Of a stretch of DNA of 64,000 nucleotides, positions 1 to 64,000 are shown in pieces. Each line of letters starts with the position of its first letter. Position 1 is the stretch's first letter. Source of the stretch: an uncultured delta proteobacterium (GTDB taxonomy: Bacteria > Desulfobacterota > RBG-13-43-22); assembly GCA_963743305.1 (NCBI GenBank), contig CAVUPH010000012.1:1-64000 (forward strand), given 5' to 3'. The notes below the pieces were generated by a model that saw nothing but the letters and a program-made list of their open reading frames with translations, did no database searches and was not told the origin of the DNA. A program made the position numbers and the translations under genes.

Positions 1-466
1 TCGTGCCGATGGCCGCATAGATATTCATCTTGCCCTGCATGGCAATCTGGAAATAGGGGCGGAACTTTACGTCCACCCCGGTGAGGGGTACTCCAACCGT
101 GTCCCAAGAGGATTTGATTACCCCGTCCGGGTTCACTAAATAAACCCCGTTGGCCTCATAGGACTGGCCGATTGCCTGCAAGCTTTCCATGACCACCGGA
201 GTATCCAGGGGAATCTCTCCGCGTGCGACTCTCTTGATCAGCTGATCGACCAGCCCTAACGCGGACACCGCTCCCATCACATTGCCGTTCATCGTCTGTG
301 CTATTACTTCGAAGCCGCGTCGAGTTACCTCGGTTTCCAAATCCTCTTTGTAATCGTGTTCAAGAGAGAGGCGCGTTGCCTCTATGATGCCGAGTGCCAC
401 CGTAACCGAGAGCAGGATGGCGCTTATCCAGGGCAAGAGGCGGCGTGACGATGGACTAATTTTCAT
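1..466 (-). CDS. Membrane-anchored Cache-domain (DctB-like) sensor protein, N-terminal part; runs off the left edge
   Basis: Hand translation (absent from the ORF track): ATG at 466 after AGGA, MKISPSSRRLLPWISAILLSVTVALGII (TM helix)...GVYLVNPDGVIKSSW...GVDVKFRPYFQIAMQGKMNIYAAIGT, the FRPYF..A..G Cache/DctB motif. Confidence 0.75.
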   Translation of the reverse strand, partial: MKISPSSRRLLPWISAILLSVTVALGIIEATRLSLEHDYKEDLETEVTRRGFEVIAQTMNGNVMGAVSALGLVDQLIKRVARGEIPLDTPVVMESLQAIGQSYEANGVYLVNPDGVIKSSWDTVGVPLTGVDVKFRPYFQIAMQGKMNIYAAIGT

Positions 467-511
467 GGTGGGTTTCCTGTGAGTTGTATTCACCCAAGAT
501 CAAATCTAACA

Positions 512-2689
512 TCAGCTGAATTGTATTCTTTCCTCAGCTATGACGCCCATGGCATAAAAAAGTATCGGATATTCCCTTTTCAATCTCTCGAAATCCAGGC
601 GGCGTAAGATCAATAAGGAGGTGTCTTCCTCGGCAATAACCGTGGCGGTGCGGATGCCATCGCCCAGAACGGCCATCTCCCCGAAGAACTGGTTTTTGGA
701 CATAGAACGGATCTTTTCCGCTTGACCGGTTATGGTCATAATGACGCTGGCTTTACCCCACTCAAGATAGAAGATTTCATCTCCCTTTTCTCCTTCATGA
801 GTAATTATCTCCCCTGCTTTAAAGATTCTCCGGTTAACTTTTTCAGCAAACCGGTCGATGATCTGGAGGGGCAGCTCTTTGACCCAGCCGCATTGTAACA
901 GAGCCGGGCGCATTTGATGAAGTTTGAGAAGCCTTTTTCCGAGGGTGGTCCTGCGTGCCATTTGGAGAAAAACTGCTCTGGGGATAACCATCATCCTTCC
1001 TTTGGTTTTGGCTTTTACGGTGACTGTGCAGAGGTTGTCTTCTAAAATGGGTAGTTCTCCGAAAAAATCTCCTGTACCCAACCTTATAAGTTTATGGTTA
1101 CCCTGGATAATTGAAAACGCTCCATCGATGATAATATAGAAGTCCTTCCCTGGCTCACCTTCTTTTAAAATAACCTGACCGATATCCACCGCCTCAATTT
1201 TCCCCAGGGAATAGATGGTATTCAGCCATTCCTGACTAAGGCTGGAAATAAGAGGTGAATTCTGTATGGCATTGATATCGCCAATACTTACCGTAGACGC
1301 CGGAATAAATTCCCATTGCTGGCCGGGAAGGATAAGATTCAATCCTGTTATTCCTTCAGGTAAATTGGATCGATGGGTTAAGTAAGTTTTTTGCTTAACA
1401 TTCAGGGGAAGTTTGTTAATTTCCGCCGGATCGGGGTGAATTAAGCCCCCTCCGCCGTCCATGATGACCAAGTCGGCCTTGGCAGTAAAAATATTTGCCA
1501 AAGGATCATATGTCGCCTGGTCGACTATTCCGGCAGCAAAAAGGTTTTGCAGTGGTTCGCCCCAAACAGTATCACCGCTATATATAATTTTTTTTCCGTT
1601 ATAAGTAACTTCGAATCCTATGGTTGCAATGGTATGAACGCTTCGAAAAAATTTAAATGTCGCTCCAAACCAATAGTACGGTTTATCTAACGAAACTTCT
1701 ATACAATGAACCATTTTCTTTATTTTATCTTCAGGCCAATTAATTAATAAGGATAGTTTTAATATAAAGCTATGGTATACTTCCTTAATAGTTATCAAGG
1801 TTACTTTATGACCACTCATGATGGTATCAATCACGGAAGAATGGTCCCCATGGGTATGAGATAATATACTTCCTTTTATTTCACTGATGCTCAAACCAAA
1901 TGCCCTGAGATGTTCTTTAGTCCAGGACGGTCCATCAATAAGAAGAGGCATAGAGTTTATAAAAAGTACTAAACCAGTTGTAAACCCGATGGGATCAAAA
2001 CCTGAGGTGCAGTGACTCAAGGCAAGTAATCCGAATGCAGGCCTTTTGAGTTGGAAAGAAGAATCTGCTTGTATTTTCATCGGTGGTTTCTGTCTTTCAT
2101 AAAAATTTAAGTTAATAACCTGATTTTCCCCTCGATAGGTAATAGAGAAGCAATTTTTCTCCTTTACTTCGATATGCAACCCCTTTAATTCTGTCTTTCC
2201 TTCGTTAAAATAGATGAATTCAACCAGATCATCGACTTCGGCAATTGAACCTTCCTGCCTTTTTAGGGCAAAGTGATTGATGATGGCAAGTTGTCGCGCC
2301 ATTTCTTGTTGCGGAATGTGCCACTTACGCATGAGACTTTCATCCGGACCCAGCAGAGTAAGCCTTAATAGCTGCCTGGTCCTATCAATCTGGTCGGCGG
2401 TGCCGATAACCTTGAGTTTTTCTCCCTGGAAGAATCCCCCTCGAAAAAATAAAAAATGATACAGCGGAAATTCCAGTTCGGCTTGAACCTCCTCTAACCA
2501 AAAAAAATTGGCCGGTAAAACCACCGTGGTGGGCATAGATTTCCGGCGATTCATTAAGACCTTGATAATCTCCGGGGGGGAACCGAAAATTATCGTTTCA
2601 TCCTCTATCTGAACTAAGAAACATCCTATCATCATTTCTTCGACGGTTAACATTGGTCTTATCCTTTCATCAGGGAGACTATCCGCCAT
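512..2689 (-). CDS. Metallo-beta-lactamase-fold hydrolase with two C-terminal cNMP-binding domains (putative cyclic-nucleotide-regulated phosphodiesterase)
   Basis: SHTHGDH (HxHxDH), VHTI, YSGDT and THRS metal motifs; two cNMP domains (GDFFGEL; QFFGEMAVLGDGIRTATV). Start placed at ATG 2689 after a GAGGA RBS. Visibly AT-rich. Confidence 0.8.
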   Translation of the reverse strand: MADSLPDERIRPMLTVEEMMIGCFLVQIEDETIIFGSPPEIIKVLMNRRKSMPTTVVLPANFFWLEEVQAELEFPLYHFLFFRGGFFQGEKLKVIGTADQIDRTRQLLRLTLLGPDESLMRKWHIPQQEMARQLAIINHFALKRQEGSIAEVDDLVEFIYFNEGKTELKGLHIEVKEKNCFSITYRGENQVINLNFYERQKPPMKIQADSSFQLKRPAFGLLALSHCTSGFDPIGFTTGLVLFINSMPLLIDGPSWTKEHLRAFGLSISEIKGSILSHTHGDHSSVIDTIMSGHKVTLITIKEVYHSFILKLSLLINWPEDKIKKMVHCIEVSLDKPYYWFGATFKFFRSVHTIATIGFEVTYNGKKIIYSGDTVWGEPLQNLFAAGIVDQATYDPLANIFTAKADLVIMDGGGGLIHPDPAEINKLPLNVKQKTYLTHRSNLPEGITGLNLILPGQQWEFIPASTVSIGDINAIQNSPLISSLSQEWLNTIYSLGKIEAVDIGQVILKEGEPGKDFYIIIDGAFSIIQGNHKLIRLGTGDFFGELPILEDNLCTVTVKAKTKGRMMVIPRAVFLQMARRTTLGKRLLKLHQMRPALLQCGWVKELPLQIIDRFAEKVNRRIFKAGEIITHEGEKGDEIFYLEWGKASVIMTITGQAEKIRSMSKNQFFGEMAVLGDGIRTATVIAEEDTSLLILRRLDFERLKREYPILFYAMGVIAEERIQFS

Positions 2690-2750
2690 GTGGTCCTCAA
2701 CCTCATCCTTCTCCATAGACAAAAAACGGGGAAAATCCGCTGCCCTCCTT

Positions 2751-2918
2751 TCACTTGGATATATTATGGGGCGGCGATGTACGAGGGTCATCCTGAGTTT
2801 GCCAGCCGCCGCCCAGGGCCCGGTAGAGAGCGATGACGGCCAGGAGTTCGTTGGCCCGGTCCTGGGTTAACTTGAGCTCGGACTCAAATAACTGCCGGTC
2901 CGAATCCAGCACTTCCAG
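2751..2918 (-). pseudogene. C-terminal remnant of a NodT/OprM-family RND efflux outer-membrane subunit
   Basis: Hand translation LEVLDSDRQLFESELKLTQDRANELLAVIALYRALGGGWQ...* carries the LY.ALGGGW terminal motif; no start codon, in-frame TAA just upstream (2940-2942). Confidence 0.8.
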
Positions 2919-2958
2919 GGGGGGCAGGTCAGTTGCTTTTTATCCCGTCCGAAAACGA

Positions 2959-4930
2959 TCAGCCAATTTTGATCGCCCGGACCTCCGCGGCGCGTTCATC
3001 GACCGGGATCACGGGCAGTTCGCCCTTGTTCTTGACCGGCAGGCTGCGGAGGTGGTCCATGATCGCCTGCCATTCCTTGATCTCCCGGGCGGCTTTCTTC
3101 TTCCCCCCAGTGGCGACACTGCGCTTGTCCAGCGTACCCTTCGGCGGTAGCAGGTCGGGTGTGCTGTCGCGAGGGTCGTCGAGTGCCTCGACCTTCGACT
3201 TGAGGGGCTGTCCCTTCTTGTCCTTGGGAACAAGAGCCAGTTTACCCTTGGTGTACTTCGGGATGGCCATGACAATCATGCCGAGCATCAGGGGGCAGGT
3301 GAGGCTGTACAACCGCTCGTCCTTCCCGCTGATGTCGATGGCGCGGTAGCCGCGATCGAGGTCTCCGATCTCGATGGCCGTCACGACGTCGAACTTGGGG
3401 CGCGACTGGTCGTAGCGGAACCTCATGCCGGAGGTGCGGGGGAAATACTCGCCGGGGTGGGCCGGGTTGTCAACGAGGAAAAACTCGAGCAGATTCTTCA
3501 GCTCCTGGCCGGTGAAGTAGCCAGTCACGAGTGCGCTGCCGGCCGTGGTATCCACGACACCGGCGCCGAGGGGCGCCACGGCGAACACGTCATAGACGGT
3601 TTGCACGCCTGATTTTCCCCGGGTCAAGCCGGCGCGCATCAGCCCGTTGGCGGTGAATGCGATGTCCGCTTTCGTGGCTTTTCTGAAGGCGTCGGTGACA
3701 GAGGTTGGCGAGGGGGGTGCTGGCGGCGATGTCGGTGAACGTGTTGGGCAGGTCCCGCGGCGCCACCGCCAGCGGCTGATCGATGCTGTAACCACGGGAT
3801 GCGAACACGATCCCGGTGACACTCTTCTTGAGCTTGTCGATCTCGTCGGCAATGGCCCGGTCGCCGGCAAAGGTGTCGTCGATCGGGTAGAGCCGGTAGG
3901 ACTCGACCGTCAGCTTGCCGCCGTCCATGGTGACCACCAGCTCGCCGAGGTTCTCTCCATACTTCCCGGTCTGGACCACGGGGGTGCGGCCGTTGACGAT
4001 GATCGCCTCCTGCAGCTCGGTGTGGCTGTGGCCGCCGATCACCACGTCGATGCCCGGCACGGCCTTGGCCAGACTCACGTCGTCGCCCTCGCTGAAGCGC
4101 CCGTCCTTCCCTTTCTGCACGCCGCCATGGCTGAGACAGATGACCACATCCACCTTCTCCGTCTCGCGGAGAAGCGTCACCATCTCCCTGGCGGTCTCGA
4201 TGGCGTCGGTGAACGTAACGGCACCTGCACCACTGGTGTAGAACTGGGCCTCCTTGCCGAGCACCCCGAAGATGCCGAAGCGAATGCCGCCGCGCTCGAT
4301 CACGAGGTGGCGGCGGATCACCCCGGCCTTGGCCAGACGCTGGAGATCGGCCAGCGTTGCGTCTTGCTGCGCGAAGCCGGTATTCGAGGCAAGCACCGCC
4401 GGAACCCGGCCGGCTTTGGCGGCTACGCCGATTGACCCGCCCAGGCCGTCAGGCCCAAGGTCGAATTCATGGTTGCCGAAGGTAGTGGCGTCGTAACCCA
4501 TCCGGGACATGAGTTTAAGTTCGCCGCCGGTCTCGCGGGTAGCGGCGCCGAACGCGGTCCCCATGCTGTAGTCACCCGCGTCAAGCACCAGCACAGGACC
4601 CTGATCTTTGCGCGCCTCCTTCCTCTTAGCGATCAACGCGGCCAGACGCGCGTACCCGCCCCGGGTCGTGTCGTCGTTGAGCTTGAATGGGGTGTAGTCC
4701 GCGGCCGGACCCATGCCGATGAAGGCCGAGTGCATGTCGTTGGTGTGCAGGATGGTGAAGGTCTTCTTCCCGTCCGGGGCCGCGGATAGTACTCCAGGCA
4801 GGCAGATCGTCACGCCGAATGCCGCTGAGACAACCAGGAATTCGCGACGGGAGATCGTATCGCGTGACATGAGAGTGAAGGTCTCCTTCCCGTCCGCTAT
4901 TGCGGCCGGTTCTTTGTCTGTGGTTTTCAT
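2959..4930 (-). CDS. Tat-exported bifunctional UDP-sugar hydrolase/5'-nucleotidase (one frameshift near 3701)
   Basis: SRREFL Tat motif; ILHTNDMHS, LDAGD, GNHEFD and GGHSH metallophosphatase motifs; the C-domain (VTDAFR...ADIAFTANG) continues in another frame; removing one base restores LANLVTDAFR. Confidence 0.85.
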
Positions 4931-5118
4931 TGTTGTGGCCACCTCTTAAAAAAAGGTTTTGGAGAACTCTTTCCCGAGTTTAACCCTTTCGAGGGAAGGC
5001 CCAGGTCGAATTCGATCTTGCCGATGCGCGTGTCGCTCGTTCCCTGAAGAACGGGCGTGGCCTGTGCCCAGGCGGACGCAGTTCTGTTCATTTTACGGGG
5101 TCGAACCAACTTCTTCAT
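4927..5118 (-). pseudogene. N-terminal remnant of a probable DUF1254-like secreted protein
   Basis: RBS + MKKLV...AWAQATPVLQGTSDTRIGKIEFDLGLPSK resembles the TRIG.LEF..G.PS start of DUF1254/DUF1214 proteins, then degenerates. Confidence 0.45.
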
Positions 5119-5216
5119 GGACCTGCCTTTCGATGTTTGCTTGCCAAGGTGGGCCGCACCCGGTTGCGACAGAGTGCGGCCCGATATGTTAATTTAGTGG
5201 TTCATACAACCCGGTG

Positions 5217-6811
5217 TCACTTTTCGCCCCCAGCTTTCGTGATCGATTCCATCACGCGGTCGAGGTTAAAGCTGCCGGGCTTCTGGCGCGGCGGGAACTC
5301 GCGGAAGCTCTGCAGCCACTGTCCGACGTAGGCGCCCGACGGCGCAATCGCAAAGGCGCGCTCCATCATCCATTGGGTGTAGCCCGCGCCTTCATACTCG
5401 GCGCGCTCGAACGGGTCCATGCGCAGATTGGTAATCATCGGTAAGCGCAGTTCCTCGAATGGCTGCTGCCAAACATGGAAACCGTGGGCGTTCTGCTTCA
5501 GGAAGGTCACCTTCCAGTTGTTGTAGCGCAGCGCCGCGACGCTGCCGTCGTCGGTCCAGTAGATGAACTCCTTCCGCGGCCACTCGCCCTGACCCTTGAG
5601 CGCGGGCAGGAGATTATAGCCGTCGAGGTGCACCTTGTAGGTCAGGTTGCCGACTTTCTTGCCCTTCAACAGGTCCTCCTTGGCGCTGGTATCGCCCGCC
5701 GCCGCGAGCAGGGTCGGGAGCATGTCCTCGTGCGCCCCGATGTCGTTGATGACCGTGCCGGGCTTGATGACGCCGGGCCAGCGGATCAGGGTCGGGACCC
5801 GGAAGCCGCCTTCCCAGTTGGTGTTCTTCTCGCCGCGGAACATCGTCGACCCGCCGTCGGGCCACAGGAAGGTTTCCGCGCCGTTGTCGGTGGAATACAT
5901 GACAATGGTGTTGTCTTCGAGGCCCAATTCCTTCAGCTTGGCCAGTATTTGGCCGACCTGGCCGTCATGCTCCACCATCCCATCGGCATAAACGCCCAGC
6001 CCGGTCTTGCCCTCGCTCTCCTTCTTGAGGTGCGTGAAGACGTGCATGCGGGTGGAGTTCCACCACAGGAAGAACGGCTTGTCCGCCTTCTTGGCGCCTG
6101 CTCCATGAAGTCGAGCGCCTTGGCGGTGACTTCTTCGTCTATGGTCTCCATGCGCTTCTTCGTCAGCGGGCCGGTGTCTTCAATCTTGCCGCCGGCGAAA
6201 CTGTGGATGACACCCCGGGGGCCGAACTTCTTTTTGAACTCGGGGTTCTTGGGGTAGTCCGGATTCTCCGGCTCCTCCTCCGCGTTCAGGTGGTAGAGGT
6301 TGCCGAAGAATTCGTCGAACCCGTGGTTCGTCGGCAGCATCTCGTCGCGGTCGCCGAGGTGGTTCTTGCCGAACTGGCCGGTCATGTAACCGTGCGGCTT
6401 GAGCAAGCCGGCAATCGTCGGATCTTCCTTCTTCATTCCCTCGGGCGCGCCCGGCAGTCCGACCTTGGTCAGGCCGGTGCGGATGGGCGACTGCCCGGTG
6501 ATGAACGCCGCGCGGCCGGCGGTGCAGCTCTGCTGGCCATACCAGTCGGTAAATAGCGCTCCTTCCTGCGCGATGCGGTCAATGTTGGGCGTCTTGTAGC
6601 CCATCATGCCCTGGTTGTAGGCGCTGATATTGAACTGGCCGATGTCATCGCCCCAGATGATGAGAATGTTGGGCTTCTTGGCGGCCTTGGGCGCCTCCGC
6701 CGCCTTGCCCGCCATCGGTGCCGCGCACATGATGGTGGCCGCGGCGAGCACGCCGCCGACCGCCGCCCACCGGCGCGCCTTGCTCCCCTTCGTTGGTACT
6801 CGTTTCTCCAT
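5217..6811 (-). CDS. Secreted Cys-type arylsulfatase (one frameshift near 6097)
   Basis: Signal peptide, [25 protein letters not shown] formylglycine motif, [26 protein letters not shown]; the two ORFs join as [21 protein letters not shown]. Confidence 0.9.
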
Positions 6812-6842
6812 GTGCTCCTCCTTCCTTAAAGGCTATTTTTCT

Positions 6843-7598
6843 TTATTTTTGCGTGTTCTCCAGCAAATAGTCCAGGACACTCTCGGCCAGCAGGAGGTCC
6901 TTGAGCCGCGGTCTGCCACTCCCTTGCTCCAGTTCGGCTCTTAAAATGTCGGCCTTGGTCCCGAACTCCGCCGCCTTCTCCTCAATGCGCCGATCAACGT
7001 CTGCTTCTTCCACCTCGATACCCTCTTCCCGGGCGATGCGTTTCAGGATCAGCATGAGCTTGACCCGTTGGGCCGCGGCCTGCCAGGGCTCGCTGCCCGG
7101 CTCACTTTCCGCCAGGCCGTCCGGGGCAAGTTCAGCCCGGATCAACGCATCGGGGATTGGGAAACTTACCAGTTCAAGCAGCCGCAGCGACAGCTCACCC
7201 TGGGGATCCCCGATCCCTGCCTCCACAGGCCTTAAGGACCGGTAATCCGGAAGTTCGAACTCCGGCCAGGGGATAAAGCGCGCCGTGAACCGGAGGGATT
7301 GGCCTGTTTCCCACTCGATCTCCGAGACTTCCACGGGTCCGGCGGCCTCCGCCTGCGCCAGTTCCAGCGCCTGACGGCAGAGGCGGGGGGCGCAGCGGCG
7401 GGACAGATTTTCCGTGATCTCCCGCCGAAACCGCTGCTCCAGAACCTGGCGGGGCACCTTGCCCGGCCTGAATCCCGGCACTCGCAGGCGTGCATAATCT
7501 CTGAGGATATCGTCGTAGTCAGCCGCGATCTCTTCCCAGGGGGCCTCCACGCGCACCTGCCGGTAGCCGTCTTCCAGGCTGACCATCTTCCATTTCAT
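6843..7598 (-). CDS. Mini trigger-factor-like chaperone (ribosome-binding + C-terminal domain, no FKBP PPIase domain), 251 aa
   Basis: GFRPGKVP ribosome-binding signature, PEFELPDY linker, C-domain A.QRVKLMLIL.RIA.EEGIEVEEADVD; ATG 7598 overlaps the maturase TGA (ATGA). Confidence 0.85.
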   Translation of the reverse strand: MKWKMVSLEDGYRQVRVEAPWEEIAADYDDILRDYARLRVPGFRPGKVPRQVLEQRFRREITENLSRRCAPRLCRQALELAQAEAAGPVEVSEIEWETGQSLRFTARFIPWPEFELPDYRSLRPVEAGIGDPQGELSLRLLELVSFPIPDALIRAELAPDGLAESEPGSEPWQAAAQRVKLMLILKRIAREEGIEVEEADVDRRIEEKAAEFGTKADILRAELEQGSGRPRLKDLLLAESVLDYLLENTQK

Positions 7599-8929
7599 GG
7601 TTGTTTCTCTGGGCGCCAGTTCTCCGCCGGAAGGCTTCGGGCTTCCTTCACCACCGGAGCGCCCAGGCTGCGGACGATCTTCTGAATATAGGGATCGATA
7701 TGGGAGAAGAAACGCTTCCAGCCCCGACACAGGTAGTTCAGTCCCGGCTCGCCGTCGGGCGTCTTGAGGAAGCGATTCTTGGGGCATTCGCCGAAGCAGG
7801 CGAACTCATACTCGCACCGCCGGCAGTACTCGGGGAGCGTCCCCTCCTTGCTTTTGCCGAAGCGCTCCTGGCGCTCTGAATAAGCCATCTCTGCCAGAGG
7901 CAGGGTAAGGATGTTACCGAGGGCGTATTCGGGATAGACGTAATGGTCGCAGGCATATACCGAGCCATCATGCTCCAGGGCCAGCCCCTTGCCGCACATG
8001 GGGCTCTGGGTACACAGCGGCGAGACGTGCCCCATCCAGGTCTCCACCGCGGCCTCGAAATAATGGACATAAATCTGGCCCAGGTCCTTACGGTACCACT
8101 CATCGAAGATGCGGCAAAGAAACTCCCCCCAGTCATCTGGATCGACGCACCAGTCCTCCACGATGGACTCGGGATGGCCGGGTCGCGCCTGGGGAGAACC
8201 GTCCTCCGGGATGAATCGCTGGCCCCAGTACTGCGGCGCCGTATACCAAAAGCCTACGGGCTCAACGATGGGAATGAATTGCAGGCGTTTGGCGCCCACC
8301 TCATCCCTGAGAAAGCGATAAACTTGAAGCGGCTGCTTGGCGGTCAACCGGTTCACGCAGCTCAGCGTGGCAAAGTTGACCTGATGTTTTCTGAGCAGCC
8401 GGGCCGCCCGGAAGACCCGATCAAAGCTCCCCGCCCCCGCCTTGTCCTTGCGGTAATGGTCATGGAGTTCTTTGGGGCCGTCGAGGCTCAAGCCCACCAG
8501 AAAATTGTGCTCCGCCAGGAACTCGCACCAGGCCTCGTCAATGAGCGTCCCGTTGGTCTGGAGGTCGTTCTCGCAGCGAACGTGGGGCGGGCAGTACCGC
8601 TTCTGCAACTCCACCACCCGCCGGAAGAAGTCCAGGCCCAGCAGGGTGGGCTCTCCTCCCTGCCAGGAGAACACCACCTCCTTGCAGTTTTGGCCCTGGA
8701 AATACTGCCGGATAAAGGTCTCCAGGATCTCGTCGGTGATGCGCCAGTTGTTTTCCGTGTTCAGCAGGACCTGCTTGGTAAGGTAGTAGCAATAGGTGCA
8801 ACTGAGGTTGCAGAGCGGCCCCGTCGGCTTCACCATCACGTGCATACGCCGCACCGGTTTGCCCCGCCAGAGACGGGGCTTTAATGTTTGGTGCTCACGT
8901 CCCATTTCTGTTCTCTCTAAGTTGTTCAC
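7595..8929 (-). CDS. Anaerobic sulfatase maturase (radical SAM/SPASM, anSME/AslB family)
   Basis: KPTGPLCNLSCTYCYY, WQGGEPTLLG, LQTNGTL, VYACDHYV, CRRC.YEFACFGECPKNRF, NYLCRGW. Confidence 0.95.
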   Translation of the reverse strand: MNNLERTEMGREHQTLKPRLWRGKPVRRMHVMVKPTGPLCNLSCTYCYYLTKQVLLNTENNWRITDEILETFIRQYFQGQNCKEVVFSWQGGEPTLLGLDFFRRVVELQKRYCPPHVRCENDLQTNGTLIDEAWCEFLAEHNFLVGLSLDGPKELHDHYRKDKAGAGSFDRVFRAARLLRKHQVNFATLSCVNRLTAKQPLQVYRFLRDEVGAKRLQFIPIVEPVGFWYTAPQYWGQRFIPEDGSPQARPGHPESIVEDWCVDPDDWGEFLCRIFDEWYRKDLGQIYVHYFEAAVETWMGHVSPLCTQSPMCGKGLALEHDGSVYACDHYVYPEYALGNILTLPLAEMAYSERQERFGKSKEGTLPEYCRRCEYEFACFGECPKNRFLKTPDGEPGLNYLCRGWKRFFSHIDPYIQKIVRSLGAPVVKEARSLPAENWRPEKQP

Positions 8930-9003
8930 TTCTTCTTCGACCCCACGCCAGGACCTCCTTATAGCGGTAGAAATCCATGACCCGAATGTTTTTCAGCCGG
9001 CTC

Positions 9004-10233
9004 CTATCGAATTTCGACGGCCTGCTTTAAGCCCGGCGGGTACTTCATCCAGGCATAGCCCCGGCGCCCCTGCTCATATCCCAGGTTGAAGAGCTGGTTC
9101 ATGTAATTGCGGTCAAACTCTTCCTTCCGCTCCACCTTGAACTCCCCCGGAATGACGGCCAGGTTGAAATCCACTCCGTCCTGCTTGCTCAGAGTGTAAA
9201 TCCGATATAAGTCGCCGACGCCCTGGTATTTGATGATGGTGTTCAGGGCCCGTTCGGTGATGCCTTTCAGACCGGCTTCGGTCATACCCCATTCGGGCTT
9301 GGTCTTGCTGTTCCGGAGGATATACATCCGGGTGGGCCGGGGCTTGGCGTCTTTCCCCCTAACTTCAGTCGTGACCGCCAGGGGCCTGAAAACAAACTCG
9401 TAAGTGATCACCTCGGCCACGACGCCGCCGTCCACGTGGACCTCGTCGTACTTGTTGCCTGCCGCCTCAACTTCCAGATAGATGGGGGGAAACATCACCG
9501 GAATAGAGGCCGACGCCAGCAAGATCTTCCGGAACAGTTTATAAGCCTCCGGGGTGCCGACGGAGGCGATGGCCCCCATGTCCCAGATGGTCAGACGCTG
9601 GGCGTCCAGGTTGGTGGTGCCCACGAATAAGCGGCGGCCTTTCTGATGCTCTATGGCAATGGCCCGGAGCATGTCGTCATCCATCGACTTGGCTGCAAGC
9701 TCCGCCAGGGGCCAGGTGTCGGTGATGGAATCGGACCACAGCATCTTCAGCAGACTGCGCACCCGGTAGATGTTCTCGGTGGTGATGGTGGTATAGACTT
9801 CTTTCAACCTGGCATCGTACTCCGGCCCCAGGAAGGCAAATGGGGCGATAAGCGACCCGGTGCTGATGCCGGTCACCAACTTGAACCGGGGCCGGTCGCC
9901 GTGTTCGGTCCAGCCGCAAAGCAGCCCCGCCCCGAAGGCCCCGTCGGCCCCGCCGCCGGAGATGGCCAGGATATCCACCGTCGGGGTGGCAAAGACGCCG
10001 GCCGGCTTGCCGGGCTGGGCCACCAACTCCTGGCGGATGGATTCCACCGCGCTCCGGTGCATACTGTCATCAGGCGAATCGCCGTATCCCCTAACATCGG
10101 GCATGCCCACCACCCGCGCCTCATCCTGCAGGACCAGAGGCACCGGATGGCGCCCCCTGACAGTGCCGCAGCCTTGCACGAGAATGAAGAGCAGAAAAAG
10201 GTAGAAAGTAGTCCTTAACCTGACTCGCGGCAT
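9004..10233 (-). CDS. Patatin-like phospholipase, probable lipoprotein
   Basis: SGGGADGAFGAG, GISTG nucleophile, HVDGG; LVQGC lipobox after a hydrophobic stretch; start uncertain (10233-10278). Confidence 0.85.
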   Translation of the reverse strand: MPRVRLRTTFYLFLLFILVQGCGTVRGRHPVPLVLQDEARVVGMPDVRGYGDSPDDSMHRSAVESIRQELVAQPGKPAGVFATPTVDILAISGGGADGAFGAGLLCGWTEHGDRPRFKLVTGISTGSLIAPFAFLGPEYDARLKEVYTTITTENIYRVRSLLKMLWSDSITDTWPLAELAAKSMDDDMLRAIAIEHQKGRRLFVGTTNLDAQRLTIWDMGAIASVGTPEAYKLFRKILLASASIPVMFPPIYLEVEAAGNKYDEVHVDGGVVAEVITYEFVFRPLAVTTEVRGKDAKPRPTRMYILRNSKTKPEWGMTEAGLKGITERALNTIIKYQGVGDLYRIYTLSKQDGVDFNLAVIPGEFKVERKEEFDRNYMNQLFNLGYEQGRRGYAWMKYPPGLKQAVEIR

Positions 10234-10253
10234 TCTTTGACATCCAAAACAAC

Positions 10254-10664
10254 TCACTTTTCTCCACCCTCCTGCCATTCTGATGGTCTTTCGGCATGAT
10301 ACAAGCCTGCCTCAATGGCCTCCAAGAGCTGGTGTTCCTGAAAAGGCTTGCGCAAGTAAGCCAATGCGCCAGCGCTTAATCCCTGGGCGCGCTCCTGGTC
10401 GTTATCAAAGGCCGTGATAAAGATAATGCGGAGACGGGAGACTGAGGCGGCCAGGACTTTTTGCAGGGCGAGGCCGCTCAGACCCGGCAGGCGAACGTCC
10501 AGGACCAAAAGCCCCGGGCCCTCTGTCTGGCCGGAATCCAGAAACTCCTGGGCGGACATGAAGGTCTCCACCTGGAATCCGGCTGACTTAAGAAGCCTAC
10601 TCAAGGCCCGGCGCACTGACGCGTCGTCGTCAACCACGTAAATGGTGGGACCGGCTTTAGCCAT
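10254..10664 (-). CDS. Single-domain response regulator (receiver only)
   Basis: IYVVDDD, LVLDVRLPGLSG, IFITA, YLRKPF. Confidence 0.9.
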   Translation of the reverse strand: MAKAGPTIYVVDDDASVRRALSRLLKSAGFQVETFMSAQEFLDSGQTEGPGLLVLDVRLPGLSGLALQKVLAASVSRLRIIFITAFDNDQERAQGLSAGALAYLRKPFQEHQLLEAIEAGLYHAERPSEWQEGGEK

Positions 10665-10759
10665 GCAAATTTATTCCGCCTGAGGTTGCGCACCTGGCAA
10701 AGACGAGCAAAAAGGAGAAAACTTAATCGGAAGGATAAAGAAAGAAACGGATTCCGACA

Positions 10760-10777
10760 ATTGGACTTTGGTCCAAT
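10760..10777. promoter_or_regulatory. Perfect 7-4-7 palindrome, candidate FixJ/NarL-type operator
   Basis: ATTGGAC-TTTG-GTCCAAT between the FixJ-like gene and the downstream transcription unit. Confidence 0.55.
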
Positions 10778-10782
10778 GCCGG

Positions 10783-11409
10783 TTATTTTTTCGAGGGGTA
10801 GATCCCGGCTTTGGCCGCCAGACGGACCAGTTCGGCCAGGGAGGGGCAGTTGAGCTTTTGCATGACCCGGCCCCGGTGCACCTTGATGGTTTTCTCCGCG
10901 GTGCCCAGGTCCCAGGCGATTTCCTTATTCAATTTACCGGCCGCCACCAGGGCTAGGACCTGGCGTTCCCGGGGAGTAAGCGCGGCGAGCCGGCGCTCAA
11001 TCGCCGTCATTTCCGACTTTTCCTGACGGGTCTGATAGTTCCCGGCCAGCGCCTGGTTCACGGCAGCCAGTAGAGTTTGGTCATCCACCGGCTTTTCCAG
11101 GAATTCCACAGCCCCGGCCTTCATGGCGCGCACACTTTCAGGCACGGTGCCGTAACCCGTGAGAAAAATAATGGGGAGGTCAAGATGAGCCGCGGCGAGC
11201 TTCTCTTGCAAGTCCAGCCCGCTGATCCCCGGGAGACGCAGATCCAGGACCAGACAACCGGGAGTGTCGGGCCGCCTGGCTGCCAGGAACTCCTGGGCCT
11301 CGGCGAAGGTCTCGACGTGTAAACCCGCCGACCTGAATAACCTTTGCAAGGCCTTCCGCACGGCGGGGTCGTCATCCACCACAAAGACTGTGGCCTCCGC
11401 ATCACTCAT
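10783..11409 (-). CDS. FixJ/TtrR/NodW-family response regulator (REC + LuxR HTH)
   Basis: VFVVDDD, LVLDLRLPG, AMKAGAVEFLEKP, LTPRERQVL...LNKEIA.DLGTAEKTIKVHRGRVMQKL; ATG overlaps the kinase stop. Confidence 0.92.
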   Translation of the reverse strand: MSDAEATVFVVDDDPAVRKALQRLFRSAGLHVETFAEAQEFLAARRPDTPGCLVLDLRLPGISGLDLQEKLAAAHLDLPIIFLTGYGTVPESVRAMKAGAVEFLEKPVDDQTLLAAVNQALAGNYQTRQEKSEMTAIERRLAALTPRERQVLALVAAGKLNKEIAWDLGTAEKTIKVHRGRVMQKLNCPSLAELVRLAAKAGIYPSKK

Positions 11410-13661
11410 GGACCCTCCTCCTGGAAAACCGGCAGGGTGAAGTGGAGAGCGGTCCCTCGATGGGGAAGGGGGGTGGCCCAAAGTTTGCCGCCATGGGCTT
11501 CGATAATGGCGCGGCTCAAAGAAAGCCCCAGCCCCAGGCCGTCTGGTTTGGTAGTGAAAAAGGGCTCGAAAATCTGCTCCGCTTCCTCAGGTTTAATCCC
11601 CCTACCCGAGTCCAGAATGGATACCAGGAGGGTAGCAGCATCCTGTCTCCCTGTCTTGATCTCGAGATTTCGGGAACCTGTGGGCATGTTTCTAACCGCC
11701 TCCAGGCCGTTCAGGATGAGATTGAGCACCACCTGCTCCAGTTGAATGCGGTCGCCAAGCACCAGGGGCAGGTCATCGGGTAAGGCATACGCGAGCTTGA
11801 CATTGCTGGCCGCGGCTTCAGTGTGGACCAGAACCACAACCCCCTGCACGACATCATTGAGAGACACGGGCTTGCGCTCGAACTCGCCCCGCCTGAGGTG
11901 CCGGCGTAAATGGTGGACCATGTCGCCGGCCCGCTTGCTGTCTTGGGCGATGTCCTTAAGAATCTCCGCCACCTCTGCCGGGTCCGGCGCCGTTCCCTGG
12001 AGAAAACGCTGCCCCGCCTGGGCATTGCTAAGGATGGCGGTAAGCGGTTGATTGAGCTCATGGGCCAGGGAAGCGGTGAGTTCCCCCAGCATCCCCACCC
12101 GGCTCAGGTGGGCCAGCTCCTCGCGGTGGCGCTGGGCCTCAAGCTCAGCCTGGAGGCGGTCGGTGATATCACGATTACTGACCCTGATTCCCAGAAACTC
12201 GCCCTGGCTTCCAGTGACCGGCTGGCAGGTATGCTCGATCCAACGGATTCCGCCGTCTTTCCGGCCGATGCGAAAGCGCAGCTCGCCGGCCTGCATTCCC
12301 TGGTGCTCGTCCTGATGATGGCAATTCCATAAGGTCTGGTCTTCTGACACCACGATTTCCCGGAGCAGATCGGGGTGCGCCAAAAACTCTTCCGCCCGGT
12401 AGCCGGAGATGCGCTCACAGGAAGGGGATACATACTTGAGGGTGCCGTCGGGGTTAGCCCAATATTCCCAGTCATACGTAAAATCAGCCACCGTGCGGTA
12501 ATTCTGTTCCGCCTGTCGGCGCTTGCGGCGATTGATGGTGAGAAGCCCAATCATTAAGCCCTGAATGAAGACAAGGGCGATCAAACCTACGATGCGCCAT
12601 CTGTAAAGTTCCCAAACAGATAAGTCTTTGAAGCGCACCACACTGCCGGGAGGCAAAGCTGCCTCGGACAAGCCCCATCGCTTGAGCTGACGCCAATCAA
12701 ACAGATAAAAATTGGCCCCTTCAACCACGATGGGAATATCGTCGGGTTTTTCGCCCTGGAGCACGCGTCGCCCTATTTCACCGGCTATTCGTCCTTGGGC
12801 TCTGAAGCTCATGAGATGCCCCCCCACAATGCCGTGCCCCAACAAAGTTTCCCAAAGGCCGTAAACCGGCACCTTGGCCGTCTGCGAGACGAGAGCCGCG
12901 GCGTCCCGGGGAATGAATTCCTTGCCCTCACTATCCCGCAACAGCGTGAGAAGAAGGACAATGGCCTGGGGAGGCAGATTGCCCAAGCGTTTGAAGATTT
13001 CTGAAGCCGGAAGATCGGTCAGGAAGGTGGCCTCGAGACGTCCTTCATAGCGACGCAACGCCTCGCGCGCCAATTGCTGAAATAACCTATCGGTTTTGGC
13101 GGTCCCCCCGACGACCACCACCTGCCGGGTTTGCGGCTGCATCTTGAGGGCCGCCTCCAAGGTGCCCTCCACGTCGATCCAGGCAACCACGCCGGTACTG
13201 TTTTTCGGCTTGGCGAGAGTCTGAATCTCGGTTTTCACTGCCGCGCAAAAGACCATGGGCACACCGGGAAAGAGCGAGTTGCCATGGGACGACAGAAACT
13301 GAAAGGCCAAGTCCCCCACTGGAATCAGGAGGTCGATTTTCTTGCCGCTATATTTGTTTTGCAATAGGGTGATCAGGTTTTTGACATAGGACTCGCCAGG
13401 GAAGCGCGCCAGATCCAGGTATTCCGTATAGAATTCCAGCGGTCCAGGGTCAATGCCTTGCAGTCCCGAGCGAATGCCCTCATCCCATTCCAGAATGGCA
13501 GGAAGCACCGATTGGTAAGAATAGAGCAGCAGGATCTTCTTGGGGGGTTGCGCTTCTGAGGCGAAAGCCGGGAAACCGCACCACAAGAGCGCCAGGCACA
13601 CAAACGCCTTCAGCAAAAGGGGTTTGCCTACGGGTTTCTCGACTTGCTTTTTGGAATCCAT
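11406..13661 (-). CDS. FixL-like sensor histidine kinase (periplasmic ABC-binding-like domain, TM, PAS, HisKA, HATPase)
   Basis: Signal peptide; FDWRQLKRWG; PAS YVSPSCERISGY; LAHELNQPL; QVVLNLILNG; DSGRG; FFTTKPDGLGLGL. Confidence 0.92.
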   Translation of the reverse strand: MDSKKQVEKPVGKPLLLKAFVCLALLWCGFPAFASEAQPPKKILLLYSYQSVLPAILEWDEGIRSGLQGIDPGPLEFYTEYLDLARFPGESYVKNLITLLQNKYSGKKIDLLIPVGDLAFQFLSSHGNSLFPGVPMVFCAAVKTEIQTLAKPKNSTGVVAWIDVEGTLEAALKMQPQTRQVVVVGGTAKTDRLFQQLAREALRRYEGRLEATFLTDLPASEIFKRLGNLPPQAIVLLLTLLRDSEGKEFIPRDAAALVSQTAKVPVYGLWETLLGHGIVGGHLMSFRAQGRIAGEIGRRVLQGEKPDDIPIVVEGANFYLFDWRQLKRWGLSEAALPPGSVVRFKDLSVWELYRWRIVGLIALVFIQGLMIGLLTINRRKRRQAEQNYRTVADFTYDWEYWANPDGTLKYVSPSCERISGYRAEEFLAHPDLLREIVVSEDQTLWNCHHQDEHQGMQAGELRFRIGRKDGGIRWIEHTCQPVTGSQGEFLGIRVSNRDITDRLQAELEAQRHREELAHLSRVGMLGELTASLAHELNQPLTAILSNAQAGQRFLQGTAPDPAEVAEILKDIAQDSKRAGDMVHHLRRHLRRGEFERKPVSLNDVVQGVVVLVHTEAAASNVKLAYALPDDLPLVLGDRIQLEQVVLNLILNGLEAVRNMPTGSRNLEIKTGRQDAATLLVSILDSGRGIKPEEAEQIFEPFFTTKPDGLGLGLSLSRAIIEAHGGKLWATPLPHRGTALHFTLPVFQEEGP

Positions 13662-13699
13662 TGCTCAATTATCGGCAGCAAAGTTCGGGCTGTCACCAA

Positions 13700-15900
13700 A
13701 ATTTTTGTAATAAATCTTCGCCGTGAGCACTGACAAGGCATATCGTTTGATCATCCAGAGCCATCCAAGCTACAGCTCTCCCGTGCTATTACCCATCCAA
13801 GACTAACTTGCCACTATACGCCCTTTCGCTAATTTTTCCATATGGTTCGTATATCGGAACCTTTGCAAATGGAGTTTGGATTGGGAATCCTCCCGAAAAA
13901 TCGGAAATTTTCCGGGGCGATCATATTGACCTGGGGGATGGAGTTCCTCCCGAGGTGTTCCGGTTTCCGACTCAGACCAAGGCCAGAGGTGCGGGACCGG
14001 GCGGTGCTGACACCAGAAGCAGCAGGCATGAAGAAATCGGCACGGGTGCCGTCGCCCTTCTCCTGGCCGACCTCGCCCGCCGGGAGCACCGGCACCCTGA
14101 AATGCGCCCCCAGACCTCCCCCCGGAAAGATAAATCTACGGCGCTGAGGGCCACTCACAGCCCCGCCACGGCCACGAAAGGGGGCACCCAAGGGTAAGGG
14201 GGCGGTGGGGCAAAAGGTGTTCGCCGCAGGGGCCCGGAAGAGGCGAATCCCGAGTGAGAAACAGACGGCGGTTTTGGCTCCGGGGCGGGACAAGGCAATG
14301 GCCCCCCTCCGTGTACATCGAAATGCCCTGGACCAGGCCGAACTTTCCCCCGCGGCCATCGCCTTCCCCAGCGTCCGGCCCGATACCCCCTCGTAGGCCG
14401 CTACTTTGTCGCGGGTCTTGCCTTTAGCCTTCGGTGGTGGGAATTTTCCATCATTCCTTTTTTGGGCCTCCCCACCGGAGTGGCAACTGCCGGCGCCAAC
14501 GCCTTCGTTATGGCCACCATCGTGGCGTAAATCCCAGAAGATTTTTGATAAAAAAATTTTCACCCCCATCAACCCCCAGGGGGGACCACCCTCACAGCAA
14601 AGAGCGTCCCAAACTTCTCCCCTGAAGATTTTTTTAATTTCCGATGATTTTTGAACGTCGGGTGCCGACTGGGCATTGATAGTACAGGGGGGGGAGTCCC
14701 TGGTCCCGGGGTTTCGGTTTCGCGGCTGCGGGCTGGGGGCGATTCGAAGGGGGAGCCGGAGCCAGGCGGCGGCCGATCCGCTGTGCTTCGTTGGTGGTGG
14801 CTCCGGTGGGGGTCAGGGGCTACGGTAGCCCCCAGGGCGGCGTCGTCCTCTCCTTGATGTTCTACACCCACCATGGCGCTTGCCAGGAGTGTGCGGTGGG
14901 GCCGTTGGCTGGCCACAGCAGGGCTCAAGGTGGCGGGGCCAGAACACGGCTCCCACGTGCTCTAAAACGTTCGATCATACACCGCGGTGGGTAGGGAAAG
15001 GGGCGGCGGATGTGAGGGGCCATGCTGGAGCGCTGGGAGGGGGCGGCGACACCCAGGGCGCTGGGCTGGTCGGGTGCAGGGGGCAGGGCTAACAGCACAG
15101 GCTCGAGGTCGCGGTTGTCCAGGATGGCGGCGGGGAGGCGATTGGCCGACCGAGGGCCGAGGGCAGCGACTGCCCCTACGCCAGGGCCTGCTCCCGGGCC
15201 TGGGTTCTGCTCCCCTGCTCCTTGGCCTGGCCGGCGGGGCCACGGGTGCGAGGCGGCGGCCTCCCACGTCTGGACGGCGGTGGCGATGGCCCCGGGGCGG
15301 GAGCGGGCGTCCGGGTCCGGGGTGATGGCAGGGCACCAGGGGCAGGCTGGCCATAGAGGATTGGGAGGAGGTGGAGGTCCTTGCGCTTGGTGCCCGGTGT
15401 GAGGATAAGGTGGGTTCCAGACGGCCACCACCATGATGATCATCACTTTCCCCAAGATGGTCAAGACATTGGTCGGGCCATCTGCTCCTTCCCCCGGAGC
15501 CAAACCAGCCTTCACGAACCGATAGGACTTCCCCCACCATCCGGGCCGGGAAGATCAGGGACCGGGGCCAGGGATAGGCTGGCAAGAAGCAGAGGTCTGG
15601 GGGGATAAGTGGCTGGGGCTGGCCAGGCCCGCCGGGGGGCAGCCGACCATCTATCGCTGGGTTCAGCCCCAGGCTGGCCTGGAGGAAGGCATATTCTCAT
15701 TCACCAATGACCTCACGGGCATCTTCACCTACCTGTCTTCTCTCTCTCCAACTTTCAACCACGATCAGCTTTGCTCCCCTGAGGGCTCCTGGGGGTGGGG
15801 GAAATGGCCCGAACGGTGAAGCTGAGCAAGCCCTTATGCAATCCTAAAAACTTGACGCTGTTTATCCCTGGCTTATGCCAGACCGTCAGGGGAATGAGGG
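13700..15900. mobile_element. Decayed phage/satellite-like tract with no intact genes
   Basis: GC-rich low-complexity DNA with only spurious-looking ORFs; minus-strand fragment GKFPPPKAKGKTRDKVAAYEGVSGRTLGKA (about 14360-14455) resembles the HTH segment of phage ParB-like/methylase proteins; abuts the att modules. Confidence 0.45.
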
Positions 15901-15911
15901 TCATCAGGCAA

Positions 15912-16026
15912 AAATGGTACCCAGATTGGTACCCATAATTAAAAAAGGGTTAGCCTAAATCAGCTAAACCATTGATTTTATTGGGCCGGCACGGGGGGTC
16001 GAACCCCGGTCCTGCTGATTACGAAT
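15912..16026 (-). repeat. att-like module: 3' half of tRNA-Thr(CGT) + hairpin + tandem arm-like repeats
   Basis: Minus strand ATTCGTAATCAGCAGGACCGGGGTTCGACCCCCCGTGCCGGCCCA (16026-15982) starts at the anticodon loop; then a GGTTTAGC..GCTAACCC hairpin and TGGGTACCA x2. Confidence 0.75.
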
Positions 16027-16068
16027 TAGACGAAAATGAATTTAATACGAAGAAGAGTATCTTTTCCG

Positions 16069-16138
16069 AAATGGTAGCCCAGATGGTAGCCCAAAACAAA
16101 AATGGGGTTAGCCAATTCAGCTAACCCCTTGATTTCTC
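16069..16138 (-). terminator. tRNA-Lys terminator plus tandem TGGGCTACCAT arm-like repeats (attL-like)
   Basis: GGGGTTAGC-7nt-GCTAACCCC (16104-16128) followed by ATTTTTGTTTT on the minus strand; ATGGTAGCCCA twice at 16071-16093. Confidence 0.75.
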
Positions 16139-16214
16139 TGGTAGGCCGTCGGGGGCTCGAACCCCAAACCTAGTGATTAAGAGTCACTTGCTCTACCAAT
16201 TGAGCTAACGGCCC
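16139..16214 (-). tRNA. tRNA-Lys (anticodon CTT), CCA encoded
   Basis: GGGCCGTTAGCTCAATTGGTAGAGCAAGTGACTCTTAATCACTAGGTTTGGGGTTCGAGCCCCCGACGGCCTACCA folds as a cloverleaf; anticodon loop CTCTTAA. Confidence 0.97.
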
Positions 16215-16232
16215 GGCGGTGCAAACTTTATA

Positions 16233-16261
16233 AATATACTGGCCCTCAAAGAGTTTGTCAA
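16233..16261 (-). promoter_or_regulatory. Sigma70 promoter for tRNA-Lys
   Basis: TTGACA-17nt-TATATT. Confidence 0.75.
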
Positions 16262-16399
16262 GCGAGGCGAGCCGCCAAAAGGCGCCAAATCTGCCTTAAT
16301 CGACGGCAAGCACTGAGTCAACGTACCGGGCGCAGGAGGAAGGCACCCTACCCGCCCGCTGGCGGTGGCGGCCGGAAAGCGGGAAGTCCGGGAAATTCC

Positions 16400-16428
16400 T
16401 TGACCTGTTGCCGGGTTATGACATAAAT
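16400..16428 (+). promoter_or_regulatory. Possible sigma70 promoter for the glycan locus
   Basis: TTGACC-17nt-ATAAAT, 30 nt before ATG 16458. Confidence 0.4.
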
Positions 16429-16457
16429 AAGAAAACCTAGCCTGGATAACGATACGC

Positions 16458-17862
16458 ATGAGTGCCACGGCCGCACAGTTTTTGACTAACCTGATCCCGC
16501 CGCTCCCGTTTTTGGTGGCAGGCTGTCTGCCGCTATGGGTAGGGCGCTCCTGGCGGGAGTGTCGGGATTGCCGGTGCACCCGGGGGTTCTGGGAACGAGC
16601 AGCCTGGCGCGTGGTACCCCTGATCCTGGCGGCCTTTCGACAAGTCGCAGGGGCTTTCTCAGGCACTGAACAGCCGGGTTTACTGGGTGAGGTTTGACGC
16701 CTTCGATTGGGACCGGATCGAACCGGTACAAACCGTTCCCCCCACCTTTCGGTGGGAACACGTTGCTGAAGATAGCCTGGTGCGGGCGGCTCAAAATGGC
16801 CTCAAGGTCATTGCTGTGGTCAAATACACTCCGGGTTGGGCACAGAAATACCCCGGCTCACCCTGTGGCCCGATAAAAAGCACTGCCTTCTCCGGGTTCG
16901 CCAAGTTTTTAACCGAAGCGGTGAATCGTTATAAATCCCCCCCCTATAACATCAAATACTGGGAATTGGGGAATGAGCCGGATACGCCGATCTGGTACAG
17001 TAAAAGTGTTTTCGGCTGTTGGGGAGAAGTCAGCGATCCCTATTTCGGGGGGGAATACTACGCACAGATGCTCAAAGCGGCTTACCCGGCTATAAAAGCG
17101 GCCGATCCCCAAGCCCAGGTTCTGATCGGCGGCCTGATGCTGGACAACCCGGGGAAAGACACGAAAAATTCTTCACGGTTCCTTGAAGGAATCCTGCGCG
17201 GAGGCGGGGGCCCTTTTTTCGATGTGGTCAGCTTCCATAGCTATTCTTATTTTTGGGGGACCGTCGGCCAGATGAGCAACCGGAATTGGCCTGGTTCCTT
17301 TACCGGTATCCCGGAAAAAACATTATTTATCAAAGACGTCCTGAGCCGCTATGGTCAGGTGGACAAAACCTTAATGATTACCGAAGCGGCCCTTCATTGT
17401 GACATTGAAACTCCCGAATGTCTTAAAACACAAGGGGTTTTTGCAACCCGGGCCTATATTGACGGTCTGGCCTTAGGCCTTCAAAGCGTTGTTTATTATT
17501 CCATGAGGAATGACTATCGCGGACTGGGACTGATCCGACAGAATTTTACACTCCGGCCCGCCTACCAAGCCTACAAAACAGCTTCCTCCTTCCTGACGAA
17601 GGCCCGCTATCTCCGGCCGGCCACCGGCTATCCGAGTGGAATAGCCGGGCATTCCTTCTTATCCTTTTCTTATACCCCTCTGGACATAATTTGGTCAGTG
17701 GACGGGACGGGGAAAACGGTTCCGCTCCCTCCAGGATCTTCGGCCCTCGACTTCAACGGAACCCCCCTTTATCCCGTCGGAGGGAAAATCACCGTCGACT
17801 ACGGACCGGTTTACATTTTAAAAAATAAAGGATACGACCCCAAAGGGGCCGGTATTGGATAA
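16458..17862 (+). CDS. Clan GH-A glycoside hydrolase (GH5/GH39-like), copy 1; N-terminus disrupted near 16625
   Basis: YWELGNEPD acid/base, SFHSY, ITEAA nucleophile; homology to copy 2 extends upstream of GTG 16687 (DKSQGLSQALNSRVYWVRFD) to an in-frame TGA at 16621. Confidence 0.75.
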
Positions 17863-17934
17863 CCCCTGGACTCTGCCCTTGCCCAAAGGGCCAGGGTTTC
17901 TATGTTGGAGTAATAATCGGAGGAACTCTTGAGA

Positions 17935-19338
17935 ATGAATGACCGGTTAAAAAAAATTTCCGGACTCCGCGGGTGGGGGTTATTTACTTGTCTGACCTAC
18001 TTTTTTTTGATCTCTGCCGGTGCAATTCCCGATTTGTGGGCCAGGACCCCGGAGAAAAAACCAACCCGATCTTCCAACTTGTCTTCCACTCCCAAAAACC
18101 AAATTCCCACCACCTCCATTTTCGGGGTTCAAATAAACGGTCCCATTGATAACGACCAAGGGTTGCAGCAGGCCGTAACCGCAAGGACGCACTGGCTTCG
18201 CTACGACGCTTTTGATTGGGACCGCATCGAACCGAAGCCGACCTCTCCCGCGACCTATCATTGGGAAGAGGTTGACGAAGCCAGCCTACTGAAAACCGTC
18301 GGGAACGGGTTGGAGATAATCGCCGTGGTCAAATATGTACCCGGGTGGGCCCAAAAATATCCGGGTTCGGGCTGTGGTCCTATTCACAGTGAAGCCATTG
18401 GTCGATTTGGCAAATTTTTGTCTTCCCTGGTCAACCGATACAAGAAACCACCCTACAACATCAAATACTGGGAACTGGGGAATGAGATCGACGCTCCGCG
18501 CGTAGAAGCCCGGAGCGTCTTCGGTTGCTGGGGGGACGGGAGCGACCCTTATTTCGGCGGAGGATACTACGCCCAAATGCTCAAAGCGGCCTATCCAGCC
18601 ATCAAAGCGGCCGATCCCCATGCCCAAGTGCTACTCGGGGGATTGCTCTTGGACAATCCCAACCAAATCCCCAATACGATGGCTCGCTTCTTCGAAGGGG
18701 TACTTCGAGGCGGCGGAGGTCCTTTTTTCGACGTCGTCAATTTCCACACCTATTCTTATTTTTGGGGGACCGTCGGTCGGATGAGCAACCCGAATTGGCC
18801 CGGTTCGGTCACATCCCTTCCTGAAAAAATAGCTTTTCTTAAAACCATCCTCAACCGCTACGGTTGGGGAAAAAAGCCGCTGATCAATACCGAGGCCGCC
18901 CTTTATTGCGACGTCGATACCGATCCCTGTTTTGAAACCCAGGCGGTGTTTGTGGCCAAAGCCTACGCCGAGGGAATCGCCCTGGGCTTGCAGGGAATGG
19001 TCTATTATGCCTTAAAAAGCGAGCATCGCCTCACCGGGCTGCTTCGGCCGGACAACAGCCCCCGGCCTTCCTACCTGGCCTTTAAAACCGCGGCCGCCTT
19101 TTTGACCCTCGCCCGCTACCGCGGTCCAGTTACCAGGTACCCGGGTGGGATTTTCGGGCACTCCTACTGGGATCAAGGGGGCGCCTCTATCGACGTCATC
19201 TGGTCCACGGATGGCACCCGGCAATCAGTTCCCCTGCCCTCCGGGGCCACGGCCTTTGACCGTTACGGAACCCCCCTCCCGATGTCCGACGATAAAATTA
19301 CGGTCGATTACGGCCCGGTATATGTTCAAAAACATTAA
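17935..19338 (+). CDS. Clan GH-A glycoside hydrolase (GH5/GH39-like), copy 2, secreted
   Basis: Signal peptide/TM, YWELGNEID, NFHTY, INTEAA; close paralog of copy 1. Confidence 0.85.
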   Translation: MNDRLKKISGLRGWGLFTCLTYFFLISAGAIPDLWARTPEKKPTRSSNLSSTPKNQIPTTSIFGVQINGPIDNDQGLQQAVTARTHWLRYDAFDWDRIEPKPTSPATYHWEEVDEASLLKTVGNGLEIIAVVKYVPGWAQKYPGSGCGPIHSEAIGRFGKFLSSLVNRYKKPPYNIKYWELGNEIDAPRVEARSVFGCWGDGSDPYFGGGYYAQMLKAAYPAIKAADPHAQVLLGGLLLDNPNQIPNTMARFFEGVLRGGGGPFFDVVNFHTYSYFWGTVGRMSNPNWPGSVTSLPEKIAFLKTILNRYGWGKKPLINTEAALYCDVDTDPCFETQAVFVAKAYAEGIALGLQGMVYYALKSEHRLTGLLRPDNSPRPSYLAFKTAAAFLTLARYRGPVTRYPGGIFGHSYWDQGGASIDVIWSTDGTRQSVPLPSGATAFDRYGTPLPMSDDKITVDYGPVYVQKH

Positions 19339-19341
19339 CCC

Positions 19342-21207
19342 ATGAACCGAACTGTACCCAGCCGCCCCTTAATCAGCGTCATCATCCCCACCCAAAACCG
19401 GGCGGAACTTCTGGACCAGTCGCTTCGAAGTTTTACCCGACAGACATTGAACCAGGCGCTGTTTGAAATCATAATAGTGGACGATGGCTCCATTGATTCC
19501 ACCCGGCAGGTCTTAAAGTCATGGGAAAACCATTTGCCGGTCCGAACCTTTTTTCAGCCACAGGCCGGGATTGCCGCGGCTAAGAATCAGGGTATCTCCG
19601 CCGCTGCCGCTCCCCTCCTGCTGTTTTTTGATGATGACGACCTGGCCTCTCCGGGTTTACTGAAAGCGCATCTTAAAAGCCACCAAAACCATCCGGCGGA
19701 AACCGTTGCCGTCCTGAATTACACTATCTGGCAACCCGGTTTAAAAATCACCCCCCTGATGCATTTCATCACCCATGAAGGGGGGTTGCTTTTCAGTTAC
19801 CCCCAGATTCGGCACGGCCAGTTCTTGGATTTCACTTTTTTCTGGGGCGGGAGGGCCTCGTGCAAAAAAAGCCTGCTGACCCGCTACGGAGTATTCAATC
19901 CCGACTTCCGCTTCGGCAACGAAGACGTGGAACTGGGATATCGATTGGCGCCTCAGGGGTTTCAGGTAATCTTCAACCGCAAGGCCGTCAGCTTTATGAA
20001 CCGGCCGGTGACCTTGGACGATTTTGTGGACCGGTGCCTCAAACAAGGAAAGGCCAATTTCATCTGGGGGACCGGGAGCGATGATCCCTGGGTGCGGGCC
20101 TGGTGCCTCTTGACCCACATCAACCAGGAGGCTGCCGGGAATAAGGCCCATTATGATGCCCTATTGGACTATACCCGAAAGCTGGACCACCTGGCCAACG
20201 AACAGATCGCCCAAGGCCTCCCCTTAAGCCTCGAATTTCAGAAAACCCTGTTCGAGGCTTACGGAAAGACCTTTCGGGCCTGTAAAATCAAAGGGGCTAC
20301 CTTGGAGCGGGGAAGCCGGAGCCTTTCCGAAAGTGCAGAACGGACCAAATCATTTCTGATCGATCAAATCCCCCAGGACTTCAAAGTCGTGGCCGTTATC
20401 TGCGCTTTTAACGAAGAGGATCTGATTTATCACAGTTTGCGCCACTTGATTGAAAACGGCGTAGCGGTCTATCTGCTGGACCATCACTCCACCGACCGCA
20501 CGGTCGAAGAGGCTTCCCGCTGGCTGGGGCAAGGGCTCCTGCACATCGAGAAGTTTCCGGGAGAAAGTGGCTTCTCCGAAAAATACCAGTCGATTTTTTC
20601 ATTGGGGTTGATCACCCAACGGGTGGAGCAGCTCCACCGGGAACTGGGCGCCGATTGGGTTATGCACTACGACGCCGATGAATTTCGGGAATCCCCCTGG
20701 CCGGGGATGAACCTGCAGGAAGCCTTCCGCCTGGTGGATACCCTGGGATTCAATGCCGTAAATTTTGAGTATCTGAACTTCTGGCCCACGGAGAATAATT
20801 ATCTCCCCGGGCAGGATGTTCGGGATTTCATTCATTACTATGAACCGGCCACGGAGTTGGACAAACCTCGCATCAACGCCTGGAAGAATTTTGGCCAGCC
20901 TATTGACTTAACTACCTTTATGGGCCACAAGGTTTGTTTCCAGGGGTTAAAGGTTTTTCCACTACAGTTCATCAACCGGCATTACCGTATCCGCAGCCAG
21001 GAACACGGGCAGAAAAAAGTCTTCCAAGAACGAAAAAATCGTTTTGATCCGACAGAAAAATCGGCGGGTAGCCACCTCCATTACGACGGGTTGAATCCGG
21101 AATTTAATTTTATCAAAGATAAAAAGGACCTTTGCTTGTATGATGCGGCTCGGGTCAGGAAAGAACTCTGGTTTAAGTCGGCCTTCAATGCGGGCAAGTA
21201 CCGCTGA
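19342..21207 (+). CDS. Double-domain GT2 glycosyltransferase
   Basis: ISVIIPT.N, IVDDGS.D, FFDDD, EDVELGYRL; second GT2-like domain AFNEEDLI, DHHSTDRT, YDADEF. Confidence 0.88.
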   Translation: MNRTVPSRPLISVIIPTQNRAELLDQSLRSFTRQTLNQALFEIIIVDDGSIDSTRQVLKSWENHLPVRTFFQPQAGIAAAKNQGISAAAAPLLLFFDDDDLASPGLLKAHLKSHQNHPAETVAVLNYTIWQPGLKITPLMHFITHEGGLLFSYPQIRHGQFLDFTFFWGGRASCKKSLLTRYGVFNPDFRFGNEDVELGYRLAPQGFQVIFNRKAVSFMNRPVTLDDFVDRCLKQGKANFIWGTGSDDPWVRAWCLLTHINQEAAGNKAHYDALLDYTRKLDHLANEQIAQGLPLSLEFQKTLFEAYGKTFRACKIKGATLERGSRSLSESAERTKSFLIDQIPQDFKVVAVICAFNEEDLIYHSLRHLIENGVAVYLLDHHSTDRTVEEASRWLGQGLLHIEKFPGESGFSEKYQSIFSLGLITQRVEQLHRELGADWVMHYDADEFRESPWPGMNLQEAFRLVDTLGFNAVNFEYLNFWPTENNYLPGQDVRDFIHYYEPATELDKPRINAWKNFGQPIDLTTFMGHKVCFQGLKVFPLQFINRHYRIRSQEHGQKKVFQERKNRFDPTEKSAGSHLHYDGLNPEFNFIKDKKDLCLYDAARVRKELWFKSAFNAGKYR

Positions 21208-21223
21208 AAGCCGGGGACCTTCC

Positions 21224-21520
21224 ATGGACGACCAAGAAAACAGACTTCTCGAAGAGCTAATAGCGGAACTGCAGGAAACCGTTCAAACCCAGAAGAGGAT
21301 TATCGAAAACCTGCAGGAGGTCATCAAAGCCCGAGACATGGATCTCACGATGTTGGAGAATACCGTCCAAGTGAAAGAAATCGCCATCCAGAACCTGTAT
21401 AGTTCCCGGACCTGGAAGACCCTATCCGGGTTATTCCAGTCGGTCAATCGCCTGCTGCCTCCTAATTCCAGAAGACGGAAAATGGCCGGCAAGATCTTTC
21501 CCCGGTCGTTTATCTCCTGA
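21224..21520 (+). CDS. Small coiled-coil protein (98 aa) resembling glycan chain-length ruler segments
   Basis: Heptad-rich EELIAELQETVQTQKRIIENLQEVI..., ending SSRTWK..L...NRLLPPNSRRR. Confidence 0.6.
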   Translation: MDDQENRLLEELIAELQETVQTQKRIIENLQEVIKARDMDLTMLENTVQVKEIAIQNLYSSRTWKTLSGLFQSVNRLLPPNSRRRKMAGKIFPRSFIS

Positions 21521-21619
21521 TTTATCCAAAGCGCTTTAATCGACCGCTATGGCCTCCTATCATCCGCTATTCGGGTCCTTCCTTTTTCCAGCGATCTTTC
21601 CCCTCCGGGATCCTGTCTA

Positions 21620-24331
21620 ATGATTCACTACCGAAAAGAGGAAGGGGTGCGCGTCTCCCCCCTCGGAAGGCGGCCTGTCTTCGTTACCCCCCAGGGCGGT
21701 CGGATCGCCAGCGATTCGCACTTGGCAGCCTTCTGGGAAGGGGTCGATGGTCGCAGTCTGGAAGAGATCCTGAATCAGGGCCGCGCGGCCGGTGATTCCC
21801 GGCCGGAGATCTTGGCCTCTTTGGCCTGCCTGGCCGAGGCCGGCCTGATCCGGCGGGAGCCGTCCCCGGAATCCTGGAAACAGAAACCGCCTTTTGGTTT
21901 GGGTCCCTTGGTTTCCGTGGTCATTGTCAGCTTCAACAGCCGCGAGTGGCTGGTCGATTGTCTCCCTTCGCTGGCTCGGCAGAACTATTCTCCCCTGGAA
22001 ATCATCGTGGTGGACAACGGATCGAGCGATGATACCTGCCTCTGGCTTCAAAACCATCATCCGGAGGTCAAAGCCCACCGTCTGGAAAAATCCGGAGCCC
22101 TGTCGCGGGCGATTAATTTCGGTGTAGCCCGGGCCCGGGGAGACTATTTCCTCCTCCTAAATCCCGACCTCCTCCTCGACCCCGAGGCTATTTTCCACCT
22201 GGTGGAAATCGCCCGGCAGGATCCGGCCTGCGCCGCTGTGGCCGCCAAATTGAAATTGTGGTGGGCGCCGGCTTTTTTGAACGGCTTGGGTAATTATGTG
22301 GGGCCTTTTTCCTGGGGAACGGATATCGGCCTCGGACATCTGGACCTTGGACAGTTTGACCATTGGGAAGAAATCCCTTCGGCCTGCTTCGCCGCCACCC
22401 TGATCCCTCGTTCGGCTTGGGATAAAGTCGGCCCCCTGGATGAAGGATTTCCCCTTTATTATGAGGACTCCGAGTGGTGCTACCGGGCCCGTTCTTTAGG
22501 CTTGATGATCCGTCCGGCCCCCCTGGCCGTGGGTCTTCATGCCTTCGGCGGACGCCGACCCTCCGGTCAAGCCGATCCTTTAACCCCGCGCAAGCTGGAG
22601 CGGGTGGCCTATGGGCGGCTGCGGTTTGCCTCTAAACTGGCCGATAAATCATTGCCCCGGTTTCTACGCAATTACGCCCTGGAGGACCTGCTGAACGGTG
22701 CCCGGGCTGTCTGCCGATTCCAGTGGCCCCTGCTTCAGGCCTACGGGCGCGCCTGGTTAAAATTTTCCCGGGAATGGCCCGGACTTCGATCGATTCGCGC
22801 CCAGGCACTGGCCGGGCGGAGGCTTTCCGACGAGGTTCTTTTCAAGACCCCGGTCGAGCTGCCGCCGACCTTGATTTGGAACGGCCTGCCGGAACTTTCC
22901 TGGGACCGGATCCGATCCATCTACCTGCCCTTGATCCAATCCAAAAGGACACGCCCTATGCCCGAATTTTCCCCTTCGTTTAGTCAACTCCGCTTGCTGA
23001 TTGTCAGCCACGACCTGGTGGATACCAAAATGGCGGGTCCCGGCATGCGATACCTGGAGATGGCCAAGGCCCTGCAGCAGCTCGGCCTGGAAGTCACCCT
23101 GGCCATACCCGGGAAAACCAGCCTGGAGCAGTCGGAGGTCTCTTTAGTCTCTTACGAGGAGGCCCGACCGGACGGCCTTAAAGTGTTGGTCGAAAACCAC
23201 GAGACGACGTTGATCTCCGGATACCTGATAAAAAAATTTCCTTTTCTGGAACAAAGCCGTTCCCGCCTGGTGGTGGACTTGTACGATCCGATCGTCCTGG
23301 AAAACCTGTATTATTATTTAAAGGAACCCCTTAAAAGTCAGGAAATCATGAATAACCAGGCCGTTTCCGTGACCAATGCCTTGGCCCGGGTCGGCGATTT
23401 CTTTATCTGCGGTAACGAACGGCAGCGTGACTACTGGATCGGGCTGCTGACCGCCAACCAGCGGGTCAATCCCCGGAACTTCGCCGAGGACTCCAGCTTG
23501 CGTCGGCTGATCGATGTGGTCGGAGTGGGACTACCCGACCGGGAACCCCGGCCTCACCCCCTGGTTCGCGGCCTCCATCCGGCAGTACCCTCGAACGCCC
23601 GCCTGGTCCTCTGGGGAGGAGGAATCTGGAACTGGCTGGATCCCCTGACCCTGGTTCAGGCCTGGCCCGAAGTGCTGAAAGAGCACCCGGAGGCCCGGTT
23701 GATATTTTTAGGCACCCGACACCCCAACCCCCAGGTCCCGGTTCATGAGATGGCGGAAAGAACGCAGCGGCTGGCCGCCGAAGTCGGCGAAAAAGACAAA
23801 ACCATTCTCTTTTTTGAATGGTTGTCCTATGAAGACCGGGAAGCCCTGCTCTGCGAAGCCGATATCGGCGTCACCCTGCACCCGGTCCACCTGGAAACCC
23901 GCTACTCCATCCGCACCCGCGTTCTGGATTACATCTGGGCCCGGTTGCCCATCCTGATCACTGAAGGGGATGTGACCAGTGAATGGGTCCGCCAGGAGGA
24001 TTTAGGCGCCGTGGTCCCACCTTTTAATCCCGAGGCGGTATCCCAGGGACTGAACCGCATTCTGGATCAGCCGAAGGACTATTGGTCCTCCCGGTTTGTC
24101 ACGCTCCGGGAAACTCTATCCTGGTCCTCGGTGGTCCGGCCACTCCACCGGTATTGTCTGGAAGGCGGCTACGCCCCGGATCGAGTGGAAGGGAGGACTT
24201 CATCCCTATTGAGCCTGGATAAAGGGATGACCCCTCTTTCTCGAGCCCTGGTGATCTGGCGCTCCGAAGGGGCCCAGGTCTTATGGCATCGAGGCCTACG
24301 CTATCTGCAATGGCGCCTTTCCAGGAGTTGA
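21620..24331 (+). CDS. PqqD/wHTH-like N-domain + GT2 + GT4 multidomain glycosyltransferase
   Basis: N-term FWEGVDGRSLEEIL...LACLAEAGLI; GT2 VSVVIVSFNS, VDNGSSD, LNPD, YYEDSEWCYRAR; GT-B half MAGPGMRY, LWGGGIWNWLDP, RTRVLDYIWA. Confidence 0.85.
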   Translation: MIHYRKEEGVRVSPLGRRPVFVTPQGGRIASDSHLAAFWEGVDGRSLEEILNQGRAAGDSRPEILASLACLAEAGLIRREPSPESWKQKPPFGLGPLVSVVIVSFNSREWLVDCLPSLARQNYSPLEIIVVDNGSSDDTCLWLQNHHPEVKAHRLEKSGALSRAINFGVARARGDYFLLLNPDLLLDPEAIFHLVEIARQDPACAAVAAKLKLWWAPAFLNGLGNYVGPFSWGTDIGLGHLDLGQFDHWEEIPSACFAATLIPRSAWDKVGPLDEGFPLYYEDSEWCYRARSLGLMIRPAPLAVGLHAFGGRRPSGQADPLTPRKLERVAYGRLRFASKLADKSLPRFLRNYALEDLLNGARAVCRFQWPLLQAYGRAWLKFSREWPGLRSIRAQALAGRRLSDEVLFKTPVELPPTLIWNGLPELSWDRIRSIYLPLIQSKRTRPMPEFSPSFSQLRLLIVSHDLVDTKMAGPGMRYLEMAKALQQLGLEVTLAIPGKTSLEQSEVSLVSYEEARPDGLKVLVENHETTLISGYLIKKFPFLEQSRSRLVVDLYDPIVLENLYYYLKEPLKSQEIMNNQAVSVTNALARVGDFFICGNERQRDYWIGLLTANQRVNPRNFAEDSSLRRLIDVVGVGLPDREPRPHPLVRGLHPAVPSNARLVLWGGGIWNWLDPLTLVQAWPEVLKEHPEARLIFLGTRHPNPQVPVHEMAERTQRLAAEVGEKDKTILFFEWLSYEDREALLCEADIGVTLHPVHLETRYSIRTRVLDYIWARLPILITEGDVTSEWVRQEDLGAVVPPFNPEAVSQGLNRILDQPKDYWSSRFVTLRETLSWSSVVRPLHRYCLEGGYAPDRVEGRTSSLLSLDKGMTPLSRALVIWRSEGAQVLWHRGLRYLQWRLSRS

Positions 24332-24349
24332 CCCCGAAAGATCCCGGCC

Positions 24350-25594
24350 ATGAAGATTCTTCATCTCGTTCAGGGATACTTTCCGGCGGTCGGGGGCACG
24401 GAGTGGCTGATACAGCAAATTTCGGAAGAATTGGTGCGACAATTCGGGGACGAGGTCACCGTATTTACCACCAACTGCTTGAGCGGCGAAGGTTTTTTTA
24501 ATTCCCGCTTACCCCGTCTTCCTTCCGGCTGGGAAGAACGCCGGGGAGTGAAAATACGCCGCTTCGAAGTCAACAGCCGCTTGAGTTGGATAGCTCGGAA
24601 GGTCCAATTCCTGCCTTACCATTTAAGCCTTCCGGGCAATCAATACCTGCGGGCTTTAGCCGGAGGACCGATTATCCCTGGATTGAAGAAGGCTGTTGAG
24701 GAACACCCGGCCGAAGTAATTGCCGCCTCTTCTTTTCCCTTACGGCATATGTTTGTCGCCCTGGAAGCAGCCGCGAAGACCCGCAGGCCTTGTGTGTTCC
24801 ATGGAGGGCTTCATCCCCAAGACCATTGGGGATTTCAGCGGCCCATGATTTACCGGGCCATTCAAAGGGCTAGTTACTATATTGCCAACACTGATTTCGA
24901 AGCCGCCTACGTGCAACAACAAGGCGCTGATTCGGGTCGGGTGGAAACCGTTGGCGTGGGTACCCACTGGGAGACCTTTGCGAAAGGTGATGTTCAAGAA
25001 GCCAAGCGGGCACTTGGTTTATCAGGAAAACCGGTGGTTGGTTTTATCGGTCAAATCAGCGCGGTCAAAGGGGCGGACACCCTGGTACGGGCCATGCCCT
25101 TGGTTTGGAGGACCTTCCCCGAGACCCGCCTCTTGATTGCCGGAGCCAGGACATCGTTCACTTGGCATCTTGAAAACCTGATAGCCGCTCTTCCGGAAGG
25201 GGATCGAAGAAAAATCCTCCTCATCCCCAATTTTCCTGAAGAGGACAAACCCAGAATTTTTTCCGCTCTGGATGTTTTCGCTTATCCTTCCGGTTTCGAA
25301 TCCTTCGGGATCTCCTATTTGGAGGCCTGGGCCTGTAAAAAGCCGGTCATCGGCTGCCTCCGGGGTGCCGTTCCCTGGGTTATTCAGGGGGGAAAGGATG
25401 GCCTCTTGGTACCTTACCAAGATGAAAAGATGCTGGCCGAGTCGATCAACCTCCTTCTAGCCAACCCCCGGTGGGCGCGAAGTCTGGGGGAAGCGGGATA
25501 TCAGAAAGTCGTCCGCAGGTATAACTGGCCCGAAATTGCCCGTCGCTTCCGACTGATCTACCAGCGGGTCTGCGCAAGTTCCTCGGCTTCTTAG
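24350..25594 (+). CDS. GT4 glycosyltransferase
   Basis: MKILHLVQGYFPAVGGTE; ESFGISYLEAWACKKPVI. Confidence 0.92.
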   Translation: MKILHLVQGYFPAVGGTEWLIQQISEELVRQFGDEVTVFTTNCLSGEGFFNSRLPRLPSGWEERRGVKIRRFEVNSRLSWIARKVQFLPYHLSLPGNQYLRALAGGPIIPGLKKAVEEHPAEVIAASSFPLRHMFVALEAAAKTRRPCVFHGGLHPQDHWGFQRPMIYRAIQRASYYIANTDFEAAYVQQQGADSGRVETVGVGTHWETFAKGDVQEAKRALGLSGKPVVGFIGQISAVKGADTLVRAMPLVWRTFPETRLLIAGARTSFTWHLENLIAALPEGDRRKILLIPNFPEEDKPRIFSALDVFAYPSGFESFGISYLEAWACKKPVIGCLRGAVPWVIQGGKDGLLVPYQDEKMLAESINLLLANPRWARSLGEAGYQKVVRRYNWPEIARRFRLIYQRVCASSSAS

Positions 25595-25793
25595 AGCTCA
25601 TTGGTCCCCTCCAGACCGTCATTTTTTGTCGATTTTAGACACTTTTTGGCTGGATTTCCATACGGCCATTCGCCTCCCTATACATATTATGCCGGATTTA
25701 GTGCTAATTTATTCAATATAGATGTTGGCCTTCCTTTTGCTTCTATCCCTTATTGTCTGGTCTAAAGATTTTGATCGTTCAGCCGATAAAGAG

Positions 25794-27659
25794 ATGGAGA
25801 GATATTCAATGAAGGCCGCCGCTATTACAAAATATTTATTGGCTATTCTTTTTATATCCGGATTTATCTACGATTTCATTCCCGGGATTGGAATTCCGGG
25901 ATTCACTAATACCTGCCTGGCGCTAACTGACTCAAAATTTCCCGAAGGAAACGACTATGCTACCCGGAGCTTGCACAATTCCTGGGACATGGACGAATAC
26001 TCGGATATCTCTCAATATATCAATCAGTCCGGCCAGGCGAATGTTCTCCAGGACATTAAGGTTGAAAATGGACTCTTTTCAGCTCGGTCGATTGATGATG
26101 CCCATTTTTTTCCGTTGTTTCCCGGATACCAGACCGCTATGCTGATCGGCAAAGTGGGACACAATTACCCGATCGTCTCCTCGAAATATAAGACTTTATA
26201 TATCGCCATGAAAGTGGATTCGGGTGCCCCGGCCCCCTATCCGGATATGTTTCAAATCATGTGGTTCGCCGACGAACGACTGAACGGATCGGGAGGCATT
26301 TGGGGCTATTCCAAATTTGTACCCCTTTATCCCGAAGCCGGAACAGCCACGCCTAATCCTATCTGGAAATTATTTAAGATTGACCTTTCCACCGCTGAAA
26401 ATGCAGGCGGAGGCACCCCCTGGACCGGCAGTACCGTCTGGCAGGGTTTGCGGATCGATCCCACCATGCAAAAGCAGGTAAATTTTCAAGTGGACTGGAT
26501 ACGACTGACCGACTCCCTTCCGGTCAATTTCCCCCTTACCTTTAGCGGCGGAGGAGCAAACTTTTCGATTTGGATCGTCCCGGTCGGGACCAACCGGGAG
26601 ATCCTGGTCCAAACCGGGGTCTCCAGCCCCTTTAATCTAGACCTGCAGGGGATCGCTCCGGGAACATATACCTATCTGATTAAGAACGGAAGCACGGTGA
26701 TTAAATCCGGAAGCTTTGAAATCAATCAGGCCCCGATCGTGAACTTTACCCGTCCCTCCCCCACGGGCAGCGAGGATTATGCCACCCTGGCGGGTACTGC
26801 TTGGGATATGAGCACTGGATCGGGGGTCAACATGGAATGCGCCGCCTATAATTTTCAGGACGGCAAGCTGAACTTGACCACCCCGACGGCCGCCGCTCAG
26901 CCCCCCCAATGTGACGGGGGGGGCGTTTCCGACCCGCGTCTGAATCTGAACGTGCCTTCTCCCTTTAACCCGGCCGAATACCGTTATTTATCCTTCCGGA
27001 TGTATACGGAAGGGGCTTGGCAAAACGTGCCTCAAGGGATGATGGCCCGTTGGATCTGGACGGTTCCCGGCAGCGGGAACAATTGCTACCTGGTAAGTCA
27101 GGATATCCCTTTTGACGTGGGCTGGCAGACCTATACCATTGATTTATTCGATGCCTTCAACGGAACTCCTGAAGTGGTGGTCGGCCCCTGCCCTCAGTAT
27201 TCCTGGGAAAATACCCCTTCCGTGATCGGGTTACGTTTTGACCCGAATGAAAACATATTGGGCTATCCTCTGTTTCAATCAATCGACTGGGTCAAACTCT
27301 ACAAAGGGGATCGTGTTTCCAGAGGGGTTCCCTTCCCGGTAAAAATGTTTCTAAATAAACCTCCGGAAGAAACGGGACTCAGTTATTTTTACACCAGCGA
27401 CCCCAAGAACGACCCCCAGCAACAGGCGGCCCGGGTGTATCTGTCCAGCCCTTCCTTGTCATCGACCGGTTCCTATCGGGTTTATATTCCTATAATAAAT
27501 TCAAATTTCGATCCCACCGATATGCCCCCGCCCAACAGCGTGACTTACAATTGGGATACCAGTCAGGTTACTCCCGGGAAATACTATATTTGCGTCTCGG
27601 TGACGGACTCTCACAATCCAACGACCGTATGCAGCGACGTTCCTGTCCAGGTAATCTAA
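25794..27659 (+). CDS. Secreted beta-rich surface protein with an internal domain duplication (carbohydrate-binding-like)
   Basis: Signal peptide; duplicated motifs DYAT...WDM, LR[IF]DP, [VI]DW[IV][RK]L; Ig-like tail WDTSQVTPGKYYIC; start uncertain (25722-25809). Confidence 0.7.
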   Translation: MERYSMKAAAITKYLLAILFISGFIYDFIPGIGIPGFTNTCLALTDSKFPEGNDYATRSLHNSWDMDEYSDISQYINQSGQANVLQDIKVENGLFSARSIDDAHFFPLFPGYQTAMLIGKVGHNYPIVSSKYKTLYIAMKVDSGAPAPYPDMFQIMWFADERLNGSGGIWGYSKFVPLYPEAGTATPNPIWKLFKIDLSTAENAGGGTPWTGSTVWQGLRIDPTMQKQVNFQVDWIRLTDSLPVNFPLTFSGGGANFSIWIVPVGTNREILVQTGVSSPFNLDLQGIAPGTYTYLIKNGSTVIKSGSFEINQAPIVNFTRPSPTGSEDYATLAGTAWDMSTGSGVNMECAAYNFQDGKLNLTTPTAAAQPPQCDGGGVSDPRLNLNVPSPFNPAEYRYLSFRMYTEGAWQNVPQGMMARWIWTVPGSGNNCYLVSQDIPFDVGWQTYTIDLFDAFNGTPEVVVGPCPQYSWENTPSVIGLRFDPNENILGYPLFQSIDWVKLYKGDRVSRGVPFPVKMFLNKPPEETGLSYFYTSDPKNDPQQQAARVYLSSPSLSSTGSYRVYIPIINSNFDPTDMPPPNSVTYNWDTSQVTPGKYYICVSVTDSHNPTTVCSDVPVQVI

Positions 27660-27817
27660 TCCCGACCAAGTATTTTCTTCACACTTTGAAACTTTAGTCG
27701 CCCGACCAGGGAGGTTTCAGCCTCCCCCGGCCTATATTTTCGTGCTTTCCGGGTGAACGACGGGGACCCGGGGATTCCCTTCCTTTGTAGTCAGGCTGAA
27801 CCACCTTTCCTGCCCTA

Positions 27818-29272
27818 GTGAAAAATCTTCATCTCAACCGCCAATCCATTGGATTTAAAGAGTACCAGGCTGCCCGAAGGGCCCATTGGGATGCCCTGGC
27901 CTCGGAGGAGTCACTTCCAAAGGGCTGGGGGAGGTATTACCATCAAAGGCTGCGGCAGATATACCAAAATATTATCCCCTCTGGTCGACAGGTACTGGAA
28001 TTAGGCTGCGCGGAAGGGGATCTGCTGGCGGCCGTTAAACCGGCGAAGGGCGTCGGAATTGATTTTTCCGGCCGGATGCTCCGAGAGGCCGCTAGCCGGC
28101 ACCCGGAGCTACATTTCCTGCGGGCCGACGCCCAGGAAATGGAATTAAAGGAACGTTTTGAGGCCATCATACTTTCCGACCTGGTGAATGATCTCTGGGA
28201 CGTCCAGGAGGTTTTGGAAAAAGCCGCTCGCTGTTCTTCCTCCAGGACCCGTTTGGTCATTAACAGCTACAGCCGACTTTGGGAAATCCCGCTCTCCCTG
28301 GCCGGCCGCCTGGGTCTGGCCCGCACCCGGCTTTACCAGAACTGGCTCACCGTGGCGGACATCCGGAATTTGTTGACTTTAAGCGGTTGGGAGCTGATTC
28401 GTTCCTGGGAAGAGGTCCTCTGGCCTCTGCCCTTTCCTGTCCTGGGAAGCTTTACTAACCAATTTCTGGTCAAGTGGTGGCCCTTTAAATACCTGGCCCT
28501 GACCAATTTCTTCCTGGCCCGGCCGTCTCCCAGCGCACCATCGGCTTTTGAAGCGCCGACGGTATCCGTCATCATTCCAGCCCGGAATGAAGCCGGCAAT
28601 TTGCCGGAGATCTTTCGCCGGGTGCCGGAAATGGGTCAGGGAACCGAACTGGTGCTGGTGGAAGGCCATTCCACGGACGGTACCTATGAAGCCATGGCCC
28701 GGGAGGCGGAGAAGCACCCGGAACGTTCCTGCCAGTTGCTTCGGCAGAGCGGCAGCGGCAAGGGAGATGCGGTCCGTTTAGGCTTTTCCCGGGCCAAGGG
28801 AGCCATCCTGATGATCCTGGATGCCGACTTAACCGTTCCTCCGGAGGACCTGCCCCGTTTTTATCAGGCGCTGGTTTCCGGAAAAGGCGAAATGATCAAC
28901 GGGGTCCGCTTAGTCTATCCCCTGGAGGATCAGGCCATGCGGTTTTTCAATTTCTTGGGCAATAAGTTTTTCAGCCTGGCTTTTTCCTGGTTGCTCGGGC
29001 AACCGATCAAGGATACGCTTTGCGGCACTAAGGTAATGTGGAAGGAGGATTACCGTCATCTAGCGGCCAACCGGGAATACTTCGGGGACTTTGACCCCTT
29101 CGGGGATTTTGACCTGCTTTTTGGAGCCGCCAAGCTGGGGCTCAAGATCATTGATCTTCCCATCCGGTACCGTCAGCGGGTTTACGGGACGACCAACATT
29201 CAACGCTGGAAGCACGGTTGGCTGTTGCTCCGGATGGTCGGCTTTGCCGCCGGAAAAATCAAATTCATTTAG
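27818..29272 (+). CDS. Class I SAM methyltransferase-like domain fused to a polyprenol-phosphate glycosyltransferase-like GT2
   Basis: VLELGCAEGDLL; VSVIIPARNEAGN, EGHSTDGT, ILDADL, DTLCGTK. Confidence 0.88.
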   Translation: MKNLHLNRQSIGFKEYQAARRAHWDALASEESLPKGWGRYYHQRLRQIYQNIIPSGRQVLELGCAEGDLLAAVKPAKGVGIDFSGRMLREAASRHPELHFLRADAQEMELKERFEAIILSDLVNDLWDVQEVLEKAARCSSSRTRLVINSYSRLWEIPLSLAGRLGLARTRLYQNWLTVADIRNLLTLSGWELIRSWEEVLWPLPFPVLGSFTNQFLVKWWPFKYLALTNFFLARPSPSAPSAFEAPTVSVIIPARNEAGNLPEIFRRVPEMGQGTELVLVEGHSTDGTYEAMAREAEKHPERSCQLLRQSGSGKGDAVRLGFSRAKGAILMILDADLTVPPEDLPRFYQALVSGKGEMINGVRLVYPLEDQAMRFFNFLGNKFFSLAFSWLLGQPIKDTLCGTKVMWKEDYRHLAANREYFGDFDPFGDFDLLFGAAKLGLKIIDLPIRYRQRVYGTTNIQRWKHGWLLLRMVGFAAGKIKFI

Positions 29273-29310
29273 AACCATGGGTAATTTCAAAGGCAGCAAA
29301 GAGAATCCCT

Positions 29311-29973
29311 ATGACCATTCGAAGATTAAAACTCCTTAAGAAAGAACAATACCCAAAACCCAAAAGGGGCGACCCCCTTCCTTTTTATTATTGGCCGGTC
29401 ATAGGAAAGCTGTATCGGGAAAGGGTAGAGCTTTGTTTAAACTCGTTACCCTTCGGGGGCCGGGTTCTGGAAGTCGGCTTTGGTTCTGGTCTTCTATTTC
29501 CCAGTCTCAAGGAGAGGTTTAAAGAAATTCACGGAATCGACCTCAATGCGGACATATCGGGAACCCAGGAGGTTTTCGACCGCTTAGGGATACCCACCTA
29601 TTTAAAACAAGGCAACATTCTTGATCTTCCCTACGAAGACCACTTTTTTGACGCCGTTCTATGTGTCAGCATTTTGGAACATCTCCAACCCGATTCTTTG
29701 CCCCGGGCAATGGATGAAATCAAAAGGGTTCTGAAGCCTTCAGGGAACCTGGTCTATGGGGTGCCGGTGGAACGCCCCTTGATGGTCATGATGTTCCATC
29801 TGTTGGGATACGCCATTCGAAGACATCACTTTTCCACTGAAAAAGATGTGGCTCGGGCGGCCGAGGCCAGTTTTGAACACATCAAAACCCGCACCTACAC
29901 TCCTTTCGGCGGCTGCCTGGGAGTATTGTACGAGGTGGGGGTTTATGAAAGGTCGAACCTTCCCGAACGTTAA
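29311..29973 (+). CDS. Class I SAM-dependent methyltransferase
   Basis: VLEVGFGSG, LPYEDHFFDAV, ILEHL, RVLKPSG. Confidence 0.88.
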   Translation: MTIRRLKLLKKEQYPKPKRGDPLPFYYWPVIGKLYRERVELCLNSLPFGGRVLEVGFGSGLLFPSLKERFKEIHGIDLNADISGTQEVFDRLGIPTYLKQGNILDLPYEDHFFDAVLCVSILEHLQPDSLPRAMDEIKRVLKPSGNLVYGVPVERPLMVMMFHLLGYAIRRHHFSTEKDVARAAEASFEHIKTRTYTPFGGCLGVLYEVGVYERSNLPER

Positions 29974-31357
29974 ACCGATGGTCTTCAAACAGTTTATTCC
30001 CCAAAAGATTTTCTTATTTTTGGGAGGACTTTTTGGGATTATTTTTCTACTGGTTACCCCGCCCTTCCAAGTCCCGGATGAATTTCAGCACTTTCTACAG
30101 GCGTATAATCTCTCGGAAGGAAGGTTTAGGGCCAGACTGATTGGAGGACGCGGGGGAGAAACCCTTCCAGCCAGCCTGTCCCATTTTGATAATACGCTGA
30201 ATCACGCCGTCGCCACCCATCCGGAAAATAAACAGAAACTGAAAAACCTTTTTATTCAATTCAAGCGGCCCCTCCACCCTGAACAGCGCCAAAATCTCCT
30301 TTTCCCCGATACCGCCCGTTATGCCCCTCTGGTTTACCTTCCCCAAGCCCTGGGCATTTTGCCTGGAAGATTGCTGGAGGCCTCCCCGCCGACAATATTT
30401 TACCTTGGCCGCCTGACTAATCTTCTGGTGTGGTTGATTCTGCTTTTTATAACCATTAGATTGATGCCCTTTTTTAAATGGGTAATCGTCTTTCTGGTTT
30501 TGACTCCCATGTCATTATTCCAGGCCGCTTCTCTTTCCGCGGATGGACTGGTTAATGGGATCGCCCTGTTGACCATTGCTGTTTTTCTTCATTTGGCCTT
30601 TGGCCCGGTAGCCCGAGTGAAATGGCGGCACTTGGGCTTACTTTTAGTGCTAGGCCTTTTGCTGGCCTTTGCCAAACAGGTTTATGTTTTACTGTTAGGC
30701 CTTTTCTTCCTCATCCCGCGGACTAAGTTTAAAGACCGATGGCATTGGACATTATCCGGATCAAGCACTCTTATTTTTGGTGGGCTAGCCCTTTTAGCTT
30801 GGTACTATCTCTATATGGGGCTATACCCCCCAGAGGCCGGCGACGGATCGGTTCACTTTTTCCCCCGAGAACAACTCTCTTTCATCTTGGAACACCCCTG
30901 GGCTTATTCCAAAATATTAGGGGCTACTTTAAGAAAATGGGTATTCCTTTGGCTGGCTATGTTCGTTGGTATTTTGGGTTGGATTGACACCCCTTTGCCT
31001 CGCTTAGTCTATTACACCTACTATCCGGTGCTCGGCGCCGTCGTTTGGGGGGACAATCAGCCTACGGTTTCAATGTCCTTAGCCTCTCGATTGACGTCTT
31101 TAGCAGTTTTTGTGATCTCTTTGCTGGGGATTTTAACCAGCCTGTATCTCACTTGGAACCGTCTGCAAGCTCCTATCATTTCAGGTCTTCAGGGAAGATA
31201 CCTGATTCCGATCGCTCCCCTGGCGGTTATTCCTTTTTACCGGCTAAAATCCAGATGGAAAACCGAGCAAGGAATTGGAAAATTTATCTGCTATTATTTA
31301 GTGACTATTCTATCAATAACAGTCTGGACTTTGATCAACCGGTATTATATGGGATAG
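29945..31357 (+). CDS. DUF2142 polytopic membrane protein (probable GT-C glycosyltransferase)
   Basis: TPPFQVPDE..H, YAPLVYLPQALG, S.SADG, G.LGW.DT, GLQGRYLIP. Confidence 0.85.
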   Translation: MKGRTFPNVKPMVFKQFIPQKIFLFLGGLFGIIFLLVTPPFQVPDEFQHFLQAYNLSEGRFRARLIGGRGGETLPASLSHFDNTLNHAVATHPENKQKLKNLFIQFKRPLHPEQRQNLLFPDTARYAPLVYLPQALGILPGRLLEASPPTIFYLGRLTNLLVWLILLFITIRLMPFFKWVIVFLVLTPMSLFQAASLSADGLVNGIALLTIAVFLHLAFGPVARVKWRHLGLLLVLGLLLAFAKQVYVLLLGLFFLIPRTKFKDRWHWTLSGSSTLIFGGLALLAWYYLYMGLYPPEAGDGSVHFFPREQLSFILEHPWAYSKILGATLRKWVFLWLAMFVGILGWIDTPLPRLVYYTYYPVLGAVVWGDNQPTVSMSLASRLTSLAVFVISLLGILTSLYLTWNRLQAPIISGLQGRYLIPIAPLAVIPFYRLKSRWKTEQGIGKFICYYLVTILSITVWTLINRYYMG

Positions 31358-31406
31358 TACTTAAAGCGCTAAAGTCCAGACCACCGCCCCTTTGACCTAG
31401 CTCCCC

Positions 31407-32540
31407 GTGAAAATTGCCGTCAACACCCTACCTTTGCTGGATAATCGCGCCGGTGCGGAGCGCTACACTCAGAATATCATACGGCACCTGATCGCCGTCG
31501 ATCCCCGCAACGTCTATTATCTGGTCTTGAGCCGAATCAACCAGACCTATTATGGCAGCGAAATGGAAAACGCCCGCAACCTGGTTTGGGGGGGCAACAC
31601 CCGGAATAAATTGATTCGTATCCTGGGTGAACAGGTCTATTTGCCCCGGTTGGTCCGGAGAAAAGGAATTGATCTCCTTTTTTCCCCCTGTAATATCGGT
31701 CCCCGGAACCCTTCCGTCCCAATGGTCATCACCCTCTTCGACCTCCACTGGCTTCGCTTTCCGGAATTATTCAGTCCCCTTCGTCTGGCTTATCTTCGCC
31801 GGGCGCTGACCTGGTCGACCCGTCAGGCCGAAGCCGTACTGACCATCTCCGAAAATTCCAAACAGGATCTGATCAACCTGCTCTCAGTGCCGGAAGAAAA
31901 GATCACCGTGACCTATGTGGGCTTGGATCCTCTGTTTCGAGAGATCCCCGAAAAATCCGAACTCCAGGACCTGCGTCGGCGTTACGGTCTGAAGGATCGA
32001 TTCATCCTCTCGGTTGGTCAACTTCATAAAAGAAAAAACATCCCGGGGCTGCTGCAGGCCTTCCGACGATTGGCCGACCATTCTCCCTGGAACGTCCAGT
32101 TGGTTCTGGCCGGCGGTGAGGGGGACGGCGCCGCGGAAGTCCGGGAGGCTGTTCGTCCGATTGGCCGGGATCGGGTGGTTTTCACCGGCTGTCTACCGGA
32201 TGAAGACCTGCTGCGGTTCTATCACGCCGCCGAATGCCTGGTGTATCCTTCTTTCTATGAAGGATTCGGGCTCCCCGTCCTGGAGGCCATGGCCTGCGGC
32301 TGCCCGGTGATTACTTCTAATGTCTCGTCTCTGCCCGAGGTCGCCGGGGAGGCCGCGCTTTTGATCGATCCCTATCGGATTGAGACTATTACCAACGCCT
32401 TGGTTTCGCTGTTAACCAATCCGGGTTTGGCCCAAACCCTTATCCAGAAAGGATTTGAGCAGGCCCGTCGGTTCACCTGGGAAGCCGCGGCTCGGAAAAC
32501 CCTGGATGTATTCGAAAAGGTTAAAGCCTCCCATGGCTGA
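31407..32540 (+). CDS. GT4 glycosyltransferase (mannosyltransferase-like)
   Basis: [39 protein letters not shown]. Confidence 0.92.
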
Positions 32541-33303
32541 ACCGATCAGACCCTTGATTACCCTCTCGATCGTCAGCCATCGCCAGGGCGGAATGGTAAA
32601 CCACCTTTTGAAGGACCTGCAACAGGTTTGTCACGACCCCGCCCTGCGGGTTATCCTGACCCTGAATCTTCCGGAAAAACTTCCTTTTCACCCTGAAGAG
32701 TTCCCCTTCCCCGTCGATATACTTCAAAATTCCCGGCCCCTGGGGTTCGGGGCCAATCATAACCAAGCCTTTCGGCAGGCTTCGGGAACGTTTTTCGGAG
32801 TGTTGAACCCCGATCTTCGCCTTCGCCGGAATCCTTTCCCCTTATTATGTTCCGCCCTGGAGGCGGGGAAGGAGATCGGGGTGATCGCCCCCGGGGTGGA
32901 GGATGAGGTCAGCAATATCGCCGATAATGCCCGTTGCTTCCCCACCCCTTTGCGGATTCTGAAAAGGATCCTGGGCGACTCGCGGCAACCCGATTATCCC
33001 CCTGCCGGCAGGCCCATACCCGTGGATTGGCTGGCCGGTCTTTTTTTATTGTTTCCCTTCCGGCTCTTTACTGCTATCAAGGGATTCGATGAGCGCTATT
33101 TCATGTATTGTGAAGATGTGGATATCTGCGCCCGTTTTCGCCTGGCCGGGTATGGGGTCTTTTGGGATCCCAGGATCTCCGTCATCCACCAGGCCCAGCG
33201 CCACAGCCACCGCCGTTTGAACCACTTAAGCTGGCACGTGGTCAGTTTAGTTCGTTTTTTCAATTCCGAGGTTTTTACGGCGCTTAGACCGCATTTGTTA
33301 TGA
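32533..33303 (+). CDS. GT2 glycosyltransferase (WbbL/rhamnosyltransferase-like)
   Basis: GFGANHNQA, LNPD, GFDERYFMYCEDVDIC. Confidence 0.88.
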   Translation: MAEPIRPLITLSIVSHRQGGMVNHLLKDLQQVCHDPALRVILTLNLPEKLPFHPEEFPFPVDILQNSRPLGFGANHNQAFRQASGTFFGVLNPDLRLRRNPFPLLCSALEAGKEIGVIAPGVEDEVSNIADNARCFPTPLRILKRILGDSRQPDYPPAGRPIPVDWLAGLFLLFPFRLFTAIKGFDERYFMYCEDVDICARFRLAGYGVFWDPRISVIHQAQRHSHRRLNHLSWHVVSLVRFFNSEVFTALRPHLL

Positions 33304-34754
33304 AGACCTACATTGCCTTCTTTTTTATATCCTTGGTCGCGGCCTGGATCGTTACCCCCTGGACTCGCAACCTCGCGATCCGCTTCGGCGTTTTGGACCG
33401 GCCCAACCGGCGGAAGATTCACCAGGGTGAAATACCCCGACTGGGGGGAGTAGCCATTTTGGTGGCCACTATTCTCCCATTCATCGGGTTTTTGTTCCAT
33501 AGCAACCTGCTCTGGGAACAGATCCGTTTATTCTGGCAACCCCTGTCGGGTTTGGCGCTCGGCAGCTTGCTGGTCTTCAGTGTCGGTCTGTTGGATGACC
33601 GCTATCACTTATCGCCCTGGCCCAAATTGGCGGCCGAAATCCTGGCGGCCCTGGTGGCGGTCGCCTTCGGACTGCGGATCGAGTTTCTCAGCCAGCCCTT
33701 TGGCTGGCAGATAGACTTGCGCTGGCTGAGTTTCCCCCTCTCCGTCTTTTGGCTGGTGGGCATTACCAATGCCTTCAACCTGGCGGACGGACTGGATGGC
33801 CTGGCCACCGGGATCGCCACCTTCGCGGCCCTGATCCTCTTTTATATGACCTATGCCGGCGGCTATTCCGTGGCGGCCCTCCTGGCGATCGCTTTGGCCG
33901 GGGCCGCTCTGGGTTTCCTGCGCTATAACTTTTATCCGGCCACTATTTTTTTGGGAGATTCCGGCAGCCTCTTTCTGGGTTTTTACCTCGGCGGTCTTTC
34001 GCTCTGGGCCTCCGAAAAAAGCACCATCACCTTCGCCCTGCTGATCCCCATTGTGGCCCTGGGACTTCCCCTGGCGGATATGCTCTACGCCGTCCTGCGA
34101 CGCTGGATTCGGGGGGTTCCCCTAAAGCTCGCCGATCGGGAACATATTCATCATAAATTAATGGACATGGGTTTTGCCCAGAGGCCAACGGTCCTGATCC
34201 TATACGGGGTCAACATTTTCTTGGTCATTCTGGCCGGGGTACTGCTGATAACCCGCAATTCCCTGGCCGCCTATATCCTGGTTCTGCTGGGAGCGGCCCT
34301 GGTCATCGGCTCCCGGGTTTTAGGCTATTTCCGTTTTTCCCGCTTTGTGCGCCATCTGGTTCACCGTTGGAAAGACCTGCAGCAATCCAAATATGTGACC
34401 TTCCGGGCCCACTGGTTGCGGAAGGCTTTTGAAAAAGAGCCGTCTTTGGCCGGCCGCTGGGATTTGGCGGAGGACCTCTGGCCCGATCTGGGCTTTCGAC
34501 AGGTCCGGTTTATTCCCGCCCTTTCCCATTTCCCGGCCCTCGAGTGGCTGACAACGAACCCCGCCGACCCGGAAGGGAAGGAAAGCGAATTAATCCTGAC
34601 GCTTTCCATACTGGGACCACAGGGTTCTATCGGTTTATTAGAGATCACCTGGCTTTCCAATACCCAGCCGTTGCCGGCCGGTCTGGATAAAATCCTTTCC
34701 GTCATGGCTAACGATTTCGCTCGGGATATTTCCTCGCCGCCCTTGACACCTTAA
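33300..34754 (+). CDS. WecA/MraY-family undecaprenyl-phosphate sugar-1-phosphate transferase with a C-terminal extension
   Basis: RKIH....PRLGG, GLLDD, NLADGLDGLA, IFLGDSGS, DREHIHHKL. Confidence 0.92.
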   Translation: MKTYIAFFFISLVAAWIVTPWTRNLAIRFGVLDRPNRRKIHQGEIPRLGGVAILVATILPFIGFLFHSNLLWEQIRLFWQPLSGLALGSLLVFSVGLLDDRYHLSPWPKLAAEILAALVAVAFGLRIEFLSQPFGWQIDLRWLSFPLSVFWLVGITNAFNLADGLDGLATGIATFAALILFYMTYAGGYSVAALLAIALAGAALGFLRYNFYPATIFLGDSGSLFLGFYLGGLSLWASEKSTITFALLIPIVALGLPLADMLYAVLRRWIRGVPLKLADREHIHHKLMDMGFAQRPTVLILYGVNIFLVILAGVLLITRNSLAAYILVLLGAALVIGSRVLGYFRFSRFVRHLVHRWKDLQQSKYVTFRAHWLRKAFEKEPSLAGRWDLAEDLWPDLGFRQVRFIPALSHFPALEWLTTNPADPEGKESELILTLSILGPQGSIGLLEITWLSNTQPLPAGLDKILSVMANDFARDISSPPLTP

Positions 34755-34770
34755 CCCCCCCGAGGTCTCC

Positions 34771-36751
34771 TTGTCCCCTTCCGAAGCTGGCAGTAAACGG
34801 CAACCTGTAAATCCCCTCTGGATAATCGCTTTCTTTTTCCTAATGGCCGGGGGGGTGTTATTCTTCCACCTGCCGGAAAAATGGACCGCCGCACTGGTCG
34901 TCGGTTTCTTCCTTTCCCTGGCGGCTCTGCATCCTCTCAACGGGATCTCCTTTTTATTGCTGGTGATCCCCTTTTTTTTAGGAAATCCTTTCAAGCCTTA
35001 TATTTTCCTGCTGGAGATCTTCATTTATGGGACCCTGGTTTCCGCTTTTTTTCATTGGCGATCCCGGGAACGACGAGGGGCCTCTCCTTTAAAATTCCCG
35101 CTGCTGCTCTGGATTCTGGTAGCGGCCTTGAGCCTCCCGCTGGACGCCAGAGAACTCTATTACACCCTCTGGGCCTCGCCCGGCCGTGACCTTTTTTTTC
35201 AATGGCTCAGCGGGAATCCCGGCTACCCGGTTCACTTTTTTCGAATTCTCTGCAACGTAATAAGCGCGGTCGGCCTTTTTTGGGTTACCCTTCACTGGCT
35301 CAAAAAAGACTGCGAACCTTTCCTGATCAAAACCTGTCAAGCCCTGGTCGTCATGGGTGCCCTGATCGCGGGCCTGGGCCTGCTTTTTTTGTTTCAGTGG
35401 CTCCCCACGGGGCCGAAGCTATTTGAGTCTTTCCCTGGTTGGTGTTCATGAAGGCGCCATAACGGCCTTCGCCTTTAATCGGCAGTTTCTGGCCCAATAT
35501 TTGTTGCTCTGCCTGCCTTTTGCCGTTTATCTGGCTCAACGGTATGGCCGCCGACGGAATTATGCCGCTCTCTTATTGACCTCAGGGTCTCTGGCCCTTT
35601 TCATCCTGGCCTTAGGGGCCAGCATGCAGCGTTCGGCTTTTTTGGTCCTGTTCCTGCAAATCGGTTTTTTTTTCATAGGGATCGCCTGGTTCATTCGCCT
35701 CCCAAAAAGCCAAATCGCCTTACTCGGCCTCATCCCGCTGCTGATTGCCGCGGGATTGTTTCTTTTGGATTGGACGGTGTTCGATCAGCGGTTTATCCAT
35801 CGGCTTCAATATCTCGAGCAACGCGAGAATATCCGTCTTCAGCTCTGGCGCACGACCTGGGAGATGTTTTCCTTTTCTCCTTTATTGGGGATAGGCCTGG
35901 GACGGTATTACACTTTTTTCCCCGTTTTTTACCCCGGACCGCCGGAGGCCTGGAGACACTTCAACGTCAATCGGGGCAACGCCCACTCCATCTTTATCCA
36001 GCCTCTGGCCGAGCAGGGTCTCTTGGGATTTCTGTCCTTCCTGCTGCTGATAGGCGTGATTTTAACCATTGCCTTTAAAATGCTTAAAGGAGAAACCGAA
36101 AAAGAGAGGCTCTGGTTAGGCCTGTCAATCACCATCGCCCTGATAACCTGGCTGATCTTTGGGCTTTTTCACCATATCGCCTACGACCTCCGCTCCCTGG
36201 AAATTTTTTTCTGGATCTTTACCGCCTTTCTGCTGGTCCTGGCCCGGAGAACCGCCGGGTCTTTCCAACCTGGGAAAAAAATGGTTGTCGGGCTGATCCT
36301 TGCTTTGACCGCCGCCTTGGTCTGCCAGGTAAAACTGATAACCAACTACCCGATGGGAGAACATTTTCAAGTCGGTTTTTATCACTGGGAGAAACAAGCG
36401 GACGGCAGCCGGGTCCGCTGGATGGGCCAACGGGCCGCGGCGGTCCTCCCCGCGGGGACGGAAGAATTGATCTTGGAACTTCGCGCCCCGCTCCCAGGAA
36501 TAGAACAGCGGCCTCAAAGAGTCCGAATCCGACTTGATGAACGAACCTATGCCCTGACTCTGACTGACCGGGAATGGAGAAGGTTGGCCCTTCCCTTAAC
36601 TACCCCCGGGACCCGTCAGCACCTGATTTCGCTGGAAACGGCTTATACTTTTAATCCTGCCCGGTCCCTCGGCAGCCAGGACTCGAGGAACCTGGGGATA
36701 CAACTGAAAGATTTTGAACGGCGGCCTTTAGCAACCGCAAACCCTAGCTAA
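34771..36751 (+). CDS. O-antigen ligase / oligosaccharyltransferase family (Wzy_C) membrane protein, frameshift near 35415
   Basis: Many TM helices; R..LW....MF...PLLGIGLG, NAHS...LAEQG.LG; periplasmic tail GFYHWE...RWMG; two overlapping ORFs join. Confidence 0.8.
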
Positions 36752-36803
36752 AAATATTTGAAATATTTTTAAATTGACTTTTGTCTCTCCTGCCTTTTAA
36801 CAT
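36749..36803 (+). promoter_or_regulatory. 11-1-11 palindrome abutting a sigma70 promoter
   Basis: TAAAAATATTT-G-AAATATTTTTA (36749-36771), then TTGACT-18nt-TAACAT. Confidence 0.55.
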
Positions 36804-36844
36804 TATTTATTACACTTCTGGAATCGAGGCCTAAGAAGGTGGTG

Positions 36845-36958
36845 ATGTTCATGATATGGATCATGGAACGCCCGAAGAGGGCAAAACAGGGAATGTTGCT
36901 TAAGAGGAATTTTCAAAACATTGGAGGCATATCATGGGCAAAACCATTGCTGAAATAA
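36845..36958 (+). other. Met-rich upstream ORF (candidate leader peptide)
   Basis: AAGGTGGTG SD-like sequence; MFMIWIMERPKRAKQGMLLKRNFQNIGGISWAKPLLK*; overlaps the next start out of frame. Confidence 0.35.
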
Positions 36959-38094
36959 ACGAAAAGATCAAAAAAGGGAAGGCCGTGGTGGTTACGGCCG
37001 AGGAAATTATCGATTTAGTCAAAACCAAAGGAACCAAGAAAGCGTCCCAGGAAGTGGACGTGGTGACCACCGGGACCTTCAGTCCCATGTGCTCCTCGGG
37101 GGCCTACTTAAATATTAAACAGCCTATTCCCCGGATGAAAATCGGGGGCGGCCGCGCTTATTTCAATAACGTGCCGGTCTATACCGGCTTTGCCGCTGCC
37201 GATGTCCTGTTGGGCGCCAACGCCCTGCCCGACGATGACCCCCGCAACGCGGTCTATCCCGGACAATTTCTTTACGGCGGGGCACATGTCCTGGAAGCGC
37301 TGGTGGCGGGGAAAAGCATCGTTTATACCGCTTTCGCCTACGGAACCGACTGCTACCCTCTGAAAAAAAGGGAAGAAAGTCTGACCCTGAAGGATTTCAA
37401 TGACGCCGTGCTGTTTAATCCCCGTAACGGCTATCAGAATTATAATGTAGCCGTCAATCTCTCCGACAAGATAATCCACACCTATATGGGGGTCCTGCGG
37501 CCCCGAGCCGGCAACGCCAATTACTGCAGCGCCGGCCAACTCTCCCCCCTGTTGAACGATCCCCTCTACCGGACGATCGGCATCGGGACCCGCCTCTTTC
37601 TGGGAGGAGGAGTGGGCTACGTCTGCTGGCCGGGCACCCAGCATAATCCGGCAGTCCCCCGGGGAAAGAACAAGGTGCCCCGAGGCCCCGCCGGCACCCT
37701 GGGTGTCATCGGCGACCTGAAGGGCATGAACAGCCAATGGCTGCGCGGCGTCTCCTTTACCGGGTACGGTACCACTCTGGCCGTTGGCCTGGGAGTGCCC
37801 ATCCCCATCTTGGACGAAGAAATGGTCGCCTTTACTTCTGTCCGGGATGAAGATATCTGGACCAGGGTGGTGGATTACAGCTATGATTACCCTCAAGGAA
37901 CCGGAAAGGTCCTGGGCGAGGTCAATTATGGAGAATTGAAGTCCGGGAAAATCCGTTTTCTGGATAAGAACATCCCCACCGGAGGACTTTCCAGTTACTT
38001 TAAGGCGCGTGAGGTGGCTGAGATCTTGAAAAAGTGGATCCTCAAGGGAAAATTTTACCTGACCGAACCAGTGGCCCCGCTACCCTCCTCCTAG
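36934..38094 (+). CDS. DUF39 homocysteine biosynthesis protein (L-aspartate semialdehyde sulfurtransferase, MA1821/MJ0100-like)
   Basis: KTIAEINEKIKKGKAVVVTAEE, VDVVTTGTFSPMCSSG, AGQLSPLLNDP.YRTIGIGT. Confidence 0.9.
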   Translation: MGKTIAEINEKIKKGKAVVVTAEEIIDLVKTKGTKKASQEVDVVTTGTFSPMCSSGAYLNIKQPIPRMKIGGGRAYFNNVPVYTGFAAADVLLGANALPDDDPRNAVYPGQFLYGGAHVLEALVAGKSIVYTAFAYGTDCYPLKKREESLTLKDFNDAVLFNPRNGYQNYNVAVNLSDKIIHTYMGVLRPRAGNANYCSAGQLSPLLNDPLYRTIGIGTRLFLGGGVGYVCWPGTQHNPAVPRGKNKVPRGPAGTLGVIGDLKGMNSQWLRGVSFTGYGTTLAVGLGVPIPILDEEMVAFTSVRDEDIWTRVVDYSYDYPQGTGKVLGEVNYGELKSGKIRFLDKNIPTGGLSSYFKAREVAEILKKWILKGKFYLTEPVAPLPSS

Positions 38095-38148
38095 CCCTTG
38101 GGGTCCCGGGGACGTCCTTTTGCGGTATACTGAATCAAGGAGAGTACC

Positions 38149-38556
38149 ATGGCAAAGAAAAAAGTAATCTTGACCTTTCCGCCGGCGCTGATCGAAGAAC
38201 CGGTAACCTACAATCTGATAAAAAACTATGACTGCAAAATTAATATCCTCAAGGCGACGGTGCGCCCGAAGGAAAAAGGCCGTTTGGTGATTGAATTGAA
38301 CGGCCATAAAGAGGCGGTAAGTCGCGGATTAAATTACCTGAAGGAGATCGGGATCCAGGTGGAACCCCTGGCCCAGGAAGTCCGCTATCTAAAAGACCGC
38401 TGCGCCCATTGCACGGCCTGTATCCCCCACTGCCCCACCGAGGCGCTCTCACTCGACCGGGAGGAAATGAAAGTTTCCTTTCACGGCGAGCGCTGTATCA
38501 TCTGTGAGGCCTGTTTGCCCGTCTGCTCCTACAAGGCCATGGAGATCCAGTTTTAG
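38149..38556 (+). CDS. NIL-domain 2x[4Fe-4S] ferredoxin (MA1822-like partner)
   Basis: NIL motif INILKA; CAHCTACIPHCP and CIICEACLPVC. Confidence 0.9.
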   Translation: MAKKKVILTFPPALIEEPVTYNLIKNYDCKINILKATVRPKEKGRLVIELNGHKEAVSRGLNYLKEIGIQVEPLAQEVRYLKDRCAHCTACIPHCPTEALSLDREEMKVSFHGERCIICEACLPVCSYKAMEIQF

Positions 38557-38676
38557 TCGCCCCGGGAACTGAATCGTGAGGCAAAAAGGGAATAAAAGCG
38601 AAAAACGCTGCGATAAGACGGATTCGGGACCTTTTAGAACCCGCCAAGAAATAAGCTGTACAATGGCGCGGTATCT

Positions 38677-38758
38677 CCGTTCATGCTGAGCTTGTCGAAG
38701 CATGGCCGTATCGTTCACCCTTCGACTGCTCGACAGGCTCGCAGCTCAGGGCGAACGG
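38677..38758. repeat. REP-like palindromic element
   Basis: CCGTTCATGCTGAGCTTGTCGAAG ... CTTCGAC...GCTCAGGGCGAACGG inverted pair between convergent genes. Confidence 0.65.
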
Positions 38759-38805
38759 TTGTAGCGTCGCTTTATCAAGGTTATTTGTTTACAGATCCTT
38801 AATTC

Positions 38806-38837
38806 GGGGCGGGGGACCCCCCCCGCCCCTTTCGTTT
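38806..38837 (+). terminator. Intrinsic terminator hairpin
   Basis: GGGGCGGGGG-loop-CCCCCGCCCC followed by TTTCGTTT. Confidence 0.6.
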
Positions 38838-38859
38838 GAGTCTCTTTCGCCGGGTCGGA

Positions 38860-39657
38860 CTATTTCTCGGGCCATTCCAACCGTATGTCCCGACCCAGAA
38901 AATCCCGGGCGATGGTTTGGGCATTCGGGGTGAGGTCCGACACAAAAAAACGATGCCCCCCTTCAGCCCCTTCGGCGGCCGACAGCGTCCCGGCGACGTC
39001 CGGGTTTTCTTCCAGGTAGGTCTTTACCCAACCCGCCACCTCCTCCGAAGAATCAATCACCCGAACGCGGCGTCCGATCTTGTTCTGGATAATCGGTTTA
39101 AGCAGGGGATAATGGGTGCAACCCAACACCAGGGCATCGAGCTGCCTCAGCTTCAACGGGAAGAGGTATTTCCGGACGATCTGCTTGGTTTCCGGGCGCT
39201 TCAGCCAACCTTCCTCCACCAAAGGCACCAGCAAGGGGCAGGCCTGGGAAAATACCTGGATATCACCCCGCAAGGTTTTTAGAGAGCGTTCATAGACACC
39301 GCTGCCGATAGTGGCCCGAGTGCCGATGACCCCCACCCGCAAATTGCGGGTCACTTCCAGCGTCCTTTTTACCGCAGGGGCGATGACTTCGAAAATCGGG
39401 ACAGCATATTTTTCCCGGAGGATATCCGCAGCCACCGACGAAACGGAATTACAGGCGATGACAATAATCTTCGCTCCCTGAGCCAAAAGAAATTCCATAT
39501 CCTCGATGGCGTATTCGGTAATGGTTTTAGGACTTTTGGTGCCGTAGGGGGTCCGAGCCGTATCCCCGAAATAAACGATCCGATATTCGGGAAGTTGCTC
39601 CAATATTTCGCGCACCACGGTTAATCCGCCGATGCCGGAATCAAAAATACCGATCAT
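38860..39657 (-). CDS. murI: Glutamate racemase
   Basis: IGIFDSGIGGLTV, IACNS, LGCTHYP. Confidence 0.97.
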   Translation of the reverse strand: MIGIFDSGIGGLTVVREILEQLPEYRIVYFGDTARTPYGTKSPKTITEYAIEDMEFLLAQGAKIIVIACNSVSSVAADILREKYAVPIFEVIAPAVKRTLEVTRNLRVGVIGTRATIGSGVYERSLKTLRGDIQVFSQACPLLVPLVEEGWLKRPETKQIVRKYLFPLKLRQLDALVLGCTHYPLLKPIIQNKIGRRVRVIDSSEEVAGWVKTYLEENPDVAGTLSAAEGAEGGHRFFVSDLTPNAQTIARDFLGRDIRLEWPEK

Positions 39658-39887
39658 GTCTCCTCACATTCTTTCGTTTTTGACAGCTAAACAGATATTC
39701 GGTTACCTGTCAAGATGATAGCCTCGGGAAGGATCTTGCTGAACGTCCCCGGGGACATTTTAACTGAACAGCCGAACCCGGCGACCCGGCCAGGCCGCTC
39801 TGATTAACGCCAGGTCTTCGATTTCATCCTTGACAGAATCTCTGGCCCCTTGTTATTTTATATTGTTATATTTCTTAGGATCGCTTC

Positions 39888-40922
39888 ATGAAAACCGGCA
39901 TTGTTCGAGACCCCATCTACCTGGAGCATCTGCGAGGCTTCCCCCATGTGGAGAGTCCCCGCCGTTTGGAAGTACTTTATGAACTGCTCGACCGAAATTT
40001 TTCCGGACGTCTCTATCCGGTGCCTTCCCGGGAGGCCGCTCCGGAGGTACTCACGGCCATCCATACCCCGGATCATATCCGTCGAATAGCGGCGACAGCC
40101 GGCCGGAATCATGGTTCTTTAGACCCGGACACCCAAACCACGGCCCAATCCTATGAGGCCGCCATTCACGCCGCGGGCGGGTTGACGGCCTTGATCGACG
40201 CCTTGCTGGATGGCGAAATCGAAAATGGATTTGCCCTGGTGAGGCCCCCGGGACATCATGCCGAAGCCCATCGGGCCATGGGTTTTTGTCTGTTCAACAA
40301 TGTAGCCATAGGAACCGCCTATGCCCGCCAGCGGCGCGGGCTGGAACGCATCTTGATCGTCGACTGGGACCTCCATCATGGAAACGGTACCCAGCATTCC
40401 TTCTGGAACAATCCGGAGGTCCTTTATTTCTCCACTCATCAGTACCCCTATTATCCGGGTACCGGAGGTTTGCAGGAAGTGGGCGGGAAAGAGGCGCCGG
40501 GGTTTACGGTCAACGTTCCCCTCTCGAGCGGCTGTCTGGATGAAGACTTTGCCCAGGTTTTTGAACGGATACTGGTTCCCATCGGGAGGCAATTCAAACC
40601 CGAATTGATCTTAATCTCCGCCGGCTTCGACACCTACTATGAAGATCCCCTGGGGGCCATGATGGTCACCCCCAAGGGTTTTGCCCGTCTGACCCGCATT
40701 GTCCAGGGATTAGCTAACGAGGTTTGTAGGGGGCGGTTGTTATTGGCCTTGGAAGGCGGTTATCACCTGAATGGCTTGCGCCAATCAGTCCTGGCGGTCT
40801 TAAAGGAACTTCAAGGGGACTCCGTTTTGTCCCTCGAAGACACCGCGGCGGACAACCGGGCCGACTTAGCCATCGTGCGGCAGGTCTGGAATGTCCAACA
40901 GCATTATTGGAAAAGAGGTTAA
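39888..40922 (+). CDS. Histone-deacetylase-family (Zn-dependent) amidohydrolase
   Basis: HVESPRRL, RPPGHHA, GFCLFNNVA, DWDLHHGNGTQ, SAGFD, LEGGY. Confidence 0.95.
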   Translation: MKTGIVRDPIYLEHLRGFPHVESPRRLEVLYELLDRNFSGRLYPVPSREAAPEVLTAIHTPDHIRRIAATAGRNHGSLDPDTQTTAQSYEAAIHAAGGLTALIDALLDGEIENGFALVRPPGHHAEAHRAMGFCLFNNVAIGTAYARQRRGLERILIVDWDLHHGNGTQHSFWNNPEVLYFSTHQYPYYPGTGGLQEVGGKEAPGFTVNVPLSSGCLDEDFAQVFERILVPIGRQFKPELILISAGFDTYYEDPLGAMMVTPKGFARLTRIVQGLANEVCRGRLLLALEGGYHLNGLRQSVLAVLKELQGDSVLSLEDTAADNRADLAIVRQVWNVQQHYWKRG

Positions 40923-40930
40923 CAGCGAAT

Positions 40931-41215
40931 ATGTTTCTTTCAAATGAAGAAGTGCTGCACATCGCCCAACTGGCTCGGCTGCAATTAAACCCGGAAGAGG
41001 TCGGCCCGATCGCCCGACAGATGAACGACATTCTGATTTATATGGAGAAATTGAATGAACTGGACACCAGCGGTGTCGAAGCTACCTCCCACGCCCTCCA
41101 TTTGGCGAATGCCTTCCGTGATGATCAGGTCCAATCCTCATTGCCGGTAGAGGAATCCCTGGCCCTCGCCCCGGAACAGGGTCAATCCGCCTTCGTCGTG
41201 CCGAAGGTTATTTGA
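40931..41215 (+). CDS. gatC: Asp/Glu-tRNA amidotransferase subunit C
   Basis: EVLHIAQLARL, LNELDTSGVE, FRDD, FVVPKVI. Confidence 0.95.
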   Translation: MFLSNEEVLHIAQLARLQLNPEEVGPIARQMNDILIYMEKLNELDTSGVEATSHALHLANAFRDDQVQSSLPVEESLALAPEQGQSAFVVPKVI

Positions 41216-41229
41216 GGTTATCAATTAGA

Positions 41230-41384
41230 GACGGACTCGCAAGAAGTCCGTCGACAGACCGAGGGCGATTAAGCCCCGGTCTGGGGTAGGGGTGGAACCA
41301 TTTGAATTCACTTCAAATGGCGGGGGAGGGAAGACCCTCCCCCGCCGAGCAGAAAGTCGTTTTTTGACTTTTTGCGAGGTTATC
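41230..41384. mobile_element. MITE-like element between gatC and gatA
   Basis: Imperfect 19-bp terminal inverted repeats GACGGACTCGCAAGAAGTC / GACTTTTTGCGAGGTTATC (14/19 match) enclosing three hairpins. Confidence 0.6.
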
Positions 41385-41389
41385 ATATA

Positions 41390-42850
41390 ATGACGCTTCC
41401 CTTTGAACTGACTATTGCCCAGGCCCACGAATTTCTGACCAAACGAGAAATCAGCTCCGTCGAATTGACCCGGGCGGTCCTGGACCGGATAACCCGGGTG
41501 GAACCTCAGATCGGCGCTTTTATCACCGTGACCCCGGAAGCGGCCCTCAAGCAGGCTGAAGCAGCCGATCGGCGCATCGCTGCCGGACAAATACTTCCCC
41601 TGACCGGCATCCCCCTGGCCATCAAGGATTTAATCTCCACCAAAGGGCTTCGGACCACCTGTGCGTCACGGATACTGGAACACTATGTCCCGCCCTACGA
41701 TGCTACGGTCATCTCCCGTCTTCAAGACCTGGGCGCGGTAATGGTCGGGAAAGCGAACATGGATGAATTTGCCATGGGCTCTTCAACGGAGAATTCCGCC
41801 CTGCAGGTGACCCGGAATCCCTGGAACGCGGATTTTATCCCCGGCGGGTCCAGCGGGGGTTCGGCAGCGGCGGTAGCCGCCGGGGAATGTCTGGGGGCTT
41901 TGGGTTCGGACACCGGGGGCTCCATCCGCCAACCGGCGGCCCATTGCGGGGTGGTGGGGCTGAAACCCACCTACGGACGGGTATCCCGCTACGGGTTGGT
42001 GGCTTACGCCTCCTCTTTGGATCAGATCGGCCCTTTAGCCAAAACCGTCGCCGACTGTGCGCTTCTCCTTCAGGCCCTGGCCGGGCATGACCCCCGAGAC
42101 TCCACCTCGGTACCGCGGGAAGTGCCCGATTACCCGTCTTCCCTGAATCAGGGAATCCAGAACCGTACGATCGGCATCCCGAAGGAATATTTCGTCGGCG
42201 GATTGGACCCGGAAGTCGAACAGGCCATCCGGCAAGCCATTAGGGTTTTAGAGAAAGAGGGAGCTCGCTGCCAGGAAATAAGCCTGCCCCATACCGAGTA
42301 CGCCATAGCGGTTTATTATATCATCGCCACGGCCGAAGCCAGTTCCAACCTGGCTCGTTATGACGGGGTTAAATACGGTTTCAGGGAAAGGGAGAGCCGA
42401 AAATTGATGGACATGGTTCAGAAAACCCGTTCCCTGGGATTTGGTCCCGAGGTGGTCAGGCGGATCATGTTGGGAACCTACGTGCTTTCAGCGGGATATT
42501 ATGACGCCTATTTTCGGAAGGCCTCTCAGGTCAGGACCCTGATCAGCCAGGATTTTCGTCAAGCCTTTGATCAGGTGGATCTGATACTCACTCCCGTGGC
42601 CCCCACCACGGCTTTTCGGCGGGGGGAAAAAACCGACGATCCGTTGAAAATGTACCTGACGGACATCTTTACCATTTCGGCCAACCTGGCCGGCATTCCC
42701 GGTCTGGCCCTGCCCTGCGGTTTCAGTTCTCAAGGGTTGCCCATCGGCCTGCAAATCTTAGGCAACCATTTTGAGGAAGAAAAAATTCTCCAGGCCGGGT
42801 CGGCCTTCGAACAGGCCACGGATTTTCACCTCCGTCGCCCGCCCCTTTAA
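41390..42850 (+). CDS. gatA: Asp/Glu-tRNA amidotransferase subunit A
   Basis: [58 protein letters not shown]. Confidence 0.97.
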
Positions 42851-42965
42851 GAGCGCGCAGACGCAGAGATAACGGCCGTAACCCTTCAATCCGGTCATGA
42901 GTGGATCTTCGATTTCTGCGGCCGTTTTCCAGCGCCAAGCGCTCCGCGCCTTGCGCCCAGCGCTT

Positions 42966-43436
42966 TTAGGGTTGTTCCGCCTGCTCCAGGATCTCACCCA
43001 TAACGCAGGCCGTGTCTCCCACCAGTTTTTGGCAGTGTCGGCGCCGCCCATCGGGGCTGGAATAAAAAACCTTGACCGCCTCCCGGTCCGACCAGTTTAC
43101 TTGGGCGATATCCCGGCAATCTACTCCACCGTATTCTTTGGTCAGATCCTCAAACCGTTTAGCCAATTTATAACTCAACCGCCACATGCGGGGATGGTCC
43201 TTCCCTTCCGGGCGGTCCTTGCCATAGAGGCTGGAGAGAAAGGCCAAGCCTCCGGTCAGGCAACCACACACCCGTCCGGTGCTGGCGACCCCGCCGCCGA
43301 AGGCCCCTACTGCTTTTATTAAAGTGTCATCCTGTTGGTTCATTTTTTCCTGGCCCACGGCCAGAACGGCCTGGCTTCAGTGAAACCCTTTCAAAAAAAG
43401 GTCCTCCGCTTTTTGCCGCATTTCTTCAGGGGTCAT
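42966..43436 (-). CDS. C_GCAxxG_C_C family redox protein, selenoprotein (UGA at codon 20)
   Basis: GGAGG RBS, ATG 43436, MTPEEMRQKAEDLFLKGFH-TGA(43377-43379)-SQAVLAVG in frame with the track ORF; VCGCLTGG, DCRDI, HCQKLV; SECIS-like hairpin downstream. Confidence 0.85.
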
Positions 43437-43468
43437 CCTTTTTCCCTCCAACCATCATTTCGCTTAAT

Positions 43469-44263
43469 TCAGGAACGATTACGCTCGTAGATAATCCGCA
43501 GGCCCTCCAGGGTCAAATAACTGTCCACCGCCTCGATGGTCTTGGACTCCGAAGCGATCAGCGGGGCCAGCCCTCCGGTGGCGATTACTTTAGGCCGCTG
43601 GGGAACAGCCGCCATGATCCGCTCGACCAGGCCGTCCACCAGGCCGGTATAACCATAAATAATGCCCACATTCATGCTGCTGATGGTGTCTTTGGCCAAT
43701 ACGGTTTTGGGTTTGGAGAAAATTTCCACTCGGGGGAGCTTGGAGGCCTTCTGGAAAAGGGCCTCACAGGATATCAGGATACCCGGGGCAATCGCACCCC
43801 CCAAATACTCCCCCTTATCGGAAACATAATCAAAGGTGGTGGCCGTTCCAAAATCCACTACGATCAAGTTCGTTCGATATTTTTCGTAGGCCGCCACGGC
43901 ATTGACAATCCGGTCCGCCCCGACCTCTTTAGGGTTGTCGTAATAGATGGGCATACCGGTTTTTATTCCCGGCCCCACAAAAAGCGGATGTAGGCTGAAA
44001 TACCGCAGTCCGAATTCCTCCAGGGTGTTCAACATGGGAGGCACCACGCAGGAAATGATCAGGTCGTTCACCTGGGAAAGACTTAAGGTTCGACTGGCGA
44101 ACAGGTTGCCGATCAGGATGCCCATTTCATCCAAGGTCCCGTCTCGTTCGGTGCGAATCCGCCAGTCACACACCCGCTCTTTTTGCCGATAGACCCCCAG
44201 GACCGTGTTGGTATTCCCCACGTCCATTACCAGTAACAGGTCTTTGGACGACGTTTTAGGCAT
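43469..44263 (-). CDS. coaX: Type III pantothenate kinase
   Basis: [29 protein letters not shown]. Confidence 0.95.
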
Positions 44264-45608
44264 TGAATTCCCTTTCGATAACCTGGGCTGTTTCCTCGGC
44301 CAGTAAGGCAATTAAGGCCTCATTCTCCCCTTCCAGCATCACCCGGACTAAGGGTTCGGTTCCTGAAAAGCGGACCAGGATCCGGCCCTTTTCCCCCAAT
44401 TTCTTTTCCACTTTTTGAATCTGCTGGGTGACGACGGGAAAGTGCTCCAGGCTTTTTCGTTCCCTGATCCGGACGTTGATTAATTTCTGGGGATATTTTT
44501 CCATGATATCGGAAAGGTCCGAGAGACTTTTTCCCTCCTGCTGCATGATGGCCAAAACCTGCAAGGCGCTGAGAATCCCGTCTCCGGTGGTGTTATGGTC
44601 CAAAAATATCAGGTGCCCGGATTGCTCTCCTCCTAAATTGCATCCTCTCCTGACCATCTCCTCCACCACGTAGCGGTCCCCCACTTGGGTGCGTACCAGT
44701 CGGATACCCTGCTGCCGCAGGGCCACTTCCAACCCCAGATTGCTCATCACTGTGGCCACCAGGGTATTTTTTTTCAAACGCTTCTCCTTGAACATCCGAT
44801 TCGCGCAAATGGCCATCACCTGATCGCCATCGATCATTTCGCCGTTTTCATCCACCAGGATCACCCGATCCCCATCCCCGTCAAAGCTGATGCCCAGATC
44901 GGCCTTCTTCTTTCGGACCATGGCGCCGACCAGACCGGGGTAGAGGGCGCCGCAATTTTTGTTGATATTTTCACCGTTGGGTTTAGCCCCCAGCAGGGTG
45001 ATCCTGGCCCCCAACTCCTCAAAAACGGTCGGAGCTACCCGATAGGTTGCGCCGTGGGCGCAATCCAAAACCAGGTGCAGCCCTTCCAGGGTTAATTCCT
45101 GGGGAAAGGTATTTTTCAGGAAGACGATATAGCGGCCGATGGCATCCTCAATCCGAAAGGCTTTGCCCACCTGGTTGGCGGTGATCCCGGGTACTGCCAG
45201 GGTTTCCGAGAACATGAGCGCCTCAATCCGTTCCTCCACCTCATCCGGAAGTTTAAAACCGTTTCGCGAAAATATCTTTATCCCGTTGTCCTGATAAGCG
45301 TTGTGGGAGGCGGAGATGACAATCCCGGCGTCGGCCCGCATACTTTGGGTTAAAAAGGCGATCCCCGGCGTGGGCAAAGGCCCGATCAAAAGAACGTCCC
45401 CCCCCATTGAACAAATCCCGGCCGTAATGGCATTTTCCAGCATATACCCGGACAGCCGGGTATCCTTGCCCACCACGATCTTGTGCCGCCGCGTTTTGTC
45501 CTTAAATATATAAGCGCAGCCCTTGCCTAACTGTAAGGCCACTTCCGTGGTCATGGGGTGCACATTGGCCACTCCGCGAATGCCGTCGGTTCCAAAGAGC
45601 TTTCGCAT
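44256..45608 (-). CDS. glmM: Phosphoglucosamine mutase
   Basis: [29 protein letters not shown]. Confidence 0.97.
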
Positions 45609-45617
45609 CACTCCTCC

Positions 45618-46295
45618 TTAGGGGGCACTGATTTTTTTGATCTTAACTTCCACCTCAACGGTCTGGTTTCGAGGCAAATGGATCTGCAGGGAACGGAAGT
45701 CCAAATTAACTTCCTGGACCAGGGTTTCCTGCCGACCACCGATATCAACGGGCTTGGTGGAAAGATTTTCCAAGTCCTTGATTACTTCTTCCGATCCGGC
45801 CACTTCCACCTCTTCCGGTCGAACCCTGACCGATTCCACTTCATAACCGCTTGCCGGTCGCCCCATGACCCGGGCCCGGACCGAGATCATTTTTTTTATT
45901 TGCTTTTGAAGGACCACCACCACCTGGGTGGGATGGATACGGGTGACGGCCACCCCTCGCGGTAGCCGAATTCCTTCCGAGGAGATGGAATAGGTTATCG
46001 TTCCGGCCTTGGTGTTGGACAGATCGAGGCTTTTGCTCAAGTTGCGCGTCGTCAGGGAACGGATTAAACTGCGCGGTCCGTTGACCCGGATGTCGATCCC
46101 CTGGGGGATGTTATTCACCACGATCATATCCCGAGGCATGTTCACCAATTCCAAAGGAATGGTCAAACCCACTTCGGCCCGCTCCTCGCCGACCACTAAG
46201 AACCAGAGAATGACCGCCAAGACCAGGGCCAAAATTTTAAAAACTAAGTTCCTCAACCCTAGGAACCTCCGGTTTTTCGGGGGCCGAACAGCCAA
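45618..46295 (-). CDS. cdaR: CdaR/YbbR-family regulator of diadenylate cyclase
   Basis: KILALVLAVILW TM helix followed by YbbR-like beta repeats; lies between cdaA and glmM. Confidence 0.85.
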   Translation of the reverse strand: MAVRPPKNRRFLGLRNLVFKILALVLAVILWFLVVGEERAEVGLTIPLELVNMPRDMIVVNNIPQGIDIRVNGPRSLIRSLTTRNLSKSLDLSNTKAGTITYSISSEGIRLPRGVAVTRIHPTQVVVVLQKQIKKMISVRARVMGRPASGYEVESVRVRPEEVEVAGSEEVIKDLENLSTKPVDIGGRQETLVQEVNLDFRSLQIHLPRNQTVEVEVKIKKISAP

Positions 46296-47068
46296 TAAGT
46301 GCGGGAGGCCTTTTCCTGGGTAAACAGGGTTTGCAACACCCGTTTCAGGGTGGTGGAATCCAACCCTCGAGTGAAACGTCCTTTAATGGCCACGGAGATC
46401 CGGCCCGTCTCCTCCGAAACCACGATCACCGCCGCGTCCGTTTTTTCGGTCAGCCCCAAAGCCGCCCGATGGCGGGTGCCGTAGCTCCGACTGACCTTGG
46501 CGCTGCGGGTCAACGGGAGATAGCAGGCCACGGCGGCAATCTGGTTATCGCGGATGATCATGGCCCCGTCATGAAGGGGGGACTGGGTGTGGAAGATACT
46601 GACGATCAGTTCCCACCCGACCCGGGCCTCCAAAGCGGTCCCGGTCTGAACAATCTCCCCCAGCCCGGTTTGCCTTTCTAAAACGATCAGGGCCCCGGTG
46701 GAATGGCTGGAAAGATAGACCGCAGCCCGGATGACCTCTTCAATCGTTTGCAGGGTCTCGGCCGTAGTTTTGACAAAAGGGCTCCGCCCTACCTGGGCCA
46801 GCACCCGACGGATTTCCGACTTGAAAAGGATAATGATGACCAAAATGATGGAACTCAGAAAGCTGCTCAGTATCCAGTTTAAGGTCAATAATTCCAGCTG
46901 GCGGGCCGCCAAAAAGGCGATAAAAATGACGACCAAACCGATGATGATCTGAACGGCCCGGGTGCCTTTGATAAACAGAAAAAGCTGATAGATCAGGATG
47001 GCTACCAGGAGGATATCCAGACCATCCTGCCAGCGGATATTGGTCAGGGTCAACCAGAGGTTGTTCAT
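46259..47068 (-). CDS. cdaA: Diadenylate cyclase CdaA
   Basis: Three TM helices, GALIV, PLHDGA, GTRHRAA, VSEETG. Confidence 0.95.
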   Translation of the reverse strand: MNNLWLTLTNIRWQDGLDILLVAILIYQLFLFIKGTRAVQIIIGLVVIFIAFLAARQLELLTLNWILSSFLSSIILVIIILFKSEIRRVLAQVGRSPFVKTTAETLQTIEEVIRAAVYLSSHSTGALIVLERQTGLGEIVQTGTALEARVGWELIVSIFHTQSPLHDGAMIIRDNQIAAVACYLPLTRSAKVSRSYGTRHRAALGLTEKTDAAVIVVSEETGRISVAIKGRFTRGLDSTTLKRVLQTLFTQEKASRTYWLFGPRKTGGS

Positions 47069-47928
47069 GGGGTCGGTGCCTCCCGCAAGGCATCCACCAC
47101 CTGCAGCACTTGCCGATTGGAGTCCACCCGATGAACCCGGATCAGATGGGCCCCCAACCAAGCCGAAAGAGCCGAAGTGGCCGCCGTACCCCATTCCCGT
47201 TCTCCGGGATTTTGCTGACCGGTGAGCTTACCGATAAATGATTTCCTGGAGGTTCCAATCAAAACCGGGCAGTCCAAGTCCGAAAGAATATCCAATCGTT
47301 TGATCAATAATAAATTATGTTCCCGGGTCTTGCCGAATCCGATGCCCGGATCGATTATCACCCGGTCCCGGGCGAGGCCCTGTTGCTGGGCCCAAAACAG
47401 CCTTTCCTCAAAAAAAGAGTGAACCTCTTTTAACAGATCCCCATAGTGCGGCCGGGACTGCATATCCTGCGGAGTCCCCTGCATATGCATCAGAATAACC
47501 GGCGTTCTATGATTCCGCAACACTTCGGTCATGGCCGGATCCAGGCGCAGCGCGCTGATATCATTGACCAGGGCCGCACCGGCGTCTAAGGCGGCCTCCG
47601 CCACCTGGGACTTATACGTATCCACCGAAATGGGGATCCGAACCCTTTTGACCAGTTCCCGGATAACCGGAATGATGCGCTTCAGTTCCTCCTCCACCGC
47701 CAAGGGCTGTGAAAAAGGCCGGGTGGACTCTCCCCCGATATCCAGGATATCCGCTCCCTCGGCGGCGAGGGCCTCCCCCCGGGCAACGGCCTGCTCCCGC
47801 CCGTAAAAAAGACCGCCGTCGGAAAAAGAATCAGGGGTGACATTAATCACCCCCATGATCAGCGTTCTCCCCCCAAACGACAGGTGAAAATGGTCCCACG
47901 ACCACTCATATTTCTTTCGGATGACCAT
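47065..47928 (-). CDS. folP: Dihydropteroate synthase
   Basis: NVTPDSFSDGG, DIGGESTRP, DPGIGFGK, SRKSF. Confidence 0.97.
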   Translation of the reverse strand: MVIRKKYEWSWDHFHLSFGGRTLIMGVINVTPDSFSDGGLFYGREQAVARGEALAAEGADILDIGGESTRPFSQPLAVEEELKRIIPVIRELVKRVRIPISVDTYKSQVAEAALDAGAALVNDISALRLDPAMTEVLRNHRTPVILMHMQGTPQDMQSRPHYGDLLKEVHSFFEERLFWAQQQGLARDRVIIDPGIGFGKTREHNLLLIKRLDILSDLDCPVLIGTSRKSFIGKLTGQQNPGEREWGTAATSALSAWLGAHLIRVHRVDSNRQVLQVVDALREAPTP

Positions 47929-47952
47929 TATTTTTAAGGAAAAAACCGGGGC

Positions 47953-49769
47953 TTAGGCCGTAGCCAAGGTTGCCCCCGGGTCCGGTCCCTGGATCAGACG
48001 ATCAATGGTGTCTCCGTCCAGGGATTCTTTTTCCAGCAGGCTCTGCGCTAAACGATGCAAGACCTCCAAATTTCCCGCCAAAATATTTTTCGCCTTTTCG
48101 TAACTTTCCAAGATCAGCTTCTTGACTTCCAGATCTATTTTACGAGCGGTTTCCTCACTATAATCCCGGTGTTGGGCAATTTCCCGACCCAGAAAAATCT
48201 GTTCTTCCTTTTTTCCAAAAGTCAGGGGGCCGAGTTCTACGCTCATTCCCCAATCGCAGACCATTTTCCGCGCCAATTCAGTAGCCCGCTCCAAATCATT
48301 CCCCGCCCCGGTGGTCAGTTGTTTCAGGACCAATTCCTCGGCCACCCGTCCGCCTAAAAAGATCACCAGGTTATTCATCAAGAAATCTTTGGGATAGGTG
48401 TGTTTCTCGTCGATGGGCAACTGCTGGGTCAATCCTAACGCGCGTCCTCTGGGAATAATGGTCACCTTATGGATGGGATCCGTTCCGGGCAACATCTTGG
48501 CTACCAGGGTATGACCGGCTTCGTGATAGGCGGTATTTCTTCTTTCCTCCTCGCTGATGATCATGCTCCGCCGCTCGGCTCCCATCAAGACTTTATCCTT
48601 GGATGTTTCGAAGTCACTCATATCCACTTTTTCTTTCCCCAACCGGGCTGCCAGGAGCGCCGCCTCATTGACCAGATTTTCCAAATCCGCTCCTGAAAAA
48701 CCGGGCGTGCCCCGGGCCAAAATACTTAAATTCACCCCTTCGGCCAAGGGGAGTTTTCCGGGTATGAACCTTAAAGATTTCTTCCCGCCCTTTGACATCC
48801 GGCACCGGGACCACTACCTGCCGGTCGAATCGGCCGGAACGCAACAGGGCCGGATCCAGAACATCCGGGCGATTGGTGGCGGAAATCAGAATGACGCCCT
48901 CAGTGGATTCAAAACCATCCATCTCCACCAGCAACTGGTTCAAGGGTCTGTTCCCGTTCATCGTGTCCGCCTCCCAAACCGGCGCCTCGATGACGACCCA
49001 CGGCGTCGATCTCGTCTATGAAGATAATACAGGGTGCATTGCGCTTGCCTTGGATAAACAGGTCCCGAACGCGGGAAGCCCCCACGCCCACGAACATCTC
49101 CACAAAATCGGATCCGCTGATACTAAAAAAAGGGACTCCGGCCTCCCCGGCAATGGCTTTGGCCAGCAAGGTTTTTCCCGTACCGGGTGAGCCCATGAGC
49201 AGTACTCCTTTGGGGATCCGCCCGCCCAAACGGGTAAATTTCTTGGGATCTTTCAAGAAATCGATAATCTCCCGTAATTCTTCCTTGGCTTCTTCGATTC
49301 CCGCCACGTCATTAAAAGTGACTTTGGGCCCCTGGTCCGATTGGAGCCTGGCCCGGCTCTTGCCGAAGGCCATGGCCTTCCCCCCACCGGCCTGCATCTG
49401 GCGCATGAAGAAAATCCACACCCCAATCAAAAGCAGCATGGGAAACCAAGAGATCAGGATGGTCATATACCAGGGGGACTCATCCAAGGGTCTGGCAGTG
49501 ATTCGAATCCCTTTGTCCCGCAACGTTTTTATCAGTTCGGGATCTCTGGGGGCGTAGGTCTTGAATTTTTTCCCCCCCACCAGAAAGCCTTGAATGTCAT
49601 CCCCCTGGATGGTGACACTCAGGACCTCCCCTTTTTCCACGGAGGCCAAAAAATCCGTGTAACTGATCGGCTCCTTGGTTGTCTGGGGCTTATTAAACAG
49701 ATTGAAGAGCGCTATCATAACCAGGCTGATCACCAGCCATAAGGCCAAATTTTTATAAAAAGGGGTCAA
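47953..49769 (-). CDS. ftsH: ATP-dependent zinc metalloprotease FtsH (two +1 homopolymer frameshifts near 48945 and 48750)
   Basis: [36 protein letters not shown] and HEAGH spread over three overlapping ORFs. Confidence 0.95.
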
Positions 49770-49842
49770 ATTTTTTCTCCTTCAACACTATTTCCTGTAA
49801 TCATTCAAATTACCACAAAAACCCCTTGATCTCAAACCCTTT

Positions 49843-51246
49843 TTACGCCATCTGGAGCTTCAGGCAAAGGGCCTGTCGAGATTGTTCGTTCAAAGCAAAG
49901 GGGTCCCCGATTTCCAGGCCGGCTACCCAAACAATCTCTCCTCCGGAAATGATGAGCGGGATCCGGTCACGCTGGGACCGGGGTATTTTCCTGTCTATAA
50001 AAAACCGGTGGACCTTTTTGGCGCCCTTTAACCCCAGCGGCCGGAAACGGTCACCGGCCTGGGCATTGCGAACCAACAACGGCCACCGGATTTTTTCCCA
50101 ATCCACCAAAGCCTGGTCTTTAATGAAAGTCTTTTTGACCCTTTGGGGATCGATTGGAACCTTTTCGAAGGAAAGCTCCAGACCAATTTCCCGGATAGTA
50201 AGCGTTCCCGGCCCATCGACCTGCTCGGAAAAAAGGCTTGGGGAGAGGGAAACGGAAACGGCGGGTTGAAGAATTATCCGCTCCCGGTCCCAGGAGGCCT
50301 GCAGCCCTCCGGGTAGATCCAATCTGCCTTGCAGGGATGGGCCGCAAACCACGTTTACCAAGGAAAGCAGGTGGACCGAACCGATGGACTTCAAATCCCC
50401 CTTAACCTGAAATATCGCTTTCTGAAAAAGGCGGGAAAGGATAGCCGGAGGGAGTTTTTTCAAGCCACTCCGAGAGATTTGAACCCCTCCCTCCAGCGGC
50501 ACCAGGACTCGGGCCGTAATTTGCTCGGTTTGTTCCTGCAGGAAAGCCTCATCTTCCTTCAACAGGCCGGCCGTTCGATTCAATTGGGTAATGATATTAG
50601 GAGAGAACTTCCCCAATTCGGGCAACAATTGGTGACGCACCCGGGCCCGGAGAAAACGTCGGTCCTTATTGGATTCATCCTCCAGAAAGGGGATGTCCCG
50701 TTCGCCTAAATAGGTCAGGATTTCCGCTCGGTAGGTGGCTAACAGGGGGCGGATAAAACCCTCGCGCTGTAAGGGAATCCCGGCCAACCCACCCAGTCCT
50801 GCCCCTCGGATCAAGCCGATCAGCACTTCTTCGGCCTGATCATTGGCGGTATGGGCCAGGGCCACTTTGTCGGCCTTCTGCTTCACAAAAAATGACCTGA
50901 ATACTCGGTAGCGCAGCTCCCGGGCCGCTTCCTGGAGGGATAATTTATTCTCCTGCTGAAAGGCCTGGACGTTCACTTTGGAAGTGAAGAAGGAACAACC
51001 CCAGCGTTCGGCCCAATGCCGAACAAAATCTGCTTCCTGGTCCGCGGCTCGGCGTAACCCGTGATGGCAGTAAAGGGCGATTACTTCCAAACCCCAGGGC
51101 CCCCGCAATTCATTTAAAATGGAGACCAGGGCCATGGAATCCGGCCCTCCGGAAACTCCGACGATAATTCTGGACCCGGGCCCGAAAAGCCGATGGCTTT
51201 CAATAAAACGCTGTACCGCTACGGTCAAAGATGGCTTTCTGCTCAT
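49843..51246 (-). CDS. tilS: tRNA(Ile)-lysidine synthetase
   Basis: SGGPDS, HHGLR, AHTANDQAE, IRPLL, GDRF.PLG. Confidence 0.95.
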   Translation of the reverse strand: MSRKPSLTVAVQRFIESHRLFGPGSRIIVGVSGGPDSMALVSILNELRGPWGLEVIALYCHHGLRRAADQEADFVRHWAERWGCSFFTSKVNVQAFQQENKLSLQEAARELRYRVFRSFFVKQKADKVALAHTANDQAEEVLIGLIRGAGLGGLAGIPLQREGFIRPLLATYRAEILTYLGERDIPFLEDESNKDRRFLRARVRHQLLPELGKFSPNIITQLNRTAGLLKEDEAFLQEQTEQITARVLVPLEGGVQISRSGLKKLPPAILSRLFQKAIFQVKGDLKSIGSVHLLSLVNVVCGPSLQGRLDLPGGLQASWDRERIILQPAVSVSLSPSLFSEQVDGPGTLTIREIGLELSFEKVPIDPQRVKKTFIKDQALVDWEKIRWPLLVRNAQAGDRFRPLGLKGAKKVHRFFIDRKIPRSQRDRIPLIISGGEIVWVAGLEIGDPFALNEQSRQALCLKLQMA

Positions 51247-51310
51247 AGGTTCACCGGTCTTTTATACGAAAATAGAATTGAATACCGCTTTTTAGGCGTT
51301 TTATTTTTGC

Positions 51311-51389
51311 CGTCATCCCGGACTCGATCCGGGATCCAGGTGACTCAAGACTTTCACCGCCCTGGATTTCGGCGTTCGCCAGAATGACG
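51311..51389. repeat. Palindromic REP/RPE-like element
   Basis: CGTCATCCCGGACTCGATCCGGGATCCAG ... CTGGATTTCGGCGTTCGCCAGAATGACG. Confidence 0.65.
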
Positions 51390-51593
51390 ACCTAACAAAT
51401 TGAATAAACATAAATTTTCACGCTTCGGGGTACCCGGACCCGGCATGGGGGTTTAGTCTGAAATCGGGATTCCGTGGCGGCCGGATATCGGGGGTACCCA
51501 CCCAATAGGGCGGAAGCAATAGTTATTTTTTGTTCATCCTTAAGTATCCCTTGCAAGATTCCCACAGGGTAATTATACCCTATTTAATAATGC

Positions 51594-51622
51594 TTGACCA
51601 TTTGATCCGCTCCCTCTACAAT
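51594..51622 (+). promoter_or_regulatory. Sigma70 promoter
   Basis: TTGACC-17nt-TACAAT, 50 nt upstream of ATG 51673. Confidence 0.65.
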
Positions 51623-51672
51623 TTTTCAGGATAGATTTCCTATATTCTTAAGATCGACTGGAAGATAGCATC

Positions 51673-51945
51673 ATGGAGTCGGAATACCAAGTAATGGGTA
51701 AAATCATTGAAATTCGGGGGTCCGGAAAATGCTCTTATGGACATCGGGTTGGTGAGACCTTCGAATTCAAAGAAATGGGGTCCGCCATCTGCCAGTGGGC
51801 TCAGAACAGTATCTTCCCTTTTTATACGGTACTCAAGTTCGGGGGGAAGTTCCCTTGGCTGAAAGACCCGGACCGCCTGCAGGTGTCTTGTCCGGACCCG
51901 GCCAACGTGGTCGTCTTTGAACTCTGGAGGGAAGAAAATAAGTGA
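51673..51945 (+). CDS. TIGR04076-family small Cys protein
   Basis: G.C..GH.VGE.F, C..A, CPD..N.VVFEL. Confidence 0.8.
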   Translation: MESEYQVMGKIIEIRGSGKCSYGHRVGETFEFKEMGSAICQWAQNSIFPFYTVLKFGGKFPWLKDPDRLQVSCPDPANVVVFELWREENK

Positions 51946-52382
51946 AAATCATAGCGGTCTCCATCAGCGATCAAAAAGGAGTGCCCAAAAAAAATATCCC
52001 CCAGGGCTTGCTCCTGGAAGAATTTGGTTTGGAAGGTGACGCCCATGGGGGGCCTTGGCACCGCCAAGTCAGTTTGCTGGCCCTGGAAAGCATACAAAAG
52101 ATGCAGGATCTCGGCCTGAAGGTTCGACCCGGCTCCTTTGCTGAAAATCTCACCACGGAGGGGATCGATTTACCGGCCTTACCGATCGGGACCCGATTGC
52201 GGATCGGCCCCGAATCTTTGGCGGAGGTTACCCAGATCGGCAAGGTCTGCCATGACCGCTGCGCCATTTATCGCCTGGCCGGCGACTGTGTCATGCCCCG
52301 GGAAGGGATCTTTGTTCGAATTCTTAAGGGCGGCCCCGTAAAACCGGGCGATCCGATAACTCTCCTCGGAAGAGAAACCTGA
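51942..52382 (+). CDS. MOSC-domain protein
   Basis: GLEGDAHG, HRQVSLL, FAENLTT, QIGKVCH, CVMPREGIF. Confidence 0.92.
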   Translation: MKIIAVSISDQKGVPKKNIPQGLLLEEFGLEGDAHGGPWHRQVSLLALESIQKMQDLGLKVRPGSFAENLTTEGIDLPALPIGTRLRIGPESLAEVTQIGKVCHDRCAIYRLAGDCVMPREGIFVRILKGGPVKPGDPITLLGRET

Positions 52383-52396
52383 CCAAAAGAATTTTA

Positions 52397-52783
52397 ATGG
52401 CACAGGTCCACCGGCTTACCGCTAAAAACTGCCTTTATTACCAACGCGGACATTGCACCAAACCCCAGAACTCCATCCCCCCGGAGGAGGGAACCTGTCT
52501 CCTGATTGTGGAGCGAAAAAAAATCGGCCGTCAAGCCCTGGACCGTTTGAAGCGCCTGGAACGTTTTGACCTTTCGCGACCAGGAGCAGACCGAATGATC
52601 GCTGAGAAGTACATCGTGGATCGGAACCTAAAGGAAATGACCAAAGTCCAATGTAAAAATTTTATCGACTCCGGGGTCAACTTCCCCCCCTGCCTGCACC
52701 AGGTCAGCACCGGATGCGCCCTGAAGATGAGACGTTGTCAGGGACGATGTCCGGACTACGAAATAAAGCCACAAATCCCATAA
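52397..52783 (+). CDS. Cys-rich hypothetical protein
   Basis: Operonic ORF with CLYY..GHC and C...C......C.....C..RC..Y clusters. Confidence 0.65.
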   Translation: MAQVHRLTAKNCLYYQRGHCTKPQNSIPPEEGTCLLIVERKKIGRQALDRLKRLERFDLSRPGADRMIAEKYIVDRNLKEMTKVQCKNFIDSGVNFPPCLHQVSTGCALKMRRCQGRCPDYEIKPQIP

Positions 52784-52811
52784 AACCTCGTTAAAAAGGT
52801 ATTAATAGCTT

Positions 52812-53939
52812 ATGAACAACTTTGAGATCATCCACCGCGGCGACCCGAACGGCAACGGGTGGATCATCCGCCTGCCCTTGCCTTCGGGCCGAACCCTCTT
52901 CGGACTGGCGACTGAAAACATATACGGCGGTGACTGGGACCTGGGCCCCACCTGGAACTATATCGTTCAGGGCGAGTTTCCCTTCTTAATCGATACGGGC
53001 CGTTTCGGCATGGGAGGCCGGTTATTGGAAATGATGAAGCAGACCGACCTTCACTCGGAAGATTTAAAAGGAATATTCCTCACCCATGGCCATGAAGACC
53101 ACGACGGGGGATTACCGGAACTGGCCCGGGATACCAGCGCTTCGATTTGGGTCCATCCTCTGTACGACCTCCTCCGTCGCTCCTACCCCAACCTGGCCCC
53201 TCCGGCTACCAAAGAGGACTTCTCGGCTTCCTGCTGGCATTGCTTCATGCCCGGGACCTTTACCCAGTCCCATTGCCGGGAATACCACCGCCAGAGAGAT
53301 GATTTGAAAATAAACCGCCTGGAAGGATTGCGCTTTCCGCTGGATGGAGCGGTTAACTTGCATCATCTGCCGGGACACTGTCCGGACGCTTTGGCCTATC
53401 AGATCGGGTCGGAAGCCCTGATTGTGGGAGATACCCTGCTTCCGGACATCACTCCCCATCCTTCCCAGGAGGCCTTTTATCCACTCATCCAGCCCCTCCT
53501 GCCTCCAGATTTTCCACCCCAGTCGGCCTGTTATGGTCTGCGGGCTTATATCCGATCATTAAAACGGCTGGCGGTCTTGGGCCGGGAATATCCTCGGATG
53601 CAGGTCCTGCCGGCCCACCGGTTGTTTTACAATGACCGCTGGGGGATAATCGAGCTAAGGGAAAGAAGCGAAGAAATTATCGAGCACCACCTCCAGCGCT
53701 GTGCCTCGATCCTGGAAGTCCTGAAGAAGGGCCCAATGACGGCGGAGGAAATCGCCCGAGCCTATTACGAGGCAAAGTTGCTAAAGGGATTCGGGATCAG
53801 GATGGCGGAAAATGAAATAAAAAGCCACCTGGAGTTACTGGAGCATAGCGGGGATATCTTTTGGTCGGGTGCAGGAATCGCCTCAGCCACCGGGAAAACC
53901 GATTTTGAAGATTATATTCGACGGATCGAAGCCGATTGA
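52812..53939 (+). CDS. MBL-fold metallo-hydrolase with a C-terminal wHTH
   Basis: LIDTG, THGHEDHDGG, PGHCPD, VGD, LPAH. Confidence 0.88.
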   Translation: MNNFEIIHRGDPNGNGWIIRLPLPSGRTLFGLATENIYGGDWDLGPTWNYIVQGEFPFLIDTGRFGMGGRLLEMMKQTDLHSEDLKGIFLTHGHEDHDGGLPELARDTSASIWVHPLYDLLRRSYPNLAPPATKEDFSASCWHCFMPGTFTQSHCREYHRQRDDLKINRLEGLRFPLDGAVNLHHLPGHCPDALAYQIGSEALIVGDTLLPDITPHPSQEAFYPLIQPLLPPDFPPQSACYGLRAYIRSLKRLAVLGREYPRMQVLPAHRLFYNDRWGIIELRERSEEIIEHHLQRCASILEVLKKGPMTAEEIARAYYEAKLLKGFGIRMAENEIKSHLELLEHSGDIFWSGAGIASATGKTDFEDYIRRIEAD

Positions 53940-53977
53940 TTCGAAAGAAAATCCTTATATTTTAAAAAATATTCCCC

Positions 53978-54637
53978 TTAGTACACCTGAACCGCTTCCG
54001 TTTTCCCTCCGCCAAACCGGGTCATGGTCTCGGCGGCCAGCAATAATCCCTCCTGGATAGGCTCCTTATCAACCCCAGGGACAGCATAGGCATAAAAAAG
54101 CGCCCGTCGGGTGTTTTCAGAAACCCGTGTTTTTTCGTCCGCCCCTTGACAGAGCACGCAAACCACATCCTCCTCGTCCCGAAGCACGATCTCCCGGTCC
54201 TTCAGTAGAAATTCCCTCTTGCCCAGTCCCCGGCAGACCTCCCCTTCTCCGGCAAGGTCCAGCAGCAGAGCTCCTTTAAAACGATCGGCATCCGTCACGG
54301 CCACCAGGATGCCGGCGCACATTTCGGCCATAAAATGGGTATCTATCATAAGATTATAGCGGGGAAAACCGCTTTGGTTGGTCCGCTTCAGGTGTTTGGG
54401 CAAAGGGCATTCATACCCGAAAGATCGAAAAAAACGTTCGTAGGACTCGATGCGGCCGGTAATCCGGGCCAGGGTCTCCTTCTTCCGCATGAGGCGCAAA
54501 TGCTTCCGTTTGTATTCGTCAAAACCCGGTGGATTGACCGGGTTTTGACATCCCGAAATCAACGCCAGTCCGAAAGCCAAACCGGGGTAGGTGCTCTTAT
54601 ACGCTTCCGAAATCGAAAATTCAAGAGAAGTAGTCAT
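53978..54637 (-). CDS. Stand-alone B3/B4 (PheRS-beta editing-like) domain protein
   Basis: Y.RFF..FG, P..N.MID, D.DR..G.L.L, EIVLRDEE, KTRVSENT. Confidence 0.75.
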   Translation of the reverse strand: MTTSLEFSISEAYKSTYPGLAFGLALISGCQNPVNPPGFDEYKRKHLRLMRKKETLARITGRIESYERFFRSFGYECPLPKHLKRTNQSGFPRYNLMIDTHFMAEMCAGILVAVTDADRFKGALLLDLAGEGEVCRGLGKREFLLKDREIVLRDEEDVVCVLCQGADEKTRVSENTRRALFYAYAVPGVDKEPIQEGLLLAAETMTRFGGGKTEAVQVY

Positions 54638-54689
54638 TGTCTTGGCCCCGTGGGCGGCCTGCTGATCGAGACGCTCCCATCTCCCCCTT

Positions 54690-55764
54690 TCAGGCGATTT
54701 TCACCACCCAACCGAAGGGATCTTTTTTATCTCCATACTGAATGCCCGTTATTTCGTCATAAAGCCGTTGGGCCAGCGCTCCGGTTTTCCCGTCGGCCAC
54801 GGGAATAACCTGCTCCTGGAAGCCTATTTCGCCCACCGGGGAAATTACCGCCGCCGTGCCGGTGGCGAACATCTCCTTCAGCTTGCCGTCTTGGGCGGTC
54901 TTCAGTACCTCATCGATGGTAATGGGACGCTCGGTCACTTTGATCCCCCAGTCTTTTCGCCAGGTGGATAACGGAGTCCCGGGTCACACCGGGGAGGATC
55001 GTCCCGGCCAAGGGGGGGGTAATCAGCTCGTCCTGGATCAGGAAAAAGATATTGCTGGTTCCCACTTCTTCCACATACTTATGCTCGGCCGCGTCGAGCC
55101 AGAGCACCTGGGTGTAGCCCATCTCCTGGGCCTTGGAGGCGGCAAACAGGCTGGCGGCGTAGTTCCCGCCGGTCTTGGTCTCGCCCACCCCGCCTTTGGC
55201 GGCCCGAACATACGATTTGGTGACGTAAATTCGGGTGGGGCTGAAACCCTCCGGGTAGTAGGGACCCACCGGCCCGAGGATGATGAAAAAAAGATAGCGA
55301 TTGGAGGGCTTGACCCCCAGGGCGGCCTCGGTGGCGATCATGGTCGGACGAATATATAAGGAAGTCCCCTTCGATACGGGGATCCAGTCTCGATCCAGGA
55401 GGATAAGCGCTTTCATTCCTTGCATAAAAATATCCGGATCCGTTTCCGCCATGCACAGTCGCCGAGCCGAACGATTCCAGCGCTCAATATTCTTGTCCGG
55501 GCGAAAAAGGGCAATGGTCCCGTCAGTCCAGCGGTAGGCCTTCAACCCTTCAAAAATCTCCTGGCCGTAATGGAGGACCATGGCTGATGGATCCAAGGAA
55601 AGGGGCCCATAGGGTACGATCCGAGGGTCGATCCAGCCCTTACCCTTTTCGTAATCCATAAGGAACATGTGGTCGGTGAAATATTTCCCAAAACCCAGTT
55701 CAGACTCGTTTTTCGGCCTCGGCCGCCGGCCGATGGTGGTAGATTTGGTGATTGGGATTTCCAT
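54690..55764 (-). CDS. ilvE: Branched-chain amino acid aminotransferase (+1 frameshift near 54955)
   Basis: GFGKYFTDHM, LHYGQEIFEGLKAY, LYIRP, KTGGNYA, ILPGVTRDS, EMFATGTAAVISPVG. Confidence 0.95.
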
Positions 55765-55870
55765 GATTCAACACTCCTCCCGAACAGTATTTATTTCGAA
55801 ATCTGAAGAAACTTACTCCCTATCTTTTCTTTACCACTTTTTCAATCGAATATCCACCCTTTCAGAGATG

Positions 55871-55899
55871 TTGAAATTTCCAATTAAATGTATTATTAT
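55871..55899 (+). promoter_or_regulatory. Sigma70 promoter
   Basis: TTGAAA-17nt-TATTAT upstream of ATG 55951. Confidence 0.5.
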
Positions 55900-55950
55900 A
55901 AAAAAAAGGGCTGAACGGGCCCTTCAATTATATATACAGGGAGAAAAAAA

Positions 55951-56202
55951 ATGACCCATCACGAACCTTCCCCGTCTCCGGAAGAAAAAGCTGACTTTTT
56001 TACCGCCGAAATAGAAGACGGCGAACTGGTTATGAAACCCTTCTGTAAATGCGGCAACATCCTGGATGAAAAATATTTCTGTGAGAAATGTCAACGCCAA
56101 TGCCTGTGCACCGACATTATCTGTGCCGATGAAACCACCTTCCGCTTTGTCCAGGACAACCCCCCGTTTAAGAAGTTCAGGTTTTTTCTGGCCTCTAAGT
56201 AA
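55951..56202 (+). CDS. Small Cys-rich (zinc-ribbon-like) protein
   Basis: GGAG RBS; FCKCG, FCEKCQRQCLC. Confidence 0.7.
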   Translation: MTHHEPSPSPEEKADFFTAEIEDGELVMKPFCKCGNILDEKYFCEKCQRQCLCTDIICADETTFRFVQDNPPFKKFRFFLASK

Positions 56203-56332
56203 CTAATTAAATTATTTTTTTAAATTTCCGCCGTTTTACCTGGTCGGTTAGGGACGGGGGCGAAGTCTCATCCCATATCCAATCAACCCCTCATCTCCAA
56301 TTTTGATATTTATAATGAAAGGAAACTCAACG

Positions 56333-57202
56333 ATGGAAGAACATAAACCGGCTATTAAACCCGCTGACCGGGGCGAATCGATCATGCCGATTCACGGCAC
56401 TTTTAATTTCCAGTGCGGCCCCGGGGTCACCTGCTTCACGAATTGTTGCCGCGACGTCACCATCTTTTTGACCCCCTATGACATCCTGCGGATGAAAACT
56501 GCCTTGGGAATCTCTTCCGAAGATTTTATCGCCCAATATGCCCTGCCTATGACCGGAACCGACTCCGGTCTTCCTATTTTTATCCTGAAAATGGGCGAGG
56601 GCCCCGAGAAACGTTGTGCTTTTGTCGATCCTCAGAAAGGTTGCCGGGTCTATGAAGAACGCCCCTGGGCCTGCAGGATGTACCCCTTGGACAGCCGAGA
56701 AGGAGATGAAGGAGAAGAAGAGTTTTTCGTCACCGCCGACCCTCAAAAATGCCGGGGCCTACTGGCCGAGCATACCCTGACACCGGCGGAATGGGAAATA
56801 AACCAAGGTCTAAATGTTTATAAAGAGGTAGAGGAACTTTTCAACCAAGTGACTTCGGCCCAGCGAATCTGGGGAGACCATAAATTGGACGGCAAAGTCC
56901 AGAGTATGATCATCCTGGCCTGTTACGATACGGAACGGTTTCGAAAATTCATCTTTGGTAGCAACTTTTTGAAACTCTTCGATCTTTCTCCGGAAGAAAC
57001 CGAAACCTTGAAGACCGATGACCTGGCCTTGCTCAAACTCGGATTTAAATGGTTGCAATTCGGCCTGCTGGGAAAATCCACCCTGCCGGTGCGGGAAGAA
57101 GTCATCAAGGCTAAAGAAAAAGAACTGGGGGTTACTCTTCCTAAAGACGACGGGCTTTGGAAAAACCCGGAGATAAAGAAACCTCAGGGTCTTAGCCGTT
57201 AG
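56333..57202 (+). CDS. YkgJ-family Cys-cluster protein, copy 1
   Basis: FQCGPGVTCFTNCC, LTPYDILR, CAFV...GCRVYEERPWACRMYP, CRG; start uncertain (56303-56333). Confidence 0.88.
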   Translation: MEEHKPAIKPADRGESIMPIHGTFNFQCGPGVTCFTNCCRDVTIFLTPYDILRMKTALGISSEDFIAQYALPMTGTDSGLPIFILKMGEGPEKRCAFVDPQKGCRVYEERPWACRMYPLDSREGDEGEEEFFVTADPQKCRGLLAEHTLTPAEWEINQGLNVYKEVEELFNQVTSAQRIWGDHKLDGKVQSMIILACYDTERFRKFIFGSNFLKLFDLSPEETETLKTDDLALLKLGFKWLQFGLLGKSTLPVREEVIKAKEKELGVTLPKDDGLWKNPEIKKPQGLSR

Positions 57203-57210
57203 TCAAAAAA

Positions 57211-57969
57211 ATGAACTCCCCAGAACCCTTTCAGTTCCTGGAAAAAGAGGCTTTCACCTTTGCCTGTCATCCAGGAGTGCCTTGCTTTACGGAATGCTGC
57301 CGGGATCTGCGGCTGGTCCTGACCCCCTACGATATTTTGAGGCTAAAAAAACGTCTAGGCGTCACATCCGGAGCTTTCCTCGACGACTACACCGAACTGC
57401 AATTGGGCGAACACAACGGCTTCCCGGCGGTCTCTCTAAAAATGGAGGCTAATGATCGCCGGACTTGCCCCTTCGTAACCCCGCAGGGTTGCCGGGTCTA
57501 TGAAGATCGGCCCGGGGCCTGCCGGATCTACCCTGTGGGCCGGGGTGCATCTAAAAACGAGAGCCGGGGTCCAGCCAGGGAAATTTTTTTCGTGGTCCGG
57601 GAACCCCATTGCCTGGGATTTCAGGAAGATACCGACTGGACGATCGAGGGCTGGTCTAAAGATCAAGGCCTGGAACGGTACAACTATTTTAATGACTGCT
57701 GGATGGAGATCATCACTCATCGGGGTTCCTTGGGAGCGAGCGAGGTTATCCCCAAGAAAATGCAAATGTTCGCCATGGCCAGCTATAATCTTGATCGGTT
57801 CCGGGGTTTTGTCCTGGGCAGTCGATTCCTCGCCCTTTTTGAACTGCCTGAAGAAACCAGGGAGAAGATTAAAACCGACGATGAGGCATTGTTAGCCTTG
57901 GCCTGTCAATGGCTTAAGTTTGCCCTTTTTGGTGAAAAGACCCTCACTCTGAGGAAAAGCGATGAGTGA
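57211..57969 (+). CDS. YkgJ-family Cys-cluster protein, copy 2
   Basis: FACHPGVPCFTECC, LTPYDILR, CPFV...GCRVYEDRPGACRIYP, CLG. Confidence 0.9.
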   Translation: MNSPEPFQFLEKEAFTFACHPGVPCFTECCRDLRLVLTPYDILRLKKRLGVTSGAFLDDYTELQLGEHNGFPAVSLKMEANDRRTCPFVTPQGCRVYEDRPGACRIYPVGRGASKNESRGPAREIFFVVREPHCLGFQEDTDWTIEGWSKDQGLERYNYFNDCWMEIITHRGSLGASEVIPKKMQMFAMASYNLDRFRGFVLGSRFLALFELPEETREKIKTDDEALLALACQWLKFALFGEKTLTLRKSDE

Positions 57970-58498
57970 ATCCTGCCCCGGAGAAAAATACAAATCCGGC
58001 CTGCTGCCCCTTTCCACCGGTGAAACCATCAAAGAAGAGGTCATCCGGGATAGAATCGTCCGTCTTTTATTGAGCGAAAAGGGATATCAGGAAGAGGACT
58101 TGGAACTGGATGTGCCTTTCAGCCTGGTTATAGGTCCGGAAACCTTTTCGCTGAAGGCCTCCATCCTAATTCAATTGGGCGGGAAAAAGGTGGTGCTGAT
58201 CAAGTGCGGCGCCGGCTCCATTCTGGCCCGGGAGCGGTCCACACTGGCCCTGGCCCGCCTATTCACCGAATATCAAATTCCCCTCACCGTCGTGACCAAC
58301 AGCGAAGACGCCACCCTGTTGAATACCTTGAACGGGGAAACCCTGGAATGCGGCCTGGCGGCTATTCCGGGAAAGGGGCAACTCCTCGATCGTCTGGAGG
58401 AGCTGTCTTTTGTGCCACTCCCGGATAAACGCCTGAAAATGGAAAAGCAGATCTTGTCGGCCTTTGAGGCCTTGGGCCTGCATGGAGAATGCCACTAA
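57962..58498 (+). CDS. HsdR N-terminal-like (PD-(D/E)XK-like fold) stand-alone protein
   Basis: EE.IR..I...LL.EKGY, IKC..GS..ARER, VVTN. Confidence 0.7.
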   Translation: MSESCPGEKYKSGLLPLSTGETIKEEVIRDRIVRLLLSEKGYQEEDLELDVPFSLVIGPETFSLKASILIQLGGKKVVLIKCGAGSILARERSTLALARLFTEYQIPLTVVTNSEDATLLNTLNGETLECGLAAIPGKGQLLDRLEELSFVPLPDKRLKMEKQILSAFEALGLHGECH

Positions 58499-58526
58499 AA
58501 GCGCTATTTGATCTGAATATCGGTTT

Positions 58527-59288
58527 TTATTGCTTCCCGATATACCCAGCCCTTTCCCGAATGAGCGCGTCGATTTCCTTCCGGTTTTTGATCATGAAAT
58601 CAAGCAGCTGCTTGGAAAGGAAGGCCAACTGAGGAATGTCCCGAGCCTGTATATCCTCTATTTTGAACAGGATCTCGTTCCGGTACAGGTAGGCAACGAT
58701 GGCGTCCTCCGCATCCAGATGAACCTCGAACCGGTCCCTCAAATACTCCAGCCAGCGTCCAAACTCCTGGGAATGATCCAGATGGTCGACCGGTATCCCG
58801 CTCTCTAAACTCAACTGTTTGAAGGTCCCCGGCTCGGTTCCCGACCCTTTGAGGTAATCGAGTATATGGGCGAATTGATGAATCAGCGTGGAATCTTGAA
58901 TTTTGGGGGTAATGGCCAGATAAAAATGCCTAGGGTCGTTTACCCTGGTTTTCCGAGTATTGACCAGAATAGCGGCGCTGCCCTTTAGACCCTCCAGGGG
59001 GATTTCCTGACCGGAAACCCCCAAATTCCGGTACGCCTCCAGGTCGACGCACTTGATCCCCATCGAGCTATCCAGAATCCCGTCTTGGACCAAGGCCTCG
59101 ATCATTGCCCGGGAACGGCCGTAGTGGACCTCGGGTAATCCGCAAATCTTACGGCCGGCTTCCGGGTCCAAGACTTCCTTTTTCCTTAGGACCAGTTCCC
59201 CTTCCCGGCCCATATGGCACTTTTTGAATTTTTTCCCGCTTCCGCAGGGGCAGGGATCGTTTCGTCCTGTTTTGGACAGAGGTTCCAA
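58527..59288 (-). CDS. SEC-C motif protein
   Basis: GRNDPCPCGSGKKFKKCH; degenerate zincin-like HQFAH. Confidence 0.8.
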   Translation of the reverse strand: MEPLSKTGRNDPCPCGSGKKFKKCHMGREGELVLRKKEVLDPEAGRKICGLPEVHYGRSRAMIEALVQDGILDSSMGIKCVDLEAYRNLGVSGQEIPLEGLKGSAAILVNTRKTRVNDPRHFYLAITPKIQDSTLIHQFAHILDYLKGSGTEPGTFKQLSLESGIPVDHLDHSQEFGRWLEYLRDRFEVHLDAEDAIVAYLYRNEILFKIEDIQARDIPQLAFLSKQLLDFMIKNRKEIDALIRERAGYIGKQ

Positions 59289-59293
59289 TTCGG

Positions 59294-59560
59294 TTAATCC
59301 TCAATGATATCGCACTTCAAGGCATCGTAAGACCATACCGGAAGTGGACCCGTCTCGCCATTTTCCGGATTGTATCGGTGGCGGTAAGAGGCCTTGGCCT
59401 TCATGGTCTTCATGGTCCAGTCCCAACCCCGGACAAAATAGGGGCATTCGTCATTAAAACAGATGTACTGAAATTCCGATCCCCAGGTGGAAGCGGCCGG
59501 CGTTTTCCACTTCTTCATTTTCTGCCCGCAATGGGGGCATATGGTTTTATCCTCTTCCAT
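59294..59560 (-). CDS. Small zinc-ribbon protein
   Basis: CPHCG, ICFNDECPYFVRGW; GGAGG RBS. Confidence 0.8.
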   Translation of the reverse strand: MEEDKTICPHCGQKMKKWKTPAASTWGSEFQYICFNDECPYFVRGWDWTMKTMKAKASYRHRYNPENGETGPLPVWSYDALKCDIIED

Positions 59561-59855
59561 CGATTCTCTTTCCTCCCGTATTCAGTTACTCAAGTCTTGA
59601 TTAAAGTAATCGGCTGAGGCCTTTTTGTCAACTTTCTCCCGATAGCAAGGTTCCGTTGGAGTGTTCTGGGATGAGGGAAGCATGACTATGAAATTATTTG
59701 ACGCTTCTCCCTTTTGGGTGGGTACCCCCAGATCTGGTATGGCCCCAATTCAGTCTAAACTACCACATATTGTGCCCACCCACCCAAGTGGGCGAACAAC
59801 CAGTTATTTTCAGCCACCTGGAGGGAACCAAAGGCTGGAAATAAGACTGGTTTAA

Positions 59856-60560
59856 TCAGAATCCCAGATAGGCCTTGCAGACCTGCTCATCCTGGAGCAG
59901 GTCCCGGGACGGTCCTTCCCTAACGATCTCGCCATTCTCCAAAACATAGGCCCGCTGGGCGAGATTGAGGGAATGATGGACATTCTGTTCGACCAGGAGG
60001 ATAGTGATGCCATCCTGATTAATCTGCCGGAGGATGGCAAAGATGCTGTTGACCAGCAGGGGAGAAAGGCCCAAGGAGGGTTCATCCAGCATCAGGATTT
60101 TGGGGTTGGACATGAGTCCCCGTCCGATGGCCAGCATCTGCTGTTCCCCGCCGGAAAGGGTCCCCGCGATCTGGGACTGACGCTCCTCCAATCGGGGAAA
60201 TAGGGTGTAAATTTTTTTTAGGTTTTCCTTCTTGAATTTTCGGGCTTTAGGGTTCAAGGCCCCCAAGTCCAGATTTTCCAGGACGGTCATAGTCGGGAAG
60301 AGTTGCCTCCCTTCCGGGATCTGGATGATCCCCATTTCCACGATAGCCGAGGTCGACCGGTTCTGGATAGGCTGATCGTTCCAGGTGATGGTGCCGCGCT
60401 TCGGTCTCAGTATCCCGGAGATGCCGCGGATGGTGGTGGACTTCCCGGCCCCGTTGGAGCCGATGAGGGTGACGATTTCCCCTTCCCGGACTTCCAACGA
60501 GACTTCCCGCAGGGCCTGGAGATCCCCGTAAAACACGTCGATACGCTCAACTCGGAGCAA
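59856..60560 (-). CDS. livF: Branched-chain-amino-acid-type ABC ATPase
   Basis: GSNGAGKST, PEGR.LF, LSGGEQQMLAIGR, DEPSLGL; TTG start after GGAGG. Confidence 0.92.
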   Translation of the reverse strand: MLRVERIDVFYGDLQALREVSLEVREGEIVTLIGSNGAGKSTTIRGISGILRPKRGTITWNDQPIQNRSTSAIVEMGIIQIPEGRQLFPTMTVLENLDLGALNPKARKFKKENLKKIYTLFPRLEERQSQIAGTLSGGEQQMLAIGRGLMSNPKILMLDEPSLGLSPLLVNSIFAILRQINQDGITILLVEQNVHHSLNLAQRAYVLENGEIVREGPSRDLLQDEQVCKAYLGF

Positions 60561-61272
60561 AGCAGAATTCCTCCCCCAGGTAGGCTTCCACGACCAGTGG
60601 GTTCTTGACAACCTCCTCCGGCGCCCCCTCGGCTATCTTCTCCCCGAAATTAAGCACCAGGATGCGCTGAGACAGGGCCATGACCCCTCGCATCACATGT
60701 TCGATCAACAGGATGGTAACCCCCCCCCGGTTGATCTCCCGAATCAACCCGATCAGGGTATCGGTCTCCGTCGGGTTGATCCCGGCCATTACCTCGTCGA
60801 GCATCAGCAGCTTCGGGTCCGTGGCCAAAGCGCGGGCCAACTCCAGCCGCTTCCGGTTGGGCAGGGTCAGCTCATTGCCCAGGGCCCGGCGCTTATCCTT
60901 GAGCCCGACAAACTGGATGACCTGATCGGCCTTTTTCGTCGCTTCCTTCAAATCCTTCAGCCGGTTAAAAGCGGCCACGATGACATTATCCAGAACGCTC
61001 AGTTCCAGAAAGGGTTTAACGATCTGAAAGGTCCGGACCAGCCCACGCTGGCAGATCTGGTGAGGTTTGAGGCCGAGCAGCGGCTGGCTTTGAAAAAAAA
61101 CCCGGCCGCTGTCCTGTTTGATAAATCCGGTCAGGATATTGAACAGCGTCGTTTTCCCGGCCCCGTTTGGTCCGATCACCGCCATGATTTCCCCGGACCG
61201 GATCTCCAGGGATACATTATCCAGTGCCCTGAGTCCCCCGAAGTTTTTCCCGATGTGGTCAACCGCCAGCAT
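60547..61272 (-). CDS. livG: Branched-chain-amino-acid-type ABC ATPase
   Basis: FGGL.AL, GPNGAGKTT, RTFQ, ELARAL, IEH.M, V.EAYLG. Confidence 0.92.
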   Translation of the reverse strand: MLAVDHIGKNFGGLRALDNVSLEIRSGEIMAVIGPNGAGKTTLFNILTGFIKQDSGRVFFQSQPLLGLKPHQICQRGLVRTFQIVKPFLELSVLDNVIVAAFNRLKDLKEATKKADQVIQFVGLKDKRRALGNELTLPNRKRLELARALATDPKLLMLDEVMAGINPTETDTLIGLIREINRGGVTILLIEHVMRGVMALSQRILVLNFGEKIAEGAPEEVVKNPLVVEAYLGEEFCFAPS

Positions 61273-61277
61273 AGCTG

Positions 61278-62246
61278 TTAATCTTTTTCCTTGAGGAAGA
61301 AGGGTCTTAACTTTCGGTTCAATAGGGGCATGATCCCCCGGGGAAAGAAAAACACGGCGAAGATCAACACAAAACCGTAAATGACCATGTGCAGCCCAGG
61401 ACGCCCTATCTCGCTCAGGTACGCCCGGGTCCATTCGGCGGGTAGCGTGATCAGAAAAGAGCCCACGATGGGTCCCAAAATGGTTCCCATTCCGCCGATG
61501 ATCGGGCGGAGAATAATCTCAATGGACATGCCCATACTCATCACCCGATCCGGGCTCAGATGAAAAATCCGGTTGGCGTCGAAGGTTCCGGCCAGGGCCG
61601 TCATGAAAGCGCTCAGGGAAATGGCCAGCATTTTATATTTGAAGGTATTGACGCCCAAGCTCTCCGCCGCATCTTCGTCTTCCCGGATGGCCACCAGATA
61701 ACGGCCGGCCTTGGAAAGCTCCAGTATCCGCACCACAATAACAGAAAAAAGCAGTAACCCTAACGAAACATAGTAATAGGGGAGATTGCCCCGGAACTGC
61801 ATGTTCCAAAAACCGGGATTGAAATCGATAAACAATCCCATAAACGAACCGAGGCTGTCCATTTGCAGGGCGATCAGTCGCCCTATTTCAGCAAAAGCAA
61901 TAGTAATCAGTACGAAATAGACCCCCCGTAGACCAAACCTAAACCCCAGGAAACCGACAATGAGTCCGACCACCGTGGCCAGCAGACCTCCGGCAAACAT
62001 CCCGACCCAGGGGGTCAATCCGAACACCATGACCAGACGCGTCGAGGTGTAGGCCCCGATCCCCAGGTACAGGGAATGGCCCAGGGATATGTTACCGGTA
62101 TAGCCGGTCAGAATATTCCAGCACTGACCTAGATAGGCATAATAAAATATAAGGATGAAGATTTCCATCCAGTAGTTGTTTAGAACTCCAGGAAGCAGGA
62201 GGAGCACGGCCAGGCAGAGAGCCAGGAAGACATAGAGGCGTTTCAT
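61278..62246 (-). CDS. livM: Branched-chain-amino-acid-type ABC permease
   Basis: WNILTGYTG.ISLGH, G.YF.LIT.AF.E, AIREDEDAAESLG, GGMGTILGP. Confidence 0.92.
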   Translation of the reverse strand: MKRLYVFLALCLAVLLLLPGVLNNYWMEIFILIFYYAYLGQCWNILTGYTGNISLGHSLYLGIGAYTSTRLVMVFGLTPWVGMFAGGLLATVVGLIVGFLGFRFGLRGVYFVLITIAFAEIGRLIALQMDSLGSFMGLFIDFNPGFWNMQFRGNLPYYYVSLGLLLFSVIVVRILELSKAGRYLVAIREDEDAAESLGVNTFKYKMLAISLSAFMTALAGTFDANRIFHLSPDRVMSMGMSIEIILRPIIGGMGTILGPIVGSFLITLPAEWTRAYLSEIGRPGLHMVIYGFVLIFAVFFFPRGIMPLLNRKLRPFFLKEKD

Positions 62247-63115
62247 CAGGACTTGCCCCCGAAAAGGCCCTGAGGGCGGAAAAGCAGGATCACCACCATG
62301 ATGGTGAAGCTGACCACCTGCTTCATGGAACTGGGCAGGAAGACCGTCCCCAGAGATTCGGCCACGCCGATGATCAGACCGCCCACCAGGGCGCCGGCCA
62401 GACTGCCCATCCCCCCCAGGATGACGATGACAAAAGAGACCATGGTATAGGGTGCTCCCATGGTGGCCTTGGCCGGCATCAAGGGCACCAACAGCGCTCC
62501 GGCGGCACCCACACAGGCCGCTCCGATCCCGAAGCAAATGCCGTAAAGGCGGTTGATATGGGTCCCGATGATCAGAGCGCCGAGGCGATTGTCGGCCGCG
62601 GCCCGGATGGCTTTGCCGATAGTGGTCTTCTTGAGGAATACCAGGACAATGAAGGTGATGACGATGGACAGGACAAAGGCGATCAAGCGCGGCACGTCCA
62701 CGGTCAGCGGTCCCAGCCGGAGGGAGGCCAGGGCCAGGCTGGTCTTGGGGCTGATGTCGCTCCCCCCCCAGATCATCAGGGTGCCGTTTTCAAAAATGAT
62801 GGCCAGCCCGACCAACACCAGCACCTGCATAGCCTCGGGCAAATCCAAAATACGATTGACGAAGATCCCTTGGACCAGATAGCCGACCCCAAACATCAGC
62901 CCGGCCACGATTGGCAGGGACAGATAAGGGTCGATGCCCCATCCCAGCAACAGCGTGATGGACAGGAACATGGCAAAGACCATCATCTCGCCGTGGGCGA
63001 AGTTGATGACCTTCATGACCCCGAAGATCAGGGAGAGGCCTAGAGCGATCAGGCTGTAGACCCCCCCCATCAAAAAACCCTGCAAGGCCAACTGCAGGAC
63101 CAGCGTCCAATCCAT
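62246..63115 (-). CDS. livH: Branched-chain-amino-acid-type ABC permease
   Basis: Y.LIALGLSLIFGVM.VINFAHG, GKAIRA, ILGGMGS, RPQGLFG. Confidence 0.92.
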   Translation of the reverse strand: MDWTLVLQLALQGFLMGGVYSLIALGLSLIFGVMKVINFAHGEMMVFAMFLSITLLLGWGIDPYLSLPIVAGLMFGVGYLVQGIFVNRILDLPEAMQVLVLVGLAIIFENGTLMIWGGSDISPKTSLALASLRLGPLTVDVPRLIAFVLSIVITFIVLVFLKKTTIGKAIRAAADNRLGALIIGTHINRLYGICFGIGAACVGAAGALLVPLMPAKATMGAPYTMVSFVIVILGGMGSLAGALVGGLIIGVAESLGTVFLPSSMKQVVSFTIMVVILLFRPQGLFGGKS

Positions 63116-63118
63116 GAA

Positions 63119-64000
63119 CTACCCTCGATCCCAGAGCTGCTTCCAGGGAAAAACGTAGGGCGCCTCGGCCGAATCTTTGGGCAGGACCACCTTGACCCGG
63201 TCGTCCACCTTGGGGTCCGGAAGGACCTGCACCATGGCCGCCGTGGCGTTGATGTTGTCGCCCTTCTCGTCAAAAACCACCGGGCCCCCGACCATGGGAT
63301 GGTCTTTGAAATTCGTCTTGCGCAAGGCCTCCCGTAGAGCCGCCGGGTCCGTCGACTTAGCCCGCTCCAAAGCGTCGGCGATCACCATGACCCCGGTGTA
63401 GGCATACCCGGAGTTGGTATCCAGATATTTTCCGGGATATTGTTTTTCAAACTTCTTGTTCATCTCTCTATAAACGGGGCTCTTGGGATTGACCCAGGGC
63501 ACGTTATCCATGACGTAATAGGCCAGTTTGTCCATATCGCGAACAAATTCCGGTTCGTACCATCCCGGGCTTCCCGGGCTGATGATCCCCACGAGTTCCA
63601 CCCGCTGCTTGTACAATTCCCGGATCAGAAGTTTGGCGTCGCCGGGACGGGCTACGGGACACAATAATTCCGGTTTGGCCGCCTTGAGCTTGGCCACCTC
63701 GGCCGAGAGGTCTTTGACCCCCAGCGGGTATTCGATGTGCTCGACGATTTCAAAGGGAAGCTTATGGTCCTTGACATACTTAATGAACGCGGCCCCCTGT
63801 CCTCGCCCGAAGGCGTCTCCGGCGTTGGCCACGGCGATCCGCTTGATGGTCACTCTCTTTTCCTTGAGGATCTGATCCAGATAGATCCCCATGCTTTTCA
63901 TGAAATACTCGACCTTGGGGAAGCAGCGAAACACGTTCTTATAGCCCTTGGCGGTAATGGCATCCAAGGCGGCCACGTCGATAACAAAGGGGATATTCCG
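63119..64000 (-). CDS. LivJ/K-family periplasmic substrate-binding protein (5' end outside the window)
   Basis: IT.KGYKNVFR, DLSAEVAKLKA, ADALERAKSTD, V.FDEKG. Confidence 0.88.
   Translation of the reverse strand, partial: RNIPFVIDVAALDAITAKGYKNVFRCFPKVEYFMKSMGIYLDQILKEKRVTIKRIAVANAGDAFGRGQGAAFIKYVKDHKLPFEIVEHIEYPLGVKDLSAEVAKLKAAKPELLCPVARPGDAKLLIRELYKQRVELVGIISPGSPGWYEPEFVRDMDKLAYYVMDNVPWVNPKSPVYREMNKKFEKQYPGKYLDTNSGYAYTGVMVIADALERAKSTDPAALREALRKTNFKDHPMVGGPVVFDEKGDNINATAAMVQVLPDPKVDDRVKVVLPKDSAEAPYVFPWKQLWDRG

Follow-up and report, generated by a model that had tools for sequence, protein, structure and literature searches.

The locus described here raises the question of why a short relative of trigger factor should be encoded between an anaerobic sulfatase-maturating enzyme (anSME) and an exported sulfatase. 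A radical-SAM maturase in the cytoplasm has to gain access to the cysteine it modifies on a protein that leaves unfolded through Sec, and we know of no dedicated answer so far to how it does so before export. We analysed the three genes within a 64-kb stretch of DNA (the window, 64,000 nucleotides in all) and compared them with related loci. Our main conclusion, to which we assign a probability of roughly 0.55, is that they form a three-part sulfatase maturation cassette, in which a mini trigger factor would recognize the signal of the sulfatase and keep its precursor available to the maturase until Sec export. We found no published description of a cassette with a mini trigger factor in the literature.

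The genes lie on one strand in the order maturase, mini trigger factor, sulfatase (Table 1), as an earlier note made from the sequence alone had stated. Its account of the junctions is also correct: the trigger-factor start overlaps the maturase stop as ATGA, and the distance to the sulfatase, estimated there at about 30 nt, is 31 nt. The overlap indicates that maturase and mini trigger factor are translationally coupled. The gene order is above chance, as it recurs in dozens of independent loci.

Table 1. Features of the maturase, mini trigger factor and sulfatase genes in the window
Feature	Position	Strand	Details
Anaerobic sulfatase-maturating enzyme (anSME; radical SAM/SPASM), 444 aa	7595..8929	-	From GTG at 8929; TGA stop 7595-7597; TIGR03942
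ATGA overlap	7595..7598	-	Mini trigger factor ATG 7598-7596, maturase TGA 7597-7595; read from sequence
Mini trigger factor, 251 aa	6843..7598	-	Trigger_N and C-terminal part of Trigger_C, without PPIase domain (Pfam)
Signature loop GFRPGKVP, residues 42-49	7452..7475	-	Trigger-factor ribosome-docking motif; read from sequence
Intergenic spacer, 31 nt	6812..6842	-	Between mini trigger factor TAA and sulfatase ATG at 6811; GGAGGAG ribosome-binding site; read from sequence
Exported Cys-type S1 (formylglycine-dependent) sulfatase	5217..6811	-	Pfam Sulfatase on both pieces; N-terminal signal peptide
Signal-peptide motif, sulfatase residues 11-25 (15 residues); pattern shared across loci K-A-x-x-W-A-A-V-G-x-V-L-A-A	6737..6781	-	Conservation across loci
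Formylglycine motif C-T-A-G-R, residues 96-100	6512..6526	-	Cys96 is the predicted conversion site; read from sequence

The middle gene was previously said to retain the GFRPGKVP motif and the C-domain and to have lost the FKBP domain, and an HMM scan was predicted to detect Trigger_N and Trigger_C and no FKBP_C. Pfam gave this outcome. Trigger_N matches residues 1-122 (82.9 bits), and Trigger_C matches residues 163-247, where it covers only profile positions 78-162 of 162. The C domain is thus incomplete, its match being the last half of the profile. FKBP_C did not match at E-values up to 0.1, and the score with TIGR00115 (127 bits) is below the cut-off of 180.2. An AF2 model (pLDDT 89.6) has trigger factors (3gty, 2vrh and 1w26) as its best fold matches and places GFRPGKVP in the loop that connects helices 21-36 and 50-56. 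Within this loop, G42, F43, R44, K47 and P49 are invariant across 17 family members, and the pattern GFR.G[KR].P occurs in 60 of the 63 complete mini trigger factor ORFs from related loci. This conservation suggests that the protein may dock to the ribosome. Family members keep a length of 243-291 aa; even between phyla, at identities as low as 38-43%, the signature and many further residues do not vary. Approximately 50 clusters at 50% identity share one single-stretch architecture.

The genome has a separate, full-length tig, as the earlier note expected. This tig is 429 aa long, includes FKBP_C and adjoins clpP-clpX-lon. The mini trigger factor aligns to its residues 38-145 and 292-425 with 25-26% identity; residues of approximately 146-291 are missing. 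The two proteins thus have homologous N domains with GFRxGxxP, a homologous C-terminal helical module and a matching predicted fold. However, a Tig protein has about 430 aa and a PPIase domain, whereas in the mini trigger factor this domain is absent and the C domain lacks its first part. Their contexts also differ: the genome's own tig lies beside clpP-clpX, the mini trigger factor in one cassette with the maturase and its client. For annotation, if the role proposed below is correct, this would mean that a “trigger factor” of about 250 aa directly downstream of an anSME gene is not the housekeeping tig.

Other truncated trigger factors exist. The plant plastid protein Tig2, which has the N domain only, and PPIase-less trigger factors of Patescibacteria indicate that the ribosome-binding module can outlast other domains (PMC11731035). 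Tig2 differs in that it acts in ribosome biogenesis, and neither Tig2 nor the Patescibacteria proteins are known to be associated with a maturase, the gene of a client or a signal motif. The Atlas contains a cluster of approximately 258-aa proteins with Trigger_N and Trigger_C, in which the commonest phylum is Microgenomatota.

The maturase is the only anSME found in the source genome. It scores 485.3 bits with TIGR03942 (cut-off 349.45) and has the Pfam domains Radical_SAM and SPASM. Its closest solved relative is anSMEcpe (4k36/4k37, E 1e-70; 1.5e-70 for 4k36). The cysteines C40, C44 and C47 (CX3CX2C) are invariant in 27 linked homologs, as are eight later cysteines, C306, C312, C327, C369, C372, C378, C382 and C401, in agreement with a SPASM domain that has the cysteines for two auxiliary clusters. 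An alternative ATG at 8904 may be the true start.

We examined 77 loci, 4 of which have no trigger-factor match of at least 100 aa. Linkage of the homologs to anSME and sulfatase genes, on which the earlier interpretation depended, is borne out by this survey. In 48/55 testable loci the gene immediately preceding the mini trigger factor, on the same strand, is a maturase, and a sulfatase is downstream in 54/61, directly so in 43/61. These proportions persist after dereplication at 90% (maturase upstream 37/43; sulfatase directly downstream 32/46, anywhere downstream 40/46) and at 70% (19/21, 15/21 and 18/21, respectively). Among the 58 related loci with both gene ends present, 36 have the 4-nt overlap of maturase stop and trigger-factor start. 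Two further genomes from the phylum of the window share the gene order of the cassette, as do one MAG each of Krumholzibacteriota and Paludibacteraceae, and the sulfatase linkage spans at least three phyla. In some loci, DUF1254/DUF1214 proteins and a small unknown protein separate the trigger factor from the sulfatase. One locus (L155) has an intact mini trigger factor with no maturase or sulfatase within approximately 5 kb. None of 29 unlinked maturase loci contained a mini trigger factor or the signal motif.

The third gene was previously called a secreted arylsulfatase. Its signal peptide, sulfatase domain and Cys motif agree with this description, but the earlier note overlooked that the gene is split. 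In the assembly it is read as a 292-aa piece at 5933-6811 and a 276-aa piece at 5217-6047, each in its own frame, as the result of a 2-nt insertion near 6094-6099 relative to metagenome loci that are 96-98% identical and intact (L087 and L089). Because the insertion is absent from these near-identical loci and from the contigs of 3/3 public DNA runs, the frame break is private to this assembly, being either an error or a rare allele. The intact 530-aa sulfatase of L087 matches the arylsulfatase 7aj0 and human ARSA. All 52 evaluable sulfatases in mini-trigger-factor loci are of the Cys type; among 59 hits, the formylglycine motif is CTAGR in 39, CSPTR in 13, CTPGR in 2 and CTPSR in 1.

These sulfatases share a conserved motif within the signal peptide. 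We found it in 52/52 evaluable sulfatase N-termini of mini-trigger-factor loci and in 0/25 control sulfatases of the same phylum. The sulfatases with the motif span subfamilies that are only 31-35% identical in the mature part, and the strict pattern occurs once when the 4.9-Mb genome is translated in all six frames. What the motif conserves is its amino-acid sequence, while synonymous positions change freely: every synonymous codon is in use for the invariant residues, and identity is 0.44 at codon position 3 versus 0.75 at positions 1 and 2. Sulfatases without a mini trigger factor have Tat signals, ordinary Sec signals or none. In L179, where the maturase is 90% identical, the trigger factor is reduced to a 22-aa remnant and the sulfatase has a Tat-type signal without the motif. 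This pairing of trigger-factor loss with a Tat-type signal is a single case. Another locus (L177) has an 80%-identical sulfatase orthologue without a signal peptide beside a maturase without a trigger factor, and one genome (G310) has two systems: a linked one of the Cys type, with the motif, and an unlinked maturase whose Ser-type sulfatase has an ordinary signal.

The linkage, the conserved signal motif and the single clade of linked maturases (see below) lend good support to the previous proposal of a paralog specialized for sulfatase maturation, and we regard its dedication to the maturase/sulfatase system as very probable. Trigger factor favours basic and aromatic stretches and retards export. 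In the mechanism we propose, the mini trigger factor would sit at the ribosome exit like an ordinary trigger factor and would read the special signal peptide, which has a basic and aromatic part followed by A-A-V-G-x-V-L-A-A. It would keep the pre-sulfatase unfolded and unexported, so that the cytoplasmic radical-SAM maturase could convert Cys96 to formylglycine ahead of Sec translocation. Ribosome binding, recognition of the signal peptide, binding of the maturase or of the nascent sulfatase, and co-translational timing are all predictions from sequence. Some observations count against this role. In most anaerobes, maturation of Sec-exported sulfatases proceeds without a factor of this kind. 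Linked maturases show no domain-sized difference that could be a docking site, L155 is unlinked, and the client is frameshifted in this assembly.

The mini trigger factor could alternatively be a partner of the maturase, either a stabilizing subunit or a chaperone for folding or Fe-S loading, with the maturase or another component as the reader of the motif. Consistent with this idea, the tightest link is to the maturase (upstream in 48/55, 4-nt overlap in 36/58), and other genes can intervene between trigger factor and sulfatase. Linked maturases also appear as a separate clade with a long stem: they fall together at one end of a branch with an SH-aLRT of 100 and a length of 0.82 in a quick tree search, in which the groups were defined by the counted feature, linkage, and the unlinked set came from one phylum. 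Linked and unlinked maturases of the same phylum are 42-52% identical, and between them only a 6-residue insertion, and no domain-sized difference, was seen. We nonetheless consider a maturase partner rather unlikely. The ribosome-docking signature is under strong constraint, which one would not readily expect of a subunit that acts post-translationally. Moreover, the motif is on the client, and in L179 it was lost along with the trigger factor although the maturase is still so similar. Finally, no fusion of maturase and trigger factor was found among longer proteins, which is weak evidence.

Another explanation is that the mini trigger factor and the special signal constitute a device for Sec targeting or anti-targeting that is independent of formylglycine chemistry, and that the maturase merely shares the operon. 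The housekeeping trigger factor is a competitor of SRP and delays export. The location of the motif in a signal peptide fits this explanation, as does the variety of signals on sulfatases without the factor. However, the exported DUF1254/DUF1214 neighbours, which are not sulfatases, have ordinary signals, whereas all 52 clients with the motif are Cys-type sulfatases. Furthermore, the gene is coupled to the maturase, and not to the client or any Sec component. This explanation therefore seems improbable to us.

The distribution of the mini trigger factor is patchy. It is present in 1/21 genomes of the window's order and in 3/401 of a sample of the phylum. Since anSME genes are present in 68/401 genomes of the same sample, the mini trigger factor is an accessory to sulfatase maturation and not a requirement. 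Disrupted copies are found as well, one by a transposase (L132), one a fragment (L120) and one the L179 remnant, and the G+C content of the cassette region (0.60-0.62) exceeds that of most of the window. These properties would suit a mobile island in which shared descent and recombination (hitch-hiking and 5′ gene conversion) account for the linkage and for the conserved 5′ module, and the mini trigger factor is a decaying paralog without a specific role, but this is highly improbable in view of the maintained length and invariant residues across phyla, the uniform architecture of the approximately 50 clusters and a motif that is kept at the protein level amid free synonymous change.

Returning to the proposed maturation cassette, we compared it with known systems, among the closest of which, by description only, are the PceT/RdhT proteins of reductive dehalogenase operons. 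PceT is truncated in the opposite way to the mini trigger factor: its PPIase domain is retained and it is not known to have a ribosome-binding N domain. In both cases, a paralog of trigger factor is encoded in the operon of one exported enzyme that depends on a cofactor or a modification; for the mini trigger factor, this placement corresponds to the counts of sulfatases downstream (54/61) and maturases upstream (48/55). PceT is reported to be a trigger-factor-like chaperone that binds the Tat signal of its client and accompanies the unexported precursor 1:1 (PMC8905343). The earlier note's statement that no system of this kind has been characterized is therefore only partly right, as dedicated, signal-binding trigger-factor-like chaperones exist. 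By contrast with PceT, which involves a Tat signal and cofactor insertion, the cassette has a non-Tat motif and radical-SAM oxidation of a side chain.

The maturase and client also resemble established anSME-sulfatase pairs. The cassette maturase belongs to the same enzyme family as Clostridium anSMEcpe (4k36), with TIGR03942 above the cut-off, and shares its chemistry; the client is an S1 sulfatase with C-x-[PA]-x-R. Klebsiella AtsB/AtsA and Bacteroides ChuR are anSME-sulfatase systems with no known trigger-factor gene. Such pairs are also not known to have a dedicated signal motif, and the cassette maturases are a clade separate from the unlinked maturases of the same phylum.

In RiPP maturation, radical SAM/SPASM enzymes use leader-peptide recognition by RRE or PqqD-like domains. 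By analogy only, the cassette likewise combines an enzyme of the SPASM family, a conserved N-terminal recognition sequence and a separate small reader encoded in an adjacent gene. It differs in its substrate, which is an enzyme of 530 aa, in its “leader”, an export signal, and in its putative reader, a trigger-factor module. Domain profile searches detected no RRE or PqqD-like domain in the cassette. We advance, tentatively, a narrower version of the proposed role, in which the signal peptide doubles as a leader: a ribosome-tethered trigger-factor module would read this export signal on the nascent chain and present the emerging Cys motif to the radical-SAM/SPASM enzyme, and formylglycine would be installed co-translationally, before Sec export. 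If so, the RiPP-like logic of leader, reader and radical-SAM enzyme would extend to a full-size secreted enzyme, with a trigger-factor module in place of the RRE domain.

The cassette comprises a single maturase, a single client, a defined motif of 15 residues and a small chaperone that folds well, and it offers a directly testable answer to how a maturase gains access to its cysteine. If the proposed role is correct, the mini trigger factor would be the first case of a ribosome-associated chaperone devoted to an enzyme of post-translational (or co-translational) modification, and an export signal could carry a second, specific recognition code. The cassette could then also make for better anaerobic production of active recombinant sulfatases and of proteins with a formylglycine tag.

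With a probability of roughly 0.85, the mini trigger factor is dedicated to the anaerobic sulfatase maturase (anSME) and the S1 sulfatase encoded beside it. The order maturase, trigger-factor-like gene, sulfatase on one strand, proposed in the earlier note, corresponds to three consecutive minus-strand ORFs. The junctions that it described are also present: the start ATG of the mini trigger factor overlaps the TGA stop of the maturase (ATGA), and the spacer before the sulfatase, put at ~30 nt, is 31 nt long and has a GGAGGAG site. The maturase has Radical_SAM and SPASM domains (Pfam), and its closest solved structure is anSMEcpe (4k36, E 1.5e-70). A promoter/terminator scan gave counts equal to those in shuffled sequence. 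Contigs of the metatranscriptome run X15 match each of the three genes in part (92-99% likeness); no X15 contig spans a gene junction, two bins are uncovered, and such libraries can contain DNA. These contigs do not support an operon transcript.

Features of the cassette, its flanks and the loci compared with it
Feature	Location	Strand	Details
Anaerobic sulfatase-maturating enzyme, 444 aa from first GTG	7595-8929	minus	TIGR03942, 485.3 bits (cut-off 349.45)
Mini trigger factor, 251 aa	6843-7598	minus	Trigger_N at residues 1-122, 82.9 bits (Pfam)
GFRPGKVP signature	mini trigger factor residues 42-49	minus	
S1 sulfatase, signal peptide and C-T-A-G-R motif (Cys96)	from 6811	minus	frames as assembled: 5933-6811 and 5217-6047
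5'-nucleotidase/metallophosphoesterase-like gene	2959-4942	minus	overlapping frames 3590-4942 and 2959-3870; Tat-type signal (S-R-R-E-F-L)
Patatin-like lipoprotein-type ORF, two response-regulator ORFs, 751-aa sensor histidine kinase	9004-10278, 10254-13661	minus	upstream of maturase
Other sulfatase-superfamily gene of the window's genome (G000)	contig C13, about 4555-5546		two frames
Locus with truncated mini trigger factor (L179)	G381:C32, about 100-1500		
Inserted DDE transposase (DDE_Tnp_1_6, DUF772)	L132:117-1715		mini trigger factor starts only at residue 67
Secreted ~520-aa DUF1254/DUF1214 proteins	L097:3628-5193, L143:3153-6213, L101:1473-3044		ordinary signals
Small protein (~150-180 aa), one N-terminal membrane helix	L095:6376-6912, L104:1536-2072, L097:2928-3590, L110:3524-3970		directly after mini trigger factor
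Secreted ~310-330-aa protein	L191 (G404:C160), L194 (G310:C53)		after sulfatase

The mini trigger factor is a Tig homolog, but it lacks two defining Tig features, the PPIase domain and a full C domain with a cut-off score. The earlier note was right that GFRPGKVP is kept and the FKBP domain gone: a Pfam scan gave no FKBP_C match. Trigger_C, at residues 163-247, covers only profile positions 78-162 of 162, and the score against the tig equivalog model is 127 bits, below the cut-off of 180.2. The window's genome, a MAG of 43 contigs that is 90% complete, contains exactly two Trigger_N matches. The second is a separate full-length tig, whose presence the earlier note had wanted confirmed; it has 429 aa, with Trigger_N, FKBP_C and a full Trigger_C, and is followed by clpP, clpX and lon. 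The two proteins are 25-26% identical, and the mini trigger factor aligns to tig residues 38-145 and 292-425. Because the alignment skips what lies between, the mini trigger factor lacks both the PPIase domain and the initial part of the C domain. A confident AlphaFold2 model (17 family members; pLDDT 89.6, pTM 0.78) has the trigger factors 3gty, 2vrh and 1w26 as its top solved-structure matches (E 3.5e-8 to 1e-6). In the 17 members, which go down to 54% identity, G42, F43, R44, K47, P49 and some 40 other residues are invariant. Judged from sequence, this is clearly a trigger-factor paralog with an intact and constrained ribosome-docking signature.

A word-indexed protein search returned 612 matches at E up to 0.001, and the best 120 of these are 215-271 aa long and all annotated with Trigger_N and Trigger_C only. 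Among 50%-identity representatives, 76 proteins have E up to 1e-30, about 50 of them single-stretch proteins some 245-260 aa long or pieces of these, and further down come the ordinary trigger factors of 430 aa. Among 21 genomes of the order, the mini trigger factor occurs only in the window's own; in a sample of 401 genomes from the phylum it occurs in three, and an anSME in 68. One homologue carries the name of a Desulfobaccales MAG protein. In the Atlas, where the stored homologue P0033 stood in for the window's protein, the commonest phylum of the cluster is Thermodesulfobacteriota. G+C is 0.60-0.62 over positions 4001-10000, the cassette and its flanks, compared with about 0.45-0.58 for most of the window. 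This higher G+C, together with the factor not being found in the order's other 20 genomes, hints at horizontal acquisition. Upstream of the maturase lie the regulatory and patatin-like ORFs of the table; by eye, the histidine kinase has a periplasmic ABC-substrate-binding-like region.

Since carriers are few among genomes of the order and phylum, most gene context was taken from metagenome contigs. A scan of species genomes with the full-length alignment was swamped by ordinary tigs via the GFRPGK pattern, with two of 80 retained loci covering the whole query, and the query was rebuilt from C-terminal halves only to avoid them. We examined 77 loci, namely 73 metagenome contigs and four loci from species genomes (two from the window's phylum plus one MAG each of Krumholzibacteriota and Paludibacteraceae). 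Four loci lacking a trigger-factor match of at least 100 aa were set aside, and neighbour counts were restricted to loci with >300 nt on the tested side (55 upstream, 61 downstream).

The gene-neighbourhood survey suggested in the earlier note indeed links the homologs to anSMEs and sulfatases. A maturase is directly upstream on the same strand in 48/55 loci, and a sulfatase is directly downstream in 43/61 and somewhere downstream in 54/61. With one locus per 90%-identity cluster, the corresponding counts are 37/43, 32/46 and 40/46, and with one per 70% cluster they are 19/21, 15/21 and 18/21. Of 58 loci that contain both gene ends, 36 have a 4-nt overlap between maturase stop and trigger-factor start. 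By gene arrangement, the paralog is translationally coupled to its maturase, and the maturases linked to it are a distinct clade.

There are seven upstream exceptions. L132 is a copy disrupted by an IS, and L120 is a bare C-terminal fragment. About 800 nt are inserted after the maturase in L106 and L108, which represent one population, and L153 has a 600-nt gap. The sulfatase is upstream instead in L152. Finally, L155 is intact and has no maturase or sulfatase within about 5 kb.

Other genes recur in these neighbourhoods. The 520-aa DUF1254/DUF1214 proteins and the small membrane-anchored protein sometimes occur between factor and sulfatase; the former also lie beside them. The small protein has a conserved core, W-x-R-P-D-G-G-Y...A-A-Y-F-N-P-R-P-I, and no Pfam match in the two copies scanned (L095, L097). 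The ~310-330-aa protein, found in two genomes, has the conserved start D-P-L-P-S-W-N...F-D-x-D-G-T-L-W and looks HAD-like by eye.

The downstream sulfatases have one common signal sequence, about K-A-x-x-W-A-[AVS]-V-G-x-[VI]-L-A-A-A, among their printed N-termini. It is common to different subfamilies (C-T-A-G-R, C-S-P-T-R) whose mature parts are down to 31-35% identical. Sulfatase pairs below 35% identity in the mature part have a median identity of 55% over the 20-residue signal window, in which several positions are fixed by the selection pattern. Outside that pattern, K at -4 occurs in 29/36 and A at -3 in 33/36 sulfatases. We also made an unbiased count, in which sulfatases were chosen by their formylglycine motif and the N-terminus was checked afterwards. 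The relaxed pattern is present in 52/52 and the strict pattern in 50/52 evaluable sulfatases, and all 52/52 are Cys-type. By their sequences, Sec-type exported Cys-type sulfatases are constant companions of the paralog. Even the two most distant loci (Paludibacteraceae, L156) keep A-[AV]-V-G-A-[IV]-L-A, with I replacing W.

In the 4.9-Mb genome, read in all six frames, the strict pattern has a single occurrence, at the window's sulfatase. As controls we took the 30 best-scoring sulfatase loci from 301 genomes of the same phylum. None of their 25 evaluable N-termini has the motif; their signals are Tat-type, ordinary or absent. Exported non-sulfatase neighbours have ordinary signals. Across the loci compared, the motif-type signal peptide occurs only with the mini trigger factor. 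All synonymous codons are in use at the motif's invariant V, G, L and A, and the median pairwise identity of signal codons is 0.75 at positions 1+2 and 0.44 at position 3. This codon usage and low position-3 identity argue for conservation of the signal as a protein sequence, whatever the contribution of recombination. A Tat signal based on R-R in the window's sulfatase was rejected because R-R is not conserved (homologs have K-A-M-K-W, K-A-R-T-W, K-A-A-L-W, etc.). A lipoprotein signal was rejected by eye, because the Cys that follows the hydrophobic core has no lipobox around it and lacks conservation.

The maturases offer natural contrasts. A quick maximum-likelihood tree compared 27 linked maturases, i.e., those adjoining a mini trigger factor, with 28 unlinked ones from one phylum. 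The linked set is one side of a branch with SH-aLRT 100 and length 0.82, the groups being defined by the feature itself, and the two sequences from other phyla are basal. No domain-sized difference separates the sets, only a 6-residue insertion. In the phylum sample, 28 of 29 maturase loci encode maturases 42-52% identical to the window's, and none of these has a mini trigger factor or the motif. In one of the 28, L177, the maturase is followed by an orthologue of the window's sulfatase (80% identical) without any signal peptide. The 29th locus, L179, has a maturase 90% identical to the window's, a mini trigger factor reduced to its first ~22 residues, and about 700 nt without a long frame before the sulfatase. 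That sulfatase has a Tat-type signal, though its subfamily elsewhere carries the motif. L179 is a natural loss case, if a single one. Genome G310 combines both kinds of system: a linked maturase goes with a Cys-type sulfatase that bears the motif, and an unlinked one lies close to a Ser-type sulfatase whose signal is ordinary.

The earlier note treated the sulfatase as one secreted gene and missed a break: the assembly splits it into two frames. Two extra letters near 6094-6099 distinguish the window from metagenome loci 96-98% identical to it. These letters are absent in the contig over the site in 3/3 public DNA runs, and the contig of one run, X2, is otherwise identical across 150 bases. 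The break is therefore private to the assembly and reflects an error in the consensus or else a rare allele. Error is the likelier cause, because two further genes are also split: the downstream 5'-nucleotidase-like gene, with what looks like a second frameshift in the assembly, and the gene on C13. The latter is the genome's sole other gene of the Pfam Sulfatase superfamily. It has no formylglycine motif (S-D-T-L-R-R-D is found there) and no signal peptide, so for the genome's single anSME no formylglycine-type client besides the window's sulfatase was found.

The anSMEs are cytoplasmic and act on an unfolded motif, and export through Sec takes place in the unfolded state. At the tunnel exit, nascent chains are bound by trigger factor, which favours basic/aromatic stretches and delays export. 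A specific mechanism can be proposed in which the mini trigger factor would dock on the ribosome, would read the special signal as it emerges, and would stop the precursor from folding and from being exported until Cys96 has been converted by the maturase. We regard this sequence of steps as having about even odds. Tat-exported or cytoplasmic sulfatases would not need the factor, which fits L179 and L177, each a single case.

Another reading, which we consider unlikely, is that the mini trigger factor is a partner of the maturase itself. A predicted complex of the two, with controls not folded, counts neither for nor against any reading (scores of 0.26 and 0.07, where the mark is 0.32). Maturase-trigger-factor fusions were not found, a blank that weighs little; among longer proteins, 16 have E up to 1e-10, and all are ordinary trigger factors. 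Somewhat less probable still is an export-routing device unrelated to formylglycine. Hitch-hiking is highly improbable.

The truncation in PceT/RdhT is the opposite of that in the mini trigger factor. The concept is the same, but client, signal type and chemistry are all different. As a precedent for the proposed mechanism, the trigger-factor-like PceT is reported to bind its client's Tat signal and to accompany the unexported precursor at about 1:1 (PMC8905343). Plant Tig2 is another truncated trigger factor (PMC11731035). Unlike the mini trigger factor, neither Tig2 nor the PPIase-less trigger factors of Patescibacteria (Atlas) are tied to a maturase and client. In the main texts of the library searched, we found no paper joining trigger factor with anaerobic sulfatase maturation, or with sulfatase and radical SAM. 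The hypothesis of a trigger factor dedicated to sulfatase maturation can now be put to a direct test, with four small components.
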